From NCBI GenBank assembly GCA_964035545.1, contig OZ037768.1, positions 23,779,319 through 23,843,318 on the forward strand: 64,000 bases of DNA, read 5' to 3'. The position numbers and the translations under genes were made by a program. Shown piece by piece: positions 1 to 64,000 of this stretch (the first letter of the stretch is position 1; the number at the start of each line of letters is the position of its first letter). The DNA is from Bugula neritina. Its lineage: Eukaryota > Animalia > Bryozoa. A model generated the notes under the pieces. That model was not told the DNA's origin. It saw only the letters and a program-made list of their open reading frames with translations, and did not search any database.

Positions 1-419
1 CATTAGAAAGTTTTTGCTGTTTTCTAAATCTGCACCAAAATAATAAAAACTTTGTGATATAAAGAAGGGCAAACTTGTCCTGTAAATGCAGCATGTAAAG
101 TTAAATGCTACTTTATTAAGCTGACCTCCTTGCCTACTTTGTGTAACATAGCATTAAAGGACGTGATACAAAGAGAGCATTGAGGTGTAGACCTTAAAAC
201 TATTACAATAGTCACTTATTTCTTATAACAAAATCTACTTTTGTTTTTACCAAAGCAATGATATAATGAGTATTGTGGAATGTGTTTATAATTAGCAAAT
301 GTTATTCTTGTTAATTATTAATTCAGCCTTCCCCGAAAAAAAGTTAATGGAGTGTGAAATTGTCACCACTAAACTTAACTCAATTAAACGTGTGGTGCCA
401 TATTGAAATTAAGAGCCCA

Positions 420-552
420 AAGAAACTAATGATTAATGTTAATTAAGAAAGCAATGAGTAATGCCAACTAAGAAAGTAATTAGTAATTTCCATTAAGAAA
501 ATAATTAGTAATTTCCATTAAGAAAATAATGAGTAATGTAATGCTAAGAAAC
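420..552. repeat. ~24-25 bp degenerate tandem repeat (TAAGAAAATAATKAGTAATTTCCAT) next to a splice donor
   Basis: About 5 visible copies directly downstream (on -) of the 556 donor. Confidence 0.7.
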
Positions 553-555
553 TAC

Positions 556-3500
556 CTCTGGTTCCTCATACTCTTCCAGAATGTGGTCTAATCTCCTTGT
601 CTCTCGCAGCTTCATGGCTTGACGAAACATGCTCTCTGACTTCTTTAAATCCCATTTTCTAGCTGCATCAAACAGAAACAGTATTTTAGAGTTCACAGTT
701 GAATCTTATATCAATTTTGTAGAGCTACTGGTGGATTGTATTGGCCATTTCATTAAATTTATTGTACATAAAAATTTCACAAATAATTTACTTTTGCAAA
801 AATATGGGAACTAACTTTTTTGTTGATTTTAAACAAAACGTGAAAACTAATCAAAAACAGTGTGATAATTATTTATCGACTTATCGTTTACAGAGCATTT
901 TTTAAAATTGTTTCAACTAGTATTTTAAACAATTTCCAAAATTTCAAGTTTTATTTTTCAAGTTATTATTTTCTGTTTTGTTGGAGAAAATATGAGGAAA
1001 ATATGTTGTGCAACAGAATAGTAATGCTATGATGTCATAGCATGCCGTTCTTAAAACAGTCCAGGCGTGAAACGAGTGCCTGTTTACAGTTTCTATTTTT
1101 GTTTACCAATTTAAACAACACTTTTCCTGTAAAATTAAACCTGTAACTTTATGACTATGAACTGATAAACTTAAGCATATCACTTCATCTAGAATGATAT
1201 AAGATATACCAGCTATAAAGATCGCTTATATCATTGACATAAAAACAAGAAAGAGAAATTTTTATGTAATACTCTATACAAATACTGATTTTCTATATTA
1301 TTTCTATAGTGTTCAAATTACTCAGTAGCCCCTGTGGTGCAATGGTTAGCTCACCAGCTTGTAAGCTGGAGGTCTAAGGTTCGAATCCCAGTGAGAGCAA
1401 AAGTCTTACAATTTCTGTATTAATGCCAAAGCTGGTTCAATTACCACCCAAATGCAAAGATTAAATCTCAACTTCAAGTATCAGGCACTAACAAATGTTC
1501 ATTAATATTGCTTAAACAGCTATTGTGGTGAAGATAAGATCTCTGGTACCATATGCCACCTAAACTGTTTACTAGTCTGTAACTATGACGTAATAGCAAT
1601 TTACCATTATATTTTATAATTATACTAAATACAATTATAAGAAATAACTTGTTCTCCTTTGAATTAACAATTTATTTCAGCTCTAGCACAATCGTAGGAC
1701 ATGGAGACTAATGCATTTGCAATAATTGAACTTGAATTAATAATTTGCCAAGTACTAATCTCTGTAAGTCCAGTATATATACTATGTTTCCATATGTACT
1801 ATGTTTCCATGTATACTATGTGTCCATGTGTACTATGTTTCCATGTGTACTATGTTTCCATGTGTACTATGTTTCCATGTGTACTATGTTTACATGTGTA
1901 CTATGTTTCCATGTATACTATGTTTCCATGTGTACTATGTGTCCATGTGTACTATGTTTCCATGTATACCTATGATATTTTCATTTTGCCAAATTTTTGT
2001 GGGAATAGAAAAGTCAGGTGGGGTGGGAGAAGGGGTTAACATCAAACGCCCTTCTATACTGTTCTACAGTCATAGCTATAAACCAAGAGTTTTTTTTGGG
2101 GGGGGGGGGGCACTTACTTTACAGAAATTCAAAGAATTTCTCAAGTTATATTCAATTATTATATGATGAAAACTCTCACCAAAACAGAATTTCACCAGCT
2201 CACTGTCTGCGTGTAGATAATACCCAGGCTTTAGGATATCCTCAATTGACTTTTTAAACTGAAACATAAACAAGACATTGACCCAGTAGTACCATGGCAA
2301 CGGCAAATCATTTAACAGAAAATACTAGATAATTCTAGAAAATAGCACTATGATGTTTTTCAAAGAAAGTAACTAATAGCCTAGTTATTAGAAAGTAAGG
2401 TGATTTCTTCTTTAAGTTACAGATTAGCTATAACATATACTTACATTATAGTAAGTATATTATAGTAAGTATGTTATAGTAAGTATATTATAGTAAGTAC
2501 ATTATAGTAAGTATATTATAGTAGACAAATAAATACTCATATAATAGAGTCTATAGAGTATACTGCTTTGATCATACTTACACGTGTGATTTAATTAATG
2601 TTACTTTTCAATATATTCAGTAATTGTATTATATTATGGCATAACAATGTCTATTGTGCCTTGAACTTTTGTAACTAAGTTATGCAATTGACTACCAGCT
2701 CAGTTTCAACTCTCAAGGGTTTAATGTCACTACATGTACATGTCACAGTTTCCTACAGTTGCCATGAACAGCTTTTCTCCCAACTTGAAGTAGAAAATGA
2801 TCTGGTCAGAGAGATTAGTACAGGGACGTAACACTTGAATGCGTAGTAGAGATGTTATCAGTCAAACTCTTGAATTTAAACAACACGAGTTGGAATTTAT
2901 TTACTACTGTTGATTACTACAGCTAGAGTGTAACACAAATCCTAATAAATTAGAGATTACATAGAAACTTATTTACTGTATACTCAGTAGGACAGAAAAT
3001 TCATACCTTTATTACATATTATTACCTGTTTCTATATTATATACCATTACCTGTTTTCTATACACAACTCTGTACTTACAAGCTAGCAATAAACAATGTA
3101 TAGCAAATGTAATATGCAGTAAAACCTTTAAATTACTGATAAAATCACCAAGTCTTATAGCCTATGATCCATAATGCTACTCCCCACCTCCAATTGTTCA
3201 GTCCGAGTGAAGCTATCGTTACCATCTAATAAATGTAGATAGTTAGCTAGATTTCACTGTTTGGTGTTTGAAGTTTAAGGGAGGAGAGACTACCTTCAAA
3301 CTTCAAGCAGTAAAACTGGTCAAACTGGTAGTTAGGCTAATCATTGTGTACAATACAACCAAACTCTCTCAGCTATATTTACAGTCAAACTAACATCTAA
3401 CTTTCTCTCTAAAATCAGGGACTTTCACCGAACATATAATAAACCAGTGTACTTTCCTAAACAATTTGCATAATTTAATTTTTTATAAAGTAGAAAAAAC

Positions 3501-6096
3501 AGTTGAGTTTTTTGCTTCTCATAGCCTAAGATCTCTAATTCTCGTGTTGGGGTGACCCACCTGCTCAAACAAGACTTGCTGTTTGCTGCTAAGACTCAGG
3601 TCTTCGTTGGCCTGCAACAAAAAACACAACATGGCATGTAATGACATCACCAGAGGCACGGCAGCCTTTCACCCAAGCCGATGACAGCTCACATGGCTAA
3701 TCATTTTAATTTGATTAATTTTCCAGCTCAGTCATTGGAGTTTTTTATTAATTACACAAATATTTTTATGGCAGTTGGACAAAACAAACAACTTGTCTAT
3801 TTTATAGCCTCTCTCTCTAGCTTCATACGTTATTATTGCATCAATTACATTTTTTATCTACTCAAAGTTGGTACAGCATTTTAAATCTGACCACAAAAAT
3901 TGCTCAAATTATTATAAACACATCAAAAAGGGGCACAGTACATTATAATTAACTTATACAGACTACAGTAGATTTATGTCCAATTTAGTAATACAGATCC
4001 TTTTAGTTAGTACAGACTTTACTAGTCTTTGATTTAGTAGTAATTTATTAATCACTGCCCAAATACAGCCACATATCAGCTAACTGGACATTGTATCACA
4101 TCTCCACTAATATAAACTTCTGCAGAATGAAAACTGGCAGCAAAAGAAAGGATGTCAGGATTACTAGAAAGTTGAAAACCATCTGAAAATTGTATTCCAA
4201 TTGAAAAATTGGGAATTGTTGATTATATGCGATGCTATCCCCATCTTTACAATATAGGGAAACAAAACTATCAAGCAAAAGTACTAATAAACTTTACATA
4301 ACATATATGAAGGCTTTTCCTTTCCTATATCACTAAATTTAGTTTAATAGAGTAGATTAAAGAAATAGCAATCCTTTTAACCGCATTAAAAGCTTTATTT
4401 CTGTTGTTTTAGGGATTATTATTTCAACAGCAGCTGATTCTGAAAGGCACAGCTGACTTAGAAGTTAACCCAGAGTTGCATGAATAAATCCCTTTCCCAG
4501 AATACATTGTAATGACAGCTTCTATTGAAGATCTGGGCAGATGCAAAGTTGTAGCTATATAGCTGTAAAATGAGATCTAAATAGCTGTCTACTTGTGAAG
4601 TAAAACAATGACGTCTCAAACCCAAACCCAAGTTAAGTGAAAATATAGAGAATTTCCTTCATAGACTTCTATTATCTAATAGACATCTGAGTATTCCCTA
4701 ATAGTATAGTAATCTATGAGTATTATATAAGAGCCGGAACTGTTCATAAATGATGTTAAAACATGCTTTACACTCCAATGAGCAGTTTGAATCTGCAAGT
4801 AGGTGGGTTGTATTGCACCTAGTGCTATGGGTGGAGTTACCTTTGAGTTGTGTTAGTTGAAAGATAAGATCACAACAAAACAATTAACATATAATTTGAT
4901 AGAATTTAATTGACTGCGGAAGACTAAGGAAATCCTGTTTTTAAAAAATTTAGAGCTGAAAAAATTGACTGGTTTATGTATAACTTCAACCCCAAAATAA
5001 ATTTTAATTGACTTTATGTGAGTATTTTATTATTTTATAAAAGCTGACAAGCTTACAGCTTTTAATTACCTCAAATTTATGCAAAATGCTTAAAAAATTC
5101 TTCAATGAATTCGGTGAAATTACAAAAGTATATGACCAGATCCGGCATGCATAGTAAATGGACTGCAGTTGCTGGGGAAACAAGCCAATTCATATTAAAA
5201 GTAAATTGATGACAAATACCAGGGCACCTTGCATACGTAATGAAAAGAGGATGTAGAAATGAGAGCACCTGTTAAAACAAGTCAAAGGAGGAAATGGCAT
5301 GACACCAAACATTCAATGCTAACATATCAACACAGCCACAGGGTATGTTATTATATAAGGTGTTGAGAGTGTGTGAGTAACATAAGATACATGCATGTTG
5401 AAATACATCTCCCCCTGCCCAATTATACCTGTATTCCTTTTACTTTACTAGGGTGTCCTTCATTCTATAAATATTACAAGTTTGAAAACCAAGTTTTCGA
5501 TTCTTTTACCTTGCGTCTAGCTGTTTTTAAAAACTACCCAACCGTCACCATTATTTTGATTATGAGAATATTGATAATAAGTGAAACCAATTAATAAACT
5601 ATCAAGAACAGTAGCGGAGAAATGTTAATAGCCTATGTTTTTTAATCGTCATTATGAATTTTGGTTCCTAAAGAATATAATTTTATCTAGAACACAGGCT
5701 TTACTAAATTTTCCCATCCCTGCATCTACCTCAAGAGATACACTGCAGCTACTCTGAAATGGGTGTTGAAATTGAATATATAGTTTTCAAAATGAAAATA
5801 CCATAAGCATATTTTATATACTAAACTGCTTTGAACCTATTTATTCTAACAATCGCCAATATACTACGAATGAAAGGCAAAAATCAAAGCACTATATAAA
5901 TGTTATGCAATCTTAAGAAATTGGCTTAAATGCCGAATATGTCTTCCTGTAACAAGTTTTATGCTCATCAGTCATGGGACACGTATTTTATGCTAGTATA
6001 TAAATCGCTTTAATGATAAAAGATTAAATGACAAATGATTTAATTGGTAAATGAAGCTGTTATTAAACTCACGTTCTGATCTGTGATGAGAGTCAT
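556..6096 (-). CDS. SEC14-like (CRAL-TRIO N-terminal) lipid-binding protein, 5' part; gene continues beyond the left edge
   Basis: Phase-compatible GT-AG exons 6096-6073, 3611-3561, 2258-2180 and 662-556 give MTLITDQN-ANEDLSLSSKQQVLFEQ-FKKSIEDILKPGYYLHADSELVKFCF-ARKWDLKKSESMFRQAMKLRETRRLDHILEEYEEPE. This matches the SEC14L2-type N-terminus (DLS..Q...L..F; ARxxDLxKSExM). The first exon is the least certain. Confidence 0.8.
1328..1400 (+). mobile_element. tRNA-derived SINE head or tRNA-Thr(TGT)-like pseudogene
   Basis: A box TGGTGCAATGGTTAGC, B box GGTTCGAATCCC and a CCAGC-TTGTAA-GCTGG hairpin. The acceptor and T stems do not pair properly, so it is not called a functional tRNA. Confidence 0.6.
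1778..1970. repeat. 17-bp minisatellite (TACTATGTTTCCATGTG)n, intronic
   Basis: About 11 copies seen directly; explains ORFs 1701, 1745 and 1801. Confidence 0.95.
2443..2522. repeat. 15-bp tandem repeat (ATTATAGTAAGTAT-like)
   Basis: About 5 copies visible. Confidence 0.8.
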
Positions 6097-8952
6097 TGTA
6101 ATTGAGATTACGATCACTGGGACTGATGCTATCCTTTTTGGTTTTTCTCAGCTCTGCAGTCGAGTTTGGCAATTGAGTCTTCGAGTGATGAGAGTCTATT
6201 TATAGCAGTATTCTCTTGAGCAATCTCTTGTTCTACAGACAAGATCGTAAAGAAAACAAGTAAACAATCGGGGAGGTAAACAACAGTTTAAATATGTTTA
6301 TCTTCCCCAATTTCTTCACACTGACATGCGCGTATCGCTTACCTAAGTCACCAACAGCTGAATGCGATGTGAAACACGAAAGCGACGTCACACATGATTG
6401 AGCACGGAATGCCGTGCAAAGCAGGAGGTATGCTTCCCTTGGAACTAAATTACTATTAGTTATTATATGGTTGTGTGGCTATGGGCACGTCTAGTTCTTA
6501 GTGACCGTTGTATAGACACTCACTCTAAGTCTATATTCTCATTTAAACGTGCTGCAGTTCAATGATCGTAACAATTGATTAATTTGAAAACATTCACAAG
6601 TTATAATGAATTACATCAATCTTTTAAAACTTTTTTGTTGAAAACACTACTCGCATTCAATTGACAACAAGAGAAATTTGAGTATGCCAAGGGCTGCTGT
6701 AACAATGCTCATTTTTAGCCACTATAATATTGGTCATTGCTGGCTATCGGTTCCATTATTCACTGTTTTGAAATGCTATATCTGTCATCGGCATAATTAA
6801 TAATGCATTCCTAAAGACATAAACCACCAGAGATTTAAAGCCAGTCATTTTTGTGAACTATTCAGTAGTAGTAGAACTAGCATAAATTATACTTTCAATT
6901 TTAAAAAGTCAGTTCAAATAAACCAAATGTGGGAGGGGTTAGTATTTAGTTAAGGCCATAAGACATGAGTTACTACCCCTAATCCACCACTGCACCCATT
7001 GTAGTGGTTATGGAGCAACCCCCTCTCCTACCACAGCCAGACTGTTGCAAAATGCTCTATTAATAATCACAAACAGACGAAATGACTGCTTGTAAGTTGC
7101 ATACAATCAACAATAACAGCTTATGGATGAGAAATTTATGTTAATTGAAAGGTTTTATCATTAGCTTTCAATTCAAAGCTTAAAAAATTACAACTAATAT
7201 AATAGATGATGCAAAGCACTTTAAAATTGAAATAATTTTAGAAATAGAGTTACAAAGCACTGATAAGTGCAACGGTCACATCTAGTCGTTGTATTATTTA
7301 TAGTTAAATAAGAATTTGATTTCATATTTTCATTTAACAGTATGCAATAAATTGGGGAACAAACCTCAACTGAAGAAGTAGATGGTGGTTAGTCATTCAG
7401 TAGGAAAGTGTGTTCTATTTATATATACATTGTTATATTTATAGACAAGGAGACTATAATATGAATAAAAGCTAATTAGCTGTGAAATTACTGTGTCTAC
7501 TTCTAAACAGTGTTTTGTTATTGTCAGGGGCTGATAATTATTAGCCAATAATAAGTTAGCCTTTGTGACAGCATACTGGTACAGTGTAGGGCGGAATTAT
7601 GCAGTGAATGTCTGATATTTGAATGCTATTACTTGGCACACAGGCTAGGCGTTTGCTAATTGATTATCTATATATTATTATTGCCAGAAGTAAGACCCAA
7701 GAGAGCATTACTTGATGTGTATAGTCTCAGTTTCTTCAAATCTCAGCCTATGTAGCCCCAACTCTTAACTATGTCTAGCATTAGCTAGGCTCAGTTTGTA
7801 TATGCCTACATTAGCGGCAGGCTAAGTCTTGGCTGGCTTCCAATTTAGTGTAAAAATTAAGCAATCCATAGCAATAGCTGGAAGCTAAGGAATGTATGCT
7901 TCATAGGTTGGAAGTTGACCAATTTTGACAGCTAAGCAGGTTTTGCTACATGTACTAGGTTGATTGGCACGCACCTGTTAAAATGGCAATTTATAATATC
8001 TTCAAAGTTGATGTTTTAGATAAGTTGGAATTGTCCGTTATAAGAAGGCTTTCCCTCCATTTGACTGGTTGTAGGAAAGTTCCACAGAGTTGCATATACA
8101 CATGAGGTTTTGAAATAATTGTGTCGTAAGTCCAAGAGACTGAGAAAATGCAATATTTCAGTCAGAAATCTTCCACCTTCAATTTGCTTTACTTATTCAA
8201 ACTTCACTTTTGACCCTGGTGTCACACCAGCTTTAAAATACATTATTATAACCCGGCCCACAGCACTTTTTAAAATAGGAAATAATTGAAATTATAAACA
8301 TGCTATTATTACGGCTAATGCATTTATATAGAAAATTGAGACTATATTGTATGTAGAGCTCAGCTAAGTCTTCATCAAATAAACTACATGATCTAAGGCT
8401 AACTATACTGATGCCTAAGGCTATATATGAACTGGGTGTAACCTTTATTTGAACTTTTAGAGAATTCAACTGTTTATACTGAAAAGTGTATCTGTTTTAC
8501 TTGCTCCTCTACTATACACTTGACATGTTCATTGTTGTAAGTTCACAGCATAAACAAGGTCATTCTTCAAAAAATTTAGTCTCAATCAATTTAAATAAAT
8601 ATTGGCATAAGCCAGGCTAAAAAGTGGGGAGTTACCCAAGTAAGCATGTCAACATACTCTGGAATAAATCACCACACATGCCCCTTTAGAATAAACTGCT
8701 TAGCTACCCTGCAATCTCTTACCATATTCATGCTGCCATATTGTGAGTTATAGCTCTAGAATAAACTGATATTACTAAATAATAATATTATTGTGTACCT
8801 GATAACCTGGACATAAAACATGTCTAAAATGTATCTGGTAAATAAAACAAATAAAGTATGGTATATGACATGACTTTTGATTTTCAATATTTATTGTTTA
8901 TTCATACGCAATTATGTTAACTTGATAATGTTTTGGATGACAAATAATTGCC

Positions 8953-9070
8953 AATGTGATTGGTTAATACTGCAATAGTATTACATATGGGCTAATGTGA
9001 TTGGTTAATACTGCAACAGTATTACAGATGGGCTAATGTGATTGGTTAATACTGCAACAGTAACGCAGAT
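8953..9070. repeat. 39-bp tandem repeat x3, each copy with a CCAAT box (ATTGG)
   Basis: AATGTGATTGGTTAATACTGCAA occurs three times at 39-bp spacing. Confidence 0.85.
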
Positions 9071-9994
9071 GTAGAGTAGCTGATGTCAATATTTAATGTA
9101 TTTTTAGCTTATTGAACTCTCAAAATTTGTACAGTAATTGCATTTTACACAACTTTAAAGTTGTATTCATTTCTATATTAGACTATGCATACTACATGCA
9201 ACTCCAACATAGTCCTATAAAGGAGATAACTCTAAACTGGTTTCTGTGAATTAAGTTATGGTGTACTTTAGCGTGCTAATCTTTCTGCAAAACTAAAATA
9301 GTTCTTCCTGACCAAAAGGATCAGCAAATTTTGCTTTGTTTCACAGCAGAATGTAACCAATGAGCTTGAAGATAATATATAGTTGCTATATGATTATTTT
9401 TGTGTTTGTTGGCAGGCCTTAAAACACTGAAAGTAAACAACTTAAATTGATAGAAATTTTGTCCTTGGTGTACTAGGAACTTGGCAAACAAATTTTTAAG
9501 TCCCATTTGCTAGAGTAATGCCACGTGTTTGCATCTAAATTATTCATATTATGGTAAACTCTTCTGTTTATGTATATTCAACACTCATTAGAACACAACT
9601 CCAGTATAACGTTTTCTCTACTGTATGTGAATGTACATTATATCAGACTAGTTGCAAAATAAAGCATCACATTTTTATTGTTTAAATGAAAATAACTTGT
9701 ACACATGATTTGGCAAAAGGGAGAGATGAAGCATAATGAGGAAATCACTTAAATTTACCTGTTTAATAGTGTAATATAACTATGTAGATGTAATATAACT
9801 ATGTCCATATAATATGTAACATATACATTAGGTATTGACAATGCATAAAAAGCACTTGCAATACAACATCTCCACAACATTATACAATATTATTTCATTA
9901 TTAAATATTAATTTTATCCATAAGTTCACAAGAGACTAGATTGCAGATGTCCGATTCCAGAATGTTCTACATAGTTAGTTTCGATGGTGAGGGG

Positions 9995-10185
9995 TGAGTC
10001 CCACTAGTAGTGAGTCACACTACTAGTGGGACTCACTACTAGTATGTCACACTACTAGTATGTCACACTACTAGTATGTCACACTACTAGTGTGTCACAC
10101 TAGTAGTATGTCACAGTGACTCATACTACTAGTAGTGTGACATATTACTAGTATGACATACTAGTACTGTGACATACTACTAGTG
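9995..10185. repeat. Foldback: 17-bp hairpin plus 16-bp units (ACTACTAGTATGTCAC) in forward then inverted orientation
   Basis: GAGTCCCACTAGTAGTG...CACTACTAGTGGGACTC is a perfect inverted repeat, and later units are reverse-complemented. Confidence 0.85.
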
Positions 10186-10272
10186 AATTACTAAACATTA
10201 ATAATCAATAAAAATTGAATGATGTTAAAAGTAGAGGATTTTATAATTTATTGACTGATTGGCTGATCGTAT

Positions 10273-12989
10273 TCACTCTCCTCCCTGCTCACCCTGAGAG
10301 TTCAACATCACTAAGAGTAAGACGGGGACGATGTACATCCACTACAAACATACATCAACAGTTCAATGAACTTAGTCTAACACTAGCATGTGCTCCATCT
10401 AACAAGATTATATTAATAGAGAAGAAGTTTGTTGATATCTTACACAAAATCACTGAGTATATATACGTAATAAATGACTTATTCCTTTATACTTTCATTT
10501 ATAATTAACAGTCTTAAATTTCATTTTCACTGCTTTTACATTGTAAAACACCTACATTTATTATACTTTACTATACATTGTCAGACTTACGTACATACTT
10601 ACCATACCTACTGTACTTACTATACCTACTACATTTACTATACATACTATACTCACATATACTTACAATACTTATACTATAGTTACATATACTTACTATA
10701 CTTATACATATACTTACATATACTTACTACTTATACGATACTCGCATATACTTACTATACTTATACGATACTCACATATACTTACTATACTTATACGATA
10801 CTTACATATTTAGCAAAGAAGGATCTGTTATCTTCACCTTCGCCTTTTAGTTTCTTCTTCTTTTCTTCTTCAACTTTCTTGACATACAAAGATGTCTCGG
10901 GTCTAAAATATTCACCCAGGAATTATACAGAAGGAATAGTGAGTGTGACGAGACAACTCCAGAATATATAACAGTGTAGTTGAAAGAGGACGACTTTCAG
11001 AAAACTACTAATAATAATTCGATAAGCATTTATGTGTTGCAGTTTATCTGAAGCAAATTTTCTAGCAAGGAAGGACAATCAATAAAAAACCAAAACAAAA
11101 TTTTGAAATTTGAGTTTCAATTTTCTTAAAAATATCAACAGTCATGAAACTATTGCTGTATGTCCCCTACTGCTAGCATTCTATTCATAGTAGGTTTATA
11201 GTATAACAGATGATCTACGTGTATCTAGAGGTGACACTCACTCTGGGGGTGTCAAGGGGTCGACGATTTCAATTCTAGTCTTCACACTGACAGAGCGTTT
11301 AGAGAGGGATTTAGTCAGAGTTCCGTTGCAAGTGGGGACGGGGGTGAGCAGAGAGACCGACATTATCTCCTGATTGGGCAGAGTGTTGATCTCCAGCACT
11401 TCTTGGTAATTATTTTCCAAAAGCAAACACTACAGCAAACAGCACGAGGTGAAATAAAGTTGCTTACAACCTGACCTAAGAAATTAGTAACTTCCTGGTA
11501 GATAAAACAATTGATTAGCAAGAAAGCTGGTTTTAGTGCTTTATCAACAATAGAGGGTTTTCACATGTCCCTCAAGGAGAATTTGTATTTTGAAGTTGTC
11601 TCCTCCCACCGGGCCGTAAAAGAATTGTTAAATTTACTTTATTTATTTCAAATGATCTCTTCAACGTTGTTTACAGCATGATCTAAGAAATTACTAACTT
11701 CCTGGCAGGTAAATGAATTGATTATCAAGAATCTTTCACAAACAATTGAAACAAATAACCGGTAATTACAAAAGATCTAAAGATAAAGAACTTATGTCAC
11801 CAGACTATACAGTAAAATATATTCATTATACACTGTACACCATTTATCATTTCCTTTGTACCTACATAAGTTAGAGTAAAGACTCGCTATACACTATAAA
11901 TCATGTACAGGCATTTAGAGCTGTACAAAATATAAGATCTAAAGAATAACACTACATTAGAAATAAACTCTATTATATACATGGATGCATCACTTAACAT
12001 TTCATAATTTACCTAATGACACATGTTTAGAACATTTTTGTATATTTACAATGTACAAAATAACATGCTGCTGAGAATGATACAGAAAATATTTGAGTTA
12101 ATTCACTGCATTTTCTACATTAACACATGCTACTTTATGTCACGGTTTAGCCCATCAGAAATAAATAACACAAAGAAAGAGTATTCAAATGTATTTAAAC
12201 ACAAACCTGTTTAATGAATGTCTGAACACATTTCTTGTCTTCACTGCAGACTCTCAGATAGTAAAACCCTTCCCCCTGTACAACATATTGTAATAACCAA
12301 ATATATCAGTATATTATTTTATAGTAGATTAGTATAGCATATAGTATAGTATATGTAGGATAGTACAATACATCATATCATAGAATAGCTACTGTACCAC
12401 CACATTATAAGGTCTACCTACTAGTCAAATGATGGACTCCATATTCCCATAAAACCGATTCTCATATACTTATTTGCAGCCACAGCATGATTACACAGAA
12501 AGTAGGACGTACACATATCATTCAGATAAACTGACGGAGTTACTCACAGTGAGACTGTCAAAGCTTTTCATCAAGTTAGTGTCGTCATACATGGAACACT
12601 GAAGCTTGGTTGAGGGAAAGCATTTCAGCGTCCCCCTACTGGAGAACTGGGACTCTGGTGAGAACTTATGCTCTACAGTGTATTCTGTAGGACTGGCAGA
12701 CACAAGCTGAGTGAATAGAAACACTCCTTTATATATTTGATTTTATGTTTTATTCGAATTTTGCATACCATAAAAACACTAGTATTAACAGATCAAATTT
12801 TAGGCTAAAATATAGTGTAAAAAGTGATGAAATCACATTTGTGACGATTTAAATTTAACAACCAATGTGATGTCAATACAACTCATATCTGGTATTGTAA
12901 GTATGGTACTAGAACTAGAGCAGTAACAAAAGGCCTACCTGCATCAAATTGAACACTATCGCTAGTATTCCTACACTTGGTTTTTCCAT
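10273..12989 (-). CDS. EMC10: ER membrane protein complex subunit 10 (~210 aa, 6 coding exons)
   Basis: Exons 12989-12939, 12706-12548, 12275-12207, 11429-11242, 10902-10806 and 10341-10273 join in frame. Product has a signal peptide, the VEH..FSSRG motif and the EMC10 C-terminus PETSLY...DNRSFFAKY-WMYIVPVLLLVML. Confidence 0.9.
10560..10810. repeat. ~30-bp degenerate minisatellite anchored on the EMC10 last-intron donor
   Basis: CTTACTATACTTATACGATACTCACATATA repeats; on - each unit contains ATAT|GT(G/A)AGT. Confidence 0.8.
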
Positions 12990-14607
12990 GACTGTCAAGT
13001 GAAAAGCAACTACAGCAACAAAATCCTAGTAAATGTGACTGCAAATCTTAAGCTGAAAAGGAGATACAACTGAGTATTATTTGTATGTTATATATTGATC
13101 ATGAAGTAAGTTGATATTTCAGGAGATTGAGATTTAGACTAAGTTTATTTTGTGTCCTTATGTATCATGTTATAATTATGATAATGAATGTAATAACCAG
13201 TTGTTGGCAAACAATCAAATTCAGATGAAACTGGCTATAAAGTCTAAAATACCTGAACCACTGAACCTATAACTATAAGTCACAATACATTTTGAAAAAT
13301 TAATTTGCTTTCTCCCTTATGTCTTATGGGCTTACAACAATTATTTAATTTTATGTAATGTACTCAGTCTCATCTCATTTAATGTTGTATGTAAAAATCG
13401 TACAAATACTTATAATTATACTACCAGTGGCAGTACCACTACAACTAACATTAGTAGTTCTACCAATACAACTAGTACTACCACAGTGGCAGCTTTTAGT
13501 TTTTGCTAAAAATTAAAATTGTGCAAGACCAGGACCCAAAAAGAAAAGTAGGTTGAAGAAATAAACTGTGTTTTGGATGAAAGAAGTTGGTGTTACGCTC
13601 TTACTCGTAGTCATTAGTCTTACTCTTAAACTTATACTTATAGTTATACTAATACTATTACTTATAGTATTAGTTAGACTACACTAATACTTGTACTTAA
13701 TTGTATAGTATTACTATTACTATTAGTATTAGTTAACTTATACTTATAGTTATACTTATACTTAATAACTTATACTTATAGTTAGTGTTACTGTTACTGT
13801 TAGTTTTTGATTCAACTTGATGATGGCCGCTTTCTAGTTATACTTATACTTTAGTCAAATATGTCTTACTTTTTGCACTGATATTTATATCTTTAAGCTT
13901 AAAAAATAAAATCACTGGTAGCCAAGAAGTTAGACTTACATTTTGATTTACAAGTTAGTGTTACAGGACTTGAAATAATTATAATGATAAAAACTACTTT
14001 ATTGAATCAAGAAAGTAATTAAATAGGTGCGACAACTTTAGCTTAAAAAGTTAAAAAACGTAGCTGGATGATATTGAAGGCTCTCCAAACTTTGTTATTG
14101 CCTGATATGTGTGAACAGTGGCAATATATTACTTTTTCTCTTTCAAATCGAACACATTTCGCTTTGTGTATAAACGTATGAGAAACTTTATCGTGTCGAT
14201 AAGTCGAATTCAAACAACAAGTGCGTCATTGGGTCATTGCATGACAAACCCTCGTGTTGGCGTTATAGGGAAATTAGTCAAATTATTTTAATAGTAATTG
14301 TAATCATTTTACCAATATTAAAAAGTATTGTAAATAAATATAGTATTAATATAATCACTTTACATACAATATGATTATGTTTCATTGCAGTATGAGTATG
14401 ATTAAGTATTTGTACTTTTACTCAAGTACTAGTACTAGTAGTTATCATTAAATCATAATCAATATCATAATGATAATCATATTGATATTCATAATCATAA
14501 TGTCAATCACAATGATATTATATTAAATTATTAATATTAGTATTATTGATAATGATGATTATAATCAAATTCAATTAATATTATCAATAAATATAATAAA
14601 ATTGAAT

Positions 14608-14684
14608 ATAATCATTATCATTATGATTATCAAATTTAACATTATGATAATGTTAAATTTGATAATCATAATGATAATGATTAT
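14608..14684. repeat. Perfect 38-bp inverted repeat with 1-nt spacer (77-bp palindrome)
   Basis: ATAATCATTATCATTATGATTATCAAATTTAACATTAT-G-ATAATGTTAAATTTGATAATCATAATGATAATGATTAT, checked base by base. Confidence 0.9.
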
Positions 14685-15052
14685 CATAATACTTATAGTA
14701 AGGATAGTAGACTCACTATTGTTGTAGTAAAGGTCATTTGGTTTTACATTAGCCCATTATGATTATCATTATCATTATGATTAAGTTGTTTATGTCATTG
14801 ACTGTTAGTGTTAATTTGACATTGTTGATTGTTTCAGGAGCTTTTGTAATTCACTTTCAGTCAGTGTAGAAGTGAGTTATCACTATTCAAAATGAAAATA
14901 GTGTACACTGTACTGAAAACACAGTTTTATTTTTTATAAGTTGACCAAAATTATAACGGACTTTTTTTCATTATCACGAGTTTTCATACTAATACTGTCA
15001 ATCAGCTTTTGTTGACTGTCGTCTAATTTTTAGATTACGCTCACATTAAGTC

Positions 15053-18000
15053 ATGCCTTCTGATGCCAAAGCAAGACGAGCTGCCAGTAAAAAGAAAGCT
15101 GCCCTCAATCGTAAGCAAGCTCTGAACGGAGGTGATGGTGGGGTGTCTTCGGAAGCTTCCAGTTTGAATGGAGATAGCGCACCAGTCACTCCGGCCATGT
15201 CAGCTAATAACTCTACAAGTGAGTCGTGGAGGGAGTAGGAGGAAGGGGATCCTTTAGTTGAATAGTTAACAGTCTACAAGTTTTATCCATCATTCTTGCC
15301 TTAGTAAATGGTCCTTATTTCTTGATATTGAAATAAAATTAATGGCGTAGATGGCTAACTAAACTATCAAAGTGTGATTCATTTCGATTGCAACCATTTA
15401 TTAGCTGAAATTAGAGGTTAAACCTCCTTATAATTAAGAGATATAAACATTATGGGCAATTAAGATGCCATCAAAATTTATGAAAATCCTTTTGACACAA
15501 ATTATTATTAGCATTTCTACAAATAGTTTATAGCATCTCAAGTTTTAAAAATAGTCATTAAATAGAATTATTTTATTTCATGAGTAAGTTAGTAGAATAC
15601 TCGAATTAATAGTTAGAAAAGCCATACTCTGTATCCTCTGCTGTTTCTACTAGACAATCTAGCAGCTATGGTTGGAGACTTAGATCTGCAAGCGGCTGCG
15701 CGCGCTGTGACGGGGGTGTTGGCCTCCCACCCTGATGCCAGAGACGTGCAGATATCCTCTCTCTCCATCTCATTTCACGGTGCCGAGCTACTTATGGACA
15801 CCAACTGTGAGCTGAACATGGGCAGGAGATACGGCCTTATCGGTGCCAACGGCTGCGGTACGTATCTCTGTGTGTCGCCTCCTGATTGGCTTATCAGACT
15901 AAATACTGTCGTATGCATCATGTGTAGTATTTTAGATAATAAGATAGAAGTTTTCAACTCTTGCTTTTCATAGTAATATGTTGGTTGTTGTGATTGCAAC
16001 TGCATACTGAGTAACTTCTAGTTCACTGTTTCTTGAAGGAAAGTCCAGTTTGCTGTCGGTTTTGGGCAACAGGGAAGTGCCGATCCCCGACCATGTGGAT
16101 ATTTTCCACCTAAAGCGTGAGATGCCCCCTAGTGACAAGACGGCACTCGAGTGTGTCATGGAGGTCGACCAGACGAGACTCTACCTGGAGAAGGAAGCTG
16201 AGGAGCTGGCTGTCAAAACCGACGATGACCGTACGTTAGTCTGAGTATATAGTCTGAGTATATAGTCTGAGTACATAGTCTGAGTGTATAGTCTGAGTAT
16301 ATAGTCTGAGTACATAGTCTGAGTACATAGTCTGAGTATGTAGTCTGAGTATATAGTCTGAGTACATAGTCTGAGTGTATAGTCTGAGTACATAGTCTGA
16401 GTACATAGTCTGAGTATATAGTCTGAGTGTATAGTCTGAGTGTATAGTCTGAGTACATAGTCTGAGTATATAGTCTGAGTACATAGTCTGAGTACATAGT
16501 CTGAGTATGTAGTCTGAGTATATAGTCTGAGTACATAGTCTGAGTACATAGTCTGAGTACATAGTCTGAGTGTGTAGTCTGAGTACATAGACTGAGTACA
16601 TAGTCTGAGTGTATAGTCTGAGTGTATAGTCTGAGTGTATAGTCTGAGTGCATAGTCTGAGTATATAGTCTGAGTATATAGTCTGAGTACATAGTCTGAG
16701 TGTATAGTCTGAGTATATAGTCTGAGTACATAGTCTGAGTACATAGTCTGAGTATGTAGTCTGAGTATATAGTCTGAGTACATAGTCTGAGTGTATAGTC
16801 TGAGTACATAGTCTGAGTACATAGTCTGAGTATATAGTCTGAGTGTATAGTCTGAGTGTATAGTCTGAGTACATAGTCTGAGTATATAGTCTGAGTACAT
16901 AGTCTGAGTACATAGTCTGAGTATGTAGTCTGAGTATATAGTCTGAGTACATAGTCTGAGTACATAGTCTGAGTACATAGTCTGAGTGTGTAGTCTGAGT
17001 ACATAGACTGAGTACATAGTCTGAGTGTATAGTCTGAGTGTATAGTCTGAGTGTATAGTCTGAGTATATAGTCTGAGTGTATAGTCTGAGTATATAGTCT
17101 GAGTATATAGTCTGAGTATATAGTCTGAGTATGTAGTCTGAGTATGTAGTCTGAGTATATAGTCTGAGTATGTAGTCTGAGTATACGATACGTTGCAGAA
17201 GCCCACGACAGACTGATGGAGATATACGAACGTCTAGACGAACTGGAGGCAGACAAAGCTCTTGTCAGAGCTGGCAAAATTCTCTTTGGTCTCGGCTTCT
17301 CCAAACAGATGCAACACACGGCAGTCAAAAATTTCTCTGGTGTGTAGTACTGTACTACTTGTATATAATGTACTATTATATACTCTGTAATATACTATAA
17401 TGTACTATAATATACTATAATATGATATATTGTAATATACTCTGTAGTATACTATAATAGCACTAGCTATCAGTACTCTCTATTAATAGCTAGTAGTATT
17501 TAGTGTTACCACTAGTGTCACAGTAATTTCTAATATTCAAGATGATCATTTATAAAGGTGAATGGATCCTAGCCCATATGCCATCTTTCTCGAGTGTTGG
17601 GACATTCTTGTATTACTAGTTGGTTGTGTTTGTATCAGTACTACCACAAGTGATTACTCAACATTTACATCAGCCAATCAGCTGGCTCCACATGTCATTC
17701 TTCTGTTAAACAGGAGGCTGGCGTATGAGGATCTCCTTAGCCCGAGCTCTGTTCATCAGCCCCGCCCTGCTCCTGCTGGACGAGCCGACCAACCACCTCG
17801 ACCTTGAAGCGTGCGTGTGGCTGGAGCAAGAGCTACGTAACTACAAGCGTATCCTCGTGTTGATCTCCCACTCACAGGACTTCCTCAATGGAGTCTGCAC
17901 TAACATCATCCACATGACCAAGAAGAAGCTGCAGTACTTTGGCGGCAACTATGACTCATTCGTGCAGACGAAGGCGGAGATGGACGAGAATCAGCAGAAG

Positions 18001-20635
18001 AGATACAAGAAGGAGCAAGACGAGATTGCTCATATGAAGGTGAGGCTTGTCTGTCCATGTATACCTACCTGTACTTAGTAAGGGTTGTCTGTCCATGTAT
18101 ACCTACCTATACGTAGTAAGTATAGTATATTACTACTGTGTTTATAGAACTATATTGCTACTGTGTTTATAGAACTATATTGCTACTGTGTTTATAGAAC
18201 TATATTACTACTGTGTTTATAGAACTATATTACTACTGTGTTTATAGAACTATATTACTACTGTGTTTGTAGAATTATATTGCAAGGTTCGGACACGGAA
18301 GTGCAAAGTTGGCGCGACAAGCACAGAGTAAGGAAAAGACATTAAAGAAGATGGTGGACGCTGGTTTAACTGAGAGAGTCACTTCTGATAAGGTATAAAC
18401 ATGTACTATCACCTTTCTAATGGAATCAGGATATCAAACCTACTAATCCTCTGTAGAGTGAAGATATGCACATTAGAAGAGCAACTATCATGTAATATTA
18501 AATAATGAATGCGGGGATGAAGCATGTTGGGTTAAGATCAGTAACTTGAAAGCTTCCCAATGGTATGGATGGTTTGATGGCCGTGATTCTACTTTTCCGA
18601 TGTTGGGGGGGGAGGGTTGTCGGGGTTTAAAGGCCAAATCTAAGTATTTTAATCTGCAACATAATATCCCCTTTTAAGTAGTTTTTGTTGAGCCTTTTGT
18701 AAAATATGCACTATTGTTTCATATCAGGAATATTATGTGTGTGTTGTGTATCTTCAGACACTGATGTTCTACTTCTACGAGTGTGGTAAAGTACCTCCCC
18801 CTGTCATCATGGTGCAGAATGTAGACTTCAGGTACTCCGAGGACAAGGTGTGTATGTCTCTGTCTCACTCCCTTACCTGCACTAGTTTACCTGCACTGCT
18901 TTGCCTGCACTAGTTCGTTTCACTACTCTGTTAGTATCACTACTCTGTTAGTATCACTACACTGTTAGTATCACTAGACTGTTAGTATCACTACTCTGTT
19001 AGTATCACTACTCTGTTAGTATCACTACTCTGTTAGTATCACTACTCTGTTAGTATCACTACACTGTTAGTATCACTACTCTGTTAGTATCACTGCACTG
19101 TTAGTATCACTACTCTGTTAGTATCACTACTCTGTTAGTATCACTACACTGTTAGTATCACTAGACTGTTAGTATCACTACTCTGTTAGTATCACTACAC
19201 TGTTAGTATCACTACTCTGTTAGTATCACTGCACTGTTAGTATCACTACACTGTTAGTATCACTACACTAATATCAGTACTCTAGTTGAAACACACGGGA
19301 ATGGTGAAGCTGGAGAATTTGTCTGGTGAAGGGGTCAGTTGGCTCTATAAGAAAAGCAGAGTTTGTAATTTTATTGGATGACAAAAATATTCCAGATGTT
19401 TTTCGTTTCTAGCCTTTTATTTATAAAGACTTGGACTTTGGATTTGACCTTGACACAAGGCTGGCATTGGTGGGGCCAAACGGGGCTGGAAAGTCTACTC
19501 TGCTTAAGCTGATAGCCGGAGAACTGCACCCTACCTCGGGCCTCATTAGGACCAACCCCCACGTAAAGATAGGCAGATACCACCAGGTTGGTCTCATAGT
19601 CTTAGAATTGGCACGTATCGTGTTATATTTCTGTAGGATATGACATCATAGCGTCTCGTCCAATCAGGTGCACCATGGATAGTGTATGTAATGAACTGCC
19701 TTGTGTTTGTAGCACTTAGCTGAGAATCTAGACATGGACCTGTCAGCTCTGGAGTTCATGATGAAGGAGTTCCCAGAGGTGAAGGAGAGAGACGAGATGA
19801 GGAAGATTATTGGTCGATACGGTCTCTCTGGGCAGCAGCAGGTAGGTTTGAGCTGGCAGCACTTTACATCAGCTGACCATCTGTTGGAGATTCTATCTTG
19901 GGATTGAACGCTAACTTTCTTTGGTTATTCTAATGACTTGTCATACAAGTGTAACAGGGCAGCTATTCTGTATATATGTTACAGACATGTCTCTCATACT
20001 ATTGTTTGTCTGTCTGTTTATGTATATGCACCACTTGGTGTGCTGTATGTTTGTAGATGTGTCCCATCAGAAACTTGTCAGATGGTCAGAGATGCAGAGT
20101 TGCCTTCTCTTGGCTGTCTTGGCAAACTCCACACATACTGCTGCTAGACGAACCCACCAATCACTTGGATATCGAGACTATCGATTCATTGGCTAATGCC
20201 ATCAACCTGTTTGACGGTGGAATGATCCTGGTTAGCCACGACTTCCGACTCATCTCACAGGTATATATTCTATTTATAGTACATAGTTTGGTCAAGTCGG
20301 TAGTGCTCTACATGGTGTTGAGATGTTCGAACCATCTAAGGGTGTCATATCAAGAGCACTGGGCTTGAAGAGAGAAGGAGTAGATTTTGAAGGCTATTTA
20401 GTTACAGATGGAACAACTTCACTTCTGTAAGCTCTTTAGATGTGAAGTTTGTACGCGTTCTAAAGTATATTACATCAGCTGATGCTCTGTATACATGAGG
20501 TGTTGGCGCTTTCAGGTGGCAAAAGAGATCTGGGTGTGTGAGCATCAGAAAGTAACCAAGTGGGAGGGAGACATTTTCTCTTACAAAGAAGCTCTGGTTA
20601 AGAGGGTCAACAAAGAATTGGCCAGCAAAGCATAA
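15053..20635 (+). CDS. ABCF2: ABC-F family ATPase 2 (11 coding exons)
   Basis: Exons 15053-15218, 15654-15857, 16039-16230, 17199-17339, 17714-18039, 18273-18392, 18758-18847, 19413-19586, 19713-19841, 20057-20260 and 20516-20635. Motifs: MPSDAK start, [26 protein letters not shown] twice, [33 protein letters not shown]. Confidence 0.97.
16237..17185. repeat. 13-bp minisatellite (TAGTCTGAGTRYA)n, ~73 copies, filling ABCF2 intron 3
   Basis: Directly visible; the rare variant ACATAGACTGAG recurs 416 bp (32 units) apart. Confidence 0.97.
18126..18283 (+). repeat. 25-bp tandem repeat copying the ABCF2 intron 5/exon 6 junction
   Basis: CTGTGTTTATAG|AACTATATTRCTA five times, then the real CTGTGTTTGTAG|AATTATATTGCA. 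Confidence 0.9.
18920..19270. repeat. 17-bp minisatellite (TAGTATCACTACTCTGT)n, ~20 copies, ABCF2 intron 7
   Basis: Directly visible. Confidence 0.95.
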
Positions 20636-21216
20636 GCTGCTTCCATCTTTTAGGAAATTTTAATGGCGATTGCAGTAGATATTATATAATATATATTATA
20701 TAGTGTATATTATATAAAGTATATTTTTACTGCTAGAAAAGGGTGAATGTATCTGAAAGGAATCTCTCACTGTTGGTTGTTATTTGAATATGAAAAGTTC
20801 TATCATGACAGACACCTTTTTTGAACTTCTAAAATTAATCTTTTCAAAATGAAAATGAACCTATTTTGCTTTATTAAGAATTGTGATTGAGCTGTTTACA
20901 TCATAATATTGTTTGTTGAACAGGTGAACATTTATTTTGTAACTTGACGTACTATTTATGTACAATAAAACATATGAAAAAGACATTAACATAACATGGT
21001 TGTTAAGTGCTACTACTACTGAAGGAATGGTCACAATAGCATATGCAATGCTGGCAGAGTGATTGTATTGCAGGAGTGACTATGGGTTACATGGTGACAC
21101 AATGTCCCTCCCTCTTGAAGGTTGTTCAGATACACCATATAATACAGATTAGTTTGTTCAGTAGTTTATATTACTTCTGGCAGTAAATATCAAAACCTTT
21201 CTTTGCCTTTGTTCTG

Positions 21217-24200
21217 TCACTGAAGGTCAGGAAGTTCTAAAATTAGAGAATGCCACATATTTAGATAGATTCTAATAGGGGGAGGGGGAGGGGTCGGTCA
21301 TGTCTGCACAGATAATCTTAGATGACTTTGAGTAATGGGTTACCTTCGTCATCGCTGTCCTCTTCCTCTTCCTCGCCGTCCATACCAGCTCCGCCGCCAG
21401 GATTAAAGTTACCCATATTGGCCATCATTGAGCTCAAGTCCATACCTCCACCTTGGAGACCCTCCATTAAACCGCCGCCACCACGGCCCTCCTCTTCTGC
21501 ATCAGACTCGTCCTCATCCTTCCACTTGTCAAAGTCTGTCTTCAACCAATGAGCCTGAAGTTACACAATCAACATATCACAGCTGCAGACACGCTACAGA
21601 TCTGTTGTGCTATATGTCATGTTGAAAAATGGCAAAACATAACTGTTATTTGCAATACTTTTATAGCCTGGTATTTTAATTTAATGCCTTCGGACACAAT
21701 AAAAATATACTTATTTATTAATATTATATTTGTGGAGAAAACCCCTACACTTTGAGAGTAGATCATAAAGAGTGAAAGTTTTATTGTAAAGAGCAATAAA
21801 CAAGCTGAACCCTGGGTTAGTGTTCACATACTTTGGTTTTCTCCTTCAACAAGCGAGGCCAGTATTCACCCTCCTCCTTCCTGAACAGCACCATTGGAAT
21901 GTTTCTTGAATTTACTACATATTTGGATTTCTCGATGTCAATCTCACCAAAGAATGTGATCTCAACGGCATGGGCTTCATTCTGGGGACCTCCTGTGCCC
22001 CTGTAACCAAGCAACCTCAAGTATAGCAACAAATTTAAATCATTCTCCGACTAAAATAATGTCAACTGTTATCGTTAACTTTTAGTAACAGTTTTCTATC
22101 TTAGACTTGGTGTGTTTTGAACTGTGTTTTTCTCTAGAGGTCTAACTCACATAACAAGCTTCACAGAGTGTATTGAGATGCTGCTATGTAGTGGTTATTG
22201 TCTTCTCATGCAAAAGTTCCTATCTTCCATTTGTCAAGTTTTTTTTTAATAGCATTTATGACTTATACCAGAGTTAACCGTGATATTATTCTGAGTAAGA
22301 ATTGTAGAGTAAACCATTAAAATGAAAATTCCAGGCACCTGAAACTCAATTATTGTGTGCATGAGATTAACACCTTATAAATAAAAAGCACTCATCCATG
22401 TGAACATTTCTTTTTCATATTAAAACATAGTTCAATTTTAATCCCTGTCACGTGAGCAGATTTTGTGGTTACGTAAGCATGCAGGCTTGCATATACTATA
22501 TATATGTAGGAATAACCTTAGCTGAAGCTGAACCTATCAGAGTATATAAATAATTTATATCGTGATAACAATATTCAATACTGAAATCTCCCTATTATAA
22601 TTATTTGTGGTGGTCAAAGGGTTAAAGCACTAACACTAGGTCATAGGTTTGAATACCAGGACAATTGATGAGGTCAGGAGAGATGGTACAGTGAAACTTA
22701 CAATTCTCAAACCATTTTACCAGAACGGTAAGAGCCCCTATCTCGTAATTTAGAAGGAAGTTGGTGGGGTAGAAACTATGTTGATTGAAAGAACTAATTT
22801 TATTCAGTAAATTTTTCCTAAACATATACGTCAAGACACCTAATTTAGTAGTACATGAAAAATTGTTGCAGAACAAATGTTTGTGTTAATGCAACCGTGT
22901 ATTTTTTGAAATAGACTACAAAAATAGAAAATCTATATTAAATAATACCATAGAGTTTAAAAAAACCTAGCTATAACTACAAGAAAGCTATGCATTGCCA
23001 CGTCTCAGCTTTATTTCTAAGCTACAACATCCTAAAAGGTTGCTAATTCAGCCTACACATTGCAATTATGACTATCGTAATGACAATGAGTAGGTTATCA
23101 ATATCATAATTCAGAACTGCTGTAATAAAATGGAAACACTTACTTGAAAGTCAGTGTGGTTTCCGTTAGTTTAATGTCTGGATTTTTGCAATCTTCTAAA
23201 TTAATGGTTAAAAATATTTTATCTTTTCTTTGAGCCCATACAACTGCAGGAGGAACACTGCCGCTACAGTAAAACATATAATATTGAATTGGTGAAACGG
23301 AGTTTGAAGCATGAAGTTATTATTACACTTATAAGGATTAAAGAAGAACTTAATTTTAAGCTAAATAGGGTAAGTACTAGTGTTTGTACTAATAATACTA
23401 GTACTAGTACTACTACTAGTAGTCGTCGGTAGTGAAGTGCAACAGTTGGTGTTAGTGTAAGTGTAACTTATAGTTATTGTTTTATGTTAAACTAAAACTG
23501 TTAAACATAAAGTTAATCAATAATTTACAATTACACCAACTCTGAGACTGATAGTTTAATTTAAACTTTGAAAATTCACTATAAGTGTAACTAATATTAT
23601 TAGCATTACTATTAATATATTATTATTCGTACTACTACTACTACTAGTACTACTATTACTAGCATTATCACCAGACTAACTCTAGCTCTAGGTCACTACT
23701 CATAGTCATTAGTCATTATCATTACGCTTTTATTTTAAGTTTTAGTTTAACTTATAATTTAAATTACTGATTACTTACTAACAGTAACTTAGTTAGACTT
23801 AGTAGTTGGTGTTACTGTTAAACTTACTGTTACTGTTAGTATTACATTCACTCCACGAGTAAATCAAATTCAACGCTTTTGAAAAAATCTCTTCCTAGGC
23901 TGTTTACTAGAAGTAATTGGATTCACTAGTTCAAGTTGGTACTGAATGGTAGTAGTAAGTAGTTAGACTTTGAGTTAGAGTAAGAGCCAGAGTAGGTAGT
24001 TAGATTCACTTGACTATCACTATGAGTATGACTATGAGTATGAGTATGATTCAGTAATTGAGTAATTCACAGTATCAGTATGAGTTACGCTTACGGCTTA
24101 GTCTTACAGAGCACAAATAGTAATACTAATTGAAATAGTAAATAGCAACACAATATAAAACACAAACATTATAGCCTCTGTATAGTGGGACGTTAGCAAG

Positions 24201-24276
24201 AGAAAATAATAGGATATAAAAAAAAGTTTATGCAGTTTCACATTAATTTTACTCACGTTTTGTCGCCAGCCGCCAT
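21217..24276 (-). CDS. PTGES3: Hsp90 co-chaperone p23 / prostaglandin E synthase 3 (~179 aa, 5 exons)
   Basis: Exons 24276-24257, 23263-23144, 22000-21832, 21554-21344 and 21236-21217. Motifs: PPAVVWAQRKD, YWPRLLKEK, HWLKTDFDKWKDEDES and an acidic tail DSDDEELPDLQ. Confidence 0.95.
22605..22665 (+). mobile_element. Possible degenerate tRNA-derived SINE head
   Basis: A-box-like TGGTCAAAGGGTTAAAGC and B-box-like GGTTTGAATACC at pol III spacing. Confidence 0.3.
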
Positions 24277-26331
24277 TGCGTTGTTTGGTAAAAGGAAGAC
24301 TAACTGCAGGTAAAGTGAAAATGGTTAAGCTCGAATTGATTATACCGCGTGCCGCCAAATGGATAGCAATTCGTCCAGATAATTCTTTAGCCCAAAACCT
24401 CACTATCTTCAAGATAACCGAAGCTTTTGTTTGGGCCTCAGCTGAATTACAGAAGTGTGAAAAAAACAACTAAATTCATTAAAATAAAACCACTTTAAAA
24501 TGTTTCAATGACCTTTGGCTCTGCATGCCACTCAAAAACCTAAATACCTAAATAATATTATTAATATTAGTTATTGTTTAATCATCATGGTTATTTATAT
24601 TTATTTAAATGATTTTGCAAGTCAATACAAATATATTACGTCGTTGACGTTAAGCTTCTACTTCTAGCTCTAGTAGTAGTTCTATGCTTATCAAACTCAA
24701 AACTTATGATAATAAATAATAAAATATAATAATAATTATATTTATAATATTAATTGATCAATTTGACATTGATAGACATAATGATAATCATAATGATAAC
24801 AATAATGGTGCTCACAATCATGATAATGAGTATTGACCATTATGATTATGATATTGATTATGATGTAATTGTTATCGTATTGTTTAAGTTTTAACCATCT
24901 ATAAGTATATCAGTTTATCACTTTATCATTATCACTTAATCATTATGTATTGTAAGTCTAACTAAGAGTAAGTAGTCTAAGACTAACTCGAACACTCACA
25001 CTGACGTAGGTAACACTAACAGTAACAGTAAGTTAGTAAGTAAGTGTAACAGCAACTGTAAGTGTAACTAGAACTAGAAGTCGTTCATATTTAATTTAAC
25101 TGATTAATTAATCACAATAAATGAATAATCTGAATAAGATTTCAATAACTAAAGTATAAGTATTAGTATATACTTATACTTATACTATTAGTATCTGTAC
25201 CAGCATAGCTATAACTATTAGTAATCACTAGTACTATAATTATCACTCAATAACTGAGCATAACCTCACAGTCAGTGAGTCACTTTCAGTATTACTATGA
25301 TTATAACTATAAGACTTTGTAACTCAGTATGACTATGAGTATCACTTTGAGTATAAGTATGAATATCATTATCATTATGACTACCAGCTACTTATGGTTA
25401 CTGTTAAGTCATTAGTCAGTTTGGTATTACTATCCTTGTCACCGACATCAGTCCCTTTTAGGCTGTTGATGTAAAACTGAAAGTGAGTATCAAGCCAAAA
25501 GCTAAAAATCACTCAGTAAATTAATTAAGTTTGGTATTAAAGTAAATAAAGCATTTTTAAAGTTATTGTTCTCTGCCACTCAGAAACATTTACTTACAGC
25601 ATAGTCAGCTTAAGTCTATATGAATCTTTATTGGGAGCGTAGTAAAATTCTACTGGTATATTTTATACTAAAGTTTTAAGAGTAAAGACTAAAGAATGCA
25701 CAGCTCTATTTATAGCTAGAAATATTTTATCCGTAAGGGAGGGGTGTGAGGCCTAGTAACTGCAAATAATCCCATTGTACTCTAAATAATTATTGTTATA
25801 AAAGCAGTATGCACTAAGTAGGCCGTTACCTAATAGAGGTCGTTATAAGGAAGTAAAATGTCACTGCAACATAAGTTAAACACCTAAAACTAAATGCACA
25901 AAAACATAAAGCTGGAAATCTGTAACACCTCTTTAGAACTTATAGAATTGACCATTACATTATTGCTGTTACTATCAGGCATATTATAACAACAACTCTT
26001 TCACAAATCTATTAAGTCTTAATAATTTCGAACTTATGATATCTGTTTCAGAGTTACAGTTGAGTAAATTTTAATGTCCTTATATGTTTCCATGTACTTT
26101 AGTATTTTACACCATCAGTACCTACGAGTACAGGCTTAGACCTGCTAAGAATACATCGGAACTTGTTTAGAAATAAATTATTTAAGCAGAACTATAAACC
26201 TCTTGTCTAATGTTTATGTGATGTTCAAGGAAATGAAAATATTCAAGTTTCATTCTATTAGACAAGTGACTGCTAATTTGCTTCAATTAAGGCCAAAAAT
26301 ACTAACTCTTGGTTTTAGAAGTCACTAATTG

Positions 26332-28470
26332 ATGCCCTCCTTACTGGTCTATGCAAGTAGAGCTCTGTTGACTGTCCCTGGTAGACTCAATCTTATCAGA
26401 CCAACAAAGTTCACAGGCTACAGCTTACAGCTCCTTTTTCCACAGCAGTTGTCCTCTCTAAGAATGAGTGATTCGGTCAGTACTGAATATACCACTACGC
26501 TGTGCTTTATACTGATATGGTTACCACCAAATTAGATAGTAATGACAATTTTTAGTTTACTTTTACCTATAAGTAAAACTATATATGCACCCACATATAA
26601 ATATATTATATTGATTTCTTTGTTGCAGGCACCTGGCCCTGTTCAATCAGCAGTTACAGTTAAACTCAAACAAGAACTCAAGGTATGGTTTGAGTGTTTC
26701 TTAATTTGTTCAAAAATGATGTATTAACATTTTGAAAGTTTTCATGTATCTGTTAAGCAAGTTTTAATAATGGGCAACTTATTAAGGTTCTATGGCTCAA
26801 GTGTGTAATATTGTCATCGGTTGTAGATTTAGTAATTATAAAATATTTCTGAATGTATAAAGCATAATATAGTATTTTAACTAGAGTTGCATGTATCACA
26901 GTAAAGTGCAATCTTTTTCTGTCATGGTTTGTTGAATGACTTATTTACAGTAATGTGTGTGACTTGTAATGTTGTATATATTACAGCCCCAGCACTTGGA
27001 TGTAATAAATGAGAGTTATATGCACAATGTACCCAAAGGTGAGCCTGCTGTTTGTACTGGTTGGAATCCCTTAGTATTGCTAGTATGGTAATCAACTAGT
27101 TAATGTTGAACTTGGAATGTCAATTAGTTAGCATTAAAGTGACAACTCTCAATAACTAGTGTTACAAAAAGGAGATAACTCCCAGTATGTAATTGCAAAG
27201 CCACTTACTGGTTTTTAACACAAAATTATAATCAACATCACATTATAAAATTATGTAAATAACTGTGGATTATCTCCCCTTATCTCCTGTTAGTTGGCGC
27301 TGCAATATGTACAATTCATGTATAGCCTTAATTTCTGTAGACTGCATAATGTATAGCACACCTCAGTTCATTGCCCTTCGTCTCATAAGGAAAGATTAAT
27401 TGGGGAACTGGGGCTAAAGCTATTAGCTCTCTGTATATGCAAACATGCATACATCAAAATAATGTTATATTGATCCATCACCAATATATTATTGTATTGG
27501 TCTATACCAATATAATATTACATTGATCTATCACCAATATAATATTCTTATATTGATCTATCACCAATAATTGCCGTTATCTTTTAGGGACAGAATCACA
27601 TTTCAAAGTAGTGGTAGTTGCCGACCAGTTCCAAGGCAAATCTTTAATACAGGTGAGTAGATGGCTGAAGTTTTTAATATTATTTGGAATCACCCACTCT
27701 TGTAAGACTTCATCTATTAGAAATTGTGTAGAAAATCCGCATTACTTCTAATACTATCTGCAGAAACTAAAATAATCCAATCACATGGTTTTTCAACATT
27801 CAACCAATCATATTTGCAGTATTTTAGCATTCAACCAATCACATTTAGTATTATGTTTACACTGCGAGATCATGGTAACCTTTGACCTCTTTGATACCTG
27901 GTTTCAGCAAATGGTGACAAAATGCGCTCCACCTGGGTTTGGCAATAAATTTCTAATATATACAATGCCATCCTCATTATTGTGTGCTATTATCTTCTGA
28001 GTAGTTGGAGTTTTCCCCTTTTTACATTGTTTCCTATACTGTGTTCCCTTAATCTGTACATTGTTTCATAAAGTGTGTTGTGTAAACTCGAACTATATAC
28101 ATTTTAGCGTCATAAAATGGTGCATTCAGTTTTACATGAAGAGCTGGAAAGTGGAGTGGTTCATGCATTGGGAATAGTGGTATGTGATTATCATATATTA
28201 AATAATATAGCAGTAACATAGTATATACTAGTAATATAGCATAATACTAGTAATATAGTATAGTGTAGTACTAGTAATATAGTATAGTGTAATTACATAA
28301 TACTAGTAATATAATATGGTATAATATAATATAGTGTAATACTCATACTAGCGTGGTATAACACTGTTTAAAGTTTAGCTCTGTTTTTGTAGGCCAAAAC
28401 CCCCGAACAGTGGGCTAAATCGCAAGATATTCCTGGGTCACCCAAATGTATGGGAGGAAGCAAGAATTGA
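26332..28470 (+). CDS. BOLA1: BolA-like protein 1 (6 coding exons)
   Basis: Exons ~26332-26475, 26629-26682, 26987-27038, 27588-27652, 28108-28179 and 28393-28470. Motifs: GPVQ..., [58 protein letters not shown]. Confidence 0.93.
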
Positions 28471-28875
28471 GCCGTCTTCCCTGTTGGTTTGTCTTGGTAC
28501 TGAGGCTAGCTTCTTGGATACAGAAATATGGAAATTAGTCTCTGTTTATGCAACTGATAAACCAACTCATGAAATCACAAGTTTTGATGGTTTAATATTC
28601 GTCGTTGAGTTGTACATTTAGGCATTACCCGTGTATGGATCAGCACATCATAGCGACAATTAATTCTAATACTCTTGTATTTTCTTTGAAAAATATGTTT
28701 TTTATATAAAAAATAATTTAAAGCTTTTTGCTTGACTTCTTAGTGTAATAAATGGTAACTAATGTAATGAACATTTTGCATGAAAAGTAATACATTGGTA
28801 TGAAGGTCATATTTTACTCAACTTCCTAATTATTGTTTAGAAATGTTATTAAGAAGTCATGGCTGATTTGCACTG

Positions 28876-30412
28876 TTATATATCCGAATTGATGACTTCT
28901 ACAATCATCTGCTTGAGCTCTTTGTACCGCCCCCACAGGTGTAACGCGTGACCCTTTGCGTTCTCGTAGTCTATGGAGAGTTTACACAGCAGGTTTTTCA
29001 TCTTCTGATTTCTACTTTTATACTGGAATATTTCTCGTTCCAACCTCGTGCACTCATTATACAGTTCCTTTGTTGCCTCATCTACAAACATGCAACAGCT
29101 GCCCTTATAATTGCTGCCCCTGCTGACTATTGCATTGCTCCGCATGAATATAATGGCAAGTGTTTTGGAAATTTTCTAGAAATAACTGGAATAATAGTGA
29201 GGAAATATAACTCAAGTGGGTAAATGTCAGTATGCCTCTATTACTAATAATATGGTGATAGGCAGTATAGGGGTATTTTCAGCAGAATCTAATTATCCTG
29301 TTACTAAATATTTCACCAATTGGCTTAATAATCAGATTGGAAAAAAGAAAATTGTTGATTTTTTTGTGAAATTTGAATATTTTATACATTATTGGCAAGC
29401 ATGGCAGAAAACTTTAGATATTTTACTGCAACTTTTGTTGATAAATACCTTTGTCTGCGCACAGTGTCAAAGTAAAATAGTTAAATAGTAAATAGTTACC
29501 TCTGTTTGCCCGCAGTCTCACATTTAAGTTCCTGCTATAAGATCCAGAACTTTCCTCTGGGATACCTGGTAAATAAGCCCCACTACGATTCAATGACCCA
29601 CTGGTAAGGGCCATTGCAAAACTGGTATTTGATTGTTTTCTGCTAGCCGCGAGTGAATTTCTTTTTTCTACAGAACGCCATTTACGAATAGCGTTTTTGA
29701 TGAGGCGTTTGAACTCGTGATATCTGTAGTATATGAAAAGACTCTTATTGTTGGTATAATCTTCCCTCACCGAGTCCACAATGTCATACAATCTGTCGTA
29801 CTCGTCGGTGATAGAGTCATAACTGTGATAGAGTTTAGCTATAGATGACTTCAACTCCTTCTCCATCGTGACTCCCGCCTGTATCTGCTCATCTGAGTCG
29901 GAATCCTTCAAACCAACAAGGAATTGTCGTATCAGTTGATATCAAACTATATTGCTGGTTATCCTTTAATTATATTATTATCCTTTTAATAATTAATAAT
30001 ACTTACATCAAAATTAAATTTACTTTCTGCATGAATTCAATTTATTGCAGTTTATAGTTTGAAATAACTTTAACACAATAGTAAGCTTAATTTTGATGCC
30101 TAAAAAATTTACCTACATTTTGCTTTAATACAGGGTGGCAGCCTTCACAACAGCTTCAAGTGTTCAACTCATAATTTCTATGACAGACAAAATTAAAACA
30201 CAAACTTATTTGCATGAAAATAAAATTCTCAACTTATTGGTTAGGCAACCTAAAGGCCATTCAAACTGTAAGCTTACCGTTTGGAAGGTGACGGACTGTT
30301 GCCGCTCATGCTGTTTACTTGGTTGCCGAAATTGGGAATTTTTCAGAGATGACGTGTCGCTGTGCGCCAAAGAAGACTTCCTCCTTTGATTAGGGACAGC
30401 GTACAAGTCCAT
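28876..30412 (-). CDS. Uncharacterised protein with two related helical repeats (3 exons; last acceptor uncertain)
   Basis: Exons 30412-30278, 29905-29500 and ~29126-28876 with GT-AG ends; repeated DY..nk....y.RY.ExKxxI pattern. Confidence 0.55.
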
Positions 30413-31546
30413 GAGGCTCGGTGAAAGGCTTGCCGACGGCTAGCAGAATGTCTGACATGTGTACCTTTACACTACCGCTCCTGTAAACTTAACTAACACC
30501 TGCCAGAAACTATATACATTTTTCTAGCGTGTGTGAACTAAAAATAGCCAATTAGAATGATGGAGTGCAGGTGTTTGGTTTGTAAATCGTCTCTCAAACT
30601 AGGCATGGTTTGAAGAGGAAGCTTAGGCTAATAATCGTGTTAAGGGAGCTAAGCAAATGTCAGCTTACAAACATTAGAAGTAGATGTGCAGTTATGCGAT
30701 GGGTGTTAGCTGCGAGTGTAGTTGTGTAATGTTAGTGTTGCACTAGAGCTGACGTATTATGTAATACATTAGCCTCTTCAGTACCGTGACGTGTACAAGT
30801 CAAGTATTTAGCAGTAAGAAATAACTTCCACCTTGCTGAGAGCACACCTTGTCTTCTTGCAATTGTAACTTAGCTTTGTAAAAAGCACGACTTCAGAATT
30901 TACATGTGGTAGAAATTGGTGAAATGAAGGCCCTTTTTTGTTGTATGCAACTTATAATGTAATTTATTAAATATTAGTTAATTCAATCAATTATTCAATC
31001 ATATTGTACTTCATATGGCTAAGTGATGAATCCAGGTTAACCATTACATCTGGACTTATGCAGCTGCCAACATGCACCGTTTCTATTAACCCTAATATTA
31101 TAATGATGCTAGTTATTATGCTACTACCTAGTCGTACTAAAAGCTACAATTAGCATACTTTAACAATTAATTTAAGAGAATAATTAAAAGAACAAACTTG
31201 TCAGTAAATATGGTTGATTATAGAATTATTGTTAAATAAAGGATTAAAAATAAAAACAAAACAAAATATCAATGCTACATATTATAGCATAGAAAAATAT
31301 ACTACGAACCTTTATTGTATTGGTCACTTATAGGGTTTGGCATTATTTGAATTACAAAAACATCACTTCTTCAAATTTGGTATTAATATACGATGAAATA
31401 TATACAATATTCTCAATTGGTATAAAAATAATAAATAGAGGATTTTCATTGATTATAGATATTTCATTTCCCAATAAATTATAAAATTGACTAACTGCAT
31501 GCTGTAATTTGTTTTCATAGAATTATTCATTTGCTGACTTAACAGT

Positions 31547-34500
31547 TTATTGACAGAAGAGTACACTGAAATGGTGCTGATACTCTTCACAATGATCTCC
31601 CGGGGCAAAGGAAGTGGTGTTTCTCTGCTTCACATTGATGTCTTCAAAGTACTTGTACGTAGTATAGAAGATGTCCGGGTCACCTGACTCTTTAGCGACA
31701 CTGAGAAACTTCCTCGGCTGCATTTGATTGGCCAGGCCTACCGACCTCAAGTACCTGATAGCTGTGAGCACCTGCAAGTATAGTCATGTGACCAGTCATG
31801 TGACCAGTCATGTGCTCATATAATTCTATGAATAATAAACCTGCATACCATCCATACACACCTGTTATACATACTATAAACACCTGTTATACATACTATA
31901 TACACTTGTTATACACATATAAAATACATATATTACATATATATAAACCTAAAAAACACAGATTAACTCTAGTAAACAGTCTAGACTGTAGATTCTATAC
32001 TAAGCAAGTGGTAACAGCCAGTTAAACTAAATTAGACAGCAAAATAAACAAAATAATCCACAAAAATATTTCAACTATTTTCTTAAAATTTTCCTTGCTG
32101 GAGGTTGATACAGACATTCAATCCCTCAAATAGTTGAGGATTTGTTAATTTCACTGCATCTAGTCATGAAATAAATACAGTGCAAACTCAAAGCTACATT
32201 ACCTAAACCCATGATTCTAGCATGAGATCCTACCATGACATAAGCACAGAGAAAGGGTAGCAGAACGGGAACTAACCTGATGCTTGGAGAGGAAGACCTC
32301 GACAATCTCGTCATGTGCAGTGCCCAGTCGTTTGAGCATATCCAAGGCTATCTGAAAGGCGGGTGGGTAGACATTCTGCAGAGAGAGGAGAAGACAGGCT
32401 AAGTGTTTAGAGTCGGCCATGACGTGGTACTGAAGGAACTGGTGGAGTCTGAACAGCTGGCCACAGTCCACCAGAGTGTTCACCAGCAACTCGTACAGGT
32501 AGAAGTGGACGGGCAGGTCAAACGTCTGCAAGGAGGCGATGTACTCCACCATGACGGATATCGGGAAAGAGGAGTTATTCTTCTCATCTCTCCTAGCACG
32601 CTGCTCGCCAAAGATGGGGTAGAATACATGTGTGTAGATGTCATCCTGTTGTATGACGCTGACGGCGTTGGCAGCGAGCCAGGATTTGGTGAGAGCCAGC
32701 ACCTCAAAGTCGCTCTTCATGTCTTCATTATAAGCATACACCTGGGGAATACAGCAGCAGCTGAGAAATATGACAGCAATTCAATTGAGGGGGTTGAGTG
32801 AAGGAGTGGATAAAGAGGGTAGTGTGAAGGAGTGGATAAGGAGGGTAGTGTGAGGGAGTGGATAAGGGGGGTAGTGTGAAGGAGTGGATAAAGAGGGTAG
32901 AGGGAAGGAGTGGATAAGGAGGGTAGTGTGCGGGAGTAGAAAGGGGGGGTAGTGTGAAGGAGTGGATAAGGGGGGTAGTGTGAGGGAGTGGATAAGGAGG
33001 GTAGTGTGAAGGAGTAGAAAAGGAGGGTAGTGTGAAGGAATACCTGGTTAAGTCTGTTGAATATCTCTCCGATGGTAGTGAGGCTAGACGCAGTTTCAGG
33101 AGTGACTAGACTGCGCACCACGTCTAAGATGAGAGACTTAGCACCAGCCCGATGTAGTAGCACCTCTATCAGCAGACACCTAGTATCAGAACACAGGCAG
33201 ATGATCTTGCAATTTGTATTTCTAAATATACAAAAAATAACTATAGTAAAAATACATTAGCCAGACAGAGCTTAGCAGATAACCTTAATATTTGGTGAAG
33301 CAAATCAAGCAATTCTGTTTCCAAACAAAACGTTTATAGAGAACGTCCACACCGCAATGAAGTCTACATACTTGTCGGATATCATGTCCACAAAGCCCGG
33401 GAGAGAGATCTCCGTCTTCCACATGCACCCCTGCACGGCGTCAATGATAACATCCGGCTGAAAGACTATCCAATTGCTGGAGTACATTTCATAGGCGGGT
33501 TGAGCTGCCGCCATTGCTGCCGGGCTGCTGGAAAAGGACGGGACAAAGGGGGGCATCTGAGTCACTGGTTTCATTGGTAGAGGTGCTATTAGGGGCTGCT
33601 GATGTATCGCTATCTATAATTATGTTATCTCGTTGTAAAGAATAAATAAATACATTTGTTACATCAACATATTGACAACAAATAAATTTATAAAAAGTGC
33701 AGTTGCTTAGTAAAATGAAATGCAAATCTCTTCAAAGCAGTAACATAAATTTATTCACAATGACTTTGTCTAGATAGTTGCAGATGTATAGAGCTCACCT
33801 GTTGGTCACAGACTGAGGAGAACTTGAGGTCATACAGAAGTGTTGTCTTGGACTGCAGATGATGAACCAGTATCAAACTGTCTACTATGTTCACTTGAAA
33901 GTGTCCTGTCGAATTGAACTTTAGAATGTGCGTCTTTGTAACAACTTTTTCTCGAGACAGTCTATACAACACGAGTTCCGCCGGCTGGGAGCTGTGCGTG
34001 TCCTGCTTCAAGGTCATGATGTACACCTGGTTGTAGATAGTCGCGAGAAACGCATCTCGTCGCAGCAATGTAAGCTTGGGCTCAATCGGGTAGAAGATTA
34101 GCTCCACTTCTAGTTTGTTGTACTTGTACAAGGTGCCGTTCTCGTACTGGAACGGATAGATTAGGTTACCATATGTACCGGAAGAGATGATAAGGTGCTT
34201 GCTCTCCTTATGCCATAGGGACCAGTTGACTAAACCAATACTCATGGTCTTTGTACACCTGACTGCCTTCTTCTCCGGTTCAACCTCATAAAACTCGACA
34301 CCAGTGTCTGTGACAAATATTATTTCTGTGTTAGAGGCCCAAAAGAAATCAGTAATGCGAGTTGTCTTTCCCTTACACGTCTGACAATAAGGTAAACTTT
34401 TAGCATCTTTTGGAGAGTTGATGAAGTCCAAGGCGTTGGGTGCTCGTTGTAGAGCTAAAATCTGTTGGTTTGGCGAGAATCTCACAGCCGCTATATCACC

Positions 34501-34725
34501 TTTGTCTTCAACTCGAAATGAAGTTGACTGCCCAGTGCAACCATCAAACATTATGATGCCACCAACTCCATTAGAGCGAACAGCAAATACTTGCTGACTA
34601 GCATCATCGAAAAATACGCTAACATTAGAAGTTACAGGGTCGAAATACACAGGAGAACTAGAGAGTTGTACACAGTATGGTTTCTGGTTTGAGGTGTTGT
34701 TATCATCCAAGTTGACTAAAGCCAT
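31547..34725 (-). CDS. RMC1: Regulator of MON1-CCZ1 complex (C18orf8/MIC1)
   Basis: Exons 34725-33799, ~33613-33372, ~33178-33044, 32741-32278 and 31771-31547. Motifs: VFFDDASQQVFAVRSNG, MYSSNWIVFQPDVIIDA, LHQFLQYHVMADSKHLACLLLSL, ALDMLKRL, F.PGDHCEEY. Confidence 0.93.
32790..33040. repeat. 27-bp purine-rich minisatellite (GTAGTGTGAAGGAGTGGATAAGGAGGG)n filling an RMC1 intron
   Basis: About 9 copies starting within a few bases of the donor at 33043. Confidence 0.92.
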
Positions 34726-36590
34726 TGCCACTCTTTGTAGAGTCTGTTGACAGTTGATGAATAAGTATTAAAAGAACAGCATTCTCTACAAAAAAAAGAA
34801 AATCTTTTTAAGCAACTTATATACAGTCTTTAGAATTTAAAATAACATTTTTATGGCAATGGACTAGCATTAATAACATTTATACTACACTGCTATACTG
34901 TATTGTACTTGTAGGGATAAAACTAGTAGACTAAAATTATTTTTTATGGCACTCGCCATGAAATTATCATTAATGTAAATCTAAATGTTGTAAATGTAAA
35001 TCTAAATGTTGGAACTTAGAGTCTAACAAGTAACAAGTAAAACTAACTGTAAGTGTAACTAACTAACTGAGTTACATTTACAATTACTGTTAGTGTTACA
35101 CTTACATTTACTGTTAGTGTTACTGTTACTGTTAGTGTTACACTTAGTCTTACAGTTACTTTAGTGTTACTGTTAGTTTTAGAATAAGAACTAGAACTGG
35201 AAGGCGAACCAGCAAGCAAAAGTTAGCAGCAAACTTCAATGATTCAGATTAAAAAATACTGATACACAAATAATATTTGTAATAATTCTAGTTCTTGTAA
35301 GAACAATATTTACTATAAGTATAAGCAAAGGAAGTTAAAGCAAAGTCAAAGTGAAAGTGTAAGCTTGCTGAATTATATATTTCAGATTTCAGCGAATAAA
35401 TAGGTAGATTTAACCTGCCTCATACAATGACATGTATATACGAAATTGCGTGCGTTTTAGTAACGTTGCAAGACTAAGGTCAAGGTTAATGTTCATTATT
35501 CTGTTTTTCAGACTCGCCTATTAGTATTAGATATTAATGATGAAGCAGTAGTACAACTGCATCAACATGAGACTGAGTCATGATTAGGATTATCATATTA
35601 TGTGATTTAGTAATACTGTTGACTAAGTAAATATATAAATGTATAAATTGTATGTAATTAGTTATCATTCGGAAAAAAAAACATTAAATAATAGTTGTTG
35701 CCAAAGGATAACATTAACAATCACAATGACAATCACAATCACAATGACAATGACTATGACTACCATGACTATCACTATGACTATGAGTATGACATTGAGT
35801 TTGACTATCACTTATCAGTATCACTATGAAATAGAATATGAGATTGAGTGAATAACATTTGCCTTAACTTATAACTATAAGTATAAGTATAACATTAACT
35901 ATAGGTAGATTACTAATAATACTAATTGAGTAATAGTTATAGTAATAAGTATAACTTAAACTATAAGTAGAGAAGAATTAGAAAGCATGTTGATATTGAA
36001 TTTAATATTGATAATCATATTAGCGGTATCCCGATTATCATATTGATAATGAAATTTAGTATCACGCACTCACTCTCAGTTTGACTGTAGTGTAGTCTGT
36101 GTATAAGAATGAGTATCAGTATCACTATGACTATCACAGTTTCAGTATGAGTGTTAACTTTAGGTAACCAATATCAAAATGGTACTGATAATCATCATGA
36201 TAATGCCAATAGGCAATAGGTGCTGGTCATTTCAAGCACAAGTCGTTTCATACCCACTTTTCAGGTCGTTTTGTACACATCTGGATGGAAATTGGATTTT
36301 AATTAATTTGCACAAAATATTTATGTTGATTTATAATTTTTATATTTTTTCTATTCAATACTTGAATTTTACTTTGTATTTTAATATGGCCAGGGAGTTG
36401 CTTGCACTATTATGCAATTTATAGAGGAGAAAATGAAAGTGTCTGAATAATTGCTATGTGTTTATATCTTTTTGATTTCGATGTTTCACAGGGAAGGTGT
36501 ATTAGCAAGTAGCTAAATGGTTTAGTAATTGTATTTGATTTGATTTTATAATATATCTATTTGTTATAGAGCAACTGGTGTCACCAGTGA

Positions 36591-36977
36591 ATGGTTATGC
36601 ATGAAACTGTTGGCTGTTTACTCGTTGCATTTCTTTGGGGAATAACAAATCCTTTGATGAAAAGAGGCGCTGCTGGCGTTGAAACTGTGTCAGATTCTGC
36701 TAACCAATCACAATTGAGAAGAGTATTTTCAGAACTCAAGTACCTTGTCATCAACTGGAAGTACACCCTCCCGTTTCTCGTCAACCAAGGAGGATCACTC
36801 TTGTATTACTGGACGCTGTCATCTAGTGCGCTGTCGGCAGCAGTGCCATTGACCAATGCGCTGACTCTGGTCATCACTGTGCTGTTTGGAAAGATTTTTG
36901 GAGAACAGTCAGGCGGAATATTACTCTATGTTGGCATCACTCTGGTGTTTGTGGGAACTGCAGTAGCCAACTCCTAA
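36591..36977 (+). CDS. TMEM234: Transmembrane protein 234 (single coding exon, 128 aa)
   Basis: LLVAFLWGITNPLMKRGAAG, LVINWKYTLPFLVNQGGSLLYY and LSAAVPLTNALTLVIT are diagnostic TMEM234-family motifs. Confidence 0.93.
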   Translation: MVMHETVGCLLVAFLWGITNPLMKRGAAGVETVSDSANQSQLRRVFSELKYLVINWKYTLPFLVNQGGSLLYYWTLSSSALSAAVPLTNALTLVITVLFGKIFGEQSGGILLYVGITLVFVGTAVANS

Positions 36978-36988
36978 GTCCAGTAACC

Positions 36989-38843
36989 ATGGCTACAGAT
37001 ATAAACATTCCAAACAAAGCTCTAATAGGTCCTTATGATTATCACTTTCTTAGAGCGGATAAGAAGTTACTAGATTATTATAAGTCAGCTTTAAATATTA
37101 AACAAAATAAAAAAGATCGAACAAAGCTAAAAGAAAGCTATGAAGAGCTTACTGCTCAGAATAACCAAGATGGCTATCTGACCTTGACATTCGATGACGT
37201 GTCATTTCTATGTGAATGTCTCAACGGGAAGAGTCTACCAGGTGCCAGAGTTATTATATTGTTAAAGTAGAGAAGTTGTTGTTCCCTGAAATATTGTGTT
37301 TTTTTCACTGACATGGAAGTTATCATCTCTTGTAAAAGTATTTTATTCAAATATTCGTGTTTTAATCAAAACCAAATTTTTTTTAAATATTAAACTAAAT
37401 TGTCTGTCAAATCCAATTATATACAATGATTTTATATTGAAACATTATTTTCTAATGCTTGGCTTTAAGCCATCACTTGTCATAAATTAATTACTATGCA
37501 TAGAATTGGAGTTGCTTCACCTTTTTGCTGTATTGTACACTTAAGTTTTTGTTTGCATATTTCGAGTAGAATTTATAAATATATATTATATTATTAGAAA
37601 AGAAAGAGTTGCCCCGAATACACCTGTATGAGCTGATGAAGTATTGCGTCCTAGAACTTCCCTCTCCTCCTTCCCTAGAAACGGTAACTCTGTCTGTAAC
37701 AGTGAGACATTCTGATATAAACTGGCTTATTTCATCACATGTTAGCCTTAGTTCTTTGTGCTGTAGTCACCAGAGTACGAGGCCCGCATAGCTAGACTGA
37801 GGTTGTTGGCTGCTGAAGCCGAGTATCAGAAGATGACTCAAAATGTTAGCGGACATGTGAGTGTGTTTATATACATGTGTCACTACAGTGTGTGTATACA
37901 TGTGTCACTACAGCTTGTGTATTCAAATGTAGCATTACCCTCAGCTCATTACTGTAGTATACTATGTGCTTTATTTAACTTCAGGTTTCATTCTGTTTTA
38001 ATGTTTTACTTTAGGCTGTCAAACAAGAGAACATTGGGCAGGAATGTGAGTCCTTTACGAATATTTATACTATCACTGTTACTGATACTATCACTACTAC
38101 TACTACTATTACTACTGCTACTACTATTACTACTGCTACTACTATTACTACTGCTACTAATACTACTGCCACTGCTACTGCCGCTGCTACTGCTGCTACT
38201 ACTACTGCTATTACTACTAATGCTACTACTACTAATGCTACTACTACTAATGCTGCTACTACTACTACTGCTACTAATACTGCTACTAATACTACTGCTA
38301 CTAATACTAGTAACTGCTGCTAATAATATTAATACTAATGTCATTATTTTATTATTTTTAAGTTGCATTTATTTCCGACTGTGTTTCATCATACCTACTT
38401 ATTAATATATTTCAGTACGAAAAATGGACAGTCAAGTTACATTCATGTTCAACTTTGTGCTCACTGTGGTTGGTGCATTCGCCTTTGGTTACAAGGCTGT
38501 TGAATACAGCCTGGACACACCTAATCTTTCCCTGGTATGTACTTTCACTGCTACTTTGTTTTTACTACTTTATACCAACTGCTGATGTTGTTTACATTTA
38601 TTCTTGTTTAATATTTGAACAATTTTGATGGTCTTCAAAATCTATTATTCACAATTAAGTTTTTCAAAAAGGAGTTGTCCCACTTCTTTACCAAAGAGGA
38701 GGTGAATTCAAGATACACTTTGTAGCTAATGCATGTAGTTAATAACTTGCTATTCTAACTTGTAGCAACTGACAGTGGCAGTAACTTTGGCTACTCTAGT
38801 CTTCTTTGCTGACATTTATTTTATCATCAAAGATTATGTTTAG
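36989..38843 (+). CDS. TMEM199: V-ATPase assembly factor TMEM199/VMA12 (~218 aa, 6 exons)
   Basis: Exons 36989-37241, 37598-37683, 37767-37856, 38015-38045, 38416-38534 and 38766-38843 join in frame. Motifs: LYELMKYCVLELP, SPEYEARIARLR..AEAEYQKMTQNV, then two TM helices FNFVLTVVGAFAFGY and LATLVFFADIYFIIK. Confidence 0.88.
38075..38320. repeat. (CTA/CTG)n trinucleotide microsatellite in TMEM199 intron 4
   Basis: Directly visible; source of the poly-Leu and poly-Ser ORFs. Confidence 0.95.
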
Positions 38844-40029
38844 TCATACAACATATATACTGATAGTGAGTATGTCAAAGATTACTTTCGTTTTGTATTT
38901 AAAATACTAGACTGTTTTATCTGTACTTTTATCACTTGCTTATCACTTACAATAAAACTGATTACAAACTAACTCACATGGATTTTCAATTTGCTTTTTA
39001 CAATCATAGTGTATAGTTGTATCTTTATGTTTTTTTTATTTGCCTCGCAAAGTCTAACAACAAGACTGGCCCCTCATTCACACTTTGCTGTACCATACGC
39101 CGTAGCAGCGAATATCAACCATTTTTGTTAGCATCTGGACTGAATCGTACCCTGGTATAAAACACTCCTATTGGGCAGAGTTGATATGCTACTAAGATTT
39201 AAAGAACATTTTCAGCTAGTTTATTTTAATAGCTTATTGTTGATTTAATTTATCAATTCCATGACTTCAAAAGATTAAAAAATCTTTATTTGGCTTGTTT
39301 AAAGTAAGCCTAGCGTAAAAATCAAGCTTTCACCAATTGTAAAGTTTTTCTTTCACTAGACTGGGCTTGGGACTGCACTTCATCTGGGCCACGGGTACTA
39401 ATTCAATGGCAAGGCTAGAATGACTCAGTTTGACTCAGCTATATAGCTGGCTGCTGTCAGCTATTAAGCTCTCACATTAGAGAATAGCGGTTATTTTAAG
39501 CTATTTACAGCAAGTAGATGACAAATACAATTGGTAATCAGTATTCTACGAGGCATAGACCCACAAGGTAGCTATTTTGTTTTACATTATTCTATATTCA
39601 AGTTTTGTTCTTTTGATGATTTATAGTGTTGTAGCTTCAATGTAAATAATGATATTTCTTGTATTTATGTTTTTGTATTACTGCCAGTTGATCATGTATC
39701 ATATAGTTAACATTGTTTAATATGATAAAACAATGTTATGTTATGTAAAATGTAGATAAAAACTAATAGATATAAGAGTATTTTAATACTGCATAAGTGA
39801 AGTGTGTCAGGGTACAATGTACATGATCAAGGATTGCTGGATTGGTTCCTTGATTTTCAAGTTTATTTGTTTGAAATGCTAGAAATATAGTGTACACTTT
39901 TTTCCCCTCACTTCAAGAGCCTAAACGCCAAATAAAGTTTGGGTTTTGAGGTATTGATATGGTGTCACACCATTGTGATCAGAACGCCGTTGGTATTTGA
40001 GATTTGTTTAGCCTTTATAATTTTATTGA

Positions 40030-40362
40030 GACTATTTTCCAATTCAAAATTGGGTGTTACATATTTGAAGTTTAGCGTTGCTAAACAGGTACACTCCACC
40101 ATTATTAATTAATGATACCAGGTCTGCTAATAGACCAGGTCTGCATTAGTATATGCAGTACTATCAGTCTTTGTTGTTCTACCTTTTAGAATTATATAAC
40201 TCACACTATAAGTAGAATATATTTATCCTCTTGGTTAATAACATTTCTAATTTCACCAGAGTTGTTTTAATGTGTTCTGGTGATTGGTTCATATTTATGA
40301 GCCTGATATCTTTTAATGCTATTGTCTTGCACATTCAATTGTGTAATATTAACAGTGTCCAT
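40030..40362 (-). pseudogene. Major capsid (hexon-like) protein N-terminal fragment
   Basis: Manual translation MDTVNITQLNVQDNSIKRYQAHKYEPITRTH*NNSGEIR...QEDKYIL / SYIILKGRTTKTDSTAYTNADLV / SLINNGGVYLFSNAK resembles the Polinton/adintovirus MCP start; stop and frameshifts present. Confidence 0.7.
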
Positions 40363-40408
40363 TTATTATATAGCGAAATTTTTTTATACTTCATTTTAGT
40401 ATAAAATA

Positions 40409-40790
40409 TTATAATCTAATTAATTTTCTTGCCATTTGTTCAATGGCTATAGCTTGTCCACGCCCCTCTAAAATGTTACTAGTGGAAACATTGGGATTAT
40501 TAGGTTGTGTAAGAGTTTTAATAATGTTTTGACTTTCAGCGTTGAACGTTATATTTTGACTCTTTTGTCTCTTATTAGCTAGTTTGTCTATTCCACTAAC
40601 AATTTTTTCACCGGCTAAATCACCAGCCCTTTCAGCTGTAGATGCTATAATTTTCTTCCCAGCTTCAGTGACTGCTTTTCTCACCATTTCATTTCCAGCA
40701 ATGCGACTTACCTCTTGAGTGATTGTTAAATATTCCACCACCGGGATAGTGCCAGCCAGCTAGTTCGACTCCGTCTATTGTATATAATCA
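40409..40790 (-). pseudogene. Small basic Ala/Gly/Lys-rich viral protein upstream of the capsid gene
   Basis: KAVTEAGKKIIASTAERAGDLAGEKIV amphipathic stretch and its position just before the MCP, as in Polinton-like viruses. Confidence 0.5.
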
Positions 40791-41199
40791 TTTGTTATAA
40801 GCATGACATCATTATTTTATACTGTTTTTGATTAAACATTTCATTCTCAATAGCTCGTTTAATATTGCCACAATCTCGTTTTGAACAATGCCATTGTTAC
40901 CAGCTTGAACACTGGCCCGTAAGATTTTTGATCGATGGTAGACACCTGTTTTGACACCTTTTTTAAAGTCTGCAACCCTTGCTCTTTCGGGATACAGGTT
41001 TGCCCAGATTGGTCTAACTATATTTCTCCACCTGCTACTATTTTTATCCAGGATTCTGTTACTGCTTAATAAATTGCATTACTGTTGAGTAGGTCACTGT
41101 AGTTATTTGTATTATCATTAGTATGCTCTTGAGGATTTTTGCAAGTTAGAAAATATAGCAGTCCTTTCGTTGCGGGTAGTCTTTTTTAGTTACTTCAAT

Positions 41200-41452
41200 T
41201 TTTGTTTTTGCTAATTCTTCCAGTCTCATGAAGGCTGCAGTCTTTTTACTTTCATTTACTCCATATGTGAATTTGGAAACATAGAACATCTCAAACATGA
41301 GGAATCCTAAAGACCACATATCAAACTTGTCTGTAACATCGGGTTCTGGTGCTGAGTTATATGGGGGTGTGCCCGCTCTCTCTAAGCTTTGCCCATCTGT
41401 TACTCTCCCACACAGGCCAAAATCTCCTAAAGCAACTTCTGGTTCATCCGGT
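41200..41452 (-). pseudogene. Fragment of the kinase exon 2 (DFG to alphaG)
   Basis: Near-identical to 44300-44550 and 47480-47730 (GDFGLCG...APE...DMWSLG). Confidence 0.9.
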
Positions 41453-41700
41453 ACACTTGTATGGCTTCTCGACAGCATGATGTGTCCCGAGGTGTATCTG
41501 TAGAGGTGTATCTGTACGTTACTGCTGTGTACGCTTTTATACTCACACGGAGTACACTTGTATTTCTTCTCACTTCCTTTGTGGTGATGTTTTGAATGTT
41601 TCTTTAGTTCGTCAGGATAGCTGCATCTAAAGTCGCACTTTCCACATTTTATAGTTCTGGGAGCTTCTAGTTCAACTGGGAAAAAACTATTTTCTTCAGC
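41450..41700 (-). pseudogene. C2H2 zinc-finger gene fragment
   Basis: IKCGKCDFRCSYPDELKKHSKHHH-KGSEKKYKCTPCEYKSVHSSNVQIHL / GTHHAVEKPYKC; a 14-bp duplication (TACAGATACACCTC) shifts the frame. Confidence 0.8.
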
Positions 41701-42589
41701 TGCAACAAGTTATTATGAGGATTCATGTAATAATGAGTATTACTCTACTGAAAAGGCTGAACACAAAGTAATAACCAAGATAAAATGTTTGTTCCAAAAA
41801 TACACATTCACATATCACTTGGAAGATATATTATCATTTTAACAAACTCTAAATAATTAGTCAAGTTGTATTAACTAGATTTTTAACCAATGGTAGAAAT
41901 ATAACGCCTTAACCTGTTCTGACACCTTTTTCTTAAAGTTTGCAACCCTTGCTCTTTCTGGATACAGGTTTGCCCAGATTGGTCTAACTATATTTCTCCA
42001 CCTGCTACTATTTTTATCCAGGATTCTTTTACTGCTTAATAAATTGCATTACTGTTGTTGAGTAGGTCACTGTAGTTATTTAAATCATCATTGGTATACT
42101 CTTGAGGGTTTCTGCAAGTTAGAAGATATTGCAGCGGTATTCTTTTTTAGTTACTTCAATTTTATTGTTACCAATTTTAACATTCTTGTCACCAATGATG
42201 TACTTGCTACCATCCCACTTCACCTTCAAACCATGGTAAAGCTTCTAAGAACTCATTTTGTGTATTTGTTATGCTTAATAAAGTGGGTTGTTGGTTCTCA
42301 TCCAACTGTTCTAAGGCACTTGTTGTTTTTGTTTGAGATTCTATTACTGGTGCAAAAAACTCTTGTACTATCGCAGCATTTAGCCTTTGGGCACTCTCGA
42401 CTCTAAAATGTTCAAGTCGATTTTTTCTAGCTATATGGTTTTGAACAATTATATCCTTTTCTTTAGGATCTTTTATATTTATTTTTGGCGTTTATTATAT
42501 GAACATAAATTGTGTCCAGAGGTGGACACAAATATGTCCAGAGGTAGACACAAATGTGTCTATGCAGAGGTTCTTATACATTTTTTAAA

Positions 42590-43445
42590 GTATCTAAACT
42601 AGCCCATGAATTTTGTGACTCTGGATACCCCATCCGCTTTACAAATGCCTTTTTACCTTTCTTTTTAATGACACACTCTATTTCTATATATTTTTTGATT
42701 TGCCTTTTGTAATTCCTGGCCGTGAAAAGAACCTTGAATGTCTCCACCTGATGAATCTATAGTTTTGCATGTGGTTGGATTAGTGTACAGTACTTTACTT
42801 ATTGTAAAGACTTATTTCGTCCATTTAGGAGTGTACTCTTTTTCAAATATAGTCTTTTTACATGGTATGCGCACACTATCACCAACGGCAAACTTTTGTT
42901 CATTAGGCTCTGGTAGATTAGGATATAACTTCACACACACTTTACTCACATTGGAGAGGAGGCTAGCTTCTGTGAGTGTCATTCTTATGGACGGGTGTCT
43001 GGTTTCGTTATAAGATTTAGTTGAATCATTCATCACATTTATATATTTATAAGTATTGTTCACTGAAAAACATTTAAACATTTGCTCTTTCATAGTTCTA
43101 TTCCACCTCTCTACTACACTGGACTTTTCTTCATTCTCCGTAGAATATAAGTCTACCAACTGTTCAATATCCTTATAAAATTCCTTACCCTTATCCCAAA
43201 TTAATTGTGCGCTTTAAAAATCTTTTCATGAGCTGTTGCAACAGCTCTACTAGTTTCATTTTTAATGGAACCATCCAGCCGTACTTGGAATTAACACATC
43301 TATTACGGTTACAAATACTTATAGTCATTTTCTTCAGTGAATCCTGTCATGTCAACAAATCAGCAGCCTAAATGTCATCGACATGCACACTTCTTTTTCT
43401 GCAATATTTTTCTTTCCCTGGCTTATGCAGTTTGTTGGTTAGTTC
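42590..43445 (-). pseudogene. Retroviral-type (rve) integrase with C-terminal chromodomain, Polinton type
   Basis: NELTNKLHKP..., YSTENEEKSSVVERWNRTMKE, FAVGDSVRI..KKTIFEKEYTPKWT, and chromo-like IECVIKKKGKKAFVKRMGYPESQNSW; frameshifted. Confidence 0.88.
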
Positions 43446-43446
43446 A

Positions 43447-43846
43447 TTAGTCTATTTTAGTTTGTTTTAATTTCTCATCCAAGGCGTTTTTAGCTCCTAT
43501 GATTGCTTTGGCGATAATAATGTGTCTTTTTTCAGAGGCTAAAGGATTTCCAACATTATTTAATTCTTCAAGCATTTTAGCATCACAAACCATGTTTCTA
43601 GTTTTTCTATTCCTATATGACGTGCATAACACATGTCATGTCTGTAGGCAATTTCATCATCCCGATCTACGGGTCTACTCCAGTTTCTTGGTGTCAAGTC
43701 CACGTTTAATCGTTTATTTGTGTTTGGCCCTAAAAATTTGTGTCCGAGATAATGCAACTCAATTCTACCTTCCCCCTGCAGGGTTTTTTCTCCTTATCAA
43801 AAGTAAACTTTTTTCCTCCACATTTTCTACATTTGCCATATCCCAT
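43447..43846 (-). pseudogene. Parvovirus VP1-like phospholipase A2 (PLA2X) with N-terminal CxxC
   Basis: GKCRKCGGKK...LHYLGHKFLGPNT...PVDRDDEIAYRHDMCY...CDAKML: Ca-binding-loop-like GP and catalytic HD motif; frameshifts. Confidence 0.85.
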
Positions 43847-44161
43847 TGTATCACTTACAATAAAACTGATTACAAACCAATCCTCATGGGTTTAGATTTT
43901 GCTTTTTACAATCATAGTGTAAAGTTATATCTTTATATTATTTGTATTTGGTTTACTAAATTTAACAATAAGACTGAAAGTACTGGGTAAATGCTTTATT
44001 TTTTATTGTAAAATTTCACTAATTATGTATTTTCATGAAGAAAACTTTTTGAAATGAGTTTTGCTATTCTCACATTCTTTATTATTTTCTTATGGCTGTT
44101 TGACAAACACAGATACTCTTATCCCTTTAATTGCTAAATGTCACTTAACACGTTCAGTTTC

Positions 44162-45716
44162 TTAACGAGTCAGCTCTTCTAGTATCTCTTCTGAAGAAAT
44201 ACGCTGTTTAGGGTCTATTTCCAGACACTTTATTACCATATTTTTGATTTTCCGCTGCTTTACGTTGGTTCCAACAAACTGTTTGAAATCTTCAACACGG
44301 CTTGTTTTTGCTAATTCTTCCAGTCTCATGAAGGCTGCAGTCTTTTTACTTTCATTTACTCCATATGTGAATTTGGAAACATAGAACATCTCAAACATGA
44401 GGAATCCTAAAGACCACATATCAAACTTGTCTGTAACATTGGGTTCTGGTGCAGAGTTATATGGGGGTGTGCCCCCTCTCTCTAAGCTTTTCCCATCTGT
44501 TACTCTCCCACACAGGCCAAAATCTCCTAAAGCAACTCCTGGTTCATCCGGATTATTAGGATTCCCGTTTATCAGAATATTTCCAGGTTTCAAGTCACGG
44601 TGGACGTAGCCTTTAGAGTGTATAAATGCGAGAGCTCTGCATATGCCAGTGAGAATAGAGGAAATCTCATTGCGTGATGGAGGGTCGTCTGATCTGTCAT
44701 AGCATCTATCTTCTAGACTCTTATCATATAAACTCATTACTATGTAGAATCTCAAACCTAAACACACACAAATATATTAGAACTGTTAAGAGGAATGATT
44801 CTGTAGTAGGAATGTCAGTATGATAGTGAGGATACTCATTATACAATCAAAGTCTGTTGACTGCTTTTATGAAAAGTTACATCAAAAAGTAAACATAAAC
44901 TATAAATTATCTGTATAAATCTGGCAACTTGGTAACTATAACTTTGGAAATCCTGTTTTTGTAAACATATGTTGATAGTAATTTGTATAGCCAAAAGCTG
45001 TTCTAAATATATGTAACAGCACTGACTGCAACGGCAGCTCCTGTTGTTTTAACTTAGAATTTGTTATCTTATGCATATCTAAACTTTCGACATAATCTAA
45101 TAATACAATCTTTTCTGGCTGACTTAAGCTGATATTATAAAAAATATCACTAAAAACTAGCTGCAGCTATTTATTGGTGATAAGAGACAGGAAATGACAT
45201 ACCCTTGGCAGTTGTCAGGCAGCGCTTCATTTGTGACGTTATTTGTTTATCATCTTCAATGAAATCGATAAGACTTTCTGGGTCCATGTGAGTTTCCCAA
45301 TCAGGATCATCGTAGGGGGGTCTCACCCAACTCTCATAGCATCTCACAATGTTGGGGTGGTGCATCTCCTCTGAAGACTGTAACACTGCCTCTTGGCATG
45401 CCATGAGAAAGTCGAAAACCGCCTCGGTGTCATGCTTTACTGACTGTGTACGTCTGTTAATCACAGCTCTAGTGTCTGCGTAGTCAGTTTTCAAGTTCAA
45501 CTCTATCTCTTTAACTGCCACTACTTGGAGATCTTCCATTCTCATCATTTTAAGCACTTTACCATAAGCTCCTCGTTTTGGTTTTGCATCTGGAATTTCT
45601 ACATAATTCTTATCCAAATGAGATGTTCTAGTTCCTTCATCATCCACCTCATCCGGATGTATGTTGTCCTTTATCAGCTTTTTAACTGCTTCCCTTATAT
45701 CCTCTGAGAAATTCAT
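44162..45716 (-). CDS. Ser/Thr protein kinase, kinase domain only, eIF2alpha-kinase-like (copy 1, 369 aa, 2 exons)
   Basis: Exons 45716-45203 and 44757-44162 (GT-AG, phase 1). Motifs: RGAYGKV, VAVK, HPNIVRCYESW plus acidic insert, FYIVM, HRDLKPGNIL, DFG, GTPPYNSAPE, DMWSLG. Subfamily is an inference. Confidence 0.85.
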
Positions 45717-46092
45717 ATTTGTCTATGAATTGGAAACCTGCAGCTCAGAAATACTTGTTTTTGCTAGTCACTCTAACATGTAACTGAGTTGCCTATGCTT
45801 ACAGCGCACTACAAGAGTGTCCCTGTTATTGATTAAAAGTCTAATATTGTATGAAGGGAAATCCCCATAATGAATAACTAAATCCTGAATAGAGTAGTTA
45901 CACAATCGCTCCACACGTTGGCTATGATCATTGAAGGACAACGTGAGAGTCGCATTCCATGCATGAAATAACTAATGTTGAATCAGCATCTTCAAGCATT
46001 TAGCTCAGGCTTTCTAAGTTAGTAAAATATAAATGTTTTGAACATTGGTTGCTCTGCCAATACAACATATGAGTACTAAAATAACATGATGC

Positions 46093-46763
46093 TGTTATTG
46101 TTGTATTTATACTACGCTAATGTAATGTGCATGACATTGCGGCATGCAGTTATGTAACCTGTTTTGTAAATATTATAATGGTTGTGCTATTTTCCTTTAT
46201 GTCCTAAATCTTTGTGGTTTGTATATATTGTCAGATGTGTTTGCAGTGATCAGTTGTGCTTTCTAAAAAAAGATATTTTATTGAGCTTTAAATATAATAA
46301 TACTATTACAAGCTATTTCGGCATTAATCAGTGGTAGAAATATGGCAGTCAGGGTGTCGGATTTAGTGAAAAATTATGAGGACAGTTCGGTTAGTGGAGA
46401 ATTTACTGAGTGGTGAAAGAAGCTGGAGCTAGTAGCAAAGTTGCAGAAAGTAGAAGATCTTGCCTCGTTCCTGCCATTTATACTTGGCAGGTCCAGCATT
46501 TGCTGCATGTGTATAAATAGTAAATCAGACTTCTCTAAGTTAAAGGCTGAGCTGATGCCGTCATTCTGTGAGAGCAGTTACAGTGCTTGCGATCAACTTA
46601 GAACAAGAAGTCTAAAAGAAGGTGAAGCTGTAGATGTCTATGTAGCTGAGTTGAGAAGGCTAGTAACACTGTTGGGTCAGAAAACTCCAGAGCCTTTACT
46701 GAAATGTGCATTTATTGCTGGTTTGCCAGTGGATGTTGCTATACAAATAAAATCTGTCGCTGC
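46093..46763 (+). mobile_element. Truncated LTR retrotransposon (Gypsy-like): ~238-bp LTR, PBS-like TGG, dead gag 5' part
   Basis: TGTTA...ATCA then GTGGTAG; ATG at 46342 gives MAVRVSDLVK...FTEW*KKLELVAKLQKVEDLASFLP...RSLKEGEAVDVYVAELRRL...FIAGLP; in-frame TGA at 46414. Confidence 0.75.
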
Positions 46764-47014
46764 TGTTTCTAGTTTTTCTATCCCTATATGACATCATAAC
46801 ACAAGTCATGTCTATAGGAAATTTCATCATCACGATCCACGGGTCTACTCCAGTCTTTTGGTGTCAAGTCCACGTTTAATCGTTTATTTGTATTTGGCCC
46901 TAAAAATTTGTGTCCGAGATAATGCAACTCAATTCTACCTTCCCCCTGCAGGGTTTTTTTTCTCAACAAAAGTACACTTTTTCCTCCACATTTTCTACAC
47001 CTGCCATATCCCAT
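46764..47014 (-). pseudogene. Duplicated PLA2X 5' fragment
   Basis: GRCRKCGGK...FLGPNT...YRHDLCY; paralogous to 43593-43846. Confidence 0.85.
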
Positions 47015-47340
47015 TGAATCACTTGCATATCACTTATAATAAAATTGATTACAAACCAATCCTGATGGGTTTAGATTTTGCTTTTTACAATCACAGTGTA
47101 AAGTTATATCTTTATATTATTTGTATTTGGTTTACTAAATTTAACAATAAGACTGAGAGTACTGAGTAAATGCTTTATTTTTTATTGTAAAATTTCACTA
47201 ATTATGTATTTTCATGAAGAAAACTTTTTAAAATGAGTTTTGCTATTCTCACATTCTTCATTATTTTCCTATGGCTGTTTGACAAACACAGATACTCTTA
47301 TCCCTTTAATTGCCAAATGTCACTTAACACCTTCAGTTTC

Positions 47341-48885
47341 TTAACGAGTCAGCTCTTCTAGTATCTCTTCTGAAGAAATACGCTGTTTGGGATCCATTTC
47401 CAGACACTTTATTACCATATTTTTGATTTTCCGCTGCTTTACGTTGGTTCCAACAAACTGTTTAAAATCTTCAACACGGCTTGTTTTTGCTAATTCTTCC
47501 AGTCTCATGAAGGCTGCAGTTTTTTTACTTTCATTTACTCCATATGTGAATTTGGAAACAAAGAACATCTCAAACATGAGGAATCCTAAAGACCACATAT
47601 CAAACTTGTCTGTAACATTAGGTTCTGGTGCTGAGTTATATGGGGGTGTGCCCGCTCTCTCTAAGCTTTGCCCATCGGCTACTCTCCCACACAGGCCAAA
47701 ATCCCCTAAAGCAACTTCTGGTTCATCTGGATTATTAGGATTCCCGTTTATCAGAATATTTCCAGGTTTCAAGTCACGGTGGACATAGCCTTTAGAGTGT
47801 ATAAATGCGAGAGCTCTGCATATGCCAGTGAGAATTGAGGAAATCTCAAGACGTGATGGAGGGTCGTCTGATCTGTCATAGCATCTATCTTCTAGACTCT
47901 TATCATACAAACTCATAACTATGTAGAATCTCAAACCTAAACACACACAAATATATTAGAAATGTTAGGAGGAATGATTCTGTAGTAGGAATGTCAGTAT
48001 GATAGTGAGAATACTTGTTATACACTCAAAGTCTGTTAACTGCTATTATGAAAACTTACCTCAAAAAGTAAACATAAACTATAGAATATCTGTATAAATC
48101 TGGCAACTTGGTAACTATAACTTTGGAAATCCTGTTTTTGTAAACATATGTTGATAGTAATTTGTATTAGCCAAAAGCTGTTCTGAATATATAACTGCAA
48201 CGGCAGCTCCTGTTGTTTTAACTTAGAATTTGTTATCTTATGCATATCTAAACTTTCGACATAATCTAATAATACAATCTTTTCCGGCTGACTTAAGCTA
48301 ATATTATAAAAAATATCACTAAAAACTAGCTGCAGCTATTTATTGGTGATAAGAGACAAGAAATGACATACCCTTGGCAGTTGTCAGGCAGCGTTTCATT
48401 TGTGATGTTATTTGTTTATCATCTTCAATGAAATCGATAAGACTTTCTGGGTCCATGTGAGTTTCCCACTCAGGATCATCGTAGGGGGGTCTCACCCAAC
48501 TCTCATAGCATCTCACAATGTTGGGGTGGTGCATCTCCTCTGAAGACTGTAACACTGCCTCTTGGCATGCCATGAGAAAGTCGAAAACCGCCTCGGTGTC
48601 ATGCTTTACTGACTGTGTACGTCTGTTAATCACAGCTCTAGTGTCTGCGTAGTCAGTTTTCAAGTTCAACTCTATCTCTTTAACTGCCACTACTTGGAGA
48701 TCTTCCATTCTCATCATTTTAAGCACTTTACCATAAGCTCCTCGTTTTGGTTCTGCATCTGGAATTTCTACATAATTCTTATCCAAATGAGATGTTCTAG
48801 TTCCTTCATCATCCACCTCATCCGGATGTATGTTGTCCTTCATCAGCTTTTTAACTGCTTCCCTTATATCCTCTGAGAAATTCAT
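47341..48885 (-). CDS. Same kinase, copy 2 (369 aa, 2 exons)
   Basis: Exons 48885-48372 and 47936-47341; intact, with 10 aa differences from copy 1 by manual comparison. Confidence 0.85.
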
Positions 48886-49255
48886 ATTTGTTTATGAATT
48901 GGAAACCTGCAGCTCAGAAATACTTGTTTTGCTACTCACTCAAACATGTAAGTGCCTATGCTTACTACTCACTACGATAGTGTCTCTGTTATTGATTAAA
49001 AGCCTGATATTGTATGAAGGGAAATCCCCATAATGAATAAGTAAATCCCGAATAGAGTAGTTGCGCAATTGCTCCACACGTTGGCTATGATCATTGAAGC
49101 GCAACGTGAGAGTCGCATTCCATGCATGAAATAACTAATGTTGAATCAGCATCTTCAAGCATTTAGCTCAGGCTTTCTAAGTTAGTAAAATATAAATGTT
49201 TTGAACATTGGTTGCTCTGCCAATACAACATATGAGTACTAAAATAACATGATGC

Positions 49256-49926
49256 TGTTATTGTTGTATTTATACTACGCTAATGTAATGTGCATGACAT
49301 TGCGGCATGCAGTTATGTAACCTGTTTTGTAAATATTATAATGGTTGTGCTATTTTCCTTTATGTCCTAAATCTTTGTGGTTTGTATATATTGTCAGATG
49401 TGTTTGCAGTGATCAGTTGTGCTTTCTAAAAAAAGATATTTTATTGAGCTTTAAATATAATAATACTATTACAAGCTATTTCGGCATTAATCAGTGGTAG
49501 AAATATGGCAGTCAGGGTGTCGGATTTAGTGAAAAATTATGAGGACAGTTCGGTTAGTGGAGAATTTACTGAGTGGTGAAAGAAGCTGGAGCTAGTAGCA
49601 AAGTTGCAGAAAGTAGAAGATCTTGCCTCGTTCCTGCCATTTATACTTGGCAGGTCCAGCATTTGCTGCATGTGTATAAATAGTAAATCAGACTTCTCTA
49701 AGTTAAAGGCTGAGCTGATGCCGTCATTCTGTGAGAGCAGTTACAGTGCTTGCGATCAACTTAGAACAAGAAGTCTAAAAGAAGGTGAAGCTGTAGATGT
49801 CTATGTAGCTGAGTTGAGAAGGCTAGTAACACTGTTGGGTCAGAAAACTCCAGAGCCTTTACTGAAATGTGCATTTATTGCTGGTTTGCCAATGGATGTT
49901 GCTACACAAATAAAATCTGTCGCTGC
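49256..49926 (+). mobile_element. Second copy of the LTR/gag stub
   Basis: Nearly identical to 46093-46763 with the same stop; gag ATG at 49505. Confidence 0.75.
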
Positions 49927-50185
49927 TGTTTCTAGTTTTTCTATCCTTATATGACATCATAACACAAGTCATGTCTATAGGAAATTTCATCATCACGATC
50001 TACGGGTCTACTCCAATCTTTTGGTGTCAAGTCCACGTTTAATAGTCTATTAAGATTTGTATTTGGACCTAAAAAGTTGTGTCCGGGATAGTGAAACTCA
50101 ATTCCACCTTCCCCCTGCAGGTTTTTTTCTCCTTAACAAAAGTTCACTTTTTTCCTCCACATTTTCTACATTTGCCATATCCCAT
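49927..50185 (-). pseudogene. Third PLA2X fragment
   Basis: Paralogous to 43593-43846, more diverged. Confidence 0.75.
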
Positions 50186-50469
50186 TGTATCACTTACAAT
50201 AAAACTGATTACAAACCAACCCTCATGGGTTTAGATTTTGCTTTTTACAGTCATAGTGTAAAGTTATATCTTTATATTATTTGTATTTGCATCTACTAAA
50301 TTTAACAATAAGACTGAAAGTACTGGGTAAATGTTTTACTTTTTATTGTAACATTTCACTAATAGTGTATTTTCATGAAGAAAACTTTTTGAAATAAGTT
50401 TTGCTATTCTCACATTCTTTGTTTTCCTATGGCTGTTTGACAAACACAGATACCCTTATCCCTTTAATT

Positions 50470-51540
50470 GTTCAACGGGACAGCTCTTCTAGTATCTCAT
50501 CTGAAGAAATACGCTTTTGAGGATTCATTTCTAGACACTTTATTACCGATTTTTTTCATTTTTTTCATTATGTTGGTTCCAACAAACTTTTTAAAATCTT
50601 CAACCCAGTTTGTGCTTTCCAGTTCTTCCAGTCTTATGAAGGCTGCAGTTTTTTTACTTTCGTTTACTCCATATGTAAATTTTGAAACGAAAAACATCTC
50701 AAACATGACAAATCCTAACGACCACATATCAAACTTCTCCGTAATATCGGGTTCTGGTGCGGAGTTATATGGGGGTGTGCCCGCTTTAATGGCTTAACTT
50801 TTCCCATCTGTTACTCTCCCACACAGGCCAAAATCTCCTAAAGCAACTTCTGGTTCATCTGGATTATTAGGATTCCCGTTTATCAGAATATTTCCAGGTT
50901 TCAAGTCACGGTGGACATAGCCTTTAGAGTGTATAAATGCGAGAGCTCTGCATATGCCAGTGAGAATTGATAAAATCTCATGGCGTGATGGCGGTCTTTT
51001 AGACTGTCAAAGTCTGTTGTAATACTATATTATAAAAAAGTAAAATGTCTAAAGTATAAATATGCATGTCACAAATTCTATTTTATAAACTATTATAATA
51101 TATTATATATCATACTCGTTTGTTATTTAGCCTACACTTATAATTAGTATGACACACAAGTCTATTGCAACCTATTATTGAGCAATGTGTGTTTACATAC
51201 TCAGTCACTCTTTGTTGTGCTAATGAATAATGCTTGTTCTACACATTCATGCATGCATAGTGTGGAATGTGATAGTATTTTCTAGACTTGTCAATTTAAT
51301 ATAAAAGCAGATGCTTTACTTGTAAATCCAGGTTCAACAATAAAGTTCTTATAAACCACATAGCTCAACAAAGGTACCTTTATATTACAACAGGACATCT
51401 TATCTCTAGTTCTGATATAGAAAGACATCTTGATATTAACTAGCCAGCTATTTATGGGTAATAAAAGACATGAAATGACATGCCCTTGGCAGTAGTCAGG
51501 CAGGGGTTCATTTGTGATGTAATTTCTTTATTATATTCGA
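50470..51540 (-). pseudogene. Kinase copy 3, pseudogene
   Basis: Exon 2 remnant 50470-50995 (HRDLKPGN, DFG, DMWSLG) is disrupted in the activation segment; only ~60 bp of exon 1 remain (~51480-51540). Confidence 0.85.
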
Positions 51541-51958
51541 TATTGTATGAAGGGGAATTCCCATAATGAGTGAGAAAATCCCAAATAGAGTAATTGCACA
51601 ATCGCTCCACTCATTCATTGGCTATGATCATTGAAGCGCAACGTGATAGTCGCATTCCATGCATGAAATAATAAATGTAAGCACTAGTCGAATCAGTGTC
51701 TCTATGCATTTAGCTCAGGCTCTCTAAGTTTGTAAAATATAAATCTTGTTTTGGTTGCTCTGCCAATACAACATATGAGTACTAAAATAATATGATGCTT
51801 CTGATATTATTGTATTCACAGAAATTTTAAAAATGCAGTAATAACTTTCATTAAATATTTATGATACTGTATGTATGACATAACGTGGTTCATTGTTTAC
51901 AATATTTATTTGCCAGTGTTTTGATTGTCTTTAAACATAAAACTACAACTTTCACGAA

Positions 51959-54900
51959 ATGCTAGTTAAAACTAAGTTTGCTGTGAGTACTAAGAAAGTT
52001 AAGCAGTGTTCACAGGAAGTTCTTGTTAAAGTCTCAAATTTACAGAACAGATACGCAGGCTGGCCGTTTTATGCAGAGCTGAAAGAGCTTATTGTTGATA
52101 AGAAATGTGAAGACTTAGAGTTATCTTCTCGGTTCACGAAATTGTGTAAAAGTCTTCACCAATATGTCCTTGAGTGCAGAAGAAACAGTTTAAGTGAAGA
52201 AGAGAATGACGATGGTATTACAGCATCTTCTACTGAGTCAATGGTGATTGATTTTGTTATATAATATATTGTTTTATCTGTTTTATAACTTTATTTCATG
52301 ATGAATGATAATCTTACTATATATAGCATATTATAGCATATTATAATTTAGCATAGGAGAATATGATGTTATATAGGTGACAACTTTTAATTTAGTGTAA
52401 CAAAGATTCTGATAGGATATCCAAGATCGTTGCTACCATGATGCAGCGGTTTAGTAATCGAGCTAGTAAACAGGAAGTTGGTAAACTGGAATTTGGTAAA
52501 CTGGAAGTTAGTAAACAGGAAGTTGGTAAACAGGAAGTTGGTAAACAGGAAGTTGGTAAACAGGAAGTTGATAAACAGGAAGTTAATAAACAGGAAGTTG
52601 GTGAGCAGGAAGTTAATAAACAGAAAGGCGATTCAGACTGCAAGGTTAGCAGTTTTACAACATTCTAGGTGTAAATGCTTAAAGGATTGCTCTATCTTAG
52701 TTTATTACAATCACATTATAATTATGAACTATAATCTAATGTGTATGCAAACAATTGTGACTTTGCAAAGGGATAGATGCCTAGAAAACAGCTTTTCAAA
52801 ATTCCAATTTTGAGGGAGGTAAAATTTTCAGCCATGAAAAAGAATAGCCTAATACGTGACGTGTGAACGCCAGTAACTATGCTGCACGTGCTAACTATAA
52901 CGCTAGTATTCAAGGTTGCTGAGCGCAACATCAACCAATAACGCTCAAGCAGTTACAGTGCGCTATATAGGTCAGCTTTGGTGCGCCAGTAATATTGCAC
53001 AATCTGACCTAGTTTAGATCGATCGCAGGCATTCATCCTAAAGAATGCATGTTTTTGCAATGCTTTTTTCTATGCTTACAAGCAAAATATGGCCTAATGT
53101 TATCACATACATGTTATTTAACATGTCAAAAAACTATAGATTGAGATAATTCACATTTGCACTTCTATAAATATACAAATTACGAGCTGAAAGATCACAT
53201 CTCACAGTCATATTTCTATAGTTATTCATTTGTATAGTCACGTGACCAGCAGGAATGCTGGCGCTGTTACGTCACAGTTCCCAGCTCATTTCAAAATCAG
53301 CGTTTTGGCTGTTACCAATCTACACCCTCAACTTCAACTAACTTTTTCTACCTTTGGTCAAATGCTTTTTGTCAATGCATGCTTAGAAAAACACAATATT
53401 ATGTGTGTTTGACCTAAATGGCCATTTATTAGACAAGATAGAGCAATCCTTTAAACTTTTAAAATGCTGAAATATAAGTTATGAAAAAAATTGTATTCCC
53501 ATTTGAGCTAAACTGTAAATCTGTTACTGTCGGCCTATTTATTGCTGTCATTTCCTTTCTAAAATATATTATATAAGTTCAGTATTATTGAAAAATTTGT
53601 AAAGTTTTGCTTCTTGCTGTTCAGATTTTAACCCCCTAGTAGGAAACACAACTCCAATATTCTGTAATATACATATACTACGTAGTCAGCTTCAATCTAA
53701 AGAATTACTTTACTATAGGAATATAATATGATTGCAGTGTAAAGTATATATATGATCAGTATAACTTATTAAATATTGTGGCAGTTCACAGTTCTATCTA
53801 TATACTCCTCCCCCTTTGAGGTCAGAAGGCGGGGTCAACGGTTACATTTTATGCAAAAATAGCAAATGTTAGCAGTTAAAACAGTTTATAAGCAAAAAAG
53901 TGCTTTACAAATGTTTGCCATTATAATATTTACTAAAGTTAGATTTACTGTAATTTTAAAGACTGTCACTAGATTGATGAGGAGTTGTTGACCCGCCTAC
54001 TGAACTTTGACCTCACAAAAAAAGTGCCAACTGTCTCTTCTCAAAATCTGCAGAAAGATGATGTCACACTGATGTCTGTCAGCCAAACTCAAAGCTCTTA
54101 TAATCAGATGTGAGTAGCAATTTCTGTGATACTTAACTTGCATGGCTTCCTGTTCACAGTGTTTATCTTCATGTAGTTTTCAAAATAACAGGCTTGATTT
54201 AACAATTATAACCTCAGTTAATAAAATAGGAATATTTTAAAATTATATATCAACTATAAGATAACATTGCTATGAATACCATTCTATTATAAGAATAGTC
54301 TTAATACATACTTTGTATAGAAAAGTAGGTTTTCTTTTAGGTCATCAAATGAAAACTTTACCAAAAAAGTGATGTTTTATGCACTTGAAATAATATATAG
54401 ATTGTACAATTCAATACAAAAGTATGAATTCACAGTAGATGTATATTAGTGTAGGCACATGGCTAAATGTTTAGTTAATGGCATATGAATGCTTATAAAC
54501 CAGAGAGTGGTTAAAGTACTGGCATAGAGTTATGGAGCAGAGGCTTTGATGATGTCATAAGTATCATCCAATCAGAGATGCTCCTGTACCACTGAGCACG
54601 TGCAACCCCCTTGACAACCCTTACTACCAGATGTGAATGGCAACTTTGAACAACCAGGAGTAATAACTCTAATATACCGCAACAGGATTGCTTCTAGATC
54701 TTTTAATTTTATTTACAGCAGGGCAGCTGACCAATGTACCTCTGAAAATGGCAGTGACATGCACGTAGCCACTCTCACACCTCTACCTAGTGTTGCAATA
54801 GAAAACATCACTCATGACATCACAGTACGCCAAAGTAACATGAGATACTCCAACCGGTCTCGAATGTCACAGATATCACACCTGCCCGGCGTGTCACATT

Positions 54901-56269
54901 TGTCCAGCGTGTCACATCTGCCAAGTGTGTCACAACGTCCAAGTTATTCACTGGTGTCAGGTTCATCATATTCACCACATCAATACCTGTCAAAGGTGTC
55001 ACAAAACCTTCGAGATTCCCACTTGTCACACCTGTCACATAACACATCAGTTTCTTCAGATTTTCAACTAATGAGTATTGGACCCGCTGTATCACACAAC
55101 TTAATGGAAAGAGACAAAGTTTGGCCAATGCAAGTGTTTTTCAAAGCTTTTACTCATTTGCTGAAATTAGGTTTTCATTGTGGCTATAAAAAATTAACGT
55201 GCTTTTATTCTTTATAATTTGTATTGGCTAAGTTAGCATTTTGTGTGAGATTAATATTCCATCATCCAATAGCTCTTTGTAACACTGTCTGCAACATAAA
55301 ATGAATTTGTATTATAGCTGTGAAACTTGCATATCCAAAAGAAGAAAGATGTTAGGGATAAGGCAAGTGCCCTCATCAGCTGTCCGTTTGAGTTGGAGAA
55401 CTTGTGCTAAGCGAAGCTCCGTCACTGCTGAAGACTTGTTGGAGACGTTAAGAGCTAAGTCGTTTGAGGTAAGTACCATTATGAAGCTTTTAGTTTCTTT
55501 ATTAGTTTGTTCTTTGACTGTAAGTGTTTCAGGTATGTGTAGGTGTTCCCATGTGTGTGGAGATGCATGTTTCAAAGTGCTCCCAGGTGTGGGTAGGTGT
55601 TCTCATCTGTTTTCAGGTGTGAAAAGACAATATTTTTAAATTCTTTTATAAGGCAGGACATAAAACCTAAAAGTTGTGCTATATTTAGTCTAACAACAAG
55701 GTGTGTTGATAGTGTGATTCTCTCAGTTGTTTATTAAAAGTATGAATAATAAGCACTAATACAATATAACTTGTGTTTATTATTTATATTCTTTTTAATA
55801 TTATTAGTAGACGAATAATAAATATACAATTACTGTCTAACAGAAAGTTATGAACCCTCTATGTGGTAAACAATTCTATAACTTTTCTAATTGCAATGTA
55901 ATGGCTGGATTTTCTTTATAATGTAGTTTATAATTGTCACGAAGATAGTAGTGTCAGTGTATAGCATGAACATCTTATTCCTGAGAATATTCTGCAATGT
56001 GAGAACTGACAACTCCAAGATAGATTTGCTGTCTGTAGGTAAATGAAGTGCGAATTTTATCTGAATCACAGGCTATTGGGATTTTCTCAGACTACAGCTC
56101 AGCCAGCCGATTGGTTAATGCAAAGATTTTGAAAACAAGAGACGGAAAGAAAATAACTCCCACATTTTACCACAATACCTACGACAGGAATGTTAAAATA
56201 ATAAAATGTGGGTGTTTGACATCAAATACTAAATTAGGCAGGTTTGGCTTTACCATGGCACAAATATAA
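51959..56269 (+). CDS. Uncharacterised multi-exon protein with KQEVG repeat, Ser/His-rich linker and a possible degenerate RRM-like C-terminus
   Basis: Putative exons ~51959-52241, 52395-52642, 53973-54109, 54718-~55130, 55318-55468 and 56039-56269, bounded by AG/GT. Exact joins were not verified. Confidence 0.5.
52466..52626 (+). repeat. 15-bp repeat (GTAAACAGGAAGTTG)n, ~10 copies, probably coding (KQEVG)
   Basis: Directly visible. Confidence 0.92.
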
Positions 56270-57059
56270 ATACATAGGATTGCTTGTATCATGCCACACA
56301 TATCTATCGGCTCTTTTATAACAATATAAACATATGTTTATTGCCATAAGATTTATAACATTGTATTATGATACAGGAATTATATTGAAATCAAGGAAAA
56401 ATATCAACAATAAAAAAGAAATAAAAAATCATAAATCTACTGCCCAATCATTGAACATAAAAATTACATATAAAATCACATAGAATGGAGTGAGAACATA
56501 CAAAGTAGATAGAAATAGTATATTCAGCACAGTCATTTCTATATTAAAAACACAGCAGCTACACTGAGATACTGTAAAATATCAGCTAGTGATACTTTGT
56601 AAAAGATGATATAGTGGAAGCATTTGAATTATGACTAATTTCTGCATATTTTAACACCAAAAGACTGGTTCATACACTACAACCATATATTGCAGCTGTG
56701 GCACACTGCATAGTATGTTGTATTATTGATCATAAGGCAGTAGGGTGGAGTATTTTAAAAGGATAAAGAAAAAAAATGATTGTATTATTGTGATTAGGTT
56801 TAACTGTAAAATGAAACAAGGACTTGCATAATAACTGGAGAAGTGAACCCGAGTTGTGTCCGCCAATATATTTGAAACATAACATGATTTGACTTATTTC
56901 AACTGACTTGATCTAATTGGCTCAAAGATAGTGTTACTCAATAGGTTTTCGACTGGACTGAAAAGTTTTCTAGTTTCAAAACAGAAAAGTGATTAATTTC
57001 AAAGTATAAAAACAAAATTACTCATGAGCAAAGAACATAATTATAAGTAGTAATGTGAC

Positions 57060-57170
57060 TGCATGCTTTTACCTGAAGCATGCTTTTACCTGAAGCATGC
57101 TTTTACCTGAAGCATGCTTTTACCTGAAGCATGCTTTTACCTGAAGCATGCTTTTACCTGAAGCATGCTT
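57060..57170. repeat. Perfect 17-bp tandem repeat (GCATGCTTTTACCTGAA) x~6
   Basis: Directly visible, ~300 bp downstream of the POGLUT-like stop. Confidence 0.95.
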
Positions 57171-57471
57171 GTTGAGAAACGACAGGGTATGACATAATAG
57201 TCAATGCTCTAATAATGCTATTCCACAAACATAACCCGTGTTAAATTCCTACACAAAATAGACCTACAAACCGCAGACCACCCAAAATAGAAATTTTAAA
57301 TTAATTAAACATTAAAGGCCTAAACTTAGAATTTGAAGAAGAAACAATTACAATTTCAGCAGAAAAGATAAAATACTCATTATATAATTAATAATAGAGT
57401 TGTCTTCTCGGAGAATATTCTAAATCAATGACATCTGCTGACAAGAGCATGTTATAGAAAGGTGACAAAGA

Positions 57472-60400
57472 TTAGAGTTCATCACCAGGTCGCTGACTGT
57501 TGGTACGCTGACATTGGCAATGAGAGAAGTAGTCTGAGTGTTGTGCCTCTTCCATGCCTTCCTGTATCTCTATCTTGGATTTTATAAGGGAAGACAATTT
57601 CTGAAAAGAAGAAAACTCGTGATAAAAATTACAATATCACAGAATACATGAATGTAACCATCAGCCAATGAAACAAAAGACACAATACATTTCCTCAATG
57701 AGTGAGTATTCGTTCACCAAAACTGTATAACAAATCTCCATTCATTCAGCAGAAAGAATTCACTATACAATCTGAGCAGTGCGTATAAAGATAACATATA
57801 TGTATGTAGATATATCAGTCATAAAGGCCAACTGTTACCCACTCACTTGAAATGCTTTATAGTAATAGCAGTATATGTTAGCAGGGGTGACTAATTCCCT
57901 AGTCCTAGCGCGGCCATTCCTCGCAATTTCCTTAGCCTGCAAATATCATAAAACTCGTATATATAGGAAGTTTCCCTATTTTATTACTTACATACTAACT
58001 TATAACACACAGACTCACAACTTACTCCCCATAAACTCATAACCTATACCATAAACACACTCCATTACCTCCTCATCATGGTCTATCGCCCATTTGATCT
58101 GCTGGACTACATCGCTGAGGTTGTGCTTCACCGGAACATAATGTTTCCACGGCTGAAGTTCCTTGTAGAAAAACTCGTAATACTCCGAGTCTTGTTTCAA
58201 CACGAGACTGTCGGCAGCCATTAGATACGGGAATCTGTAGGCAGCGACTGTTCCGTCTATGTTTAGCTGATACTTGTACTGTAATTATACAGTGTAATAT
58301 TTGTACTTACACTGTAATATATGTACTTACACTGTGATATATGTACTTACACTGTAATATATGTACTTACACTGTAATATATGTACTTATACTGTAATAT
58401 ATGTACTTACACTGCAATATATGTACTTACACTGTGATATATGTACTTACACTGTAATATATGTACTTACACTGTAATATATGTACTTACACTGTAATAT
58501 ATGTACTTACACCTCATAATAACCACTGATAGCCAAGAAACACACCTTGAAGAAATCAAAAAAGTTAATTCTTTCAGATGTGAGTTGTTCATCTTTGGGG
58601 AAAAAGAAAAAGGCGGTAATTCCGGCGTCAATGAGTTCGGAGTTGTTTCCCCGACGAGCGAGTTTCACCAACTCCAGCCTCTCCTTTCTACTGTCTCGAC
58701 CTCTGAACAGAGCCTTGGGTATTTTGTGAGACCAGCTAGGGCTGTCTGTACCCTGTACCGTAAACATGTCTAAAGTCACCCTAGAATAGAGAACAGCTAA
58801 TTGATATAAAGACATCAAATGCTTATTTCTGAGTCAGTAAAAAGCTTCAAAAGTGTAACAGGGACCGAATGTCATGTGACCAAATTTCATGTGACCGGAT
58901 GTCATGTGACCAAATGTCATGTGACTATGTAGTCAGCAGTGGCTAAGTGAATAACATTCAATCTAGATGGAACATTATGACAAGCTGTCTTTCTTGACTA
59001 CTGTGACGGCCATGTGTTGTTTATGAGATGGTAATCTTACTAGCTACTAATCTAGTGTGCAGATGAAATAGTAATCTTACTAGCTACTAATGTGGTGTGC
59101 AGACGGAATAGTAATCCTACTTACTGGCTGAGAGACTTGAGAGTGCTGTCGGTGACATCATACGTGGGCAGAATTATATCACTGGTTGCGTCGCTGCCGC
59201 ACCACGAGAAGATCGGCAGCGGACTAGCTGATGACTTCTTCACCAGCGGCCAGTCTCCGAGGTTAATGAAAAACTCTACGTCTGGAAGTTTCACCTGAGT
59301 TCAGAAACACTCTATCATGGATTTTAAAAATAAAAATATCATCCCTTGTTATTGTAATGATGTAAAACTCAGCTAATCAGAGGTGTGTACCAACTCTATT
59401 ATCTCACCATTATAACGTATATACAATTCCGGAAGTCGAGTGCAAAGTGCACGCTGCTATAAAATATTTGTGCAACTTTTGTTACACGCATTATTATATT
59501 TCATATCTCAAGTTTCTGAGCGAGGAGTTCATGTTTTAAAATTTCTAAATTAGGTGTTTATAAAATGCAACTAAAAATTACATGTCTGTAAAAATTCTCT
59601 AGTCAAGTTTTACCAGCACGCAGCTGTTGCACAGCTAATAGCATTGTGATGACTTATTGATATAAAATGAATAAACCAGTTGCCTGCAGTGTTGGGTATT
59701 AGTGGAACAATAATGCAAAGTATCAACATCACGAAACCAACTAAGGGTGTAATATGCTCACTAACTATGCATTACATAATACTCATACTTTATGTAAAAA
59801 GTCTACATTGTGTATTGCTAATAACTGTGCATGATAACTCTTGTAGATAAACATGACTAAATGAACAAACCACTGCTGTATTTAAGATAAAATACCAAAT
59901 ATATGGGGGGAGGGGGGGGGTAAAGGGGTTCTAAATCATCACATTAGTAAGCTGAGGTATGTGAAATAGTCAGGCTATAAAAATAGCAGTACATATTGAT
60001 TTAAAATTAAATCATAAAATGATTATTTGGTATAATCCCTTTCACCTCTATGATTGGTAGACAGAAGAGAAAGAGAGAGGGAGGGAGGGAGGGAGGGAGA
60101 GATGGAAAGAGGGAGAAAGAGGGAGAAAGAGGGAGAGAGAGGGAGAGAGAGGGAGAGAGGGGGAGAGAAGTGCAGCTCTCAACCTACCTTCCGGGCTAGA
60201 GAGAGTAGAATAGCATCTGAAAACATCTTGAAACCACAAATAGTTCCCACTTCCTTTCTGTAGACCTGCAAACAGAACTAGTTATATATACATTTCCTAT
60301 ATTATAAAGGGCAGGTGAAGTTACTACACAAAACACATCTTATTAGGTATCATATTGCTTTATAAACTAAAACAACAAGATATCAAATATTGCTTATTTT

Positions 60401-62149
60401 CATCTAAAACTTTTACCAAATCAGCTTTTTGACCTTAACTTTCAGATTTTATCAAATAATTTGTAAGCATAATTACAAGAAGCAATAATATAATATAATT
60501 TAAAATAATATAATATAAAAGATATTATTGCGATAGAGCAACATATAACATCTCAACTAAACGTTTTGTTATGTTGTATGATAGTATTTAACGTATAGTT
60601 GTATGATGTATAATGTATAGTTGTATAATAGTATAATGTATAGTTGTATGATAGTATAATGTATAGTTGTATGATCTGCTACACAGGGAGCTCTTACTTT
60701 GTTATCTTTAACAACGTAATGCATCAAAGCCCCACTGCCCTGTCTTTTAGGCCATCTCTTGTAAACATCTGCCTCAACCTTTCTCATGTCAAGGTCAGAG
60801 AAAGGTCGCAGGTCTTCATCTAACAAATCATACGACTCCGGACACTGTAAAGCCTCTAACCACGCATTGGTGTCATCAGATGGACAGTTGCAATTCTCTT
60901 GATATATCCACCCTGAACAGGAAATCACCTAACGTAGTTATTTGTCACAAAACTCGATGTGAAACAACTGATGGTGACTGAGCGAGACTGTAACACTGAG
61001 AGCTCAGTGTGATTGTGATTGAATAAATGTGACTCAGCGACTGTGACTTGAGCAAGTATGGCAGTGACTGACGGTGATTTAGTGCGACTGTGAATGAGTG
61101 TGACTATGACAGAGTGATAGCGGCTGAATATGACTGAGTGATAGTGACTGAGTATGACCGAGACAGAGTGATAGTGACTGAGTATGACTGAGACAGAGTG
61201 ATAGTGACTGAGTATGACTGAAGCTACTCACCAGGAAGTAAGTAAGGAGACTGTGCGAGGTGCTGGCCGTCTAGTAGAACTGATATAGACAGGTCTCTCA
61301 CAGGCATCACGGGACGATAGTTGACTATGTAGCTCCCATCCTTCCTGTCGATAACCGAGGATCTTCCCCTAAACTTACCACCATCTCCCGGTGTCAGCAA
61401 CACCTCTAGTGGCCCAGCAGATGTTGAATATCTAGATTGATTAGAGGAATAAAAACTAACTCTTGCTATAAACTGCTCATTGCTTTGTAACAAGATAATG
61501 TGAATTATTCAAATGAAAAGTGAAAGAGGAATGAATTGATTCAAACAAACAATAACTTGTTCCCTAAGAAGTATACATCTAAATAACTGAATAGAAAGAG
61601 ACTCCAGTTCATACTATGTTCAAAAGCTAGCGTTTAGTTTAATACTTCTAGCTATAATTGGCTAGTAACTCATTACTAACGTATATTGTAATTAATATTG
61701 AGGATTGCAAGTTAAAATATATGAGGTTACTGAGCGCTGAGTACATTTATAGGATATTTTACAGTAATACTTTTTACCAATGACAAAGTTTATGAACCTG
61801 CATTTTTCATTACAGTGATAAATATTAAGGCAAGTTTGTAAAGTCTTTTAAATTATATTTAGCATGCCAACAGCGTTTATATTACTATTGATGTTAGTCA
61901 ATATTTATAAATAAGAAAATGTATTTACCTGGTTCCATTTGATAAATACAACTCAACATAAAAATAACTTGAAGGAAGTTGAGCTTTTGGATTCAATCCT
62001 GGACCCCATATCTTAGTTTTTAGATGATCATATTTATATTGATATTCCTTACTAGTATGACTATGAGTATGACTATGAGTATCAGACTCGGTTGCAATAC
62101 TTATACTACAGGTTTGCCCAAAAACAAGAACAAGAAGAAGAGTATTCAT
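57472..62149 (-). CDS. Protein O-glucosyltransferase 2/3 (KDELC-like; filamin domain plus CAP10/GT90), ~9 exons
   Basis: Signal peptide; WGPGL..LPSSYFY; [12 protein letters not shown]; YQENCNCP; [14 protein letters not shown]; [16 protein letters not shown]; [13 protein letters not shown]; [19 protein letters not shown]; PWKHYVPV; ends ...GDEL*. Confidence 0.93.
58280..58512. repeat. 20-bp minisatellite (ATGTACTTACACTGTAATAT)n, ~11 copies, abutting a splice acceptor
   Basis: Directly visible; on - it reads ATATTACAG|TGTAAGTACAT. Confidence 0.93.
60060..60170. repeat. Polypurine (GA) tract next to a splice donor
   Basis: About 110 bp of almost pure G/A. Confidence 0.9.
60575..60675. repeat. 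~23-bp tandem repeat (GTATAATGTATAGTTGTATGATA)
   Basis: About 4 copies beside the donor at 60696. Confidence 0.8.
61080..61221. repeat. 30-bp tandem repeat (GTGATAGTGACTGAGTATGACTGAGACAGA), decaying leftwards
   Basis: Three to four copies beside the donor at ~61230. Confidence 0.8.
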
Positions 62150-63554
62150 ACCGGTAGAAAGACATAACATTTTAATCAACAACGCTTAAAAACAAAGATA
62201 TCAATTTTCATTTAAATTTAGTACCAACAAATTTATTTTCAAAATGAAAGTGTAAGTTCCAATCTCAATCTGACTTTGAATTTTCAACCTGACTTCAGCT
62301 TCAAGTATAAATTCAATTCTATCGTCAATTACTGGAAGTTCTTTTTAAATATTACTATTGCAAAATCAAATTGAAAAGTTTGGCCCGGTAATGTTATTGA
62401 AAAGTGCTTTGTCAAGCAATTATTTGCTCTATAATCGATGACCTAGTAGCAGTTTGAGTTACTGTTCCACAATTGTTGTTTCCACTTTCTAACGATCCTT
62501 CTCCAACAATGCACTTTCATTTTAAAATTAAAGTGAAACTAATCTTGAACAAAACCTGATTTCGCATAAACTAAACCGTAAAAAATTTATTTTTTGCTTT
62601 TTGAAATTTAACAAAAAAAAAACAAAATAAAATTTTTTAAAAATTTTTCACATGTTTTTTGTTGAAAATTGTGCTAAAAATAAATTATAACAAAATAAAT
62701 TCGAAAGCAGGAGTTGTTATACAAAGGATGAGGTTGGCTTCCGGGTCTATTTATTATGATTATTGTAATAATATTTATATTACATACATTATGATTATTT
62801 GCAGTGTAGCATTGACAGCAATAGTTATCAATAGTGTCAACAGTAATGCTAATAGTATTACTATTAGTATTACGTAGTAAAACTAAAAGTAAAACTAAAT
62901 TTAAGCAGTAAAACTAAATCAGTAAATGTAATATACAGTTTTATAAATTTTATAGAACTCCAAGTAATACTGATACTAATTACTAATACTAATAGTAATA
63001 CTAATTATATTTTACAATGTTGTTGTTAATAGTAATAGTAATAAAATTTTAAATATTGAGCTAATTATGTTGATATTTTGATCAATTTCATATTCATATT
63101 GATATTCACATTATGATTATAATTATTATCCTCATTCTCATTCTGTTAGTGTTACCCATGCTGTTGGCAGTTACATTTAGTCTTACTGCTGGTGTTATTC
63201 ATATTTCATATTGTGAATTTTAAGGTAACAGTTGACCTAAAGTTAAAGTGAAACTTTAAGAAAAACAAAAATGGCTGAGCAGATTGCTAAAAATAAATGT
63301 GATCACACTCACCTTAAACCTACTACTCGATTCTGATAATCATACTTATACTGATGGTGGTTGCTTTCAATTTTTTTCTCAGGTTTTTATGATAATTTTG
63401 AGACTCTTTGTTACTGCCTATTATCAGAAGTTAATCTTACATTAAGATACTAAATTTAATCGTTATGATATTAACCATTGCTATTACTATGTCTATGTAT
63501 TTTAGATTCAAATAAGATTGGCTACTAACAGTAAATACAAATATAAATAGTGTG

Positions 63555-64000
63555 ATGGAGGATATTTCTACTAAAAAAGATTATTTGGAACGTAAATTAG
63601 GCAGGGTAAGTATATTAAATAATTTGATCATTATTAATGTCTTTTGTGAGAATTATTACCCTGTAACTTACATTTGCACTACTATTATTCTATTCACTGT
63701 TACTGTACTATTTGTATTAGTATTGCTCTAAAGTATAAATTAGCGCAAACAGTATCGCTTTCACAATCACTATAGCAGTAGCATGGCATAGTACATTGAC
63801 ATTAACTGAACCAGTAAGTGGCACTATCTCATGGTTTGCTATTAATTTTATTTTTACAAGCCAAATGCTAAGTTGTATCCGACAATCAGTTCTCTTTTAT
63901 TAATTATAAATCGGCATCTGTATTTTTAGGAAGTGACAAACTTAGAACGTTTGAAGGCGTCACTTGATAGTAGCTCAACTCAAACGGTTTCCATGTTGAA
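63555..64000 (+). CDS. EXOC7: Exocyst component Exo70, first two coding exons (continues off the window)
   Basis: 63555-63605 plus 63930-64000 give MEDISTKKDYLERKLGR-EVTNLERLKASLDSSSTQTVSML, resembling the Exo70 N-terminal coiled coil. Only ~40 aa are visible. Confidence 0.65.

Follow-up and report, generated by a model that had tools for sequence, protein, structure and literature searches.

TMEM234 and TMEM199 form one trans-spliced two-ORF transcription unit in the bryozoan Bugula neritina, with leaky scanning as a possible route to the second protein

Operons with little or no DNA between cistrons are known from Oikopleura dioica and from the SL1-type operons of C. elegans. Animals also possess nuclear dicistronic mRNAs that are read by leaky scanning or reinitiation, such as that of Drosophila stoned, and in viral termination-reinitiation (caliciviruses, influenza B) the stop and start codons overlap or nearly touch and an upstream motif pairs with rRNA. 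In human, TMEM234 and TMEM199, the latter a V-ATPase assembly factor homologous to Vma12/Vph2, are separate, unlinked genes. Spliced-leader trans-splicing and multi-gene units occur in a patchy set of animal phyla that includes nematodes, tunicates, rotifers, chaetognaths and ctenophores (PMC12460157). Most operons of Ciona are likewise without intercistronic DNA, their upstream cistrons lack an AATAAA, and unresolved dicistronic cDNAs occur (PMC1488885).

Here, we analysed a 64-kb window of the B. neritina genome (the window being the whole stretch of DNA under analysis) that carries TMEM234 and TMEM199 on the same strand (Table 1). A first-pass annotation, made from the letters of this DNA, had placed the TMEM234 stop codon 11 nt before a TMEM199 ATG in a strong context, and this was confirmed: the spacer GTCCAGTAACC separates the stop codon (TAA at 36975–36977) from the ATG at 36989. 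The TMEM234 ORF was indeed intronless, with five internal ATGs counted where several had been noted. It had also been claimed that there was no room for a TMEM234 poly(A) signal, and neither an AATAAA nor a 3' UTR was present between the TMEM234 stop and the TMEM199 start. The view that the two ORFs do not encode a fusion held as well, since the ATG-to-ATG distance of 398 nt places them out of frame with each other, the spacer holds an additional in-frame TAA (36984–36986), and read-through or frameshifting was ruled out by an ATG-to-ATG frame relation that is 0, 1 or 2 across taxa. The primary transcript presumably begins within a 1.8-kb stretch that the unit has in common with RMC1, the divergent neighbour, which was also found in taxa L003 and L007–L009. 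RNA contigs aligned to positions 34788–36552 were repeat look-alikes with non-canonical joints and were not trusted.

Table 1. Positions within the window of the TMEM234–TMEM199 unit and its divergent neighbour
Feature	Position	Strand	Evidence
Spliced-leader trans-splice acceptor 5' of TMEM234	36553–36569	+	T-rich tract and AG
5' UTR of the two-ORF mRNA, 3' of the leader	36570–36590	+	Contig coverage from 36576
TMEM234 CDS, no introns, 128 aa, stop TAA	36591–36977	+	PF10639, E 3e-35
11-nt spacer, ATG-free, with candidate internal acceptor CAG (36981–36983)	36978–36988	+	
TMEM199 exon 1, start ACCATGG, A at -3	36989–37241	+	Contigs unbroken from 36576 to 37239, then splice
TMEM199 exon 2	37598–37683	+	Joints 37239>37596 (cut +2) and 37682>37766 (cut +1), both GT..AG
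TMEM199 exon 3, start of Vma12 domain	37767–37856	+	PF11712, E 4e-6; RNA joints
TMEM199 exon 4, 31 nt	38015–38045	+	Joint 38045>38416, GT..AG
TMEM199 exon 5, first transmembrane stretch	38416–38534	+	PF11712, E 5e-4; RNA joints
TMEM199 exon 6, coding part, stop TAG 38841–38843	38766–38843	+	Joint 38533>38765, runs X2 and X14
3' UTR with AATAAA 38951–38956, the unit's single poly(A) signal; 3' end approximate	38844–38975	+	Contigs to 38939
Stretch from RMC1 to the TMEM234 acceptor, presumed promoter and discarded outron	34788–36552	+	Six-base-periodic tracts
RMC1 first exon, divergent neighbour, ATG 34725	33751–34787	-	PF21029, E 1e-38

Both genes were assigned to their families with profile searches. 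The TMEM234 ORF matched PF10639 with 121 bits (cut-off 30.1) over domain positions 2–111 of 113, while the TMEM199 exons, each scored alone, matched the Vma12 family PF11712 with 27.3 bits for exon 3 (cut-off 25.5) and 20.6 bits for exon 5; the Watersipora TMEM199 orthologue (P0013) matched the same family over its full length (75 bits). The peptide of TMEM199 exon 1 was kept in 10 relatives, and a weak Pfam match of this exon to TRIP4_3rd (E 0.14) was dismissed. The TMEM234 ORF is under protein-coding constraint and shows purifying selection, with homologues at 48–62% identity and strain differences that were synonymous at 12 sites vs conservative at 3. Each gene was present as one copy in the B. 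neritina genome, and TMEM199 must therefore come from the two-gene unit. The public annotation of Watersipora lacks the TMEM234 gene at this locus (L026) and an earlier B. neritina TMEM199 model (P0024) lacks exon 1; such units need to be allowed for in gene finders.

The proposal that one transcript carries both ORFs was supported by contigs from three runs and two samples of B. neritina as well as from a second species. A 1072-nt contig of run X2 matched positions 36576–37239 without a break and then skipped all five introns, a contig of run X1 covered 36576–37014, and 31-mer paths crossed the spacer in contigs of the three runs. In the second species, a JGI contig (L031) that holds TMEM234, a 29-nt spacer and the entire TMEM199 corresponded exactly to genomic contig L028 once five GT..AG introns were removed. 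The five introns expected downstream of the TMEM234 stop were all backed by RNA joints in the six-exon TMEM199 gene (36989–38843); four of them were GT..AG as listed, and the joint before the 31-nt exon 4 was listed two places off (37854>38013). These results confirm that TMEM234 and TMEM199 constitute one transcription unit with both ORFs on one spliced RNA path, this evidence consisting of contigs rather than single molecules. Contigs are blind to transcript starts and poly(A) ends and, as the assembler trims short side branches, they would not reveal a leader joined at 36984. A branch at 36984 was considered as the cause of a break in run X1 (37014/37058) and rejected, as the break lies in the wrong place and probably reflects a polymorphism.

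Contigs of all three runs started matching the genome at 36576, preceded by 8–31 foreign nucleotides. In run X2 these comprised 24 nt of leader and 6 nt that differ from the reference (36570–36575) at 3 places, so that the leader joint (about 36569/36570) is fixed only within a few bases. The acceptor at this joint reads ttgttatAG, and Ts make up a fraction of 0.55 of the 20 nt preceding its AG, inside the range of cis-acceptors at the locus. The leader was absent from the 64-kb window when up to 3 mismatches were allowed, whereas the genome held five exact and two one-mismatch copies of the 24-nt sequence (control, 0). Six of the seven copies, located on C3, were followed by AAAAG/GTAAAT and a conserved, folded downstream part of ~150 nt, and preceded by a conserved upstream (promoter) box; the seventh (C2, locus L018) kept the box and the leader and diverged past AAAAG. 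A second family of SL RNA genes comprised at least 17 copies on C8, and a search of the SL RNA genes against Rfam returned no family matches. Because the first 20–24 of the loose nucleotides match SL RNA genes, they represent a leader and not an upstream exon; a nearby upstream exon was also rejected on the grounds that the 30 nt were not in the window (≤3 mismatches) and the whole 30-mer was not in the genome.

B. neritina thus performs spliced-leader trans-splicing, and does so here at about 36569/36570, where the outron is removed and a leader of at least 24 nt is supplied by SL RNA genes that lie on a different chromosome. The first-pass annotation had considered trans-splicing at the CAG at 36981–36983; trans-splicing itself was borne out, and the place where it was displayed was the 5' end of TMEM234, the only position in this unit at which the leader was seen. 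The stable, leader-bearing RNA carries both ORFs and ends at the lone AATAAA after TMEM199. The RMC1 mRNA match likewise stopped (at 34787) behind a T-rich tract and an AG, and RMC1 contigs had 22–24 unmatched nucleotides past this point, which makes these nucleotides candidates for the leader by their length. A full-text literature search found no report of trans-splicing in Bryozoa. The unit offers an RNA-backed, conserved example for a new phylum and supplies both the leader sequence and the genes that encode it.

Tight linkage of TMEM234 and TMEM199, the conservation of which had been proposed as a check, was found in 11 taxa (B. neritina and 10 others, including Watersipora subatra, L026), and the recurrence of the same linkage in the 10 further taxa indicates that the arrangement is not due to chance. 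A more distant relative with TMEM234 (L010–L012) showed no linkage. The spacers measured 5 (L007), 11, 13, 18, 20, 27, 29, 34, 42, 65 and 81 nt, were not alignable and were free of ATGs in all 11 taxa, and the TMEM234 ORF ranged from 124 to 158 codons. With an ORF of this length and spacers that vary to this degree, classical termination-reinitiation, which had been put forward as a route to TMEM199, would fit poorly.

The two start codons differed consistently in their contexts. Position -3 was a pyrimidine at the TMEM234 start in 9/9 linked taxa (tgaATGg in B. neritina, with T at -3) and A at the TMEM199 start in 11/11, and the control starts all had a purine there (4/4; three of three RMC1 starts and the unlinked TMEM234 of L010). 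Upstream ATGs were in weak context in 28 of 29 cases. A general rule of weak upstream ATGs was nevertheless dropped, since the naive Fisher test (P 4e-7) was inflated by the amino-acid composition of membrane proteins; with a proper null, 0 out-of-frame ATGs in purine context were observed vs 2.6 expected (P 0.057), and only the start-codon contrast was retained as context evidence. Taxon L007 has no internal ATG in TMEM234, and L002, L026 and L036 have one each. Out-of-frame ATGs in the TMEM234 ORF were not depleted over 8 taxa (12 vs 13.4 expected by synonymous shuffle; P 0.36), and a depletion seen in three taxa with a codon-order shuffle was dropped after this test. The out-of-frame upstream ATGs open ORFs of 2–23 codons.

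Leaky scanning on the two-ORF mRNA, a mechanism that the first-pass annotation did not name, appears to fit these start-codon contexts best. Translation of TMEM234 would start at the first AUG, whose weak context is conserved, and a share of ribosomes may scan past this and the other upstream AUGs of the same mRNA, with the short out-of-frame ORFs letting scanning resume, and would then initiate at the strong TMEM199 AUG 11 nt past the TMEM234 stop. Owing to the contrast between the pyrimidine of TMEM234 and the A of TMEM199, and to a candidate internal acceptor that looks like ordinary coding sequence, we favour this reading at roughly even odds (a probability of about 0.5), with minor internal trans-splicing possible besides. 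The normal frequency of ATGs in the TMEM234 ORF counts against leaky scanning, as does the fact that, to our knowledge, a leader resolves tight same-strand pairs in all other trans-splicing animal groups.

The normal ATG count also speaks for the alternative that the pair is an operon resolved by the leader, in which a second trans-splicing event at CAG 36981–36983 or a nearby AG would yield a leader-capped mRNA of TMEM199 only and the two-ORF RNA would be a precursor or the TMEM234 mRNA. The machinery is present (two SL RNA gene families), and Ciona operons also lack intercistronic DNA and leave dicistronic cDNAs (PMC1488885). In 4/11 taxa (B. neritina, L001, L003 and L007), the TMEM199 ATG is preceded by an AG whose end lies exactly 5 nt away, and good T-rich acceptors with a CAG occur in the spacers of Watersipora (L026) and L003. 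Yet the 20 nt before the B. neritina CAG contain 20% T vs 45–65% at seven other acceptors of the locus (six RNA-verified, one inferred), which is no better than at 21 other AGs in the TMEM234 ORF; in L007, L033 and L036 the sole AG is made by the stop codon or lies at it, and L006 lacks any AG up to a distance of 54 nt from the TMEM199 ATG. Given that TMEM234 has neither a 3' UTR nor a poly(A) signal, every internal trans-splicing event would cost a TMEM234 message; moreover, the form assembled in two species was the fully spliced two-ORF RNA, and the conserved weak TMEM234 start would be left unexplained. Searches for the leader-TMEM199 joint were blank and uninformative, both in the JGI metagenome contigs of the L028 species (0 matches) and for retrocopies in the B. 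neritina genome, and the leader 21-mer alone gave one chance match in the JGI contigs, on an unrelated contig. On balance, we consider a leader-resolved operon a possible but doubtful explanation.

It is improbable that the genes are overlapping units, with TMEM199 transcribed from its own promoter or start site within the TMEM234 ORF and a read-through RNA that serves TMEM234 only, a scenario that the first-pass annotation had itself named as a refutation. The coding constraint on this ORF came with no evident conserved non-coding element, L007 has a spacer of just 5 nt, linkage that survives in 11 taxa is hard to explain for independent genes, and in run X1 the depth of the TMEM199 contig did not exceed that of the TMEM234 contig (49 vs 63). 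A contig over two genes does not in itself prove a single transcript, and the RNA path could in principle have been stitched from separate molecules, or TMEM234 could be an untranslated relic that acts as a long leader. We judge both very improbable, as the 31-mer paths cross the 11-nt spacer in three runs and two samples and a different assembly of another species has the same form, and as TMEM234 is the sole genomic copy and is under purifying selection.

Returning to leaky scanning, we tentatively propose, at a little under even odds, that bryozoans own a spliced-leader system yet leave this pair unseparated by it, and that a leader-capped mRNA kept across cheilostome families yields two unrelated membrane proteins by programmed leaky scanning. 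If true, two-protein mRNAs of this type could be a general bryozoan mode of gene packing. The unit, with no 3' UTR in its first gene and a second acceptor that is weak or absent, provides a test of whether a trans-splicing animal also runs true two-protein mRNAs. The earlier suggestion that TMEM234 works with V-ATPase assembly may be taken as a hint given by the linkage; a full-text search found no literature linking TMEM234 with TMEM199, and in other animals the genes that share an operon or a dicistronic mRNA often have unrelated functions.

Compared to human, B. neritina has genes of the same families (PF10639 and PF11712) in a different, linked arrangement. The unit resembles the operons of Ciona intestinalis, O. 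dioica and the SL1-type of C. elegans in its same-strand co-transcription, leader trans-splicing and near lack of DNA between cistrons, and resembles Ciona-type operons further in an upstream cistron without AATAAA and in a detectable dicistronic RNA (PMC1488885). It differs from all of these operons in several respects: their upstream gene has a 3' UTR with a poly(A) site of its own, whereas here there is no 3' UTR and 5–81 nt from stop to start; their downstream mRNA was shown to carry the leader, whereas here the leader was displayed on the first cistron only; and in several taxa the bryozoan unit has a weak downstream acceptor or lacks one. Restart near a stop codon (11 nt in B. neritina, 5 nt in L007) is shared with calicivirus and influenza B termination-reinitiation, from which the bryozoan spacers depart by reaching 81 nt and not being alignable. 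The stoned type is similar in having one spliced mRNA with two unrelated ORFs in different frames, a weak first and a strong second start, and a short ATG-free spacer. The first ORF of the classic dicistronic cases is nearly AUG-free, which here applies to only some taxa (L007, L002, L026 and L036) and not to B. neritina, and, unlike the stoned type, the bryozoan two-ORF mRNA is also trans-spliced.

The layout described in the first-pass annotation was recovered when the sequence was re-read: the TMEM234 ORF with its TAA, an 11-nt spacer GTCCAGTAACC and a TMEM199 ATG within ACCATGG, together with an extra in-frame TAA at 36984–36986, different frames for the two ORFs and a single AATAAA for the whole unit at 38951–38956. 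The first ORF matched Pfam TMEM234 (E 3e-35), and TMEM199 exons 3 and 5 matched Vma12 (Pfam, TMEM199 family) in exon-by-exon searches, full-length work having used the annotated Watersipora orthologue P0013. Strain differences were mostly synonymous in both the TMEM234 ORF (12 synonymous vs 3 conservative changes) and TMEM199 exon 1 (7 vs 3), and therefore both frames are protein-coding. Each gene was present once in the 216 Mb genome searched, in which the window sits on contig C4; thus this unit is the animal's sole source of TMEM199. TMEM199 intron 3 contains a 25-nt tandem repeat (37863–37922) and intron 4 an imperfect ACT-type microsatellite of ~270 nt (38067–38337).

Features of the TMEM234/TMEM199 unit, its linked counterparts in other taxa and the SL RNA gene families (unit positions are window coordinates).
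Feature	Location	Strand	Details
TMEM234 ORF	36591–36977	+	128 aa, TAA
TMEM199 exon 1	36989–37241	+	ATG at 36989
TMEM199 exon 2	37598–37683	+	
TMEM199 exon 3	37767–37856	+	Vma12 match
TMEM199 exon 4	38015–38045	+	31 nt
TMEM199 exon 5	38416–38534	+	Vma12 match
TMEM199 exon 6	38766–38843	+	
Linked pair	L001		spacer 65 nt
Linked pair	L002		spacer 20 nt
Linked pair	L003–L005		spacer 27 nt
Linked pair	L006		spacer 13 nt
Linked pair	L007–L009		spacer 5 nt
Linked pair	L026, Watersipora subatra, GCA_963576615.1		spacer 42 nt
Linked pair	L027		spacer 81 nt
Linked pair	L028–L031		spacer 29 nt
Linked pair	L033		spacer 18 nt
Linked pair	L034–L036		spacer 34 nt
SL RNA family A	C3 31.46–31.63 Mb, L019–L024		6 copies; carries TMEM234's leader
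SL RNA family B	C8 11.85–13.14 Mb, L037–L044		at least 17 copies

RNA was followed in Logan contigs from four runs, in which paths are visible and molecule ends and levels are invisible. These contigs were ~96% identical to the window, a sequence divergence that suggests a source in another strain or sibling lineage. A 1072-nt contig from run X2 was continuous over 36576–37239, covering the TMEM234 ORF, the spacer and TMEM199 exon 1, and omitted 37242–37597, 37684–37766, 37857–38014, 38046–38415 and 38535–38765, so that all five introns predicted downstream of the TMEM234 stop were skipped; four of the five joints were GT..AG as listed, and the one beside the 31-nt exon was listed two places off. 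The depth tables held no further X2 contig on 36576–38787, and therefore neither an unspliced form nor a competing path was kept. Run X1 yielded a 470-nt contig on 36576–37014 and a separate spliced exon 1–2 contig. The paths in both runs indicate an RNA that is spliced and crosses the spacer, in agreement, at the level of contigs, with the earlier proposal that one transcript carries both ORFs. A low-depth X1 contig (11, vs about 40–49 for spliced forms) reads through intron 2 (37654–37774) and reflects unspliced RNA or DNA in small quantity. Among relatives, the JGI contig L031 equals genomic locus L028 minus five GT..AG introns and holds TMEM234, the spacer and the entire TMEM199; it is a second spliced two-ORF RNA, from an independent assembly and a different species. 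That the two-ORF RNA is an artefact is accordingly given very little credence. At ~508–516, in TMEM199 exon 1, L031 has one A more than L028 in an A-run, which puts the sequence out of frame and probably stems from an error in sequencing or assembly.

In all three runs that had TMEM234 contigs, the match to the window began at 36576 and was preceded by 8–31 foreign letters. The 30 such letters in X2 did not occur in the window, nor did the full 30-mer occur in the genome; the first 20 had five exact and two one-mismatch genomic copies, against none for a reversed control. Six of these copies, on contig C3, read (leader)AAAAG/GTAAAT and have in common an upstream box and, downstream, ~150 nt that are conserved and can fold, which identifies them as SL RNA genes. 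Accordingly, the foreign letters comprise 24 letters of a spliced leader and six that replace 36570–36575; since these six mismatch the reference at 3 places, the position of the trans-splice joint, at ttgttatAG/36570, carries an uncertainty of a few bases. A second family shares with the first the donor AAAAG/GTAAATATCA and the body, whose stems show compensatory changes; its copies are 76–83% alike, and its leader differs from that of family A and varies in length. A solitary copy (L018, C2:10831158) combines the SL RNA promoter box with leader A and diverges directly after AAAAG without a GT donor; it could be either a defunct SL RNA gene or a trans-spliced RNA that was retro-inserted. No Rfam family matched the SL RNA genes, and full-text literature searches returned no published bryozoan example of leader trans-splicing; a 2025 paper names nematodes, tunicates, rotifers, chaetognaths and ctenophores (PMC12460157).

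Upstream of TMEM234 lies RMC1 (Pfam E 1e-38) on the minus strand, which is also the divergent neighbour in L003 and L007–L009. Its contigs carry 22–24 unmatched letters, not displayed, past a T-rich acceptor at 34787 (minus strand), a length as expected for TMEM234's leader. If these letters are a leader, TMEM234/TMEM199 and RMC1 would form a divergent pair trans-spliced on both sides. No locus-specific RNA was seen in contigs at 35435–35581 or 36317–36463, which is consistent with a discarded outron but no proof of one. Between the genes, six-base-periodic tracts (34970–36140, TRF) attract contigs of very high depth that originate elsewhere and whose joints are non-canonical.

In ten further taxa, homology searches and contig look-ups placed TMEM234 directly before TMEM199; these taxa are far apart, since their TMEM234 proteins are 50–62% identical to that of the window. 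Their spacers are unalignable and contain no ATG. A TMEM234–TMEM199 fusion protein was ruled out, as the first-pass annotation had held, because the two ATGs stand in different relative frames from taxon to taxon. A more distant TMEM234 (L010–L012, 48% identity) is unlinked to TMEM199. For the earlier suggestion of a TMEM234 role in V-ATPase assembly, the linkage is the one hint. Public annotation overlooks the arrangement: at the W. subatra locus (OY755160.1) TMEM199 alone is annotated, with an intact 131-aa TMEM234 ORF ending 42 nt upstream, and an older B. neritina model (P0024), nearly letter-identical by eye to exons 3 to 6, lacks exon 1 and opens with a wrong-frame peptide.

Contigs cannot choose among the readings of how TMEM199 is made, since assembly trims off short side branches and a leader joined at 36984 would be one of these; other collections were blank for a leader joined near the TMEM199 start, a blank that is uninformative. 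Our main reading, at a probability of about 0.5, is that TMEM199 is translated from the two-ORF mRNA. Position -3 of the TMEM234 start is a pyrimidine in 9/9 taxa despite diverged 5' UTRs, and that of the TMEM199 start an A in 11/11; in control starts (RMC1, 3/3, and unlinked TMEM234) it is a purine. The out-of-frame ATGs all open ORFs of 2–23 codons that close before the TMEM199 ATG, and in run X1 the depth of the TMEM199 contig does not exceed that of the TMEM234 contig; an internal promoter for TMEM199 is considered improbable. Evidence against reading TMEM199 from the two-ORF mRNA is that the first ORF shows no depletion of ATGs, that the seeming weakness of all upstream ATGs mostly reflects amino-acid composition (corrected, 0 out-of-frame ATGs in purine context vs 2.6 expected, P 0.057), and that a second long ORF read in this way is uncommon in animals.

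A tentative alternative is that internal, operon-like trans-splicing supplies the TMEM199 mRNA. The animal has the leader machinery, 4/11 taxa have an AG whose end lies 5 nt ahead of the TMEM199 ATG, the spacers of Watersipora and L003 contain T-rich acceptors, and operons of Ciona and Oikopleura can be without intercistronic DNA and AATAAA (PMC1488885). However, the 20 nt before the B. neritina CAG at 36981–36983 are 20% T, compared to 45–65% at seven further acceptors in this locus and no better than at the other 21 AGs within the first ORF; L006 has no AG in the 54 nt before its TMEM199 ATG; and the only AG in L007, L033 and L036 is formed by or lies at the stop codon. Such splicing would also leave TMEM234 without its own 3' UTR or poly(A) signal.

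In operons of the Ciona/Oikopleura type, a leader on the downstream cistron is defining, whereas here the leader was seen at the TMEM234 5' end only; in dicistronic genes of the Drosophila type, an ATG-free first ORF is defining, whereas the TMEM234 ORF is not ATG-free. Neither such an operon nor such a dicistronic gene is known to have been described in the phylum, and the TMEM234/TMEM199 unit works like one or the other.
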